A stretch of 64,000 nucleotides of DNA from Iphione sp. A-MEVVRFRX5 (Eukaryota), in the NCBI GenBank assembly GCA_976226885.1, contig OZ320315.1, positions 81,282,001 through 81,346,000 of the forward strand, written 5' to 3'. Within the stretch, counting starts at the first letter, position 1, and every line of letters begins with the position of its first letter. Below are positions 1 through 64,000 of the stretch, piece by piece. The translations under genes were made by a program, and so were the position numbers. The notes under the pieces were generated by a model. That model was not told the DNA's origin. It saw only the letters and a program-made list of their open reading frames with translations, and ran no database searches.

Positions 1-294
1 AGGAGACACAAAAGCTATTTTGATGTGACGGAGACTTTTCTCTTTTTTGTACTAACATCTTATGTAGTAGCTACAAGTAGCTGCGTATTTTCGAGCAAAC
101 TACATGGTTTTTAGCGGTCATTTTACTTCGAATTGAAGGCATTCGTTACATTTTCACCTGCGGTTGATATGGAGGAAAAACAAATTCACTTTTGCTTGTA
201 TAAAACATGTAGTCCGTGTAGAGTACCCATTCACATCGAGATTATGGTGAAATGACGCTTGTTATACGTGCTTTGTGTGAACACCGCCCTCCTG

Positions 295-431
295 NNNNNN
301 NNNNNNNNNNNNNNNNNNNNNNNNNNNNNNNNNNNNNNNNNNNNNNNNNNNNNNNNNNNNNNNNNNNNNNNNNNNNNNNNNNNNNNNNNNNNNNNNNNNN
401 NNNNNNNNNNNNNNNNNNNNNNNNNNNNNNN
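295..431. other. Assembly gap (137 N)
   Basis: Run of N bases; ORFs in the track that span it are artefacts. Confidence 0.99.
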
Positions 432-3400
432 CCGCGGCGGTGCTCACCATGCAGCCAACTGCAGACGCGCATCAGGCCCTGTCCGCCAGTCATGCACACA
501 TCCACGCTGACAGTACACTTGTAAGACGTCCCGCGCGTACATCAAGATCACTCCGTCGTCTTCACATCGTCATCGGACTGGTTAAGCAAGAGACGGGGGA
601 GTGGCCGGGGCTTGCTCGCTTTGTCTGCACATTCCTCTTGTATTCCGACAGCTCGTGGCGTATTAGAGACCAGCCGGCGTGTGAGTGTCTCGGCCTCCCG
701 GGGGGCTATTGGCTGCCGACCTATTGCCGCCCTGGAGCTCGGCCAAATGCAGCAGCCACCCACTCTACTACTTCAGGGAGGTAAATACAGCCCTCTACGC
801 TGCACAGATGGTTCAAGGTGTTGGGAGAAGAATACAGGCGATTGGGTAAGGATGGAGAGGGGGTGGGGTGGAGAGTTCTCGATGAAATAGTCCCTTTCTT
901 ACCCTTGTTAATTCAGCCGGTTTTGCACCGCCTTGTAACCGAAGACCCACCAGCACTGATTTCCTCTGTAGTTATTTAGCCAGGGATATTTAGACATCAG
1001 AAAGCTAAGTTTGTAGAATCGTGCACTTGTGGTCAGTAGCAATAAAGGTTGTTTTCTTTAGTTCGGAACATTGTTTTAAGGAAAGGGTTAAGGGAAGCTG
1101 GACGCGGGAATTTTCCACTTCTTTGTGGAAGGCTTAAAAGGGGGTTATTCATACAGCTTATAGCAAGTGAACAGTGAAAGATAAAATATATCGCCCGGAT
1201 CAGCTCTAGACAGCCACGAGAGTCCCCTTCACCCTCAGAACGAATGTTGTATGTGAGCTAGGATTACAGCAGCAGCCGTAGAAAACATGGCAGCCATCAC
1301 AGTGGATACAAGTCTGATACGTGCTTTAAAAAAACACCAGGGGAATAAAGGCAACAAATAATAGAGAAGCAGCAAGCCCGGGGGTGTGGAGCGATTTTTT
1401 TTGTCCTATCTGGATGGCGCCGAGACAGATCCGGATGGTGGTTTGTAATCATGGCATACTGGACGAGCGGACGAATGACGAATCTAACCTTTGGCTGCCA
1501 ATGTGCCAGGCGCTGGCCACAATGGGGGGATCGGTGGGTGGCCGGAGGTGCGGCAGGAATAAGGAAGCACGTGGCCGGCTTGTCGCGGCAGCAGTGGACA
1601 CTGTGCGCGCCGCCTTTTATCGTCACTTTTTTTTTTATCGGGATGAACGATCAAGGAAAACCATATCAACCACTTCAATTTATGGCGGAAAGAGGCCGAG
1701 GAAACAAGGGACTTCTTCAAGGAAAGATTGGTGGCCGGCAAAATGAGAAAAAAGTATCATTAGATTTTTCTCCCCCAAAATATCTGCCGTCTTAATATTG
1801 ACCAAATTTCTCTATCGGAGTCTAGGTTATCGCGCACTTGTTCATATGAACTTTTCATCAGTTCCGCTCTCCATATCTGCCGCACAGGTATGAATCATAT
1901 AAGTATTTTTTGCATGGGTTTTTCCACTCATTGGGGCTCGTATCACGTGGAAAGGTTTTTCCTTCTATCAGGACCTTCACTTTCGTGTAGTAAAACCACT
2001 TTACATGCCAGAAAGTGGATTTTGTATCGAGTGAGTTCAGGGTACACCCAGACCCATCCCGTTTGACTCACAGGAAATTATTTGGCAGGTGATAATAGAC
2101 AGTGTCTACAGAGAACTTTTGTTCATGGCATTTGTCTTACCTTTCAGTCGAAACTCTCTCACTGATTCCATTCTACATCATCATGGTGTGTAGTCTGTAT
2201 GGCTTTCAGTCCATTCTTTTATTACATCATCTTATGCGATGTGAAGCACCGTAGACTGGCGACAATACATGTATATTAACTGCTTAGTGCTTTCACTTGT
2301 CAGAGTTGTTCATGACAGGCAGTTTTTGAATTGTCGGAAAATTTAATTTTATGTGTGTTGTGTTGTGAGCGGAGATCCATTAACATCCAAAGATACAGCA
2401 ATTTCATCGGCGGTTTCCTATGTGAATAGTAGATACTAGGCTGACAAAGTGATCTGAGCACATCACCCCACGTGAAAATTTCGTTTTTTCTTCAGATATA
2501 AATGGACTTAATTCTCCGCCCGATATCTAGAAAATTAAACTATCAACTCCATTCGTGTTTCTGTCGCGCCTTGAATCTTCTCGTTTTTTTTAAATGAAAA
2601 TTCTCTTGTTTGCATAAAATGCTATCGATTCAAATCATAGCATGATGAGAACGGACATTTATCTGTATTTGGGAATGGACAAGTATCAGCGTTACATGAA
2701 TATATGTGCACATATGTATATATTACACACAAATGGTTCACTCAATGCTACACGTACAGCCACTAAACATTTCGAACATGTATGTTTTTTTTAATACCTT
2801 AGGGTGTGTTTATCTGATTGAGTCACATCCTAATCTTCCACCTAAGAACTTTCTCCCGAGCAAGAACTACTACCTTGCCGCAGTGCAGCCGCTCTCCTCC
2901 CAAGTTATGGTGCCTTGGAAACTGGCATAGCAGGAGCGCATAAAGGGTATATGGTCTGGGGCTGACAGGGGGCAGAAGGTAAAGCGGCGAAGGAGGTGGC
3001 CGGTTGAAGCACATCCTTCATCTCCTCGCGGCGGCCTCTGGCCACCAAGCTTCATTTATAGGCCACCTTCAGGCTGAAGGGAGCCCAATCGGAGCTAAAG
3101 CCGGGTTGATATGTATCTGACTCTCAGTCCGATTTAGGGTCGTCATAACTTGTTCTCCCTCCCTATCGTGTATCATGTGGGGCATGCCAGGGACTGTAAG
3201 CTGCGGATGAATAAGACAATATGGGACATCAAGATCAAGACAAAATATCTCCCTCCTTTCGGCGGCGGTTTGATATTCTCGTCCGTCAGCCTTATTTGGA
3301 CAGATGTTATCTGGTTTTAGAAAATCAAGCGTGTTTTTTTTTCTCTGTGTTAGACGTTTCAAGTATTGAGGTTGCTGAAGGTAAAGGCGCGTCATTCGAT

Positions 3401-4857
3401 GCGTAAAGTGGCACCTTCTTCATGCACATGTACTTAGTATGATTCAAATAACTTCTGTGTTCGCTTTAATGTTGCAAGTAAATTCTTTTTACATAGCAGA
3501 TAATATTTTCCTGCTCAGTATGTTGTTATTGCTGCGCTTGATTTTATTGCGGTAACTGCTATAAGTGTTCGTGTTATTGCTGTTGTAATTCAGCTGGAAA
3601 TACCGTTCGTTTGACTGGCGCCCATCATCCTCTCTTTCTTCTGTCTAGCATGCTACGTCCAGAAAGCCATCTGTCATTATCTCTTCATGTATTTCTATAT
3701 ATCCGTGTGTGTTTGTGTGTGTGTGTGTGTGTCCGTCTGTCGCGGTAACTGTCAGTCTGACTGCCTGTTTGTTTGCTTCTCTCACAATTTCCCCTCCACG
3801 TCGTCACCCCATTGGTTATTTTCATAGAACCGTTCTTACTTCCTCTGCACGTCTTTCCCACTGCGCAGCCAAATGCTACCATTCCCCTCACCACCGGCTG
3901 CCTTGTCCCATACAAAGACACGTCAGTGAAAGGTTGTCCATGGAGCGGTTGGTGCACCCCACGGCCCTTGCACCTTAACCCTCCGACCAGGAGTTAGTGT
4001 CACCTTGTTGACCTGCTCACCTTTCGTCTGGCCCATAGGCGGCGCTTTTGATGATCACTATACTCGCTGCGCAGGCCAGTTTTGCGTTCTGCTCGTCAGA
4101 GTACACCATCATCAGTTTCACACACATACAGACACTCGCGCACACGCATATGGGTTTATCCGCCATACTTCTGTACGAGAAATAGCTACATGTAGGTTTC
4201 ACTTTAATTTATACATCGCATTTTAAATATAACAGTAAAGTTATCACGTGTGCGCACGTGATGCTGAGGGGACAGTAGTAGAATACAAAAAAAAACAATG
4301 CATTGACATGAGTATATTCGAAGAGAACGTAATAAATATGCTGAAGAAATAAAGGTAGAGACAAACACGGATAAGGATGCGTGTTAAGATAACAGGAGCC
4401 CTGCCATGGTCTCGGACTATTGCCAGTCTGAAGATAACTACTCATGTAATGCGGATTTTGTCTTCATGACATTCCTTATCAGACACCTTGTCGCTTGAAG
4501 GTCATTGAGTACATTTATGTGTAGGAAGAGGAGGCGTTAAATTGCGCATTTTATATGCTCTGCTACGAGACAAATTGGCCGTTCAAAACTAAGTGCTAAC
4601 ACAGAAATCCAGTCAAATTGAGGATGCCCATAGCCCCACGAGTCGTGCCTACACGCTAGTCCGAGTGGATAGACGTCTGCCCTCGCCTGCCCCAAGGGCT
4701 CTGGCCCACCGGTAGTTGGATATATGTGTCAAATATGCCTTCAGAATTTAACCCCCCCCCCCCATACCCCGCCGTCCGCTCGTGTGTGAGCAGCTTTCCA
4801 TTACTGTAGTCGGCTCGCTCGCCGTCTCGCTCACCGTGCTCTTCTTGCTATTTTCAG

Positions 4858-5501
4858 ACGCAGATGAGGCAGGAACTGTGGCCGGTGATCAGCTGTCGAG
4901 GAGGACCCGGCCCGCGGCCGCGGTAGTGAGCAGGCGAAGCGGGGCGCCATGACAGATTGACATCCGCCCGTCCGTCGGTCCGCCCGCCTGCTCGCCTCTC
5001 CACCACCACTACGAACACCACTACCACGAGCTACTCGACTATCCTGCCGTCCCCCTTCAGGACGCCTCCCGAGTATTACAACTGTAGCTGAGCTGCGCCT
5101 GCAATCGGCCCCATCCGGCGTCACCGCAGCCAGCGCCTGATCTCCGCACACACGCACGCCTCTGATTCTAATCAGCGGCGCTGAGACTGCGGTGCCAGTC
5201 TAGTTGACGTTCTAGCAAGAATATTCCTCCGACTGTCGTGCCCCATTCGGTTGGCCAGCCACCGTATCTCGACAGCGTGAGTATCAGCAGCAGAGCTAGT
5301 AGTAGTAGCAGCAGCAGCAGCAGCAGCAGCGGGGGCAGCAGCAGCAGCACGGGCAAGAGAGAAGAAGAGTGAATGGGAGCAACTCGTATTTGCTACGCAT
5401 AAGTTGGCAGGCCAATGATAACTGCCCAGTTTGTGGGGTTGGTGTCTCTGAGTAAGACGTGTGCGTGTTGACTCGCTCCTCGCAGCCGTCAGCATTTCAG
5501 C
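4858..5501 (+). other. Probable 5' UTR part of the first DAG1 coding exon (GC-rich, contains AGT/AGC triplet repeat at about 5298-5330)
   Basis: Good acceptor tcttcttgctattttcag|ACG ending at 4857, then GC-rich sequence leading to ATG 5502. An upstream non-coding exon is implied but not identified. Confidence 0.5.
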
Positions 5502-5882
5502 ATGGGCCACTGCTACAGGCTGACTTCAGGCACGGGGCGAGCTGCTCGCTCTGTTGACCTGCGGTGGGGGCTGCTCGTTACCCTCGCCTGCTGGCTGATG
5601 GGGACAGCGCACGCCATGGTCCAGCTGCAAGTCGACAACCCCGAGGACATCCAGAACTACCTGCAGGTGGTCGCCGACGAGGGGCAGAACGCGGCCGACC
5701 CTGGAGGCGATCAAGCCGAGGGTGGAGCCAAGACAGGTCGCCATGGCAACCAGGTGTTGGCAGGCGACCAACAGCCACTCTCCGTCATGTGGGGTATAGC
5801 CGACACGTCGGCGACAGTCGGCCGACTTTTTACATTCACCATACCCAAGGATGCCTTCAAGGGCCACGTGACAGGCTACAAG
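5502..5882 (+). CDS. DAG1: Dystroglycan coding exon 1 (signal peptide and start of N-terminal Ig/cadherin-like domain)
   Basis: Hydrophobic leader (WGLLVTLACWLMGTAHA), then ADTSATVGRLFTFTIPKDAF resembling the DAG1 N-terminus. Donor AAG|gtaggc is phase 0 and joins in frame to 13012 (GYK|VTELG), matching the vertebrate IIK|VSAAG intron position as I recall it. Confidence 0.9.
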
Positions 5883-7746
5883 GTAGGCAACTTTTTTCAT
5901 GGCCCACTTTCGTGAATTTCTTGCGAATTATCTTTGAAAAAATTAGAGAGGTTAACATTTCTCAGTAGGATTACAAGTCCAGTCCTGCTACTCATTCGAA
6001 GATGTGAAGAACGCTAGAGTAAAATGATGAAAAGATATGGTGAAGTCCTCAGTATTATGAGTGGCACTGCTGAATAGAGGGTATGAAAAATCGCTATTCA
6101 TCTTCCTAGGGGAGATTGCCCCACCTTCGTCTGAAGATAAAAAAATTAGCCCTTCTCTAAATACATTTTGTGTTTTTTTATACGGGCGATTCTTGTCTTT
6201 ATTCGTATACACGATTCAAGTAGAAAATGGGTTAGATTCCAAGGTGTTTAGGTAGGCACCTTTGGCACTTCACCTTGGCATTTCGCTTGGTTAACGGTAG
6301 TGATACAATATGGCTCATTGTGAGCTGGCAGCTTGAGTAACGCGTTTACATGCCGCCAGGGATTCTTGAATGACTGCCCCCCATACCTTTGCACCTTCAG
6401 ACTAAATCTGCGAAGGTTGTTGTTGTTATGTCGCCACCGTTTGCTTTCTAGCCCGCAGGTAGGGACCGGGGACTGTCAGTGAGAATACCAAATTTAATGG
6501 GGTGCAAGTGGGGGCTGTTGGTATGGTACAGAAAATCAGGGGGGGGGCGGCGATGGAGGCCGCGCCCGGAGGTCGGCCAGCCTAGATCTACTCCGAGCCT
6601 AGCGACCAAGTACCAGCTTTAGCAACTCCAATGGAATAAAGTGTCCGCCACTTGTATGCTCAGCAGACTTGCAGTATACGCCATTCACAAAACTGCGGCC
6701 AAAGCAAACGGCCGCGCCCATTGGCCTGTCCTTGTCCGTGATCGGTCAATAAAGGCACGAGTAGAAGCGGTCTTGTAAGTCGCGACTGTTAGGGAAACTT
6801 ACGTTGTTGGCCATCTTCTCTGGCATCAAGTGGGCCTGAATTGAATAAGTAAATGCTACTATCATGCAGACTCTTCACGTGAGTCTGGTTGGAGTTTTTG
6901 AGTTTGTTGCTTTGATCTTGAAATGTAGCTGTAGAGCGAGCACGTCCGTATACAGTTGTGTATTGGATTGTTTCATTTCGTAACGCACGCGATAATTCAG
7001 ATGTCATGCATGTTGATTATCGTCGTGCCCACGAGGGTTCTCGACTAGAGTAACGTACGGTAATACGAAACTTCAGCAATTAGATGTACATCATGAATTA
7101 TTGATAGCTTCTCCGGCTGATACCAACGGAATGGCCTTGGTTCGATATGTAACGGAACATTACGTCTCACGAGCGTCCTGAAATTAATTCCCTATTGGTG
7201 TAGTCCTACTGCTTCTGTAGCGAGATGTTCAGACTATATTAAGTCACTATAGTGTACTCAACATCCACATGTCGATCTCTAGGCTATAGGTTTTATCTTC
7301 CCAAAATCCAAAAATAGGACAAAATGTCAGGATCAAAATAACGGGAGTAGCTAATAGTTTCTGCAATTGCGTAGGGGCTTAATAAACTAGTGCGCTCTAG
7401 TGCCTTCCACGAGGTGCTACTGAAACCGACTATTGACCTACCCATTTCCCCGCAAATTATCAAAGCAAATTGCAAGGACAGTGGGACCTAGTCGGCACAG
7501 ACCCAGTATTGTATACGACATCTGGCCAGCGTCATATCAGGCATTACCCTCACTTGGACTTCATGTACAGAGCCCTGTGTGTAGCCCGAGAGGCAGCGTG
7601 AAACCGTAGATATTTCGGCTTCAGGCCCACTCTCTCTGCGATCTCGATCAATAGTGCACAGTTTGTATACATTGTATACATATTGAATGTAAATTAATGT
7701 GTCTCGGAGGGCGTGATACTGCACCGGCTGTTCAAGCTCACTTAAA

Positions 7747-7750
<4 letters not shown>

Positions 7751-7822
<72 letters not shown>
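7751..7822. repeat. (CT)36 microsatellite in the DAG1 intron
   Basis: 72 bp perfect CT run. Confidence 0.98.
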
Positions 7823-7825
<3 letters not shown>

Positions 7826-10093
7826 CTCTCTCTCATCCTTACACTCGTGGTCTCTCTTTTTCTTTCTCCCTATATCTCTGCCCAATGGATCTGAATGTAT
7901 GTGAGTGTGCAGTCTGTAGAAAAGTGACATCGGGGTTCGACTCAAGAGAATAGAAATAAAAAGACGGGGCATGATTCAGCCATGAGGTTATTGTTATTGT
8001 TTTTGGAGAGGGCCGCCAGAAATGGAGTAGGCCTAGTTCAAGCCACTTCGCTGGAGCCATGTGTAACCGATGCAGACGGCCAGGCCTCTCCGTGCATACC
8101 TCTCCCCCCACACCCAGGAACAAATGTTTACCTTGGAAGCACGGCGAGAAAGGCAGTGTCACCAACGGCAGCAGAGCCGCCCAGCTTCAGATCGACTGAA
8201 TCTGAAATGCTTCTCTCACACACGATCTGGATGAATAGATAAACAAATCGCGCCTTCTATACTACCCCTCAACTCCACCTCTCTTCACTACCCGTCACCA
8301 ACACACACGTCAGTGACAAGTGCAGAGAAACAGAATAGGGAAAACACAATCAGCTGACAGTGTTTGTAATGCGAAGGGAATGAGTTTATAATGTAGCAAA
8401 GCTCAGGTTCTTCTTGTTTTAATGTTCAAAGGTTAGTACATGTAGTTAGTAAATTGAATTTCGTGGGAAGATGTCTTCAGGGAGTGCAAGCAAAACACTT
8501 GGACGTAGTTGCTTGTCAACTTTAAATGAGGTTATTTCAAAGTCGAGATCGAGTTTCCTAGAATGGGAAGATTAGACGTGAAGCCATAGCAGCGTCCCCC
8601 GCCTCCGGGGATCTCATTAGAAACGTAAATGGTCTGTCGAGGCGCAGAACGACCGATGTGACTTTACATCGTTCATCACTAATACTAGAAACGGACCTGT
8701 GAAATTGAGTCGGGAGATAATAGGAAACGGATTAGGATTTTTAAAAAAAATGTATAATTAGAATATAACATCGATCCTCATTTCCCGTTAGTAAACGAAG
8801 AATATGTCGTAGCTTCTATTCGTCAGCAGCCCTTTTCTCTGTGGGAAATCCCGCGCAGCTAAAGCACCACCAACAATCGTTATGTGTGGCGCTTCTGTTT
8901 GTGTCCGTTGCAAACTGATAGGATGTGCAACAGTGGAAAATCGACGTCACGAATCTTAACTCAACCCCCCCCCCCTCCTCTCGCCCCCATCACTTCCCTC
9001 GTTGTTCCCTCTTTGCTACCTGCCAGTGTGAAAGACGCCGGTAAAAACTCGAATATCTGTAGAGGACGGTGACTGCGGGCAGATGAGTTTTCTTCCCTTT
9101 GGGTTATGGAAGCAGTGGTGGCAGCTGCATGCGGCCAGTCTCGGTGCTTGGAGGAGGGTGGGGAAGGTGGTGGTGGCGGTGGGGAGTTGTGATCGTCGGC
9201 CAGCATCAGCTCGCCTACCCAGCGCACTCATCTGGAGAGTCCGGGCTCTTGTCGGCGTGCTCCCAGCGTGGCTGCCAGGTGCGAACTTTTTGGCTCGCGT
9301 CCATGGCAGATCAAACGCGCCCGGTCTACTCGTAGGCGGGGCGGCACAAACGCACGCACACACACACACACACACGCACATCTTGCCAGGACGAGTCACT
9401 GCACTCTCCCAGCCGAGCTGCCAAGCCTCTCCAAACTTACCTGCAAACTAGGCCAGGCGATGAATGATTGAGCAAGGATACTGGCGGAGAAAGATACATG
9501 GGAAGTGTTGCAAGCGCCCGCCTGGACAATTAAACACATGGTGCTGATTAGACGCACAGTTACACCGACCAGCAGCCGTGATTGGATCCTTAACTATAGA
9601 GGGTCAGTGCGCCATTTGCAGAGAAAAGAAAAGATGTTTTCGAGGAATGGCCGGCATGTCCACCCACACCTAGCTGGTGTAGTGATGGTGGTGATGGGGC
9701 TAGGGGGTTGGTGTTATCACACCTTTCCCATTGTTGCTGAAGTAGAAGATGCGGGGTCCTGTATTGTATATCGTTTACCTATCACGAACTCTACCATCTT
9801 TGTCCATGTCGGACATGCATACGCCTCATGGAAAGATACAAAAAGGAATGGCTCAACACGAGAGCCCCTCCGGAACACATGGAAATGGTTCGAAATGTTG
9901 TCCGTCCACAGGAAAAGCCTTTTTATGCACAGCTGAAGCTTGCTTCCAGTCATTGACAGCGGAATGATATCCCCTTATGCTGTACATGTGTATTGCATTT
10001 TTATACGGCAGTGGAGTTTTCTTTTCTGTATCGTAACGCTTGTCAGTTAATACTCTATAAATTAACAAATGTGGCAGAGCCTACCTAGTTGAC

Positions 10094-10155
10094 GTGTGTG
10101 TGTGCGTGTGCGTGCGTGCGTGCGTGCGTGTGCGAGTGCGTGTGTGTGTGTGTGC
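10094..10155. repeat. Compound (GT)n/(GCGT)n microsatellite
   Basis: Direct reading of the sequence. Confidence 0.9.
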
Positions 10156-13011
10156 GTTACATTTAGGGTGCCCAGTGGGTATTATATGACGCTATCTGTA
10201 TACGCGAATGATACAAAAGAAAAGGACTCAGGTGGTTCTTCCATGTGCTACTTTTTCATGGAAGCGAATATGATTTGGGTGTGTTTCTAACACAGATGTG
10301 TAAAAGAGGCAACAATGCATCTACGACCCTATATAGTCGATTCGACCAAAACGACTTGGTAAAATGGAAGCATGTGTTGCACTCATTGGTTGAAGAGCTG
10401 GACATAGTAGAGTTGATGAGTAAATATTTGTTTTCTGCTCAAGAGTTAAATTCATGTTATATACCCATCTCTTCCTGAACATTTAGTATTGCAGGATAAC
10501 ACATACAGGGGTAGCAGAGCTAGAAAAAAAAACCAAACCCACAAGCATGTAGGACATTAAAGGTTTGAGACAACAAAATACGAGAAGAGACTTAATACAC
10601 GGGGCAAGTAGAGCCGATCATGGTAAACACATCAAAAACAAGCGAGTGGACATGTGTCGATTTACTACAGTCATGCATAAATATGAAAAAAAAATACTGA
10701 GAATGGACGATAAGTAAAAGTTAAAGAGCAGACCTAGAAACGAGAGAATGGACTTTTGTACTCAATTTTTCACATGAGTGAGCAGAATTTAAAAGAAAAA
10801 ACAACAACATATAATTATGGCAATGAGCGGACTTCCAATGATAACATCTGCACATGGCAAACAAGGTCACCATGCTATATATTCTTCATGCATATAGGAA
10901 AGTCCATCACGGACACCGGGCCGGGACACTTGTCTGAACCACGCAACCTGGAGCAACCTTGGGAGAACGTCATGTGCATGGAAAGACCACCTCCATCTGG
11001 AACCATACGGTCTGCAGTGCTGCAGCAGGGTGGCTACGTCTTTTATTTGGTCACGACAGCAGCTCGACACTGTGGGCTGGACCTATAACCGGATAACGAA
11101 GGGTTAGATATTATTCGGCACGAAGCCCGTCCGCCTTTATTGTGGTTCCGGACTCGGTTGCTCTTCCATAAACTTCGCGCTCTAGGGATGTGGTTCATGG
11201 ATCAAGCTAGACTTGAATTACAGACTAGACCCATAACTAGACCCATAAACGTTTTATCTGGTAAAGCAGACAGCATATATAACCGACGGCTTTGCCGCTT
11301 TCCAATTGTGTGTCCAGACAATATTTGTCAGTAGATCACCACACCAAGAAGTAGTGATCTGGAATGGGTGGTGGTCCACCATTTAACGTTAAATGACATT
11401 GTTTCTGTGGTAAATACAGCGTATGTGTGTTGGATGTTTATTTGTCATTTGTGTATACCGAAAATAGCTTAATTCCGTTGGCACACAGCCCGTCGATAAA
11501 CGTTGCTCGCTAATAACCCGCCACCAAAACATCCCAAAATAACCATACAAAGAACACTGGACAAATATACATTGCCTTTGGGGGGGGGGGCTTCCGGCTA
11601 ATGTCAGACGAGGACATACATGTAGTTGATACGTGTGTATCATTTCTTCTACCTTAGAACTCATACATGTACATATGGACCGGCGAAGTATCCAACTTCG
11701 CTGTATGTACTTTCAGGTTTATTCATACGCTATTCTCCTTTTCCGAAACTTGAAGTTTCTCTCTTTTGTGCACGACTAACGTCCTCTCAGTGGTAGCTAC
11801 ATGCATTCTTTTCGTTCGAGACGTGTGGCAAGGCTTGCTGACCGGAACAATATGAGCATCTGTTATTAAATTTTCCCCTTCAGTATAGCCCTGGAGAAGC
11901 GGGCAAACATGACCTTAATGGAATCCAGATGTCCGCGACCGGTAGAGATGATGTACGTAGGTGAGGCCGAATTCTCGAACGGAAGCTCCTGCCGTACATA
12001 CAGGAGCGTGTCAGAGTGAAACATGTCGGCCTGGTTTTAAATAACAGCACAAAAAACGCGGTCCATGTCACACAACGCGCACTGTGCCGCGAGAGAGGAC
12101 CGAGACAAAAAGCGCTGAAAGGGACCAGTACTCCCTGACCCCTTTCCACTGGAGACAAGAGCGCATGGTCGCCGGGGCGACATGTATCTCTGCCATGTCA
12201 ATACTTAAACAAGATCCCCATCGTCGTGTTCAGTGGGGGCAAGATATCCCCGGTCGCTTGACCTTTGTAACCCCATCAGCTTGACCTTGGTCTGACCTAA
12301 CGGCCTGACCTTGGCATGTTGGTGATAGCGGTGGTCGGTGTAGGTGGTGATAGTTAGGGTCATTACCATCGGGAAGGCTTGTTATTCTTTTTTTATCAGA
12401 ATTTTTTTCCATGTTGGATATCAGGCCAGCTCCTGAAAATCGGTTGATTGCAGCGAGACCCTCAAGAGTAAAGGCAAATAGTGCGTTTTAAATACACTCG
12501 AGAGACCACGAACAAAGACACCTCTGGGATGAGCAGACAAGAAAGTATTTTTTGGACTGAAGGCTTTCAGTGCTCAGTTGTAAATTATTTAAGTATTGTT
12601 CTCACACGGTATTGTGTAGTTTTCAGCGGCTTGATGATTCGTCTCTCGTAAACATTGTCTCAGTTGGGATAGTGAAGGTACCTTTATGCCAGTGAAGCTT
12701 ACTGGAGGTTTGAGAAAGGCATGTAGCACCGTCTGGTGTAGAGGCTGGAAAACAGTGAAGCGTTCAGGAATGTCAGGTGCATGAACTTCTCTACGTGTAC
12801 ATTTAGACTCATGTTTTCTTTACAAGATTTCCGATCAGTTTTGCAAGTAGCAGTCGTAATGTTGGATAAAATTATGTCATTATGAAACTTAAAGCGAATC
12901 ATGTTGTCAACGGTGATTATATTGGAGTCAGCTTTAAAGTTGATCATTGAAAAGATGGCGTCTACGTGTGTATTGGTGGTGTCCTCATGGTGACCCCTGT
13001 GTGTTTTACAG

Positions 13012-15522
13012 GTGACGGAGCTCGGCAAGGACACGCTGCCCCACTGGCTCTACTATGACGCCGCCTCCCGCACGCTGCGCGGTCTGCCCTCCCAGGAGGA
13101 GGCCGGCTCCACGGTATACCTCCAGGTGCAGGCGCTGGGCGAGTTCAACAACGAGACGCAGTCGCATGCCAAGGACACCTTCTCCGTGTCCATCGTGGAG
13201 GACAGCTCCCACGCAAGCACGTCGGCCACGCCGCTGAAGGAGGCCTTCACGGAAGGCATGCGGCCCATCCGCTGTCCGGAAGGCTCGTCCGTCACCATGG
13301 TGACCATCATCGTCGACGCCGACCTGACGGCCAGCCGCGCGGAGGAGAAGGTGGGCCTGCTGCACGGGCTCTGCTCCCACCTGGGCATCCCGGCCGAGCT
13401 GCCGCGCCTCATGCCCGTGGGCAACCGGCCCATGTTTGACAGCTCGGCGCTGGTGGCCGGGCCCGGCGACGTCAAGCGGCCGCAGCACCCGGGCGCCGTG
13501 GTCCAGTGGGAGGTGGGTTGTGGGAACGTCAACGCCAACCACATGCCCGTGCTGCAGACGGTGGAGGCGACGGCGCACGACGGCTCGATGAGCGGCGCTG
13601 TGGGACACGGCATCATCGGCTGGCACGTGACCAACAACAAGATCCACGCGCCGCACCGCATGAAGCGGCAGGCGGCCATCCAGCCCACGGCCACCCTCCA
13701 GCCGTCGGTGGGGCCACCCACCCACCAGCCGGTACCCACCATAGTCATCGACGAGTCGGACCACCCGCCCACGCGGGTGGTGCCCAGTATGGCGTCCCCG
13801 ACCTTCCCCGGGGAGATCCAGCCGACGCGCACCAAGCACAAACACCACCACCGCACCAAGACCCGCGGCCGCCACCACCACCACGGGACCAAGCGGCCCA
13901 AACACTCGCCCACCAAGAAGCACCACCACCACAAGACTAAGTACCCCAAGACCCCCATGCCCACGCCCACCGTCATGCCCATCGTGCCCACGCGGGTGAT
14001 TGACGTGACGCCCACCGTCCTGGACACGTCGATGGAGCGGCCGCAGCCGACAGTGGGAGTGCTCAGTCCTGTCATGACCAGCACTGTCACCTTCCTCGAG
14101 CCCTCCATCACGCCCGGCCTGCCGCCTGTACGCACCACCGGCGCCACCGAGGTGCTGCCCACGCGCACCTACATCGTGCCCGAGGTGTCGGTCGAGCCGC
14201 CCGTCCGCCCCACCACCACCGACAGCGCGGCCCCGACTGACAGACCCAGCATGTCGGGCAAGACTACCGCCAAACCGACGACGACCGCCTCAGTCGAGCC
14301 CACCGACGAGCCCTTCAACTACGCGCCGATACTGAAGAACGACATCGACCGCATCTCGGTGACGGTGGGCGATGTGCTGGAGTACAAGGTGCCCAAGGAC
14401 ACCTTCTACGACTTCGAAGATGGCGGCACCGAGAACCTCAAGTTGGTCTTCCTCACGGTTGACGGGCTGACGCTGCCGCGCAACTCGTGGGTGCGCTTCA
14501 ACACCTCGAAGCAGACGCTCTACGGCCTGGCGCTGCCCAGCCACGTCGGCCGCCAGGAGTACCTTATGGCCGCCATTGACAGCCGCGGCAAGATCGCGCG
14601 CGACGCCTTCGAGATCGTGGTGCATCGTCGGCCCAACGAGCAGCGCATTAACCACGAATTCAGCCTGACGCTCGACCTCGAATACCGGAAGTTCCTCATC
14701 AACGTCGACAACCGCATAGACGTAGCCAAGAAGGTGGCGTCCATTTACGGCGACCCGGACGCGTCGAAGATCACGGTGACGAAAATTGCCGAGGGGTCGG
14801 TGGTGTACGCATGGACCAACAACAGCCTGCCCACTGACACGTGTCCCGTGCGCAAGATCGCCGACCTGCTGCAGTACCTGATCACGCACAACAACACGCT
14901 CAACCAGAGCATGGTGGCCGCCATGCTGCCCTACCGCGTTCTCAAGGCGGGCGCCCAGCCGCGCGGCGCCTGCAGCCCGCGGCTCATGCCGCCGGTAGAC
15001 TCCAGCCACGCGCCGCCCGTCAACCCCGGCCGCGTCGAGACGGCGCCGCGTGGGACCACCGACGAAGACGTCCTCATCACCACCCTGGTGCCGGCCATCG
15101 TCATCGCTGCCATGTTGCTGCTGGCCGGCCTCATCGCCTGCTTCCTCTACCGGAAGAAGCGCAAGGGCAAGCTGACGGCCGCCGACCAGCACACCTTCGT
15201 CAACAAGGGCATCCCCATCATCTTCGCCGACGAGCTGGAGGAGAAGCCCGACCCGCCAAGCAAGCCGCTAATACTCGACGATGAGAAGCCCCCGCTGCCG
15301 CCCCCCGGCTACCGACAGGCGTCGCTCGGCTCCGTACCGTCGACGCCCAACTCGGACCACAAGGAGCTGATCGAGACCACCGAGGACGAGCGCGACGACG
15401 CTGACATGGCGTCGCCACCTTACCAACCGCCGCCCCCGTTCACCGGCCCGCGTGACCACCGACAGCCGCGGCCCCGCAACCAACACGCTTACCGCAGCCC
15501 GCCGCCCTACGTGCCGCCCTAA
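13012..15522 (+). CDS. DAG1: Dystroglycan coding exon 2 (rest of alpha-DG and all of beta-DG); spliced protein 963 aa
   Basis: Acceptor gtgttttacag. Motifs: LPHWLYYD, furin site RMKR|Q, Thr/Pro mucin region, second cadherin-like domain, SEA cleavage EG|SVVYAWTNNSL, TM helix followed by RKKRKGK, C-terminal SPPPYVPP (PPxY WW-binding motif). Confidence 0.97.
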   Translation: MTELGKDTLPHWLYYDAASRTLRGLPSQEEAGSTVYLQVQALGEFNNETQSHAKDTFSVSIVEDSSHASTSATPLKEAFTEGMRPIRCPEGSSVTMVTIIVDADLTASRAEEKVGLLHGLCSHLGIPAELPRLMPVGNRPMFDSSALVAGPGDVKRPQHPGAVVQWEVGCGNVNANHMPVLQTVEATAHDGSMSGAVGHGIIGWHVTNNKIHAPHRMKRQAAIQPTATLQPSVGPPTHQPVPTIVIDESDHPPTRVVPSMASPTFPGEIQPTRTKHKHHHRTKTRGRHHHHGTKRPKHSPTKKHHHHKTKYPKTPMPTPTVMPIVPTRVIDVTPTVLDTSMERPQPTVGVLSPVMTSTVTFLEPSITPGLPPVRTTGATEVLPTRTYIVPEVSVEPPVRPTTTDSAAPTDRPSMSGKTTAKPTTTASVEPTDEPFNYAPILKNDIDRISVTVGDVLEYKVPKDTFYDFEDGGTENLKLVFLTVDGLTLPRNSWVRFNTSKQTLYGLALPSHVGRQEYLMAAIDSRGKIARDAFEIVVHRRPNEQRINHEFSLTLDLEYRKFLINVDNRIDVAKKVASIYGDPDASKITVTKIAEGSVVYAWTNNSLPTDTCPVRKIADLLQYLITHNNTLNQSMVAAMLPYRVLKAGAQPRGACSPRLMPPVDSSHAPPVNPGRVETAPRGTTDEDVLITTLVPAIVIAAMLLLAGLIACFLYRKKRKGKLTAADQHTFVNKGIPIIFADELEEKPDPPSKPLILDDEKPPLPPPGYRQASLGSVPSTPNSDHKELIETTEDERDDADMASPPYQPPPPFTGPRDHRQPRPRNQHAYRSPPPYVPP

Positions 15523-18500
15523 GGAGGGGCGGCGGCCGACGGAAAGCACAGACAACGCCCAGTAACTGTAGCGTATTTCTACCCACTACCACCATCTCCC
15601 CTCCTCCTACAACACCGACCAAGGTACGCGTATTGTACCAGGCGGTGTGACGTGGAGCCAGACAGACTTTGGCACTCGGACCACGCAGATAACAATGAAA
15701 GGGCATTCACCATGAACCACACTGTTAGCTTAGTGCGCTTGTTTGACACTGCCTTTGTTCTGCCTCCCTTGGGCCCTCCTCTTGAATTCAGCGCTATGCA
15801 ATCAGTTTCCCTAATTCCTTCATCCTCCTCTGTAGTGTAGAAACCAGTTTCTTCTCAATCTTCTTCCCTCTGCGATACTAACCAGAAGCTCCCTCCTCCC
15901 ACGCTTCTCCAGCGCTTGCTAGTCAGTGTCTCATACTGAACAATATCTGGGTGGTCTGAGCTCGATTTGCCATACAGGAAACAAACATATATATATGTAG
16001 GAAAACTGGCATAATATTTCACTGGGATAAAAAAAAGACTAGCTTGTCCAATCAGTTTCGATAGTGGAAGGGTGTCTGTGGTGTGGAGTGGCACTAGCAG
16101 TCAACATACTCGCGCGAATGGCGACCTTGAAGATAACAGGAAAGTTCTGACTCTTTGGTCTCTTTTAAATTCATCTCTAACCCTAGCTCTCTCTATATAT
16201 GATATCTTACGATGATTGAGGCAACGGGTGCGGACTCAGTCGTTGAGGATTAATGGTTGGAGCTTGCACAGTGTCACTAGGACTCAACTGCCGCCGTGAC
16301 CAAAACGCCATAGTGGAAGTACGTATGGTGTAGATCTGTAGCCATCGTCCCCGACCTTATTACTACTCTTGTCACTACTACAGACATTCGTTAATAGCCA
16401 ATTATAATAACTGGACGTTTCCTGACGTTAACTGGCCCACATTCAGGAATATTTTCGTTATTCTTCGCATCTACCTATCTATATACATATATAGTGTCGA
16501 CTGACCTAGGTGCAAGCCGCTTTATGGGAATGCGCTTGAAGTTATATATATATATATCTAAATATATGACACGTCTCCCACCGGTTCATACAACAGTGCA
16601 TAACTTACAGTGCAATTTCATCCCTCCCCCCAAAGTTGTTAAAGTGTATGAAACGTGCTGCTCGTTTAGCCCTCGCCGGCCCTAGTTACAGCCCGCCCGA
16701 GGAGAGCGCGGCGTCGTACTACATTGTATTTAAGTTCATTTGATTGTAGAAATATTGAATTGTTTTTGGTGCTGCTGTATACCAAGTATTTTAACAGGTT
16801 TTATTAGCCTCAAAATAGCGACCCCGTATTTTACTTCTTTTACATCACAACCATACTTGCCTCTAGTGAAGTGAATCATAATGGGAAGGTCACGTCCAAT
16901 GACGGTGACCAACTTAATACGCGACATGCTACAATGTCGCTGTCTTTGTGATGTTTTTTTTTGTCGCATACTATTTTTGTCAGGATATATATGAACGATT
17001 TGTGTTGCCAGGAATGATTATAACTTCATGACAGTGTATCATATCTATACACACAACATAAACATTATTTTTTGTCGGTGTTTTTGTTCGTATAGTTGAA
17101 TGTGCATGGCTGGTTCTCCCGTGTTTGAAGTTTGCGTACAGTGTTTTGATTGTTTCCATCACAGTGGACCAAATCTGTCTTTACAAAGGAAACGGTCTTT
17201 TTGCTTGTTTAAAAAAATGGTGCCCTCCTACAAAAATGAAATAATTATGAAGTAATTATGCATCATTAACACCTAGTCCTCTGTTACATGTTACATACTT
17301 GGAAGAAGGAGCTGCGTTTGCACAGCTGGAATTCCTGTCACTCTATGATGCACTTCTCTATTTAAGGTAGTGCCTTTGGTAGTTCTGTGGAATGTAGAAA
17401 TTTGTCCATGAAAAATATTCAGCCCTGTATATCTTCATCCATGCACGTGCAAACTAAGACACGGCATAGACTTGCGGACTAGACAGTGATTTTCCTGCTA
17501 AATCTTAGGATAAGATATTATCCCCGAGTCTTGTACTAGTATGAATATGGATGGGTGCTTGTGAGGATTTTCACTTCAACCAGTAAACACAGACGCGAGA
17601 ATACCCAAGTATCTGCAGCTCAGCAAAGCTGTGTTCGCGAGAGACTACATGTCCAGGCTACCTTTAGATTAGAGATTACGTATTATAAGTGAATTACGTG
17701 CATGTACTTTAAGCAAAATATTATCAATAATACAAATATGTATCTTCGTTCATTCGTTCATTCGACCTGATGTATCCTATAAGCAGATTGAGAGGTGCAA
17801 GCAACCGAATGATGCCGGAAAAAACACAAAACATAACAGCGTTGCAGTTTAGGTGTTTTCGACGCCTTTCAGTGAGGCTGTTCATTTTGTGGATGAATGT
17901 TTTTATCTATTGACAGTGTGCCAAGCTGAACATGTTAGACTCAGTGGAGCAGAGAGGGCTTTTATCTGTTTGAAGTTCAGTGCGAACTACCTCCTCGGTG
18001 TGCCGTACACCCGTTACCTTAAATAGATGTTACTACATACATATTTATAATCCGATGAAGGACACGAATGGTTTTGATTTGTCATGCTTTTTCCCCCCAC
18101 CAGGAATCCTCACGTTTTAAAGTTAAGGGACAGCGATTATATTAACCGGTTTTTGCTTTAATAAGGAGCGATATGAACGAAGGCGTCGTAGAATTCACTA
18201 GAAAGGAATACGACTCAACTGTTTTGTTTTACTGACTAAAAGGCCACACAGTAATACCACGAGATTGAAGGCCGTCAAGGGGATACTGATTGATTGTACA
18301 GTTCATGAATGATTTTGAAGTTCTAAACAACTGCCACCATATTCTATGTGAGCTCCCTTTGTATGTCTTGTATACTAGGAAAAAATAGGAAGCAGTCCAA
18401 GTCATCATACTTTATGTATCATAGCATGTCATACTCAAAATAAAACATTTTGAAATCAGTTTCGATGTTTCCTTTTCAAACATGGTAGGTATAAATAGAG

Positions 18501-19298
18501 AACATGGAGGATATTCATGACATAACAAAGTATCATAATTTTATCAATTCTTTGTCAGTTTCTTTACATGCTCAGAATGGATTATGGAATTCGAAATCAA
18601 CTCTCACGAAAATTTGGCAAAGCACACTAGTGGGTAGTACTACATTGAAAACTCAAGGTGGCATCGCCATAGACAACGTAGTAAGTTGCTATATTTTCCA
18701 CCAGGTGCCGTACCACAGGCTCTTATGTTACCCCGTCTTCTTGGACCTGGCTACAGATATCTTCTTTTATTCTTAAACTTTGATTTGACTGATTTACAGT
18801 TTATTTCCAGTATTTCATAATACAGTCAAATTTACGATTTGTCTTCAGTTAAAGAATAATAAAAAAAGGGAATACCACGTGTCAAACAAACGAATCAGCC
18901 AATGTTTGTAAGCATATAAGAAATCTCAGGCTAACAAATCAAAAACACAACAGGTACAACTTTGAAGTAAGCTCCAGTCTTTGAAACTATGACTGTGTAT
19001 ATTTATTAAACTGAACATTATACAGTACAATTTTAAGAGTATACATATATATATATACTGAAATCACACTATACCCTCCGTATACCCTCACTCTTATCAT
19101 ATTTGATATGGATCGTCTCAGTGGGTAAGATAGAAGTACATTGTAGATTGTTTCGTCAACGTAGGCCCGGTTTCCTTACCTGCATTGCCTGATGTGAAGA
19201 TGTGTAAGATCTCTGTGTCCATTATGTGCTTATTTTGCCACGCAGCCTCATGGAAAGGGGTGTCTTGAGCCTGCATTGAGCCTACATTGAATTGATGT

Positions 19299-19418
19299 GA
19301 AAAAGGGCTAAAAATGGCAAATCTGCCCGGGAAAAGTGCTAAAAACAGTGAATTTGATGGGAAAACTGCTAAAAACGGCAAATCTGATGGAAAAGGGGTT
19401 AACGAGTGAAATTGTGGG
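19299..19418. repeat. Degenerate minisatellite, about 4 copies of a 30 bp unit
   Basis: Units like ggaaaa(g/c)tgctaaaaac(a/g)g(t/c)(g/a)aat(t/c)tgatg starting near 19299, 19330, 19360 and 19390. Confidence 0.75.
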
Positions 19419-21010
19419 AAGATGTCTAGAAATGTGCAGAAAACCGCATAGAGAAGTGAGGAAAAGTGAGTTAATGTGGGGAAAAATGAGGAAATGTGCC
19501 TACCACAAAGGATATATCCTCTATCTTACAGTATGTTTATGCGCTTGTGCAGTAAATTACCGAGCAATAATGGTCAATGCCACGTAATGCAAGCTAACCC
19601 AGATGGACAGCTCACACAGGTAAGGAAAACCCCACAATGAAATCAACTTGTCCTTTAAAATCGCAGACACATGCAGACAAACGCAATGGATGAGCCAAGC
19701 AGGTAAGGAAAACTTGGCAGTAGCACTTCGAAAATATACGCGAAGATTTCTTTTCATGCATTGAAATTTGAAGGGAACATCGGAGCATGGTTTATGCGTT
19801 GCATTATAGTCATTAAAATAACCAGGACTACGAATTCGGGAAGAGAATTCAAGCACGAACACTTGCGATAGTACAACAAAAATGAAAATTAGAAGTTTCC
19901 ACTTGATGGAGAGAATTATATGGCTAATGGCTTTTTCTAGAACGTGTCATTATCTTATACTAGTGTAAAACAAGCATCACTTTTGATTTCTTTGTAAATA
20001 TACCTGATCCATTTATCACTTGGCAACACGAAAATAGGGCCTCTAATCAAGACACTAAATGTGGCAACTTGTAAATTAGGGGTTATACATGTATAAATAT
20101 AGAATGTATCTGAATATATATGATTATAATCATTGCATCGCAAAAATAGATACGTAGAGTTGTTTCGCACCAGCACGAACACATTGCTTCATTGAAATAC
20201 AGTAAGTTATGTTGATCTGGAAATGAATACTCATCTCCAACGTTCCACATAGATCGAGTACGGCACTTTCCCTAGTTTTATTCTTCAACGGGTGTCTATC
20301 AACTGGACAACGCAATAATTAAGTTGATGACAAGACTGGTGCACAACTACTCAGCTACTACTCTTAACCTTAACCTGTCCCGCATCTCCTTTGTTTATAT
20401 TAAGTATAAATACATGAATATATATATATATTGATGCGCTTCAACAAGTGGAGTTTACTAGAAAAGGAAATGCGCATTAAGCCATTCGATAAATAGTTTG
20501 TACCTAACATAAGGTTGATATAAGTAACACTATTATTTATTAGGGAAATACCCTGGTTACAGCAGGAGATAAAAGGATTACGTTTAGCATTCTACGCATG
20601 CCAGGGAGTCGTACTAGCCTGCCCCACTGACCGCCAGGTGACCGCCAAACAATCGCCTCGTTCGGAAAGAACCAGAATTCTCCATTTCAATTGGAGCATG
20701 TCCTGACCTAGGTACATATATTCACTTCGATAAAAATCTGAAACATTTCAGGCAGCACGGTGGGAAATAATGCACTTCACGCGAACTCACGTTGATGTCG
20801 ATTGATATTCTGTAGAGTGCCACCGTCTTCAATACGATTTGACATACATGTACATGCACTGATAATTCAAGGATTTATACGTCGTCAACAAGCGAGCGAT
20901 CCCTGGAGTATTTCAGTGCTCGTGAGACTGCCAATACTTTTAGTTACATGTAGTTATTTGGAGGTCCTCAGTGCACTCTTAAGAGCAACCTCATACACAT
21001 GTACTCACAG

Positions 21011-21080
21011 GCATTCTCTCGACTGCTTTCGTAGTTAAGGACTAGGGTCAGTCGATCTGATCGAGGACAACAACAATGTG
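21011..21080 (+). CDS. Candidate start exon of the APMAP-like gene (5' UTR + ATG TG at 21076-21080)
   Basis: Acceptor cacag, strong start context caacaATG and perfect donor |gtaagt in phase 2, compatible with the phase-2 exon at 22989. No homology support is possible for two codons. Confidence 0.35.
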
Positions 21081-22988
21081 GTAAGTACTTTTCAATGCTG
21101 GACAAATATCAACCACAGCATATTGTGCTAGGGACCGCTGGATGATTCATGGAGGTCAATTAACACCCGTCAATTCCCAGATACATGTATATAGATGTAC
21201 GAAGGTATATAATCGATTGAGATTACATCATCAAACGTTCAACCTTCAAACATAACTCATCATTACTTTTGCAAAGCATGGCCATTTCCCCAGATATTGT
21301 TTTAATATATAGTTACATTCAGAACGCCCGTGTTATCATACAACAGTGCCACCATCATCACTGATGATGTTAATAGTGTGAAGTGATCACCAGGGCGCTA
21401 GCCGCGGTTTATAAGTAAATGAGGAAATGTATGTATTAGATTATTCTGGTTATGAATAGTATTAATACATGCTATGTTAACAATTACGCTAGTGGAGGAA
21501 TTCAAAAGTAAGTAAAATGCATGTGGAACCCTAGTAACAGATTTATTTTGTTATTAAGCACTCACCAAGAAGAAAATGTTTGAGAATATAGCACATTTGG
21601 AAATGATGCATCTTGTCGTATCTTTCATATGATAGTACTTTATGTGATCATTTCTTTTCCCCAAAGGTGAAGCATAATAGAAATAATAATAAATACAAAG
21701 GCCCTGATTAATATAAATGACACTTAATATCAAATGGCTAATCATCCGATATAAAACATACATAGCACCAGTATTGCGACCAATATTACATGATATGGTC
21801 ATCATATTCAATCTTTTCCTAAAGCTGGCTCCATCGATTTGATTCGGCGAGCACATGCAATGCAATCTCTATAAACGCGAGCAGCTCACAGTTGATCTGG
21901 ATAAGGGATGTGCCGCACAGCCACGGCCGATAGAGAGCCGGGCGCGACGTCCAGTCCGGGGGATTCGGAGCAGGGCAGTGTTCAATGATCCATGATGATC
22001 TAGGCTTCTATGGGACGGTTCACTGTCCCACATTAATGGACAGGTCAGGTTTTCTATCTGCCTCCTTCAGCTGTGACTCAGTGAGAGCTGTGTACGGACC
22101 ATCCATCTGGAGAGGATGATTACTGCCTGACCTCTGCACCTGGAGCATAATAAACATACTAAGACCTGTAGCCTGAAGCTAATCAGTTATCATTGTTATC
22201 CATATTTAGGCCCGTAATGCAATATTTCGAATTCGTCATATAAAAAATCAGGTTATCTCTGCGACTTAATGTAGTTAACGCGGCTTCATTTAACAAAATA
22301 CAGATATCCTTTGCATTTTACCTATTGCATATAATACCTCTGTACAACCCCAACCCAATTTCTATTGATTCAAGATGGTTCCTTTGTTTTTTCTTCCTTT
22401 TCTGCTTTTTTTTTGCTTTACCTTGTTGTAGCAGTTGTTTGACTTGCACCCATATGACCTTATGTATCACGTTAAAAACGGAAAGTCCTCTATCACCTTA
22501 CCCCGCAATCTGAGCATCGATAAGAACTAAACAACAAAGACGTTAAGCGCCTCCATATGTGTTTATAAATGTGCAGGATCTTTGTTGGAGAAAGCGTGAT
22601 GTTTTGCGCTCACAATGCTATGTCAGTAAATCATTGCTTTCTTCACAGGGGGCAATATACTTATCAAAGTGTAACCCTTGAATTGCAGCCGGCATCAACC
22701 CCTAGTCAAGCATACTGTTACCATATTGGTTGTTCTTCTAGCAGTTTTCATTTATTACATACCATCGCCTATAGATCCTGATCCATACAGGTTTGTTTGC
22801 AATTTTTAATTTTGCATTCACTCATCCATGATCAGTATAATTATAACGCCATATGGTGTCATGATTTCTACATGGAAGTGATGATAGATGTATGTATGTC
22901 ACGATTTATAATAAATCTTCTGTTACTTTTCGCATAAACGAATTTGCAAAATCCACTCCTTTAAAGGCACACTCTCCGTGTTCGACAG

Positions 22989-23110
22989 GTTTGAGAAGGC
23001 ACCGCCTAGGTTAGTGGGGACCCTGCAACCAAACCGCCGCCTAGCGAGATTAGGAAGGCTCCATGGAGGGCTCATTATTGGGCCCGAGTCATTCACAGCT
23101 GATTCATATG
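22989..23110 (+). CDS. APMAP: APMAP/strictosidine synthase-like exon (FEKAPPRLVGTLQPNRRL...GPESF)
   Basis: AG/GT boundaries; matches APMAP pattern PP.L.G.L.PN..L....L......GPES. Confidence 0.85.
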
Positions 23111-23794
23111 GTCAGTAAATTTTCAAACAATTGAAATTCTTACTGGTTAATCAGGACAGTTGTAATTAGTAAATTAATGCTAAAGTGTTCAGTCAAGTCA
23201 AACCTCGTCATCTATATTGCTCTGGTTCTAGCATTGTCATCCGGATAACACAATATTTCAATGAATTAAGCTTATATAAAGAGGGCAATGATGCTGTGTT
23301 ACATGAAAATGCATCCAGATAAGGCCTAAAAATATAGGGTCGGGAGGTAGGTGTATTGTTTTCAATGTTAAGTGTCACTGAAAGTAACAAATGTATATGG
23401 TAATATAATTTCTACTGCTTAGATATTAAGGTGACTGGTGACATGTTAAAGCTGGTTATGTAAGGAACAGTATGGCGTATTTTATAAGTCTGTAGCATTA
23501 TTTATCCTGAAAATATCACAAAACAGTGAAAAAAATCAAGAACTCCATAAGGACAAAAATCAGGATTAGTCGGGTTACTAGAAACACAGATTTGTTTTAC
23601 CAGGCCGAATGAGAAGATGCCTGGATACCTAGGCTTTACTAAGCTAGTTTTTATGTTGTTTTCATCTAAGCGTATTGGTATTTGCCCGCAGCACCATGCA
23701 AACCTTCTTCATGTTAAAGAAGTAGATTTTTTCTTTGAAATCACTTCGTCGTTGGAAATCACATAACCTATACACGTATGGTCCTATCCTGCAG

Positions 23795-23893
23795 GAAACA
23801 TATATACTGGAACTGCCGATGGACAGATATGGAAGTTCAATACGACACACGCGAGGAGCCTTGCCCGAGTTGGAGCCAATCTGACAGACTGTG
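23795..23893 (+). CDS. APMAP: APMAP-like exon (GNIYTGTADGQIWK...DC)
   Basis: Conserved YTGTADG motif, phase 1-1; the donor gtacct is non-consensus. Confidence 0.85.
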
Positions 23894-24898
23894 GTACCTG
23901 GCCGTAGACTCATCCCACCTCGTAATGATGAACTTCAATCCACACTTCTGAGTTGAGCTGGAAATAACATTGATATGTTACTCGTCTTTTGGCGGTAAAA
24001 TGCACTCATGCTCTCAGATAGAGCCACAACATTCACATGCATATATCCATTATCTATCGAATATCAGTCTGAAAAATGCCCTGAAGTTTTGGGCCTTTCC
24101 TCTATCTCTAGATAAGAAGAAACCACTGTGCACCAGGTTTGTCCGGTAGGGTACATGTTCTATCATCTGCTTGAAACTGGCAGTTTATTTTTTCCTCCAT
24201 CAGATGAAGATGCTCAGCTTGGAAAAGGTGCATTGTCAACTCTGTTATTTACATAGGAAATTCTTTTCTAAATATTCCCTTTTCAATAATCAATATACAT
24301 CACATGCGACTAACTTGGCCCGAGTTAAAATCTCTGGTTTTCTCTGTCTGTAAATGTAATGGTCAACGATGTATTTATCACCATTTACGTGTGGTACATG
24401 GGCATCATGCGTGTTAGCTAAGTGAAAATTAGGCTTCACATGGTTATATCTTTATAAAATGTAATACTTCAATTCACCCCAGACATGAACTGAATTCAGT
24501 AAATATTTTATTTCATTTGTAACCATAACTGGATACAGCTTCTCTTAGTTACCTCCGAATGTGTTCATCAGTTATAATCAATCTACCAAGATGGCGCTGA
24601 CGCATGAACACGCACTGTGAATGCGCTCTGTGGAAATTGTATCAGAAATGTCGGCTATGTACTGAATACAAGCCTGAAAAGCTCTAACATGGCAGGATAG
24701 CAACCGTAATGGATACTGAACTGAAATTGCTGTACAAAAACTATCCTGTACGAGCGGATTACACCATTTCACCACTACAAAACTGACCTACCGCGACACC
24801 CAGCCTAATGACCGTTAAGGTTTAAACTGGTCATTGCATAGGACGCTACCGAGACACTAGCTACAACTTCTGAGCGCTGCTGATAATATATAACCACA

Positions 24899-26281
24899 AT
24901 GTCTGCAAGTGAAAAGGTACGAAATCACAGGGACTTAACAATTACTCCGGAACATGACAGAAAGAGATCAACATCGAGAAAACGACCGAGGGGACCAGGA
25001 TCTGACGGAGAAGATACTACGAGACCCAACTCAGGTGAACCAACGATAGGAGCCCTTATGGAGGAATTAAAGAAAAGCACTGCCGAACAAAGGGAGCTTT
25101 CCATGGACATCAAATCCGAAATCGAAGGTATGAGTACTTTACTTAAAACAACAGTACAAACCGTCAGTGAACACACAACTAAAATTGAAAAACTTGAAGC
25201 TGAGGTGAATCAACTACGAGACGAAAATAAAAAGCTAAAGGCCGAATTTATAGCCAAGGCAGCTTACAAAACTGGTAACCCAGAGATCGAAAAGATAAAC
25301 AGTGAAAATATGTCGATGAACAAGAACTACCGTCGCTATAACATTTTCATTGATGGACTTGATGAAATCCCTGGTGAGAACGCTATTGCCATAAGCATAG
25401 GCCTATTTGCAACAATGGGAGTAACATTGGCTGAAACAGACATAGACATAGCGTATCGCACGTCACGAAAAAACAAGGACGGCAAACGGGGAATGTTCTT
25501 GCGCTTCACCCGGTTATCAGCCAAAGAGAAAGTAATGGCTGCCAAAAAGAACCTGAAGGGGAAGAACATTTGGATAAACCCAGATGAAAGCAAGGACGAA
25601 AGAAGAATACGCCAAAACCTACAAGCTGTAGCTAAGCAGGTAAAGCATAAAGCACCCACAAAGGTAGTCAAGCTACGCGAACAGAAAATAGAAATAGACA
25701 ATAAATGGTATACACACGATAATTTGCACAAGGTTCCTTCAGAATATGGACTTGCTGCAGCTAGGCAACGTACTACAGACCAACATGTTATCATATCTGG
25801 CGAAGGGGCCCCATTCTCAAACCTGACTAAATGCAAATTTCGGTGGTGTGAAACTGACTTCTCATCTAGCGAACAGGCCCTATGTTGGGCTAAAGCCGCC
25901 AAAAAGGGTGACGACCTCAAAGCCGCGTCTATCGAGCAGATCCACGACCCAACAGCCCTTGTGACAACTAGGAAAAAAATGACTGGTAGCAAAACCTGGG
26001 ATAATGAGAAAAGAGCTGTATTGAAGGACATCCTATTTCACAAATACAGTCAAAACATTGAACTAAAGAACTTATTGATCTCAACCGGCAACAAAATAAT
26101 AGTTGAAGCGAGCAAGGACCTGTACTGGGGAACAGGCACTGACCCCCACTCAGAGGAAATCAGGAACGGTACCTACAAAGGTAAAAATATCCTCGGTAAG
26201 GTGCTTGAGGAAGTGAGGCGTGACCTTACTTCCACGACTGCTCCCACGAATGAAAACGAGTCTGACATGACAGTGGAGTAG
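24899..26281 (+). CDS. LINE ORF1: coiled coil + L1-type RRM/CTD fused to a C-terminal NADAR (YbiA-like) domain (about 25787-26227)
   Basis: ORF1 motifs RRYNIFIDGLDE, IDIAYR, MFLRF, IWINPD. NADAR motifs FSN, SEQ...AKA, KYSQN..LKNLLISTG, IVEAS.D.YWG.G, GKN.LG..L..VR..L. Confidence 0.88.
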   Translation: MSASEKVRNHRDLTITPEHDRKRSTSRKRPRGPGSDGEDTTRPNSGEPTIGALMEELKKSTAEQRELSMDIKSEIEGMSTLLKTTVQTVSEHTTKIEKLEAEVNQLRDENKKLKAEFIAKAAYKTGNPEIEKINSENMSMNKNYRRYNIFIDGLDEIPGENAIAISIGLFATMGVTLAETDIDIAYRTSRKNKDGKRGMFLRFTRLSAKEKVMAAKKNLKGKNIWINPDESKDERRIRQNLQAVAKQVKHKAPTKVVKLREQKIEIDNKWYTHDNLHKVPSEYGLAAARQRTTDQHVIISGEGAPFSNLTKCKFRWCETDFSSSEQALCWAKAAKKGDDLKAASIEQIHDPTALVTTRKKMTGSKTWDNEKRAVLKDILFHKYSQNIELKNLLISTGNKIIVEASKDLYWGTGTDPHSEEIRNGTYKGKNILGKVLEEVRRDLTSTTAPTNENESDMTVE

Positions 26282-26330
26282 AAGAATAGCTACACTAGGT
26301 AACGCAGCGTTCAAACACCACACCGACACC

Positions 26331-27023
26331 ATGATACGCCGGCCTGTCACTATAGCATGCAGTAGTCACGGGAGAGGACTCCAACACCTTTTTGCTGACG
26401 ATCGCTTCAATATACGTGTGCAATTCTATCCTGGAGGAGAGATACTTGGGATAGCACGTCGTGCATGTCGAGATCATCGGGGGATCGACCCATGGGCACT
26501 TATCCTATGGGCCGGCGGGAACAACATTACTCAGCTTCATCGCATGGGACCTGCCGAGAATCAACGACGTTATATTACCCTCCGATATCCGACTGTAGAA
26601 GAAGCAGTAGACACTATCATATCTGAGTACATCCAAGCCATTCAAATACTGCGGAGCCGTTTCCCGGGCTGCTATGTGTTCCTGTCAACAATTTTCGGAT
26701 CGGATTACGCAACCTCCAACCATAGAATGAACGGTTACATGAATCGTGGTGGGCGCGCTATACGACTTCAGGCAATGCTCAACGAGACGGTGGTCCGTCT
26801 GAATCGTTTTATTGTACACCACAACATGTCGAATGGATTCCCAGTGCCCTGGACTATGTCTGTCCTTCACAGTCGCAACAATGGACGTTGGAGACACCGG
26901 CTGGTCCGTTTACGGGACGGCTGCCACCTGCGTCGACAATGGCACCCCACGGTCGCTAGACACCTAGAAGCTGCCCTGATACTCCTATGGTCGTCCGAAC
27001 AAAATTGGGGTGAACTTCACTGA
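26331..27023 (+). CDS. LINE middle ORF: SGNH/GDSL esterase-like protein (230 aa)
   Basis: Four SGNH blocks in order: ACSSHG (Ser), YPGG (Gly), WAGGNN (Asn), RDGCH (Asp-x-x-His). Confidence 0.8.
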   Translation: MIRRPVTIACSSHGRGLQHLFADDRFNIRVQFYPGGEILGIARRACRDHRGIDPWALILWAGGNNITQLHRMGPAENQRRYITLRYPTVEEAVDTIISEYIQAIQILRSRFPGCYVFLSTIFGSDYATSNHRMNGYMNRGGRAIRLQAMLNETVVRLNRFIVHHNMSNGFPVPWTMSVLHSRNNGRWRHRLVRLRDGCHLRRQWHPTVARHLEAALILLWSSEQNWGELH

Positions 27024-27422
27024 AACCCGAAGCTAAGTACTCTATACTACCTAAACCTTGACTGTTTATTTCCCTCTTTTGACTTTGTTGACACTATTCT
27101 ACTGTAACTAATGTCGAACGGGTTGATAACCCCGCCGACTGTGAACAATCACTAGTACCATACCAGCAAGAACAGGTCGGTGACCTATGTATACCATAAA
27201 TCGCATTAAAGTTACCAACCCGATACCTCCTCGTTTATCAACATGATTTTACTGATAAGCCGCATTTTTGATGCAATTTCTGACAGACAGTGCTGTCTAT
27301 CTTAATGATTTATTCACAAAACATCACCTGTTTCACCCTCATTAATCGCATCGTCTCAAACATCTCCCCGATTTCACTTCATCCGAACTGTGCCAAACCT
27401 ACCTGCATACTAATGGATATCA

Positions 27423-30218
27423 ATGATTAGTATTTCATGCCTTAATATTCGCAGCCTATTAAAAAACTGGGAAGAATTTGAAATAACGGTACAAAGTAGA
27501 TGCGCCGATGTATTCCTACTATCTGAAACCTGGCTACAAGAAAATATAAGATCTGCCTTGATAACCATCCCTAATTATCACTTATATCGTAATGATCGTA
27601 AACACAAAAGAGGGGGGGGTGTACTAGCTTATATATCGAATAAATATGAATCTGTACTGGATCTGTGTGCAGATAGTGTACGAAGCACGGAAAACATTGA
27701 ATGCCTATGGTTACACTATCACACCAAGTGCCGCTCAATCTATATCTGCAACTTATACAGACCCCCCAAAGGTGATATCAAATTGTTTTTTACAAACCTC
27801 CAGACTGATATTGACGCCAAGCGTGGCCACGGAAACAAAGATATCATAATCAGTGGTGACTTCAATATCGACTGGAACAACTCGACTAGTATAGCTTGTC
27901 AATCACTTAGATTCTTCTGTCTTGAGAATGGGTTGAAACAACACATTATGGAAAATACTAGAGTTACAGCCACTAGTGCCACAACCATCGACCTGCTACT
28001 TAGTTCACTTGATCGAAGTGAAATCAAAACTAACACGATAGATGTGATGTATAGTGATCACAAAATGATTGAAGCGGTACTATTGAATACGCCTATGCAA
28101 TCGCATAAAACTTATTATTACCGACCATACAGCAAACTCAGTCAGGAAGAGTTCCTTGAACTGACGAATAAACTAAACTGGAACGAAATAGTAAGATGGA
28201 ACGACCTTGACTTATCTTGGTATGTAATTGAACAGTTCATCAAAGAAATAATAGATGACAAATGTCCACTTAAATCCTCAACGAGTAGGCAAAAGGGACG
28301 GCCGTGGGTTAAGCAAGAACACTACGATCAAATCAGAGAACGAAACAGACTCAGCAAGATTTATATTAAAGAAAACACTCCTGAAAATAGATTGGCACTT
28401 AGATTGGCTACGCGTAAGGTGAGAAAATCATTGGTTAGCTCTAGATCAAAGTACATTCAGACAGAAATTGATAATTCGAAAGATAACCCACAGCAATACT
28501 GGAACAAGATGAAAACACAGCTAGGCCTTCTCGACAACAGAGAAAATATAATCATGTCCGCTAAAAATGGTAGCCGCTTGTCTGACCTGGAGATAGCTAG
28601 TTGTATTAACGTATACTTTGTAAGTATCGGAGATACATTGTCTACCGAAATGTCGCAACCGTATGTCCACTCAGAAAAAAACATACCTTGTAATCTTGAG
28701 GTAGAGCCTATCAGTATGGAAGAACTACAACGTGCGATTAGCAGCATAAGTGCCTCTAAGAACAGTGGTATCTATGGACTATCTGGCCTATATATACAAA
28801 ACTTGATGAAACATCGAAAAGAATTCTTCCTCGACTTCTTCAACGCTTCACTAAACATGAGCGTAGTCCCCCTGGGTTTCAAAAAATCCAAAGTTACCCC
28901 TCTTCATAAAAAAGGTGATAAAAATCTACCAGCAAATTACAGACCTATAAGCATACTAAACTTTCCTAATAAGGTACTTGAACGGATTATCCACACGAGA
29001 CTCTATCGGTACTTGGAAAATGAAAATCTATTGACTGAACATCAGTTCGGATTCCGTCGTTCAAAAGGTACTGAAATAGCCATCTCCACGCTGACGGATC
29101 AAATCCACTCCGACCTGAACAATAACAAGAGAGTACAATGTGCATTTGTTGACTTTGCAAAGGCATTCGACAGTGTCGACCATAGTATCCTGCTGAGAAA
29201 ACTGAAAGACTACAATATCGGCATGTACGAAGCCTGGCTAAGAAACTACCTAACGGGCAGAATGCAAAGCACACTAGTAAACGGTACTGAATCTGAAGAA
29301 AAACCCGTCAAATGCGGAGTGCCACAGGGGTCTATTCTTGGACCGTTGCTCTTCCTAATATTCGTCAACGATCTACCTGAAAGTCTTACCACCTGTAAAA
29401 GCCTGCTTTACGCGGACGACCTGGTCTTAATATCAACAGGAAACACACACGAGATATGCATGGCTCAACTACAAACTGGTCTAACTGAACTAGAGAATTG
29501 GGCCAACAACAACCGAATCAAAGTCAATATATCCAAAACAAAATGCATGGAATTCACTTATCGACCAGGGGCTAGAATCCTAGACCTTCAATACAAGAAT
29601 GAACCACTAGAACAAGTTAAATACTTCAACTACCTAGGAGTAGAACTAGATGCTCAGTTGAACTTCTCTAAACATCTTACATCATTGACAAGTAGGGGAT
29701 ATTTCAAACTGAAGCATTACAGAAAAATACGCAAATACCTTAATAAGGAAACGGCTGTGAAATTAGTAAAGACCATGTTGCTTCCCATCACTGAATATGG
29801 ACTCGTCTTTACCTCCAATGCTAAACAAACAATACTCAACAAACATATCACTATGAGGAAAAGAATACATGAAATGTCTACAGGAATGGTCATAAGCAGG
29901 GATGATGTTGAATCTGAATTACGAGGCATCACCGACTGTACAATTCTGCGTATAGGATACACCGTCCTAACCAAAGAAGAAGTACCTGATAACAACCCCC
30001 TGGTCCGGCAAACTCGAGGTGCCCTAAAACGTCCAATCCAAGAGATCCCTAGGATAACGAAAGACGGATATAGAAGATCGATAAGATATAGATTTTCCAA
30101 TGCTTGGAGGAATATACTCAGTATCGCTGAAACCAACCTTCCCCCGCAGAAATTTAGAAAAATGCTACAAAAGAAAAGGCGACAAACGGTAATTAAAGCC
30201 CATTTTTATGTCCCTTAG
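27423..30218 (+). CDS. LINE ORF2: apurinic endonuclease + reverse transcriptase (931 aa)
   Basis: APE motifs CLNIRSL, LSETWL, YRPP, GDFN, IDL, SDH. RT motifs NYRPIS, QFGFR, DFAKAFD, GVPQGSILGP, YADD, YLG. Confidence 0.97.
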   Translation: MISISCLNIRSLLKNWEEFEITVQSRCADVFLLSETWLQENIRSALITIPNYHLYRNDRKHKRGGGVLAYISNKYESVLDLCADSVRSTENIECLWLHYHTKCRSIYICNLYRPPKGDIKLFFTNLQTDIDAKRGHGNKDIIISGDFNIDWNNSTSIACQSLRFFCLENGLKQHIMENTRVTATSATTIDLLLSSLDRSEIKTNTIDVMYSDHKMIEAVLLNTPMQSHKTYYYRPYSKLSQEEFLELTNKLNWNEIVRWNDLDLSWYVIEQFIKEIIDDKCPLKSSTSRQKGRPWVKQEHYDQIRERNRLSKIYIKENTPENRLALRLATRKVRKSLVSSRSKYIQTEIDNSKDNPQQYWNKMKTQLGLLDNRENIIMSAKNGSRLSDLEIASCINVYFVSIGDTLSTEMSQPYVHSEKNIPCNLEVEPISMEELQRAISSISASKNSGIYGLSGLYIQNLMKHRKEFFLDFFNASLNMSVVPLGFKKSKVTPLHKKGDKNLPANYRPISILNFPNKVLERIIHTRLYRYLENENLLTEHQFGFRRSKGTEIAISTLTDQIHSDLNNNKRVQCAFVDFAKAFDSVDHSILLRKLKDYNIGMYEAWLRNYLTGRMQSTLVNGTESEEKPVKCGVPQGSILGPLLFLIFVNDLPESLTTCKSLLYADDLVLISTGNTHEICMAQLQTGLTELENWANNNRIKVNISKTKCMEFTYRPGARILDLQYKNEPLEQVKYFNYLGVELDAQLNFSKHLTSLTSRGYFKLKHYRKIRKYLNKETAVKLVKTMLLPITEYGLVFTSNAKQTILNKHITMRKRIHEMSTGMVISRDDVESELRGITDCTILRIGYTVLTKEEVPDNNPLVRQTRGALKRPIQEIPRITKDGYRRSIRYRFSNAWRNILSIAETNLPPQKFRKMLQKKRRQTVIKAHFYVP

Positions 30219-30957
30219 GAGATGTAAGAATGACTGTACTGTGAACCACTCTCTTGCAACGACGAACCAAAAAGAATAAACAACTCTTTCTATAGGTATA
30301 AGAAAGAGGGTGATGCCCTGCCTATTGTACTAATTGTGTGTGTATCTTGAGCGCAGAGGAGGGCGATGCCCTGCCATTGAACCAAACATCAAAAAACAGG
30401 GTGATGCCCTTAAGTTGAAATATCACAAATACACATGCAATTCAGTATCAATACTTCCACCTTAGTAACTCAATAAATATCAACATTCTCGCCTATTGTA
30501 TACTAATCATGACATAGCAACTTAAGGCACACTCAATCCACCTCCCTCTCATCCATTGTGATATACCCATCCATCCATCACCATCCTACCCCCATTATCA
30601 CACTGTACATAATCATATGTATCATAGAGACTGTAGAAACTGGAAAAAAACGAGCAAATGCCTGTAAATACTTCCAGTGTAAATAAAGTTTAAAAAAAAA
30701 AAAAAAAAAATCATCACGCAACGTAGAGATATTACTTGTCATTGCAGGAGCAGTTGCAGTGAGAGAAATCCTTAAAAAGTATTAAGTTACACCTATCACT
30801 CGTAAAGGATGAATGTATACATTTACATGTACGAAACGCACGTATCGCAAAAATGGAGTACGGCCATGTAGATGTACAGTGTTTTCTGAAAATGTACTTC
30901 AGTGCCGAATATGAACCCGTTATTCATTACGTTTTCCTTACCTGTTTACTACGACAG

Positions 30958-31104
30958 GTACCTTTGAGAAAGAACCTTTGTGTGGCCGACCGAAGGGCGT
31001 CGGTGTTCATCCCCTGTCTGGTCAACTCTACTTTCTAGACGCCTACTTCGGACTACACCGCATAGACCCCGAGAATGGACACGTAGAAAGAGTGCTGAGT
31101 AATG
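30958..31104 (+). CDS. APMAP: APMAP-like exon (TFEKEPLCGRPKG...DAYFGL)
   Basis: CGRP.G and DAY.GL motifs; AG/GT boundaries, phase 1-1. Confidence 0.92.
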
Positions 31105-31616
31105 GTAATGTAGCGCCACAGTTCCAGAGCATAGTCTCCGAGGCCATCTGAGCCAAATGAAGCACCGCGATATATCACTTATGCTGCAGCATCATGGGAA
31201 TGTATGAGCGGCCGTGACACCTGTAAAGGGCATTGCTAAATGGCTTTGATCGCTACCTGTAATCAGTGCCCTGTAACTTAAAGGATTATCGTTTGAAGAT
31301 ATACATGTATGTAGTATGGATAAATGCATAAATAGTTGTTCTTATAAATACCAGACGATAAAGCCGTTCATCCGTTGGGAAATACAATGTTCCTTGAGAT
31401 TCTTCAATCGGTGTCATCAAAGTTTTTTTTTAAACGAAACAATGCCGGCATTGGCATCCTGATATGAGGAGATTTGGTTGTAAAAATACCCTTCTCTATC
31501 AGTTATATGTATTTGCAGTGGATTTGCTCGTCTGAAATATAACTGATGTTACCGGTGTGTACGCCATTAACACTTTAAAGCCTAGAATCTCTGATTCACG
31601 CTTTTTTCCCACTCAG

Positions 31617-31729
31617 TGATGGATGGAGTCTCCTCCCACTTCTACAATGGCCTGACAATCTCATCACTTGGTGACATCTACTTCACCGACTCAAGTAGCA
31701 GATGGGACCGACGCAATTATAGGTATGAG
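31617..31729 (+). CDS. APMAP: APMAP-like exon (FYNGLTIS..GDIYFTDSSSRWDRR)
   Basis: Strictosidine synthase signature IYFTDSS; AG/GT boundaries. Confidence 0.93.
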
Positions 31730-32141
31730 GTAAGATTCGTGAGCCAAGCAGGGCTTCCTTCTTACTTAGCTCTGAAGCTAATGAACTGACGCTAGTCTGA
31801 CGTATTGGCTATTGTGCTTACAAACTTACGTGTCACCAACAGTTAGGAAACATATAAGGACAGGAAGTTGCCTTAGATGTACCTTTCATCGCTCGCATTT
31901 CTGACGTCTGATCGTTGGCTTTGCAACAGAAAAGCCACCGAATACTGCAAGGCGAGAACTGAATCAGAATGAACTGAACTGGATAGCTTCACATTCAGGA
32001 GATAACGATAAAAATGTACAGATACAGCTTTATGGAGACACGGGGGAAACCAGTCCATAGCAGACCCGGTGATCGAGGATATAGGGTAATATATAAGATA
32101 TATCACATGGCTGAAACGCTCAAAAGCTTTCTATTTATTAG

Positions 32142-32302
32142 GTGATAGAGCTTAACCACCTCGGGCGCGTGCTGCATTATGACCCCACCAGCGGTCGTTT
32201 GAAGACACTCCTGTCAGGGCTTTGCCTGGCTAATGGCATCGCTCTATCAACTGATGAATCCTTCCTGGTTTTTGCTGAAATGAGCATTTGTCGTCTTAGC
32301 AA
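32142..32302 (+). CDS. APMAP: APMAP-like exon (GRVLHYDP...ANGIALS.DESFLVFAE)
   Basis: GR.L.YD and NG..LS..E.F motifs; AG/GT boundaries, in frame. Confidence 0.93.
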
Positions 32303-32463
32303 GTGAGTTTGTTCCATCACCATTCAGTCTATAATATTTAATCGATGCAAGGCAGACTCTGTTCGGCAGTGGGAATAGTGTATTCATAGTGAACGCCGGA
32401 CAGAATCTTATCTCTCGTTGTCATGTGCATCGATCCACCACTTCCTGTTGTACTGCATTGCAG

Positions 32464-32665
32464 ATTCTATTTGAAAGGACCCAAAGCAGGCCAGATGGAA
32501 ACCTTCTATGACAACCTACCTGGTTATCCCGATAATATAAAGTTGTCAAGTCGTGGCACGTTCTACGTTGGCCTGGCCTCGGTGAGATATGAAGGGTCCA
32601 GTCCCATAGGCTCCTTCCTGGATATAATAGCTCCCTATCCGGCTCTGAAGAGATTTATTGCCAAG
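32464..32665 (+). CDS. APMAP: APMAP-like exon (FYLKGPKAG...NLPGYPDNI)
   Basis: NLPG.PDNI signature; AG/GT boundaries, in frame. Confidence 0.93.
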
Positions 32666-33083
32666 GTAAGATTTACTCTCCAGTATATAATCCTAGAGGG
32701 ACATGAACGTCCTCTACCACGATTTACCCATCACGCATGCAAGAGCCTACTTAACTCTCACCGTCGAATCATATCCTTCTGTACATAGCCATTACCATGA
32801 ATAAAATAAACTGCTGACTCCATATAATACTCATTGCATGTACCTTTGAAATGAAGAGTAACTTAGTGAGAGACTTAATTTTCGGAGGGAATAAATATGG
32901 ATATTAAAGGACCAGATGCGATACAATACCTAGAATAAATGCGGGAAGGGGACAGATTTAGAAATACGGAAGACGATGTGGTCAATGGATACAACATGAG
33001 TAAATGGAACAAGTTAAATAAGATAGCAAACTGTACGGTTGCAGATCAGTGCTGACTTACTTGTTTTATAACACCCTTTTCAG

Positions 33084-33305
33084 GTGACACCCTGGGGGGC
33101 GTATAACCTGTTTCTTCCACGGCATGCTATTCTACTGGAGTTCAACGAAAATGGGGAAGTTGAGAATAGCTTCCACGATCCAGACGGCGACACTATACGA
33201 ACCGGTCTCGGAGATGCATTTGAACACCGTGGTGCCATCTACACCGGACATTTTGAACGACCATTTGTCGGCTATATTAAAACAGAAGATCTGTACAAAG
33301 ACTAG
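33084..33305 (+). CDS. APMAP: APMAP-like terminal exon (...SFHDPDG...YTGHF..PFVG, stop)
   Basis: S.HDP.G motif; acceptor ccttttcag; ends in TAG. Confidence 0.9.
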   Translation: MTPWGAYNLFLPRHAILLEFNENGEVENSFHDPDGDTIRTGLGDAFEHRGAIYTGHFERPFVGYIKTEDLYKD

Positions 33306-36300
33306 TTACTATCATATGTATAGATGTGCAGAATATAGGATGACTGTAGAAAATGCATGAAATGAGTGTGCTGAAGGACAGAAGTGCAATGTTTTTGTAG
33401 TCGTCATGAAAACTAGAGGGAGATACAGATTTGTAAGGGGTGAATTATACCCACATAGAAAAAAAGGGGAAAAGGGAATATACTGATTGTCGGCACGCTC
33501 CACTTCGGTTACCCATGGCATATATAATGTAAGCCAAGATGTCGGTAGCAGGGAGGATGTCTTTTGTCTCAGTCGAACCTAAGGAGGTTTAACCTATTAG
33601 TACAGAAGGACACTGAATTCCGATTATTCGCAGCGTATCTATTTTGTGGCTAAGAATTATGCAAATACTTTTTAGCAGAGACTTAAATATTCACATGGTT
33701 TTGAATTTAAAGGGCGTTAACAAGAAGTCGCATGAACCTACAGCATTAAAGGAGACCAGTAGTATTTCATGCTAACACGGATATGATTTTTCACATTGTT
33801 TTTAATTTTGAAGGGACAAATGCATTTGTGTATCATTGAGACAGAACCACACTTCCAGCTATTGAAAGTCTACACTTCCAGCAGTTGAAAACTACATTTA
33901 GAATTAATACATTTTACGATCTTACCATATGTTAAGTCGGTCAAAATGATATAATGTTCTGATATTTCAACGTCATAATGATAAATTTTGATAAATAATG
34001 AATGATAAACAATGGATGATAGTAATAACACATTCCATCCTCCTTGCATCTGAGCGGAGACCGTTAAGAAGATTCTGTTTAAACAAAAGGTTTGTTGTGA
34101 TATTGAAATCTAGGTATTTTCAGGAGTTATAAACAGCGTTTTATTCGGCAGGGCAGATGGTTATTAAATCAACTTTAGGTGTGTGCGAAACGTTTGTTCA
34201 GCAGGCTTAACGTCAACCTTACCCCAGTCCATTGTTTGTATAAGCTACACTGCACCTCTTATCACTTATAAACAAAGGTAAGACTGCCTGTGGCACTAAC
34301 AGCAGTATTACAAGAAACGTGGCCACTGATGTTCATTGTAGTGACAACGTGTTTGGATACGAATACAAAATTAATACGACTGTTTATTGTCAATATTTTC
34401 CTACAACCGATTTATTCTGATATGGACATGGTTAAAGAAACAGTTATAATAATAATTCAGCAATAGTTTCCGCACGCAAGAAGTAACACATCTTTTCATA
34501 TAGACTGAAATGCCTTTCTACATGTCCAGCAGTGGATATGGTCGCACAGCCAGTATTCTTAATATAGAAAGTCAAATGGTTCCATGAGAATGCATTCGAA
34601 TATGAAGAAGTTTCACTTACGCTGCTATGAACACGTAATACACTTGTATTCAAGGGGGCAGTTTTCAACATATTCTCTTCAACAGACAACAACTACACAG
34701 GCCATAACCGACAAAAGTAAGAGGATAATGATTCATACGGCAAGACTCTACGGACATACATGTAGTATGAAGTATATAAGAACTATGCAATAAACTCTTA
34801 ACTGTAATTCTAAACCACCTCATGAGCATCCTTATACACTGACTTTAAAAGAGCAGTTGTGCTATTAAGACAGGAAGCGGGTGGCTCCTTCAGTACAAAG
34901 GAATAGGCAATAATTACAAGCAGTAACCTGAACTGACCACAATGGTTCACATACAAATAGCAAGTGAGGTAGGTCCACCTGCGGCAAACTACAGCTGCCA
35001 GCAGAGGGAAATGGCCTGCAGTAGATATAAACAGGATTTTATCAGCACAATCTCAGTATATCATGATGTTAAATTCACTCAATTAATTCACGTAATCCAT
35101 TCATTTCACATAGCTTTGTAAGGGTATAAAGTCCCCAATGACCCATTTCAGCTGTATAGACTCTCCATTGTACATTACGGTTGCCATAAATCGTACTACA
35201 TATATTTGTATTTTGTATATTTGTTTGTGTATTTGTTTGTAAATGCAGTGTATAAACACTCGTGTAAATTCACTGTGGGGTTGGTAACAAAAGATTAGTA
35301 TCAGTAGTGCTATTCCGGAATTGGCCTGCGCAAATGCGGAATACATGTATTTGAGATTTCTGCTGTGCGCAGCGCAATTCCGGTACAGGGCGAATTCCAC
35401 TTTGGCGCATCACCTACATAGATACATGTACATTATTACTTAAAGCTAAGTTGCTCATTTGCCTTACCGAGTATTCAACGCGGAAAGTAATTTCCCTTTA
35501 CTCCAGGTATATTCATATATAGCAGCTGTCGCTGCTGCTTGAGCTATAAAAAAGAATTGCAAACGAGAGATTAATCATATCCAAATACTTGTACATGTAC
35601 ACGTAGTGAAAAAATGAAACTCACTGATAGGTTTCGAGGATATTTGGAAATATAAAGAATAAAAATGTCTCTATTGAACATATCATCTTTACCCAAGTTG
35701 ATTTGTTATGGACTAGTGAAGTACGCCATTTTAACGCATTAGCAGTAAAATTCCTGTTTGTGCTATGATCTATACTTTGTTTTTTTAAGTTGTGCTATGG
35801 TTGTTTTCCTAATCGGGATTTACATTCACTAAAGCTCAAGTTTCTATTAAACAAATGCATTATCATCAACGCTTGTTTTCAAATGAAGTTCAAACAAATA
35901 TACCTATTCCAAATATAACAATGGGGCGACACTTGACATTTAAGCAGAAAAGACAATGCTATGAGGTGCGTTTCGATTTTATGGCACACAATCAACTATA
36001 GTAAGGATTCAAGAATAGACCGTTCTTACTATGTTTGTTTTTATCTGCTTTTAGAGAGACAAAAATAGACCAATACAGAGAATAATCACCTCAAGTGTCT
36101 AGACTGTGGGACGTATAAATAGTGTATTTGTAAGAATATTTATATTCAGTTGATCATCCAGGCAAAAGTTGCTAAGCATATTAGTTTCATGATACCAATG
36201 CTACGCCTTCCATAGTATATTGTATGATGTTTATCAGTCTAGTTAACCAGCACTCGCTCTTGAAGGTTTTCCTTTGTATTATATGTTATTTATTATCCAT

Positions 36301-36336
36301 TCCTTCCTCTAATATATCATCCAATATATATACATG

Positions 36337-36382
36337 TATATGTCAATGAATAACAGACAAGAGGATGGGGAATAGATACGCC
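36337..36382 (-). repeat. Ngaro repeat B2 (B1 copy at 36523-36568)
   Basis: tatatgtca(a/c)tgaataacagacaagaggatggggaatagatacgcc present twice. Confidence 0.93.
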
Positions 36383-36400
36383 TTTATTAAGAGGAAATAA

Positions 36401-36527
36401 AAATTTTGAATACAGTGTATCGTTATGGAACATGACAGCCTATGACGTATCTGCAAGTAACCTGGATACACAACAATGGCATTGCCTCATGAACATATAT
36501 TAATATAATATCTTATATGGCATATAT
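36401..36527 (-). repeat. Ngaro repeat A2 (A1 copy at 40338-40464)
   Basis: 127 bp direct repeat differing only at gcctc(a/g)tgaa. Confidence 0.95.
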
Positions 36528-36577
36528 GTCACTGAATAACAGACAAGAGGATGGGGAATAGATACGCCCAAACCCAA

Positions 36578-37540
36578 TCAAAACTTAGAGGAAAGCCTTT
36601 CCTCAGAACATATTAAATCATCAAAATTAACATCAATATATCTCCTAACACAGTCTGATCTCCAATTCCCCCTCATTTTAATTAAGGAAATATCAACACC
36701 TTCAGCAGCTAACAACGTACAACCGCCTCTTCTGAATGAATGTGCAGAGATTCTACCATCAACATTAAATGACTTTGAAACACTCTTTAATTTGCACATA
36801 AAATCATAGTAATTCAGAAAAACAAAACTACCTCTCTGCAACATTGAAAACACCCTCTGATTATCCTTCCGATACATTTTACTATACCATAGCTTCAACC
36901 ATGTAACTGCACAAAGTTTGAAATTTTTACAATAGTATAAGGGTATAGAGTAAAAATCAGTGCTAGACTTTACATTTTTTCCATGCCTCACTTTTATCAC
37001 AGCACCAAAATCACAGAATTCAACATCACTCCACAAAATACCATGCTCAGATGTAAAAGACTCTTTTCTAAATAGACATCGATAGGCTAAAATACATGCT
37101 AGCCAAAACATTAAATCGAAATCTAAGGATACATCAATTTTTTCAAATATACGCAACATATCACAAGTTTTTAAGGCATAAGCTCTGACCGGGGCTCTGT
37201 CGCGTGTTCTTTTCAGGCCTGCCATGACCTGACATATACCAAAATTGTGAATATCTGGTGGATCGTGGCCAGCTAGTTTACACCAAAATACCAAACCTGA
37301 CAAATAATTCCTAATAGAACTATAACAAAGAGTCCTACCCAAAAATCCCAGAAATAAACATGTTTGGTAGTTGCTACATGGAAAAGGTGATAATCCATAT
37401 TCCCTACAAAAGTCCTCATATTTTTTCTTCTGCAGGTTCCTACACTTCCAAGTGTTTGCTGATATGGACTTCTCCTTCAGTGATTCCACTTCAACCTTCA
37501 ATTTCCGCAGCTTCTCTGAAAAGAGAAAATAGTACACCAC
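36578..37540 (-). CDS. Tyrosine recombinase of the Ngaro element (no 5' ATG; probably expressed by splicing)
   Basis: N-terminal SAM-like region (YSSIRNYLSG) and catalytic motifs LFRKES (R), HSFRRGG (HxxR), GNW.SD...RY (W, Y). Confidence 0.93.
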   Translation of the reverse strand: MVYYFLFSEKLRKLKVEVESLKEKSISANTWKCRNLQKKKYEDFCREYGLSPFPCSNYQTCLFLGFLGRTLCYSSIRNYLSGLVFWCKLAGHDPPDIHNFGICQVMAGLKRTRDRAPVRAYALKTCDMLRIFEKIDVSLDFDLMFWLACILAYRCLFRKESFTSEHGILWSDVEFCDFGAVIKVRHGKNVKSSTDFYSIPLYYCKNFKLCAVTWLKLWYSKMYRKDNQRVFSMLQRGSFVFLNYYDFMCKLKSVSKSFNVDGRISAHSFRRGGCTLLAAEGVDISLIKMRGNWRSDCVRRYIDVNFDDLICSEERLSSKF

Positions 37541-39464
37541 TGCAACATGCTTTTTCTATCCATGGCTCACATTTCAGTCTTCTAATTGCCTTAACATCAC
37601 ACATTCTTGACAGTACATCTGCAATTATATTGTCACCTGTACAAATATATTCAACTCTGAAATGAATATTAGCAAAAACACAGGTCCAGAATATTTCTCT
37701 TAGCCAACGCATGCAGCATTTATTACTACTGCGACCTGTTCTGAGCATGTACAACACAGGTAGATTGTCTACTCTCAACAGGATCATCCTATTCCTAAGT
37801 CTACCTGACCACCTCTTCAGGGCGACAACTACAGCCCATAGCTCATACACATTAATGTGGTCATCATAATCATCAAAGCTAGGTAAAGATTCAACATGGT
37901 GTTCTAGTCCATCGAAATATACAAAATCCTTAGACCAGCTACCATAGAACCAATCCCTATCAAACCAACCCCCAAAGCCATCCAAGGAAGAGTCTGTTGT
38001 CACGATACCTTCCACCTCTTTGGTTTTGATAATTCTTTTCTTCCCATTGAAGAATTCAATGAAATGAGACCACCATTTGAGATCATGTATCACATCTTGG
38101 TTCAAGACATACAATTTGTTCGGACGCTTACATTCCTTGATGAATTCATATAGGCTCCTTGAATACGTCCTCCCCCCTTTGACAACAGTGGAGCAATGGG
38201 ATAAAGATCCTGCCAAACTCTCTATCTCTTTTTTCTTCAAGCTTCCCCTATCCAACGCTAACTTTATTTTTTCTCTCACTTCAACGAGTTTGACCTCTGG
38301 CAGGCGAAGTTCCATTTTACATGAGTCAACCAGAATACCTAGGAATTTACATTCCGTCATAGCTTTACAACATTTCTCCTCACTAACAGTGAAACCTATC
38401 TGTTCAATCACAGTTTTTAAGGTTTTCTGGTAAGTATCGCACTCATCATAGGTAGAACCGATGACTATGAAATCATCAAGATAATTAATTATCCTTCCAT
38501 CACAACGATACCTGAACTCATGCACAATATATTCAGATAGCTTGTTGAAGATACATGGGGCACACTTCAAACCGAAGCAGAGAGCATTATTAACATAATA
38601 TCTCTTTACATTATCCTCGTTTGTCCAACTGAAACCTTGAAACTCCCTATGTTTAGGGTTAACCATTACTGACCGATAGGCACTTTTGATGTCACAAGTA
38701 CTCATCCAGTCTCCTTCATTCAATACTTCACATACATCATCCAAGGATTTGTAACTAAAATCCTCGTGAGTAGACGCCATGAAATCATTAATACACCTAT
38801 TAACTGGCATCGAGCAGTCAGTTATCGGGCGGAGTTTGCCATTACTTTTATGAACACCACCTAGGGCATTGACACAACGAGGTTTTTCCTCACATAAAGA
38901 GATGTGACCCTCCTCCAGCTCACTTTTCACCTTTTCATCCATCTGAATTTTGAACTCCTCAGACAGGATAGATTTGTAATTTTCACATTCATAGCTGGTC
39001 TCACAATTCTGGTCAACAATATCAAAACCATTACTGATACCTTTCCATAGGTCAGAAATCACATCATCAGGTAGGCTTGAACGGCATAAATACACGAAGT
39101 TCCTACAGGCTTTCAACGGATTGATACATCCCTCGATAAGATGATTACAATTACATGTACCCCTAACACATTCTTTAAAAATAGGGATTTTCTTTTCTTT
39201 GTTGAAGTCATACACTGAAAACTGAGCGTTACTAGTTGATTGATCAACATCCGTAACAAAAACCTTCAGAGCATCGTTAACAACAACAACGTCATCCACA
39301 ACTACTTTACGATCGCAGTCATCTAAAAAACTTGACTGATCTCTCTCAACTTGAGATGTCACCTGAGTGTCTCCATCACTACTAGGTAAATAGCAATCAT
39401 TAGATACAGTCAACTCACATTCTGAAGTTGTCAGTACTTGGTTTTTGTCCTCTGTAGCGGATAG
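37491..39464 (-). CDS. Ngaro pol: reverse transcriptase + RNase H; frame is open from the gag stop, first ATG only at 38942
   Basis: DIKSAY, CFGL..AP, YLDDF, FLG, TDSS..G.G, INVYEL, DN, ADVLSR. Confidence 0.95.
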   Translation of the reverse strand, partial: LSATEDKNQVLTTSECELTVSNDCYLPSSDGDTQVTSQVERDQSSFLDDCDRKVVVDDVVVVNDALKVFVTDVDQSTSNAQFSVYDFNKEKKIPIFKECVRGTCNCNHLIEGCINPLKACRNFVYLCRSSLPDDVISDLWKGISNGFDIVDQNCETSYECENYKSILSEEFKIQMDEKVKSELEEGHISLCEEKPRCVNALGGVHKSNGKLRPITDCSMPVNRCINDFMASTHEDFSYKSLDDVCEVLNEGDWMSTCDIKSAYRSVMVNPKHREFQGFSWTNEDNVKRYYVNNALCFGLKCAPCIFNKLSEYIVHEFRYRCDGRIINYLDDFIVIGSTYDECDTYQKTLKTVIEQIGFTVSEEKCCKAMTECKFLGILVDSCKMELRLPEVKLVEVREKIKLALDRGSLKKKEIESLAGSLSHCSTVVKGGRTYSRSLYEFIKECKRPNKLYVLNQDVIHDLKWWSHFIEFFNGKKRIIKTKEVEGIVTTDSSLDGFGGWFDRDWFYGSWSKDFVYFDGLEHHVESLPSFDDYDDHINVYELWAVVVALKRWSGRLRNRMILLRVDNLPVLYMLRTGRSSNKCCMRWLREIFWTCVFANIHFRVEYICTGDNIIADVLSRMCDVKAIRRLKCEPWIEKACCSGVLFSLFREAAEIEG

Positions 39465-40370
39465 TCAGTCCCTTTTTGACGTGACCTTCGTCTTACCGCT
39501 GTCTCCACCTGTCGTTTTGTTACTGAAGCAGTCCATTGATTTATGCCCCATCTTCTGGCATACTTGGCATGCGTGGCGAAAACGACAACTAGGATCATCA
39601 CAGAGGCCATTATTTAACTTATAACAAACACCAATGGCCTTCTTTGACCTCTTCTTACTCTCTTTCTGTCTAGCAACGTCTACTGTAGCATCCAGGCTAA
39701 GAAACCGATGGACGTTTACAGTATCACCAAAGCAGAAGATCTTGATTCCCTCTCGTCTCACCTTCCTCCTCATTTCCCGGTCGTAGGAAATGAGAGACTC
39801 CCCCGTGTAGATCTTTGTGGATGCTCTATCCGCCAAAAAGGATATATGATCGATATATCCATCCACGTCATCACCGTTGGAGATCATCTTTTTCAATAGG
39901 CCCAAGGACCCCACCATCAGGTCCTCGAATGTAGTTGTATGACCACCTTTAACATACGAGGAAATCGAATATTTCTTCAAATTACCTCTCTTCGCCTTTT
40001 TAGATTTCTTCTTTCTGTCATCTCTCTCGTCATCTGAAGAACTTCTGAAGTCACTCTCTTCCGAGCTCAATGAGCTATCCACATCAGCACTTGAAGACTT
40101 CTTCTCTGCCTTATTCGAGCCACTCACCATCATCGCCTCCAGCATCGACTCTATTTTCTCGAACCTCTTTTCAACGATTTCCTTAGAAAAATCGACTTGA
40201 GAAGTGTCGTCAACCTTCTCAGGAATAGAGAATGACATTCTGCAATTTTTTCCCACTGGGGGAGTGTGTTTACTTCCACACTTTTTGCAATATTTCTCCA
40301 TAGTCACTTCAGTAGGAGAAACACGTCTGCACAGCGCAAATTTTGAATACAGTGTATCGTTATGGAACAT
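39465..40370 (-). CDS. Ngaro gag-like ORF (likely start ATG 40301)
   Basis: N-terminal CxxCxxxH...C motif, HISFLAD...YDREMR core, C-terminal CCCH + CCHC fingers (CYKLNNGLC...C..RH.CQVC...GH...C). Confidence 0.85.
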   Translation of the reverse strand: MFHNDTLYSKFALCRRVSPTEVTMEKYCKKCGSKHTPPVGKNCRMSFSIPEKVDDTSQVDFSKEIVEKRFEKIESMLEAMMVSGSNKAEKKSSSADVDSSLSSEESDFRSSSDDERDDRKKKSKKAKRGNLKKYSISSYVKGGHTTTFEDLMVGSLGLLKKMISNGDDVDGYIDHISFLADRASTKIYTGESLISYDREMRRKVRREGIKIFCFGDTVNVHRFLSLDATVDVARQKESKKRSKKAIGVCYKLNNGLCDDPSCRFRHACQVCQKMGHKSMDCFSNKTTGGDSGKTKVTSKRD

Positions 40371-40850
40371 GACAGCCTATGACGTATCTGCAAGTAACCT
40401 GGATACACAACAATGGCATTGCCTCGTGAACATATATTAATATAATATCTTATATGGCATATATATTACATAAAGCATATCTATAATGAAGCTTGAGAAT
40501 ATTACACGTTTTCTTTCCTCAGGAATATTTTAGTATCTCTATAGGAAAAATAACCCCGTCTTAATTACTCACTTTCCATGCGGTTTCTCAGCTGTGCGCC
40601 AGCGCTCGGAGTGGGGCTGAGGAGTTTGCCGGGATTCCACGGGGTTTCTTACTTAGGTACCTAGACGTCACAGCAGGGAGTTTCTCATCTGTGTTCTGTG
40701 TTCGGATTACACGGCCCAGGGAGACCTAGTTATACATAATACTACCTACTACTACAGCCCACGGCGTGGGGGACTGACGGAAGCTTGGAGGCAGAGTCAC
40801 ATTGCCATCTCTTGCTAGAGCTTTAATTATTTCCTGGTGAAAGCTTCACA

Positions 40851-40915
40851 ATGATACGAGGAGGGGGGAACCAGCTGGACGCCCCAGGGCTGGAAGAGAG
40901 ACTCAACAAGGCGAG
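40851..40915 (+). CDS. PACC1: PACC1/TMEM206-like exon 1 (MIRGGG...NKA)
   Basis: ATG in cacaATG context; donor AG|gtgagg phase 2 fits the exon at 42328. No homology support for this segment. Confidence 0.6.
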
Positions 40916-42327
40916 GTGAGGATATCTTTCAACGAAAAAAAAAACTGATTAGAGACAGCAGATATTTGAATCTGTAACACGCCCCATTTTCAAGCTTATA
41001 ACCACATTTCTTTTTTTAAGCAATGTGGGGACAAACGAATTTACGAGAGAACTGCTAATTAATCATTGATTCAGTATCACATTTAGATGTTTTCATAAAT
41101 GTCAATAAGATGTCAACCTGGATGTACGGCAGTGATGCGGAGCTTCTGGGAATAAGCCTGGAGGAGGAATATATACATGTATATGTCTAAGCACAGTATT
41201 ATCAAGACCTGGTAGTGTAAGCTGTGAGCCCAGGCTTGCGGCACCAACCTAAACATCCTCCAGACTATACGTCGGAGACACATCTCTCAGCAGAGCTCAA
41301 TCTCTAGCCGCCGTTTACAAATATATCTCATAGTTCATTCCACATCCTTCAGTGGTAGGCCTTGCCCTACTTGTGTCACGACTTTTCTATACCAGTATTC
41401 AGCGATCCAAAATGAAGGGCTCCGGATTCTTATCGATCGGTGTTACCTTAACGATAAATTCCCAGGCCAGGTAGAAACAAGTAGCGGTTGATAAATGTTC
41501 CTGTAAAATGAAATAATGGCTTAGAGAGTACATCTTATGAAAAAACCTGCATTTTCAGTACATTTAATGCAGAATAATAACTGACTTTATTGGGTGTGAA
41601 TTAGTGCGTATCCAAGAGCTTTTTACATCTGAAAAATTAGCGAATACTACGTCACGATGTGGTATGGAAGGAATTGCCTGGTACAATTAATGTCTTGATT
41701 TTACCTGTATGTTAATGTAGCAAATAATACAAATATGTTTGCACGTTGTTACTGTATTTAGAGGTTTATGTGTGTAGTAGTCTGTACCGTGTCCAAAGCC
41801 AATATGATACGGTTTGGTGCTTCAATCCTCTTTTGCCTTAGTTTAGGTTAAGTTTGCTATAATGTTCTGTAGTTGCTTGTTTCCAGGATATCTCGATCTG
41901 GCAACATATTGGTTAAATGAAATGATTAAGGAATGACTAGAATTGGGTAGAAATGAAAACCACGTTTGCCCCAACAGGGTTTGGGTGGGGGAATCAGGGA
42001 GTAACCAATATTGGATCACCAAGAATTAAAAACCTGAATAATACTTTCCAAAACAGCAGATGCCACTTCACCAAGAATTGATTACTTGATCCTCAGGATC
42101 AGCGGAATATGCGGAATAAAGCTTTACCCTGATTTGGCGGAGCTAATAATGCTTCACCAAGATCAAAAGCGTCCATAACGCTTCACCAAAATATGTGTCC
42201 ACCTGTGTCCCAAAATATAATCAGGCTTGAGTCCAAATTGATTTTGGAAAGGGACGACGTGATATTAATACGCATTTAGTATTGAATGTCTCCAACGTTC
42301 AACTGGTGTCATATTTTCCTGTACTAG

Positions 42328-42530
42328 TCGAGGCGTCGAAAAAGCCGAAGCCGAAGAGTCCCACCCGGTCCGCTACATGTTTATCAGCGTCGGCTTCCTG
42401 TTCCTGTACCTGCTCATCATCGTGGTCGGCGTGGTCATCGCCTATAACGCCATCGCCGACCTCGTTCACTCCTTCCGGAACCCCGTCCGCTCCACGCGCT
42501 ACAGAAACGTGGATTCCTACCTGCCACCTG
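42328..42530 (+). CDS. PACC1: PACC1-like exon 2 (TM1 and NPVRSTRYRNVDSYLPP)
   Basis: FLFLYLLIIVVGVVIAY..I.D.....NPV.S..Y..VD.Y aligns with human LIFIYLLLMAVAVFLVY..I.D.....HPV.S..Y..VD.Y as recalled. Confidence 0.88.
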
Positions 42531-43511
42531 GTGAAGAAGCATGGCAACATGTTTTCCTTTTCTCTAACCTCCAGTTAACCATCAATCCTCACCAACTTAT
42601 CCGAGTTGACCATTTCCCAACCGTGAACGATGTGTTCTTATCCCGTTCTTATACGGTATTTTCCCGCCTTTTGCTATCACCTCTGTTATCTGCCTGCTAC
42701 ATGCCTTGTTTCCAGCGTTGTCGATAAACCCATAACGAGGGGACTACAACAGAAAGGCATCCTGTCCCTAATAGGGGAAAATGTTCTCAGAATCGATCCA
42801 CGCTGGCAGCATAGAAGCCTTCCCTAGAACAGACCTCCATGTGAGGCCCCCCCCCACCCCTACACCCTCAGCTATCCTCCTCCCCACATCGTCATGTTTC
42901 CCGTTAAGAGGTTCTTGTGAAGCAAACTCAACGACCTTGTCAAACGTCAATGACAACCTCCAGCAAGGTTCAGCGTGCGGTTAGATGGAAAGCCGGTCTG
43001 AAATCGATAGACACAAGATGGACAGCACAACTAACCGTACGCAGGCCATTTCTCCCCGGTGCAAATCAGGAAATGGCTAGCTTCCGAAAAGTGAACCCTT
43101 CGCTTTAAGGCTCCCCTCCCCGTTTGCGAGTGTTACACGATATGCAGCAGGTGGTGTCCCTTATCAAAATTTATACATGATGGGCGAATGGCATAAAGGA
43201 TGAAATATCGCTCAGAGAATAGGATAGACTCCATACAGAAGAGATAATTATCATCAGCAAAGACTCGATGCCAGTCGTTCAAATTTCATTCTTTCATTCC
43301 CCTCCCAGTGAGGTGAATGCAACGTATTATTTACTATGTCTAGCCGAATGAAACACCTTGTTACCAGATAATCTGTAATAAGCGTGATCATAATCCCTTT
43401 TCTAAACTGTACAATCAAGGGGTTGAAAGTACACGTATATACCACAGCCTATGTAGTTCAATTTCTGTTAAAATACATACTCTAACCGATGCTTCTTGCT
43501 AATTGCTGCAG

Positions 43512-43586
43512 CCATCATCATCTTTCCAAATGGAAACGAATTCGTGGCGTGTGGCCATTATTATAATAACATCGTGGGTTCAGTAT
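43512..43586 (+). CDS. PACC1: PACC1-like exon 3 (AIIIFP...ACGHYY)
   Basis: Aligns with GIALYP...SCKHH; acceptor ctgcag, donor gtaagt. Confidence 0.8.
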
Positions 43587-43969
43587 GTAAGTACATGTAC
43601 ACTTCACAATGGAGCGCACTGTATTACTGTATTTCATTAATCCTGCTCCAAATACGATCCGTACCCTCACAATAATAGTTACTGCGATGTGTGGTGCATG
43701 TGTCGATGTTCGTACTTGGTACCTATGAAATAACCAAGTAGGAACTGAGAAAGTCAACACGTTGGTACATAGCGTTTTTAGATTGCAGTGACAAGAAGTA
43801 ATCTATATATACATCTGTATAGGGACGTATGTTTAATTGTTTTCATGCTACCAACGTAACAGTACATCTGTAATCTCACATCTACACATCAGCATATAAT
43901 GTATGCTACACTCCTCTGTTCTACAGTTGAAAAAATACATTAATGAGCGATTTGAATAATGGCTTCCAG

Positions 43970-44076
43970 TAAGTCTCTCAGAACTGGATCTAACCAGAAA
44001 GAACTGCACATACGAGCATGCATCCTACACTGACCCCATCGACAACAGCACAGAACGTGAAGCGCTTATTTTTAAG
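43970..44076 (+). CDS. PACC1: PACC1-like exon 4 (NCTYEHASYTDP...ALIFK)
   Basis: Aligns with NCTTQRINYTDP...SALIVQ; acceptor position somewhat uncertain. Confidence 0.8.
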
Positions 44077-44515
44077 GTGAGGCTCTTAAATATTACACGA
44101 TCATCTTACAGTGATACCCACTGGGACGACCTGATATTGTGATACAGCTTGCCGTAAACTAATGGTCCCACGAGGCAATAATTCTGCCCTAGACTTTAAC
44201 ACGAATGCTAGGCGCTCGCCTGATACGATGTCGGGCTTAACTGTTACTCGTTTATTTTTTTGTGCCATGAAAATATATGACAGATCTTAGCGATATGGAC
44301 TGCTATAAGAAATGAAATTAATGAAAGAAATTAATGAAAGGTGAAAGTCTTGGTAAAGTTTGAAATCTACAAATATTTAATACGACGCAGCACATTGTAG
44401 TTGCGCTATCACACGTACATGTACACGTAGTTGGTAAGTAGATAAGCTGGGTTTAACAGATGAGTGGAAAACGTGTTCATTTTGAAAGGGTGCAGTGGTT
44501 TCTTTCTCGATCAAG

Positions 44516-44643
44516 GGGCCCACGAATGTGGACGATATTGAAGCTCTCTTTATTCACCTGAAGTCCACCCATACGAACAATGACTTCTACACGGCCAGCT
44601 ACTACGTGCTCCCGTTTTGGGACCAGGTCATCACAGCTGACAG
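44516..44643 (+). CDS. PACC1: PACC1-like exon 5 (GPTNVDDIEALFIHL...)
   Basis: Aligns with GP.EV...ELVFLQF; AG/GT boundaries in frame. Confidence 0.8.
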
Positions 44644-45078
44644 GTGGGTTAACATCTTCCTGGCTCGTCAATAATCAATGAGACCCGCTTCGTATTTGCT
44701 TTCATTCGGAAACATCTATGTGTTCAGACGCAATCAATTATGACAGTTACTGAGTACGGCTGGTAAAAGTAATAACTACATGCGGGGGGGGGAGAGACGG
44801 AGAGACTGAGAGAAAGACAGATAGGGGAGAAGGAGAAAAAGAAAACGAGAAACAGATACAATGTACGTGTACAGAAAGAGAGAGGAAGAGAGTGTCGAGC
44901 ATTTTTTTCCCACGACGTTTTCAAGTGTAATGGTAGTGGTGAGGAGGGGTGCTGCTCATTGGGGGTGGGGGGTGGGGTTCAATTAAGAGTTTGGGAGACT
45001 GGAATGGGAAGACGGCTATCGCCTGACTAACTGCGCGGCGGGTTGACACTGACATTTATGACGTCACTACACGAGCAG

Positions 45079-45232
45079 CTCAGGTCACACGACGTCGGTG
45101 GTGCTGGCGCACTACCATGGCAGGGTGCCGACCTTCGCCCTGTCCGCCAACATGAGGATGTGGATCAAGATGGCCCTGAGGGAGATCTACTTCATCGACC
45201 GGCCCGAACCCACGCGGGAATTTAAATACGAG
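45079..45232 (+). CDS. PACC1: PACC1-like exon 6 (...RMWIKMAL...REFKYE)
   Basis: Aligns with RTWVKMSL...EFRQE; donor gtgagt; acceptor weak. Confidence 0.82.
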
Positions 45233-46203
45233 GTGAGTGGAAGGTCGCTTCGAGCTGAAGTTCCATGTTTTTATTTCTTTGAGCGCCGTAGTTCCTGAAT
45301 CTCATTTAAAATTAGACCTTTGAAGCGATGAAAGCTATTCTGGGTTAATTTTGAACTAAGCATATACACCTTCATACTTCATGATAAAAATATCATCCAT
45401 AATTCATAGTGGGATCACTTGGTAATACACATTTGCGTTATTAAGTCGCGAGGTAGTAGGTGTCTCGTGCCCCACTCAATTTTGCAACCGCTCTTAGATC
45501 TTTTGCCAACCGGTATCGAAATAGCACAGCGCCTAACCGTGTCTGTATAAATTTTGGCACTTTTAGACGTTTCCTTATCATTTACATATATTTGATTTTC
45601 AAGTGGAAGCTTACCTCATACACACATGTCTAACATGGGCCGTTTTTGTTTAACATTAAAGAGGGGCCGCTATAGCCAACACCGATGTTATGCTGTCTAT
45701 AACAATATTGCAAGCACATTGCTGTGTGTATCAGATGATGTAAGAGAAGGAAGTACCACGAGAAATAACGATCACGTGATCACTCCAACAAGGCGACTGA
45801 CCATAAATGCATTAAGATCAAGTGCATGCCTTAATATGCACACATTATCGGATAGGTCCTTTTTTGTGACCGGTGGCATTAGCTTCCATCCTTCGCGTGT
45901 ATCCTTGAAATTCTTTGGTCCCCCCCCCCCTAAAAAGAAAATTGCAACAGGGTGTCTGAGACGGTGGGGTAAATAGTTCATACATAGCCACCGTCCTTGA
46001 GGCTCTGCCGTCTCATGTCAACATTCTTGCGATAAAAAGACGTTTTTCGTTTATTTGAAAATGACAAACGCAAAAAGATTTTCTCTGAAAGAAATGTGAG
46101 TTTGTACTCATTCGCTTAAAGTCGGGAGAGGTGGACCGAGGAAGCCCACATTCGGCCAACATGCAGCTTGTAACCTGGACTGATGCGTCTATCCTTCTGA
46201 CAG

Positions 46204-46345
46204 ATGAGTGTCGTGCAGTACCTAGGAGAAATGCCCAAGGCTGCCTATCCTTTCTTCATCTTCTTTGAGTGGAAGACGAACCTGATTGAAAGGTCCCATC
46301 AGATGTACGCGATGACGCCTTGGGGTCTTGCTGCAGCTTTACTTG
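46204..46345 (+). CDS. PACC1: PACC1-like exon 7 (SVVQY...FFIFFEWK...TPW..AALL)
   Basis: Aligns with SVVNY...FFVVFEWK...NPW..IALL; AG/GT boundaries. Confidence 0.9.
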
Positions 46346-46573
46346 GTAAGTTCATACACACAGAGGCGTCAGACACAGACCTCCCCGCAAGGTTAATATA
46401 AAAATAATGAAAAAAGGCCCGTCTTTGCACAAAGTAGTATATGTGTACGCGAAAAGACGTTACAGGTAAAGCAGAACTTTCTGTAAAACGTTACAGGAGA
46501 CAAATTTATGTATGCTATTGAGCACGTACATTGAACACACGTGAATAATGAATTTTCTTCTGTTCTGGTCAAG

Positions 46574-46752
46574 GTATGATCCTGGCACTTGGCAAGACAT
46601 GGTCAATGTTGGTTGGAGTACACTCACGCCTTCTCGGCGTAAGTCGGCAAGTTAAAAAGGTGCACGCTGCTCGGCGCAAAAACCGGACGCCGGCGCCTAC
46701 AGGAAGTAGCACGACGGAAGAGGAACGCTTGCCGATGACCGATGCCTTGTGA
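46574..46752 (+). CDS. PACC1: PACC1-like terminal exon (GMILALGK..., stop); spliced CDS 1053 nt = 350 aa
   Basis: Aligns with TM2 GAFLALFK followed by a basic tail; all eight exons join in frame. Confidence 0.8.
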
Positions 46753-49700
46753 GTGTTCACAGATAAGACAGATTGGCAGCGCTTCCGTTCGCAAGACTGT
46801 ACAGCAGACAGCATCCAGCGTGGCCGCTTAATTTAAGCCCACGGCAAAAATGTCTTCTAATGTATAGGTGGAGGTGGAGAAGGGGACGTTCTGAAGTGCA
46901 GGTGTTTTGAATTTTAAATGATCACTACCGGTCCGGTTGCCGAAAGCGCCAAATGAAAGGCAGACGACCTCTTGAAATGACACCGGTCACCCCCTTTTTT
47001 GGTTACGAAGCGAAATCAATGCAGGCACAGGAAGAAGCAAATTGCTCTGTATTTGTTTGTCGTAACTTGCGATCATTGTTTGAAATGTTAACAATTACGT
47101 TCAGAGAGTGCTTTGAAAGATCTCATTTAATGACATCTTTGGCCCTAAATACCTATTGTCATTTAATCTTAAAGTCAATTAGAGAAGTGTTTAACAGTTA
47201 TATACATGTACGTTCTCAATACGAAGAAGTAATATTCCTATTGGGCCGTGTACCCGATCGTCTTAATTGGTAGGGAGAACCGCAAATCATAGATATCATC
47301 ACATATGCACACACCAACGAGATTTATTATCACCGAGGTAGGTGCACCGCATTTGTCAGGATGACGCAATGGTGCACAGTATGAGTGATTCTGAACGGTT
47401 GGCAGGCGATCATGTATGCTTTGGAATATCTGCTATCGACATCTTCGGAACATTGATTTGACGTGATGTACATGTACTCTCCAGTGCTGATGGTAACATC
47501 ACAATGTCCCGACATTGGCATCACGGCTGATTAAATGATTTATATAAAATGCTCATGACTCTCAACAGTTGTTAATAATCAGGTATGCCAGGCAGGCCTT
47601 CTTCAAGCATTTTAGTTCCTTCTTTAAACCAAGTCTGTCATACAGAAAAATTACTTTATGGCTAGTGGGGTACCAGACAATCATGTGAAGATCTCTAGTG
47701 TAAGAGATAAATAAATGCATGGGCAAATATAGTGGGATCGAGCACTACCAGCCCAGAGTTGACAAACAAACGTCCGCATACATCGGCAGCAGCATTAGAG
47801 TCTTGACTGTTTCTACAGAATCCACGACCATATATTAGCTGGGTGTTATTTCCAATTAGAAGTCAGAAAGTAACCCAAACGTGGTGTCCTGCCCTTCGGG
47901 TTGAAAAAAGAGAAGCATCAGTCTGCCTAATTTGCAGCAGACAATAGGCAAACTATAAATGATTACCAATCTATCAGCTCCCTCTCCTTCAATACCAATT
48001 GGAGGAAATGTTTCATTCGCTGTAATTATCTGGAACGGGAATGTCGAAGGGGATCATACACAATAATCAAAATGCCAGAAGGTCTGTATACAAGGGATTC
48101 TCCTTTTCTATGGAGTACAGGAGGCAATGCGCTAAGGCTGTATATTGGCAAGCATAGTTGAAGATCCTTGTCAGCGAAATATTATACGTCGTATTACACA
48201 TTATTGAAGGTGAATCTGTGAAGTATTTCTAGATGACACATCTGACTACGACAGGAAATGTACGACACTCGATAGACTATCTATCATTTGTCCTAACAAT
48301 TTGTCAAACAGTGAGTATATGCAGGTAATTTGGATCATTGGACATTTGCATTGTTATGGCAGTTATATGGCTGAAGTCTTCAGAAACGCAACACTATAAA
48401 TTTCGTGAAGAGGTTGCTTATGAACTAGAGAACTGCGGGAAAAAGTGCTGAACTCAGCTGTATTGATTACTTTTATAGTAGAAGGTATAGGTATTTCTGT
48501 GTGTGAGAGATATTGTGCAGACGGTTCTGATGTGACATCAAGCACGTACTATCATATGTACGAGGGGATCTAGACTGGATCACACCCTTATATTTTAGCA
48601 AATCTTGATGCCAGTTATCGTTTTGCAAACCATGCAGAATGCACGGCATAATGAAGGCGGCATCGACGAAACATTTCGGCTCATAGTTACAGTTGGGCTA
48701 TGAACAAACCTCCGATATTCATGATTTGATTTTAGGCCTGATATGAGGAAATACAATGACATACTGCAGATTAGATATAGCATGAACTGTTAACCTCAAC
48801 TGAAATGGAGTAATTAATTTTGCAAGATTTAAATGGCCAGTCCGTGTTGTTCTATATAGTTTGTGTAAGCTTGTAGTGCAGCTGTCAGGACCTACTCCCT
48901 CTGTTTCCTGTTTGACTCCTTTGTATTTTATACTACGACTTCATTGACTTCGCAACCTGTCAACATGGTTAAAGGGTCCTTGTTGAGAAGCACATTTACA
49001 ACGAGCGTTTTTATCAACAGATGAACTGGCGGACTTAAAGACAGTGCGCCGTGTATTGAAGTAGCTTTTTTTTAAAAGAATGTTAGAGTTACATTTCTCA
49101 AGCCACCGGGCCATTACATATGGCTTTCTTAGTTTCTTCTCACAATCATCCTGTTTTTGTATTCTGCTTTGCACGTGACCGACACTCATGTTGCACACAT
49201 GAGTTGCTGTAAAACATGTGCTGAAACAAGACAATGAAAAAAAAATCCACAAAGGAGGCAATATATACGGTGTAAAAATGCAGAAAATGTAAAGAAAAGT
49301 CTCTAGAATAGGAGAATTATCAGTTCAACTGGGGAGCTATGATGTTCCTCCAACGTTCCCATAATTCTCTTCAATCCGTAACATAGTCTACCGGCAGGTA
49401 TAAAAAGAGTCATCATGGCCTGTTACCTATATACAGGCGGGTAAATAAAGCCCTTGGATGGATCCTTCACGTTAGACTGGTCGGGTTATGGGTGTCTCAC
49501 TGTAAGTCAGATGAAGTCCTAGGGGAGTAGATTAGTCATTTGCACAGTGCTAGTTGGACCATCAGCTTAGCTTTGTATCACTGAAAGTCCATATTGTCAC
49601 TTTTGAAAGTATATTGTGCCTTCTTTTGTTTGACTTATTCTTGCGTACCCTAAAGAAATACATCAGATTAAGTGATATCAACCTAAGGACGTACAATTAT

Positions 49701-52700
49701 GCGATACATATGATCTATTCATGTTCATTTGACAAGATCAAATGAATAAATTACAACTGACCTGATGGAACCTGTTGATGGAACCACTGCTATGAGGTTG
49801 GAAGATGTTAAGGGAACCTTGGATGAAAACAACTACGAAATCAAGGGAGAGTAATTTGGGAAAGATACATGAATTTGCCAACATGGAAGAAGAATAAATT
49901 GAAGAATATTAAAATGCTTTTGCTTTTATACATGGTATATATGTTACCGGTGTGAAGCATTAATGTCATTCAGATAGGTGAGGATGAGTTAATGAAATGT
50001 GAAGTCATAGATATTACTAGCTACTTAGTTGATCAGCACATAGTAGTTTGATGGTAGATAGATGGTATTTCAGGGTACACTGTCTCTATTATCTGGTTGT
50101 AGGCTGATCAGCTGTTGGTATTAAGGGTTTTGTTACATTCAGATGTCTTCTTGTTGGCACTGGGTAGGATAAGGAGTTGATTATTCATTGTTGAGATAAT
50201 CGGGTTGGTATAGAGGGTTGTTATAATTAGCACACGACTACATGTGGCTCATGTGTTATAGTTGCTAGGAAGGCCAGGGTGCAACCACAAAGCAGACTGG
50301 GTCTAGCAACTGTTAGACAGAAATGGTATGTGTTAGCTTTGGGGAGATTCATTCATGCAGTAATTACATTATAGAGGGAATTTCAAGGAAGGAATGTTTC
50401 ATAGCTGTAGCACTGTTAAGGATGTGTTAATCAAGGCATACATGGTTTGATGGGCCAGTGTGTGACCATACAGCAGGCTCATTCCCGTGTTTCCTTAGGG
50501 TCTGTTAATCATACCTTTGCTTATGCGCAGGTACTCTTTTGGGCACAATGGTTGAAGTATGTTATGAAGTATGGGAGGTTCTGGAATATTTTTCTAGACA
50601 GTTTGCAACTGCACAGCTGATCTGGATGATGGGAACTTGATGAAGCAGGAAGAATTAGTTTGGTGAACCAGGTGCTACCACACAGTATGCTAGGTCCCAA
50701 TTCTAACAGAAGAACTAGGTTTCATGTATGCAGAGAGAAGCAATTGGTGGCATACAATGAGTTTGACAACATTTTAGCTCGCCTGTGTGCAACTACACAG
50801 CAGGTTATGGTTATATTGTTAATCATTATCGTGTTGCATTCCCACAGCAGAATTTACATTAGTTATGATTGAGTGATTGTCTGGTAGTGGCACAAACAGG
50901 AATACAGTGCAGGTATGATGCATATGGTGCTGCAGTTTGTAATGACACTTCATAGAAGTATTGCACTTGCCACCTATGTTTGACCTACGTTTACGGTGAC
51001 ATACGTATATGAATTCGCGTTCAGGGGTTCTTTGAGCCATTTTGTGTGAGGTATCTCTATGGATAACCATAAATGTTAAAATAAGAGCTGGAAACATAAG
51101 TACTTCCACATGAATTATTTGTTCTGAACGTTTCTGGTGTTCATAGATTAAATCAAAAGCGGGATATTACCAGGCAACCCATGTAGCATGTTATTTTCCT
51201 TTGGAGATTTTCATGCGTGTTAGACATAAACATGAACTGCTTATTACCTGTAGTAGGTTTCCTCAATTTTATGAACTTGATGGATATTAAAGAGAGTTCC
51301 TATTCGTCTTAAGTATATGTACATCAAAAAGAAAGTCTCTGTACGTCTTCTGAGGCACACCCACAAAGTGAACGATATGATAATTTGAGCAACATGACCA
51401 AAACAGATCAGGACCCCGTCGTTCGATATCACTACACAAGGCTTTAAAATATCGATGATTAACGAAGCACCGCGTCACATTCCCTGATAAAATATATTCT
51501 CGCGGGACAAGGCGAGAACTGAGCCATCTAAACTTCCAAGGGATGCCGCGAGTGATACGTCATCAAGTGTTATGGAGTACATAAGAACTGGCTTGCCGTT
51601 GGTAATGGATAACTCTAACATGGGCTGAGGTCGTTAGTTGTCATGTGTGCTGGGTGGGGATGTATAGTCGGCATTTATTCCCACTGAAAAAAAAACTATA
51701 GACCACCATCGGGGTTCCTGCCGTAGTTGCCAGCATGTATATATAAATACTCTACCTGTGCGTGACATTTACTATTCCGAGATTTTTAGGCTTTAGGAGA
51801 CCATGCCGTCTGAGTTTGATATTCTGTACCTGTCGACATGTTCAGCTGTTCTATCATTCCCGTTTACGTGCATTAAGTATGGAAGTGAAGTACCTCATAT
51901 CACGTCATCTGTTCATTGTCGTAAGACGGCATGCAATTGGAGGAAATGGTAACGTTTTATCGTGTATTCCTTGAGTGAAAAAAGAAAGATAAGTGTAGAG
52001 AGATAAATGATCGGGAATGATATACTAGATTGTTGCCCCTTGTTTTGCTGTGACAACCTGGGTGGCTTGCCTTAATTTCCATGTATGCCTGTGGCATGTA
52101 GCATATATTTGACACCATGGTGCTGTGAAAAGTCCTGACCATGCATGTCGCTGTGCTCTCGTGTTTGCATGTGGAGTGTTCGTCATGTATCATCCTAGTG
52201 AATTACCATAGTTTCTATTGAACTCCCATTCATGACCATGAAAACATGCTACATTCAGGCATGCTACACAGTTAATGCTACATATATACATACAAGCAGT
52301 CTAGTAGATAACTTCATTTTCCCACCATGAATTCCCACAGCTGTAAAACTCTGCATTCATGGAAATGAAGCCTTATAATAGTCATATCCATGCATGCATG
52401 CAGCATACTTTCACAACTGGAATACTGTGAAATGTTGATGCCGTGGTCACCATATGTATGGTAATAAGATGGAAACAGCATGGAGCCTTGTACCACCCCA
52501 GTAAATAACCATAGTTTCCATTGAAAATGTTTACACATACATGGAAACAGTTGAGTAGATACCATAGTTCCCCCAAAAGACATGCTAAAAACATGTTGCT
52601 GTGGTTGTGAAAAGATACCTTCGTGGATATTAAGCCTGACATTCTCTGCCTCGTCCTCAATAATATGGAAAAATAAAATAGTGTTGTTTTACCATTTCGA

Positions 52701-52989
52701 AATAATTCGTTTTCCATTTCATGAAATTAAAGAAATAGAAGTACAGCGACCATGTGTCACCTTTCCTCTTGTAAGCAATTTCTTCTCTAGCTGTTCGACA
52801 TAATTGAAGAGAGGTACCAGAGGCGTCTGGTCATTTGAAATCCAGTGAACACGTGGATGTCTTTGAGTAGGAAGACGTCTTCTTAAATTAGATTTCTACA
52901 AAATATCGGATTTACGTACAATGGCAGCTTTCCATAGGTGATCGCCTGAAGCAGAGGGTCATTATGTAAATGCAACCATTAGGCGTTCG

Positions 52990-54122
52990 CTCCATATCAA
53001 CTCTTCGATAAGCCTGGAAAACGGCAGGAAAGTGCCCGCGGCTCATGAAGGGATAAGGCCACTTCTTCATTCGCCATGCATTGCCTGGCCCGCTGTAGTC
53101 TGGATATAATTACACCAGAATTTGGCTCAAGTTTCTCATCAAAGTTCAACCTGAAGCCATTCCTCGGGGAACTGAAGGGTGATGGCGTGTTTTGCCTCTC
53201 ATCACCAACGCTTCCTTCTGTTATTTCGAAACCGGCAGGAGGCAAATATGATGCAGTCGGGTTTATTTTTGGTGTCACATGTTAAAAGGGAACCTGTGCG
53301 TTGTACGAAGGATATTTTCTCATGGAGCGGGTGGCGAATGAAAAGATCGACAAACTTTTGAGTAAACAGATTTTTGTCTTGAATAGGAATGTGATCTTTG
53401 TTGAAGTCAACAGCTCGTGTACAATTCCTGACTCCTACAGAAATTGTTAGAATGTGATGTATGACGATGCAGAACAAATATACAGAGAATTTTTAAAGAT
53501 TAATTCCTGCCCTGCATAAATTAGTTTTTTTCCGCTAGAAATTTGATGCCCGATATTATAGATATATATAATGATCCTCAGCCATTTAAAAGGGGAATAT
53601 TCTAGCATAAATTCCTCAAAAGGCGGAAAGACGTAATATAATATTCATCCTGAAAATGACAACAATGGTCAATATGGTATCAATACGTTTTTGTTGCAAA
53701 TAATTTCATTCATTTTGCATTTCATCAATTTGATTAAGGCTCAAAGCCAGTGTGGATGATTGAGAGGAAAGAATTGCACTTGTAGCACCTATGATGAAGG
53801 TCTCATATTCCACGACATCAAAGCTACAGTGAATATGAAGGGGTCTTGCTGTTGTGTTGTGGATAGTAAAGGCTGTGTTGACTGGGGCAAGAAACACCAC
53901 GGGAAGAACGCATCTAAGGATGAAAGTCTCAAAATATCAAAGTCCGATGAAGAAAGAATACGTTTCTTCTATTTTTAAACTACAGTGTACCATCAATTGA
54001 TGCACTGGATTACTTTATACGCAGAGAGACGAGACTACCAGGCCTTGATGTGGTACCTTCGTGACTTTTGAACCTTTGTGAAGTATGGCAAAAAGAACTT
54101 TCTTGATGGCTACGCTTTTTAA
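52990..54122 (+). pseudogene. Unidentified decayed coding region (scattered stops and frameshifts)
   Basis: Long protein-like stretches broken by single in-frame stops, e.g. SDEERIRFFYF*TTVYHQLMHWITLYAERRDYQALMWYLRDF*TFVKYGKK. No family recognised. Confidence 0.35.
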
Positions 54123-54269
54123 AAACATTTTTGCATTTAGATTCTGTCACACTAGATCCAAGTTTGCATTCCGGTGAATGCTTCAGGTACCCAGTTAAAT
54201 GTGAAAATCACACAATGACTCATAGCCTCTCCAATGTCTACCCTTCTTACAGGATACATTTATGAATTA

Positions 54270-54909
54270 CAGTAGGACTTCCCCTTGTGGACACCTCTGG
54301 GATAAGGACACCTCCCAAATGTGGACGATTTGGAGAAGAACTAAAATGTTTCCTATAGTTAAGCATTGTAAGAGGACCTCCCTAATCAGGACACCCATTT
54401 TAGAAGAGCTTCTCCCTGTGGACACCCTCAAAGGGTACAGCTTCACACCTCTGTACATGTTTTTGTGTGAATTCGCACCTTGAAATGTGAATTCACACCT
54501 TGAAATCAGTCTAAACCCACCTATTCGCAGTTTAAACCCCCCCAATTTGTGGTCTAAACCTGCCAATTAGCGGTCTATACCTGCCAGGGGTGTCAACAGC
54601 AACCTCTCTGGTGTCTCTCACACCTTGAAATCAGCACTTTTTTTAACCTTATGAATTTTGAGGTACAAGAAATAATTGCATTTGTATTTAAATTATTCCA
54701 CTTGTATGTATTTGTTCTAATTTTTTGTGATATTCCATTATTTTCCATTATTTAACTGTGTAATGAATAACAAAGACACATATATGTATATTAAAGTCTG
54801 TTGTTATTTCATTTCCTATACTACTGACTGCTTCTCCAATCAGGACACCTCTACAATGTGGACAAATTGAGGAAGAACCCAGGGTGTCCTGATTAGAGAG
54901 GTCACACTG
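54270..54909. mobile_element. Degenerate non-autonomous Tc1/mariner (pogo/Tigger-like) MITE
   Basis: TA|CAGT ... ACTG|TA ends; imperfect TIRs (cagtaggacttccccttgtggacacc vs reverse complement cagtgtgacctctctaatcaggacacc); repeated internal GGACACC motifs. Confidence 0.65.
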
Positions 54910-55829
54910 TATACGTTAACCGATTCATACCTTTAATGTAGGTAACAGTAATTTGACAGTTTGACTTGTCTAACTAACATACGGTACGTCGCACCTTGGT
55001 TCCAGTTCCAATGGTGGCTGCTGTCGTCATTGCATTGGGTGAGGATTCAGAGACAGGCACCTAACTGTTTTGGTTCAAGTAAAACTATTTAGTCATTAAA
55101 ACTTGTAATTTGTAATAATTCTGTTGATATCAATTAATTTCTACTGACATAATTAAAAATGCAAACTGAAATATTATAATGTACAGCATGAACTATAAAT
55201 TGTTGAACTTAGTGGACCTGATTTGCACATCGTGGGTGCAGTAGAACCATCTCAGTCCCCCTAATTTATGGGCCAGCAGTAACAGTGTTAAGAAAAGGTC
55301 TGGGTTCAGGAGAGTCAGAGGTTAGGTCATGGAGGTTATTAATGATGGGTTTCAGGATATACTGACCTATAATGTAGCATAAAGTAGAGGTTTTTTTTGA
55401 CGCAGTTAGGGTAAGAACTGAACACTTCTATTCATTTTTACATGGCGAAAACATTTCTTCAAGTGGGGACATTTTCAAATGGCAGTCAGAAAACCGAGAC
55501 TAAGGGCATGAATAGGATAGGGATACGAATGAGATCCATTTTTAAACTTTCTTTCCACTGCGTATTTACATACAGTCTAGTACATGTATAGTTGCCCAGT
55601 ATATTGCGTTTCCTCTCTTCTTATAATAGTGTGTACGATTAATTAAAATATTGAATGAAGTTAATGCAAAATATATACTTGAGTATAAATAAAATGCATA
55701 ATCTTCGAATCAAGGGTTTGGATTGGATACTAACACCTGACAAAAATAGCCATTTCAATTAAGGTGAACTTGTGATAATATCACATTTGGAAAGCAGGTA
55801 TAGTCCATTACCACTGAGGTTTTTCAAAA

Positions 55830-56560
55830 ATAATAATGATAAATAAATTTTATTATTCCAAGTATCGTCCTATCGGACGTTTTTTGTAATGTGAAACAAT
55901 CTTACAAGGAAATGCCTGATAAGTAAATGGCATGACCAGGTGATAGATGGGTGATGAGATGTGATGGAATATACACAAATATAGTGTTTACAATTGATAA
56001 ACGAGTCAGTATATGCAGTTCTTACATAATACAATCCACAAATTTTCGTTTAGTAATTTTTTTCTGACAAGTTAAGAGATATAATGCTCATACATGTGGT
56101 AAACTCCTTTTGGTCTACAATATTTCTGAACATGGGATCGAGCTTGTTCCATGTTCAGCCCATACATATGTCACACTTTTTCTATATATACATGTATCTA
56201 GTTTGGGCATTGCCTGGTAGATAATTGGTCCATCTGCTGATCTAGTGACTGTCTCTGCCTTCAGAGGCAGTAGATTAATTTTGACAGCTCTGTGCATAGT
56301 ATTTAGAATAATTTGTTGTCTTCTGGCAAAAGTACTTGCAATTCTAAATTGATGGTGCAGATCTTTGGTACATATATCTCATGTTCTCAGTACCTTCTTA
56401 CTTTGCATTCTCAGAGCTCTATTTTGCATCATTTGGATTCTGTCTAATGCTCTACTGGAACATGTTGTCAAGAAGATTGTGCTATAGTCTAACAACGGTT
56501 GTATAGTGACTTTATAGATCATTAATGCAATATCCGCTGATATACATCCTTTAATTTTAT
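55830..56560 (-). pseudogene. 5'-truncated, decayed CR1/L2-group LINE (ORF2 C-terminus + 3' UTR)
   Basis: Minus frame 56558-56115 reads KIKGCISADIALMIYKVTIQPLLDY...LDRIQMMQNRALR...*...TRS...YRKSVTY with one internal TGA (56381-56379); AATAAA and AT-rich tail near 55830-55860. Confidence 0.75.
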
Positions 56561-59500
56561 GTAGTAGAGTTTACAAACCTTTGATAGGCCCACGGTAAGA
56601 CCCGCGACAGTGTGATTTAAATGTAATTACAATCAAACTTTGATAGATTAGGAACGACCAGCTGTGACAGAAAGGACAGCGGTTAGATAGTCCCATATCC
56701 ATTTCTACATTTACCTTACGATACGTTACTTTCTGAAACCAGTTCTAAAATGCTCTGCAGTTAGATAAATGTGGAGTCCTAATTAGGTGTTGTTAGTTTT
56801 AATGTTATTTCATGGTAGGGGTATAAAGTATCTAGCGAATTTTATCTGTGAGTGAACTGGACAGGGTACCAAATAGGAGGTATGCATTATCCATGTCACA
56901 TCGCGTCGGTGATCCATTGAAACCACATATTGTGGGATCTGTTGTACTGATAACCATAAAAAAACCGTAAAAACACTTCCTCGAGCTTTAAAAACCTGAA
57001 ATTATCATTTTGTTGTTCGTGTAAAGCAGTTTTCATAACCAAAAACGGACAACCCTTATACACAGGAACATCATTGTGCGATGGCATGTTGGATCTCACA
57101 ACTGTCGCATCGTCCGTTGTCCAGCCAACCAAACTAATTGAGGCTGACAGAGTGGATTGAGTCAATAGCAGGCCAGGTGAAGGCTAGACAGAAATAACCA
57201 CAGCGAGGCGACCGGCTAGTCTCTTCTGTTTATTGGATCGAATCCTTGGGGACCGGGACATTCCCTTTCAATGCACTGTATTGTGGTCAGTTGACTGTGG
57301 TCAGTAAAAGTTCTTTATTATAGTGGACACGCACAACTTTCTACAAGTAAGATGCGGAATCGCTTCGTCCCCACTATTGAGTACAAACAGGGGAATATTT
57401 TCGTTTGGGATTTGGCCTACACTGTTCGCATGTGAACAAAATTTTGAAGTGAAAGTATGGTTGTAAGTAGTCTATGGAAATATGCCTTTGTTGCACAATC
57501 AATCTTACTGTAGAAATATGTCTTCTGCACTGAAGAAATGAGCGACAATACGAAAGAAAATCGATATGTTAGAACTGGACATATCTGTATGTTCCCGTTC
57601 ATGTGTGCCTTTCAATAAAGCAGAAAGGCTTCTAATCTGTGATATCATCGCGAGACTCAGAAGAACAGCGGATACTTTTTTGTGCATTATTGAAGCGGGG
57701 AACACCGAGCCACATTTGATATCACTCTTCTTCGGTGCACCCGGATATGATCAGTCCATCAGGGAAATACTATATCCCAGACTCCTATGACCAAGTCGAT
57801 TTATATCTCAAAGAAGGCGAAATTAAAATGATTCATTCAAGCTCTTCCATCAACAGTGCAGACGACAATTCCCGTTTCGTCGGTTAACGCTGGTCAGCAC
57901 CGGTCATCCCTGCGCGTCTGTCGTCGAGCCGGAACCTTCTAACACCCCCTCCTCCAATTTATCCGACGCCGTTCGGAAAGGATAGAATTTCTGCTGACTT
58001 TGCAAAATCGGATTCACACAAGACACCTCCTCGATGCTTGGGTGAATGCTGCAGACTGGTTGCGCTTTCCCCTCCCGTTCTCCATCTCAGCCTTACGGTC
58101 GTTGCCATCGCAACAATAGGATTCCCCTCCTGGCAGCCATGAGTGGAGCCCTGGCCATCAGCCCCGCTCCTACTTAGCAGCCAGTCGTGCGTAAGACGAT
58201 AGCTCCCATCTGGTACTTTGTATTGCGCTAAGCAAGGCTGCTAATTAGGGTTTTAGCGTTGCAGAGCTTATGCGTCCCGGCCGGGGAGTCGCGACGCGTT
58301 GGGTCTATGGGGAGAGAGGAACAATACTGGGAGCGGAGACTCCGGAGAAGGTCTCGCTTCATGAAGATATTTTTCCTAATCGGAAGGGCGCACCCACTGC
58401 CATGGGCCTACTTGGTTGCGTGCCCAGTTGGCCGCCCTCTGCGTGGCCTTATATAAGAGATGTCTAGTAGCGTGTTAATTAAAGGTTAATTTCGGGCCGC
58501 AGCCAGTCGACAGACCACGGGCAGACAGATCCAGCTGCTGCTGGCTGGGTCAGGGACATTCTCCGGGGAATGACCGGATTCCGTAGGGTCTGCACCGAAT
58601 CACACGTCACACTGCCCGCTTCCACCGTCTGGTTGCATTACAGTAACGTTCCGGGTTCGTGCCGGCGCCACAGGTGGCGCGGCTGCTGCTGTAGCAAACC
58701 AGGCAGGGATTGGGCGCGAGTAGGCAACGGGAAAGGCCGCAGTGCTCTGGGAGACGGTCGGGTAGGCACACGCAGGGTAGCGAGCGGGGCCGGCAGCTTG
58801 CAGGGAGTGGTCTGGGTAGAGAGGTTGGCAGAGGAGGTGGTGATGGGCTAGGGGGGCGGGAAGAAGGATCGACAAAGAGAGAGGGACAGACAGAAAAGGG
58901 GTGGAAGACAGAGAGCATTGGTGGGAGAAACGAGAGGCCCGTATGGTGTTAAGAAAGGGAGGACCGGGGAGCACTGCACTCACAAGACCTCACTCTGAGC
59001 TCAATACACTTGCACCTGTAGGCTCGCACGGATTACTAGAGCTGTATATCACCCGTTGTCTGTAACAAGGGGACCACCATTTCTCGCTGCATCGCCGTCA
59101 ACAACAGAGAAGCTCGAAACCAACCAGTGAAACAGGACGAGGAGGAGGACGACAGAAAAAAAGAGCTTCGGAGGGACACAGGCCCAGTGTCCTACAAAGA
59201 GGTAGGTGAGATACGCTAGTACATATGTGACCGACTCGGTGCTGCTCACCTGAGCAGCACACACCTGACTGACTGATACATCAAAGAAAAAGCCGCTCAT
59301 CACAAACCAACGCCATGCTGGTTAGCGGGGCAACGTTGCGGCGGCACCATATACACCAGGGGTGCATTTGCCTTTGGAGTCTAACAGATAATCGCTATAA
59401 TGAATTCTATTTCCTATACGAACCAGGTCTTCCTCTTCAGCACTTTCTGTCATTTCTGTCTTATCAGTGAGCCCCATGGGGTGTTATAGTAGATGTGAAA

Positions 59501-62500
59501 CTGATAAAACCCTGGGCCATTTTACGGCCAGCTGGGGAGTGGCGAGTGGGACTTCACACCGCAAACTTCATCCTCGATATCAGGGAACGTTATGCTGGGG
59601 TCCTTGTAGTTCAGTGCACGCCCGCGCCAGTGTATAATGAAGGCTGGCCACGTGGGGAGAAACCGAAGGTGGAATGATGATAGGATGGATGACAGATAGG
59701 CTCGGGAGCTGGTCAGAAGTCGCTCTCATGAGAGGTGAAGTGGATGAGGTGAAGGTGGAGATGGACGAGACGAAGGCGCTTGAAGCTGAATGCCACCATA
59801 ACCTGATTGATCTGGTCCTTCGTCCGAGGACGTCGCACACTCTAATTGTGGCCGGTCGATCGGCCACGGCTCCGTCCATTGTGACGAGCCGTGCGAGCGG
59901 GATGCTATCTGGTATTTTTGTTAACTGATGGGCTGGGCAAATATTTACATATTTGGTGTGCCTTCTGTCACCACCAGGCTCGCTCACCGCAGGCCTCTCC
60001 GTTCCAGTTAAAGCGCTCTTTGGCATCGACGGTTTCCTGCGAGAAAAGAGGTCAGGGTTACGAAGGGATGGACTCTCTGTCAAGGTAGCAAAAGTGATCG
60101 ACTTTATAAATATTTAACTTTCTAATCACATATAGCTTCTAAAGCTCGTTTAATGAAAAAAGAGAGTTACACGTATGTTGCGCACGGTCGGTCCAACCTT
60201 CAAGTATCCCGAAAAATCTTAACATGCTGATGTGAGAAAATTACATCTCTACATCGTACGTAACCAAATTAGTTCCCCTCCTGAGATAAAAGTTAGCCGC
60301 AGAAAATCAGCTGCTATAAGTTGCCATTCATGGAGGAGGCTTTGATGGATCTGGCAGCTGGGACGACTACGAGGCCCTGAATGATTTACAGCCCGTCCTC
60401 ATGGTGACATTTCCCTGCACTTCTCATGCCTTAGTTGCCGCTCCGAGCTTCGTACGCACAATAATGAGCCCGTTTTACCCGAGACATCCCAGGCGCCTGA
60501 ATCACGAGCATTAAATTAGAATTGTTCCAGGTCGTTTTAAATAGGACGCTGTATGGTTATGGTCGTTACGACTACAGGGGATTTGTAACGTTTGCTGACG
60601 TATACATGGAATAATACATTTGGTTAATTTTGGCTAATCTCATATTCGGCAGATGGGGAAGGCGGATTGTTTCGGATCCTGTTGTTCTTAGGCAAAACAT
60701 TAAAATGCTTATGGCATGCTGGTAATGTTTTTATAAAACCTGATTTTCAACCGTGGACTCTTGGATGGTGTCCTTGGTTGCTCCCTGCAGTAGTCTACAC
60801 ACAATAAATCACTATCTCTTTCGGAAGGTGCTTTGCCCCTTCGCTGACTTTAAATAGATTCTTTCATCTTTTTGTACACAGGAGACGGACTCCTATACAA
60901 TCTTGGTTTTTATATAAGTCCTCCAGTAAGCAAGAACGCCAGAATTCATGGACGTCTGTGCAATAGTTCTTGTGCGTGACCTGCAGACCCCTGGAGTCTA
61001 TCCATCTAGCATCTACTGCTCAAGTCCAATAACAGGCAGGGCCATCTCGGAGTTAAGGTTCAAAATGTTGCCGTGATTACATCGATTATATAGGCAGGAA
61101 CAAGAACCTGGCCGGACGTCACGCAAATGGGACACGACACTGTTTGTGGAGGGCCGATTCCTGATGCCCATACCATCATGTACGTGCGTGCGTGCGCGTG
61201 TTTGCTCGAGTATCGGTGCTTGCGTGCATGTTTGTGTGCGAGCAGGATGCAGAAAGAAAGATTTGTCGGCCTGTTTCCAAACCTATTTTCCCTTTGATTT
61301 TGACCTAGGAAATGTAGAGGTAAAACAAAGTTTAGTATTACTCTTGGTATATTTTTTCCCTGCAACTTGCTTGCCTACTTATAGAGAAGTAAAATACGGT
61401 ATAGTAAATACAGATGTACTACACGAGTGTGCTCTCCTGTGATTAAAGGATCTAAAAAAACGTAAAACAACCTGTATACAAATATATGTATATACCTGAT
61501 TATAAAGTATGCATCTGTACCTCTATCTCTCGTAAAGAACTTTGTGACAAGAGCATGATCTTCCATTTGTTAACGCTTACGTAATATCGCTCCATGCAAT
61601 AACTTGAGCTGAGCACATCGGGAGTTGTGACAGCCACTGGTTTCACTTTCACGCCTAATTTGTACACATTTTATCTTTCAAATCGAATTCCTCAAATGCC
61701 ACTACATGAAGGGAACACAAGAACCCCTCAACGACCCCGATTAATTCAGGAACATTTCAAATGTCCTCCCGCCAATCAATAGAGATAATCCGATGCGTGT
61801 GAATGGCCTATCTAGTCATCGAGTGAAATTAATTATTTTGCAATTCGCGGGTCTTGATTTTGAGGGAGATTAATCCAATGGATTGGATCATTGTATGACC
61901 TCAAGGCCTAATCAGCCTTCGGTATTTGAAGCAATAATATTAACCTGAGACAAAGTGAAATAATTTTATGTTCCGTCTAGGATGTGGAACGGCTGCTTAA
62001 ATCCGTTGAAACGATCACATTTTGGCCGTTGTGGGAGGTAACTCCAAAGCTGAGGTTCATATGATGGCAATCGTTTATGTAGCTTTGTATCAGAGAAAAA
62101 ATACAAAGGGGATTAGAATTAAATATACAGCCTTCCAGTTTTGATTCGATACAGGCTTTCATTATAGACAAAGATAATGTCAATAAAAATAGCTCTACAC
62201 AGACAGCAAGAATGCGCCGGCCTTGGCTTATGGCGGCACTGTGTAAAAAATGGCTTGGTGTCATCTGAGCGAGAATAAAAGGAGTATGTAAAGAACATGC
62301 CGCTCCTATTGTAGAATCATTCAAAAGTGTGACAGAGCCATTTCAGTCCACGACTGAATGTCGTCTGCTTGAGATCTATGGACACTCAAGGAACAGTTTG
62401 AAGACAATTGCCTCATTGTTAGAAGTCGACATCAGATCCGTCGCAAATTAGACATGATGTTCTAATGGGAAAGGTAGTATAACTAAGAGGGTTGAAGCAG

Positions 62501-63569
62501 TGGCACATGAAAATTAGAAGATCCGTCTGGAAGCGCTTTTTGTCAAATAATTTGTAAAGCAATGTGTAGTATTCATTGAAAAAATTGAGTAGGCCTGTCC
62601 TGGCGGCCCATTTTTTATGGATACAGTGCAAACTTTACAGGTAAGCTACTTACACATTTAACAATATTCTGTCAAAGGATAACACAAGACGGACTTTAAC
62701 ATGCTATTTATTATTCACACGCGATCACTACTCGTAATCAGACAGTGCTGCGATGCAGAAAGCCTAGACCACATTCATCACTATATTTAGAGTGAAGTGT
62801 TTCTCTCCTGGGAGGCCGACCGGCAGCTCGAAATAGATATAAATAATGAAGAACAATGTGGGTGAGAAACTGCAGAAGAACTAGGCGAAGAAACTCTAGG
62901 TCACTGTCTCACACTAGATTCGTCAACCTTCAATCCCCACAGATATACTGCTTTGCAGGGCATGAAACACATTCGTATGCCTAAAAATGTGACTGCATTA
63001 CCTTTTTACACTGTAAGAAATTGATACACACCATTGTATGTTCTGAATAAGTGTAAATAAAGAAATCCAATTCAATTCAACTCAAACTGAAGATCCACAC
63101 TCTTTATTGTCACTACAGGTACATGCTTGTGCAGACTCGAGCACGACTTGTAAGCTGACAGAATAGAATTCCCCGACGGTGCGTCGCTCTTGCAATAGAT
63201 TTGGGTGCTTATCCTAAATCGTGTCCGAGTCTTCTAGATCTGCTGGCCGTGCATTCCCGCTGGAATGGCGATACGATAAAGACCGAAAAAATGGACGTCG
63301 GATTTATGAATCGTAGACCCCATTTCAGACAGAAATGGGCTCTTGTGTGGCATTCCTACAGACGCTGTCGTAGTTGGCCTTCCGCCAAGTGGTCGAGCCC
63401 ACGGACTCATGCTCCACGCTCAATTAGATCAAGACTTTAATTAGATGTACGAGTCATTGATCACATCACTGGTTTCCTTCCACTGCCGACCACTCGGGTA
63501 TGGTGTAAGTCTATTGTTTTCAACCGGGGCGGAGTATATATATATTTATTATCCTTCGACCTTATTATC

Positions 63570-64000
63570 CGCCCGCGGCTGGCGGCGAGCGGGGGTCTAA
63601 TAGCCGCTCCACCACGCAGCCAGGCCCGCTGTATTAAGAGCCGCCGTCGGCTGCCGTTAGTGGTCGCTTCTCACCAGGCAATCGGACTCGATAGCAGCCG
63701 CCGAGAGCCCGCCCGCCCGCCGACCTGATCATGGGGGTCACCGCCCGCAATATGGTTGACTAGGGGAGACGCCACCGCCACCGCGGCCGTCGCGCGCACT
63801 CCACCGCTCACGGCGTGTGCGCGGCGGGGGCGGCGGCGGCGGCGACGACGGCGATGGCGATGGCGATGGTGGCAAACGGTTCGATGGGAGCGCTATTGCC
63901 GATTCTCCGTCGTGGTAAACAGGGAACCGGTATATTGCAAGGCCGGGGCCAACGACCGCCGGGATAAAAGCTGCAAGGGTAAATATTCGGTGCGGGGGAG
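63570..64000. promoter_or_regulatory. GC/CpG-rich island, probably promoter or 5' UTR of a neighbouring gene
   Basis: High GC and CpG content with (GGC)n and (GCGATG)n tracts, similar in style to the DAG1 5' UTR; no CDS recognised. Confidence 0.45.

Follow-up and report, generated by a model that had tools for sequence, protein, structure and literature searches.

A tyrosine-recombinase retrotransposon on the minus strand of the window, by which we mean the whole 64-kb stretch of DNA analysed, carries gag and pol in a single reading frame interrupted by one TGA, and we consider it likely, from comparison with its relatives, that its Gag-Pol protein is made by readthrough of this stop codon. 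Judged from sequence, the in-frame gag-stop-pol layout is a trait of a clade and not a lesion, and its presence in distant relatives suggests that ribosomes probably read through the stop occasionally. The mechanism itself is known, and what would be new is where it operates; the conserved layout is well supported, and from it we infer the mode of translation. The features to which we refer are the following.

40338..40464, minus strand: split direct repeat A1, the 5' end of the element; 126 of 127 nt are the same as in A2
39465..40301, minus strand: gag-like ORF of 278 aa from the ATG at 40301, terminated by TGA (ORF listing)
39984..39985, minus strand: phase-1 GT in gag (GAG|GTAATT), a candidate splice donor that scores 4.4 and ranks fifth among the 310 GT sites of the element
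39495..39496, minus strand: another phase-1 GT that could serve as a donor, 10 codons upstream of the gag stop; it scores 4.0 and ranks sixth among the 310
39459..39467, minus strand: TGA CTA TCC, the gag stop with the bases that follow it, a candidate site of readthrough; an in-frame stop at this place is kept in related lineages
39171..39464, minus strand: acidic, Val/Asp/Ser-rich linker of 98 codons, open in the pol frame and free of ATG (codon-phase score)
37491..39464, minus strand: pol ORF, 657 codons from stop to stop; RVT_1, E=1.8e-22; RT_RNaseH, E=0.008 (below cut-off)
37516..37530, minus strand: strong phase-1 acceptor (pyrimidine tract and CAG) at the beginning of the recombinase ORF; with a score of 8.6 it ranks first among 315 AG sites
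36578..37555, minus strand: tyrosine recombinase ORF, 325 codons from stop to stop; Phage_integrase, E=1.3e-7
36523..36568, minus strand: repeat B1; 45 of 46 nt are the same as in B2
36401..36527, minus strand: repeat A2, joined to B1 via a common ATATA (repeat comparison)
36383..36388, minus strand: AATAAA between A2 and B2, a putative polyadenylation signal
36337..36382, minus strand: repeat B2, the 3' end of the element (repeat comparison)

The element is an intact-looking Ngaro-type retrotransposon, a class assigned from its repeats, ORF order and domains. The first-pass annotation had already named it a Ngaro element, and the hallmarks examined are present: split repeats laid out as A1 ... 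B1 A2 B2 with a single mismatch in each pair, gag-like, RT/RNase H and tyrosine recombinase ORFs in this order on one strand, and both RT and recombinase domains. The same anatomy is given in the available portions of PMC9210276, PMC4157794 and PMC3783388. Within pol, a Cys-rich pre-RT region is followed by RT and RNase H, and the end of pol is overlapped by the recombinase ORF by 65 nt. With a threshold of E<=0.1, none of the three ORFs matched a Pfam family for a methyltransferase, protease or DDE integrase. The gag-like ORF gave no Pfam match, and we assigned it as gag by its position and its C-terminal Cys/His knuckle; it also has an N-terminal CxxCxxxH motif, and an earlier in-frame ATG at 40370 lies within A1. 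Apart from the junction stop the element is free of any lesion. No second copy was present within the 64-kb window. Elsewhere, the same window contains a dystroglycan exon, which identifies the host as an animal.

At the junction the minus strand reads AAA AGG GAC TGA CTA TCC GCT, and the TGA at 39467-39465 is indeed, as originally reported, the sole stop between gag and pol, which together span 936 codons in one frame from the ATG at 40301 to the stop at 37493-37491. The first in-frame ATG of pol is codon 175 (38942) and, again as first described, it lies downstream of the conserved GISNGFDI and NYKS motifs, with 17 out-of-frame ATGs between the gag stop and this codon. In a 67-sequence alignment, comprising the window pol ORF and 66 of the best 120 of 203 relatives, G146 (GISNGFDI), N162/Y163 (NYKS) and C120 are invariant and C99/C104/C106 near-invariant. 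Since invariant residues lie upstream of M175, a pol protein started there would lose conserved residues.

To describe the junction in related elements, we used the 71 related loci of a metagenome scan, in which the knuckle pattern was found in 38 and not found in 33; four loci without the pattern (L004, L010, L011 and L022) were included after their junctions had been read by eye, and the others without it were left out of the junction count. Also left out were L053 and L054, which are decayed and belong to another clade, and L069, which is a different element. The tree of loci was a quick search and contained no named reference elements: a group that we term the spacer clade has a support of 98, the fork joining the in-frame groups around the window has a support of 87 and is drawn open, and L025 and L037, which are absent from the tree, were placed by similarity. 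The 20 window-side loci with a readable junction comprise 11 with one in-frame stop, 3 with a sense codon, 5 that have decayed and 1 with an ATG of its own. In ten of the 20 (L001, L002, L004, L005, L008, L011, L013, L014, L028 and L032) a single stop separates gag from a pol in the same frame that stays open into RT; in L021 (1/20) the common frame extends to the first conserved motif. A sense codon occupies the site in L009 (CAG) and in L025 and L037 (CGG) (3/20), the frame is lost downstream of the stop in L003, L006, L007, L017 and L023 (5/20), each of which has other lesions, and pol of L010 has its own ATG in another frame, the junction reading TAA TAA A ATG. Two candidate junctions, a TGA-CTG in L009 and the TGA first chosen for L017, were rejected, both sitting in rearranged gag. 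The open frame of L045 was counted as chance, because this locus falls in the spacer clade, has that clade's acceptor and has a stop in its sister L046.

Together with the window, the in-frame loci make up 8 lineages with an RT identity of 28-80%, so that the frame relation between gag and pol is conserved across elements that are only distantly related. In all of them the stop is placed 16-26 residues past the knuckle. The distance from stop to RT ranges from 102 to 297 codons across these lineages, the frame is preserved despite 6-nt indels in L011/L014 and L005/L021, and L008, L013 and L028 have no Met ahead of the conserved RT motif. The stop and its next base are TGA-C, TAG-G or TGA-A in the in-frame loci, and never TAA: L032, the nearest to the window, has TGA-CTG, L011/L014 have TGA-A and L008, L013 and L028 have TAG-G, and the contexts of the relatives comprise TGA-CTG, TGA-CCT, TGA-CCA, TGA-CTT, TGA-ACG, TAG-GAT, TAG-GGA and TAG-GAA. 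TGA-C or TAG-G was found in 7/8 in-frame lineages compared with 2/14 other lineages (Fisher p=0.0015) and TAA in 0/8 compared with 6/14 (p=0.05), p-values that are optimistic because lineages share ancestry. Conservation of TGA-CTA itself, which the first-pass annotation put forward as a check, thus held only in part, CUA not being kept in relatives and only the +4 C being common. A conserved linker of 17 codons was not seen, and linker length and sequence vary among relatives.

The linker of the window nevertheless looks like translated sequence. Its 98 codons before the first conserved Cys contain 0 stops in the pol frame compared with 6 and 16 in the other frames, the probability of 80 open codons computed from base composition being ~0.002, and its codon-phase score in the pol frame was equalled by 3/2000 shuffles. 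The linker of L032 is likewise coding-like (1/2000 shuffles), whereas those of L001, L005 and L014, which are short, give no coding signal, a point against readthrough. Among 90 relatives with the first Cys motif, at least 50 upstream codons are open in 81/90 and at least 80 in 61/90; the stretch upstream of this motif is therefore open in relatives, but its sequence is not conserved.

In addition, we examined protein relatives. Among the matches listed (the best 120 of 203), pol relatives are at best no more than 40-46% identical and 467-827 aa long, and none of these best 120 of 203 is a fused Gag-Pol. A gag knuckle in the same protein was found in 2/221 relatives with a detectable RT motif among the matches listed. 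Both of these fused proteins, P0172, to which the knuckle region of the window gag can be aligned, and P0192, have a W-L pair 10 and 16 residues after the knuckle, a position that matches that of the stop in the DNA loci, and this Trp is the only one in the next 120 residues of either protein (chance ~0.01-0.04 each). The Trp, known from protein sequence alone, fits a TGA-CTN that was called or mutated as Trp. A search for gag homologs gave no match among 665 candidates, a search of longer proteins gave 2 matches among 3447 candidates, neither of them a fused relative of the window clade, and the viral contigs and prokaryote genomes searched held no relatives.

The stops of the in-frame lineages also resemble known readthrough signals. 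According to the available text of PMC3159437, type II signals consist of UGA-CUA/CGG and type III signals of UAG-G, often with 3' structures, and the TGA-C and TAG-G of the in-frame lineages match these two types. The TGA CTA of the window falls into type II (UGA followed by CUA or CGG) and not into type III, being UGA-C and not UAG-G. The leaky UGA-CUA context to which the first-pass annotation pointed is therefore present, but the full context is UGA-CUAU, with U at +7 unlike the +7 G of the UGA-CUAG of cellular genes. A stimulatory stem-loop, the other feature to look for, was not found: a fold of the 153 nt downstream was no better than shuffles (z = -1.10), 3' structure over four lengths gave z from -1.8 to +0.4 without a signal above shuffles, and a stem-loop starting ~8 nt past the stop, frequent but not universal in type II sites, was not found in the window. 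Likewise, the score of the pseudoknot scan was equalled by 11/15 shuffles and that of the long-range duplex by 112/200. In the TAG-G relatives the best pseudoknot score was equalled by 3-4/15 shuffles, shuffle counts for the long-range duplex were low only in L028 (2/200) and L032 (7/200), and no 3' structure was consistent across lineages. We therefore rejected a stimulatory stem-loop or pseudoknot, as scores were no better than those of shuffles. Because UGA-CUA alone gives 1.5% readthrough in HEK-293T human cells (PMC4132726, available part) and no RNA structure is supported, a leak that depends on context only is plausible but would be low.

The recombinase appears to be expressed in another way, and this bears on pol. 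Its ORF has no ATG until codon 111. The acceptor at the start of this ORF ranks first of 315, and the element therefore very likely splices, as judged from a generic splice-site model that is crude and whose frequencies were not obtained by training. A phase-1 AG lies 241-273 codons before the catalytic His and is among the top two candidates in 17/21 recombinase ORFs; this AG is weak (0.7-3.0) in several spacer-clade loci, and the four ORFs in which it is not among the top two are those of L005, L020, L033 and L049. In L001, L005, L008, L013 and L014 the best-scoring donor is a phase-1 site near gag codon 105-125. The window donor at 39985 ranks only fifth of 310; when joined to the recombinase acceptor it yields an open frame of 417 aa. 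Given these sites, a splice probably joins the recombinase to the N-terminal part of Gag.

Splicing could also produce pol, from the gag donor at 39985 or 39496 to a linker acceptor at 39452, 39323, 39215 or 39173, all in phase 1, which would remove the stop. This explanation gains from the fact that the recombinase donor is phase-compatible with several weak AGs in the linker, so that donors and AGs that fit are both present in the window of an element that very likely splices, and it has a precedent in the spacer clade. There, the best acceptor lies 86-514 nt from the gag stop, stops in the pol frame interrupt the spacer in 10/11 lineages, and the best AG is in phase 1 and 102-112 codons before the RT motif in 11/11 lineages (scores 4.1-9.3). 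The spacer clade thus appears to make pol by splicing, and it provides the pattern that the crude splice model would lead one to expect of spliced pol. A strong phase-1 acceptor (7.1/6.3) is also found in the linker of L005/L021, the only in-frame lineage within the range of the spacer clade, whereas phase-1 AGs score -0.3 or lower in 6/8 in-frame lineages. Under the same model the window lacks an acceptor comparable to that of the spacer clade: the four candidates score 0.1, -1.1, -0.2 and 3.8, and the best of them, at 39173, has an A at -3 and lies one codon before C99, so that motifs conserved further upstream would be lost if it were used. At this site only 9/90 relatives have residues that allow a YAG, and within 25 residues the compatibility of any column is at most 43%. 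Moreover, splicing of pol predicts neither an open, in-frame, coding-like linker nor stops of the leaky types, and we regard it as unlikely in the window.

A separate start of pol, by re-initiation, at a near-cognate codon (CUG, UUG or GUG) early in the linker or on a short RNA from a cryptic promoter close to the junction, seems to us distinctly improbable. Such a start is suggested by the ATG at codon 3 past the stop in L032, by the TAA TAA A ATG of L010, by the overlapping pol frames with their own Met in L020 and L022 and by in-frame CTG and TTG at linker codons 11 and 18 of the window, and the junction of Tca2 contains a cryptic promoter (PMC2194720, in its available part). It requires, however, neither a common frame nor avoidance of TAA, it would have to contend with the 17 out-of-frame ATGs that precede the first in-frame one in the window, and L008, L013 and L028 offer no Met before the RT motif. 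It is very improbable indeed that gag and pol normally form one fused ORF, into which a nonsense mutation has brought the TGA in this copy alone. Three loci (L009, L025 and L037) have a sense codon at the site, and one family copy was examined; against this, the stop recurs 16-26 residues past the knuckle in all in-frame lineages, fused proteins are absent among the best 120 of 203 pol relatives and number 2/221 overall, and the element, with repeats that differ by one base each, is otherwise without lesion.

We therefore favour readthrough, a reading of this tyrosine-recombinase element that comparison supports even though the UGA-CUA motif and the stem-loop first associated with it are not conserved. 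In the proposed scheme, unspliced RNA would be translated from the gag AUG, and most ribosomes would stop at the UGA at 39467 and release Gag. A small fraction would decode the leaky UGA-C as an amino acid, a step for which we infer both rate and residue, and would cross the presumably disordered acidic linker into RT/RNase H to yield a Gag-Pol of ~936 aa. Readthrough would set a high Gag:Pol ratio and tie RT to the particle, and its signal would consist of the stop and the next few bases only. The start-less recombinase would be made from a spliced RNA in which the first ~105 gag codons are joined to the acceptor at 37516, giving the 417-aa open product. Taken together, these elements may form a broad animal Ngaro clade that, much like a retrovirus, makes three products, Gag, a structure-free readthrough Gag-Pol (UGA-C/UAG-G) and a spliced Gag-N-terminus/recombinase protein from one promoter, next to a related clade that splices pol via a second phase-1 acceptor. 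We judge this joint reading evenly balanced between right and wrong, and the same holds for its corollary that, because the related clade splices pol, readthrough, splicing and separate initiation have replaced one another within the order in the same role.

If true, a conserved leaky stop would add a retroelement order to the short list of those with gag-pol readthrough, and copies with the junction stop would be intact, not broken. ATG-based annotations, which cut off conserved pol sequence, would need correction, and the relatives would provide a natural panel of stop contexts. Through a Gag-recombinase fusion, targeting information could reach the enzyme that carries out integration, and such a fusion would offer a mechanism for the reported connection of ORF1 with the integration preference of Cafeteria Ngaros (PMC8547959, available part).

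Finally, we compared the element with known systems. Our literature searches found no description of readthrough in DIRS-order elements. The available portions of PMC8547959, PMC9210276, PMC7192593, PMC6681497, PMC3783388, PMC4157794 and bioRxiv 10.1101/2021.04.08.439009 contain no readthrough, and the words DIRS, Ngaro and retrotransposon are absent from the accessible part of a 2026 readthrough review (PMC13517186). Where available, the text of PMC9210276, PMC8547959 and PMC4157794 describes separate or overlapping ORFs in DIRS-order elements and does not address expression of RT and recombinase. Ngaro-like elements such as Xenopus DIRS-53_XT and the Cafeteria burkhardae Ngaros have, in the same portions of these three papers, the same A1..B1-A2-B2 repeats and the same order of gag, RT/RH and YR, and are without a methyltransferase. 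In the Xenopus Ngaro families, as far as the available text covers them, all frames overlap and there is an extra SGNH ORF, whereas the element described here has gag and pol in one frame, with a single stop between them, and no SGNH ORF.

In Candida albicans Tca2, which is an LTR retrotransposon and so of a different order, gag is likewise separated from pol by one in-frame UGA. In the available part of PMC2194720, this junction gave no readthrough in a yeast reporter and contains a minor promoter; Tca2 pol was nevertheless derived from gag-pol RNA. We are cautious about readthrough because the Tca2 junction failed in the reporter. The UGA-CUA context of the window is that of alphavirus nsP3/nsP4 and of tobra- and furovirus replicases (PMC3159437 and PMC4132726, available parts). 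Compared with type II signals as a whole, the window is without the extended 3' stem-loop, and its relatives keep UGA-C only. Gammaretroviruses such as MuLV, with gag-UAG-G-pol, make Gag and Gag-Pol by readthrough and express the last gene from a spliced RNA. The element would follow the same logic of Gag, Gag-Pol and a spliced last gene, and L008, L013 and L028 share the TAG-G. It differs from MuLV in using UGA, in having no pseudoknot above shuffles and no protease, integrase or LTRs, and in that its putatively spliced gene is the recombinase, apparently fused to the Gag N-terminus.

In the related clade in which a non-coding spacer separates the gag stop from pol, a phase-1 splice acceptor lies at a fixed distance before the reverse transcriptase (RT) in all 11 lineages (L026, L031, L033, L035, L036, L039, L040, L045, L047, L055 and L056) by crude splice scoring, and to judge from sequence pol is apparently produced through splicing there. 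By the same crude scoring, two splice-like sites lie immediately upstream of repeat A1 of the Ngaro-type element in the window, beyond the element's boundary:

40539, minus strand: acceptor-like site (score 7.5, ranked second)
40572, minus strand: donor-like site

Within the clade whose gag and pol share a frame across one stop, the gag of locus L010 ends in TAA TAA A ATG, this ATG being the pol start, which points to a possible stop-restart arrangement. The database protein P0122 (1114 aa) carries RT and methyltransferase domains preceded by approximately 400 aa of gag-like sequence, and represents a DIRS-type element whose gag-pol is apparently a single ORF. Locus L069 is a retroelement of another kind, with a putative env-like gene followed by pol across one stop:

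L069:1209-3518: ORF with a weak viral fusion-glycoprotein match (below cut-off) that terminates at a TGA; a protease-RT ORF continues in the same frame

Two further features were identified in the window:

12994-15519, plus strand: large dystroglycan exon (DAG1, E=6e-69; a_DG1_N2)
24887-30215, plus strand: non-LTR retrotransposon with ORF1, a short overlapping ORF and an endonuclease-RT ORF

The dystroglycan exon indicates an animal host. ORF1 contains a NADAR domain (E=4e-26), a placement that looked unusual to us. The short overlapping ORF gave a weak GDSL-lipase match below cut-off.

Finally, short Pro/Phe motifs were found in the following relatives:

L008:1120-1170
L013:1690-1734
L009
P0077

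They are placed at the extreme Gag end in the TAG-G group, and also occur in one pol linker. The motifs of these four relatives are putatively similar to the PAM2 poly(A)-binding-protein motif.
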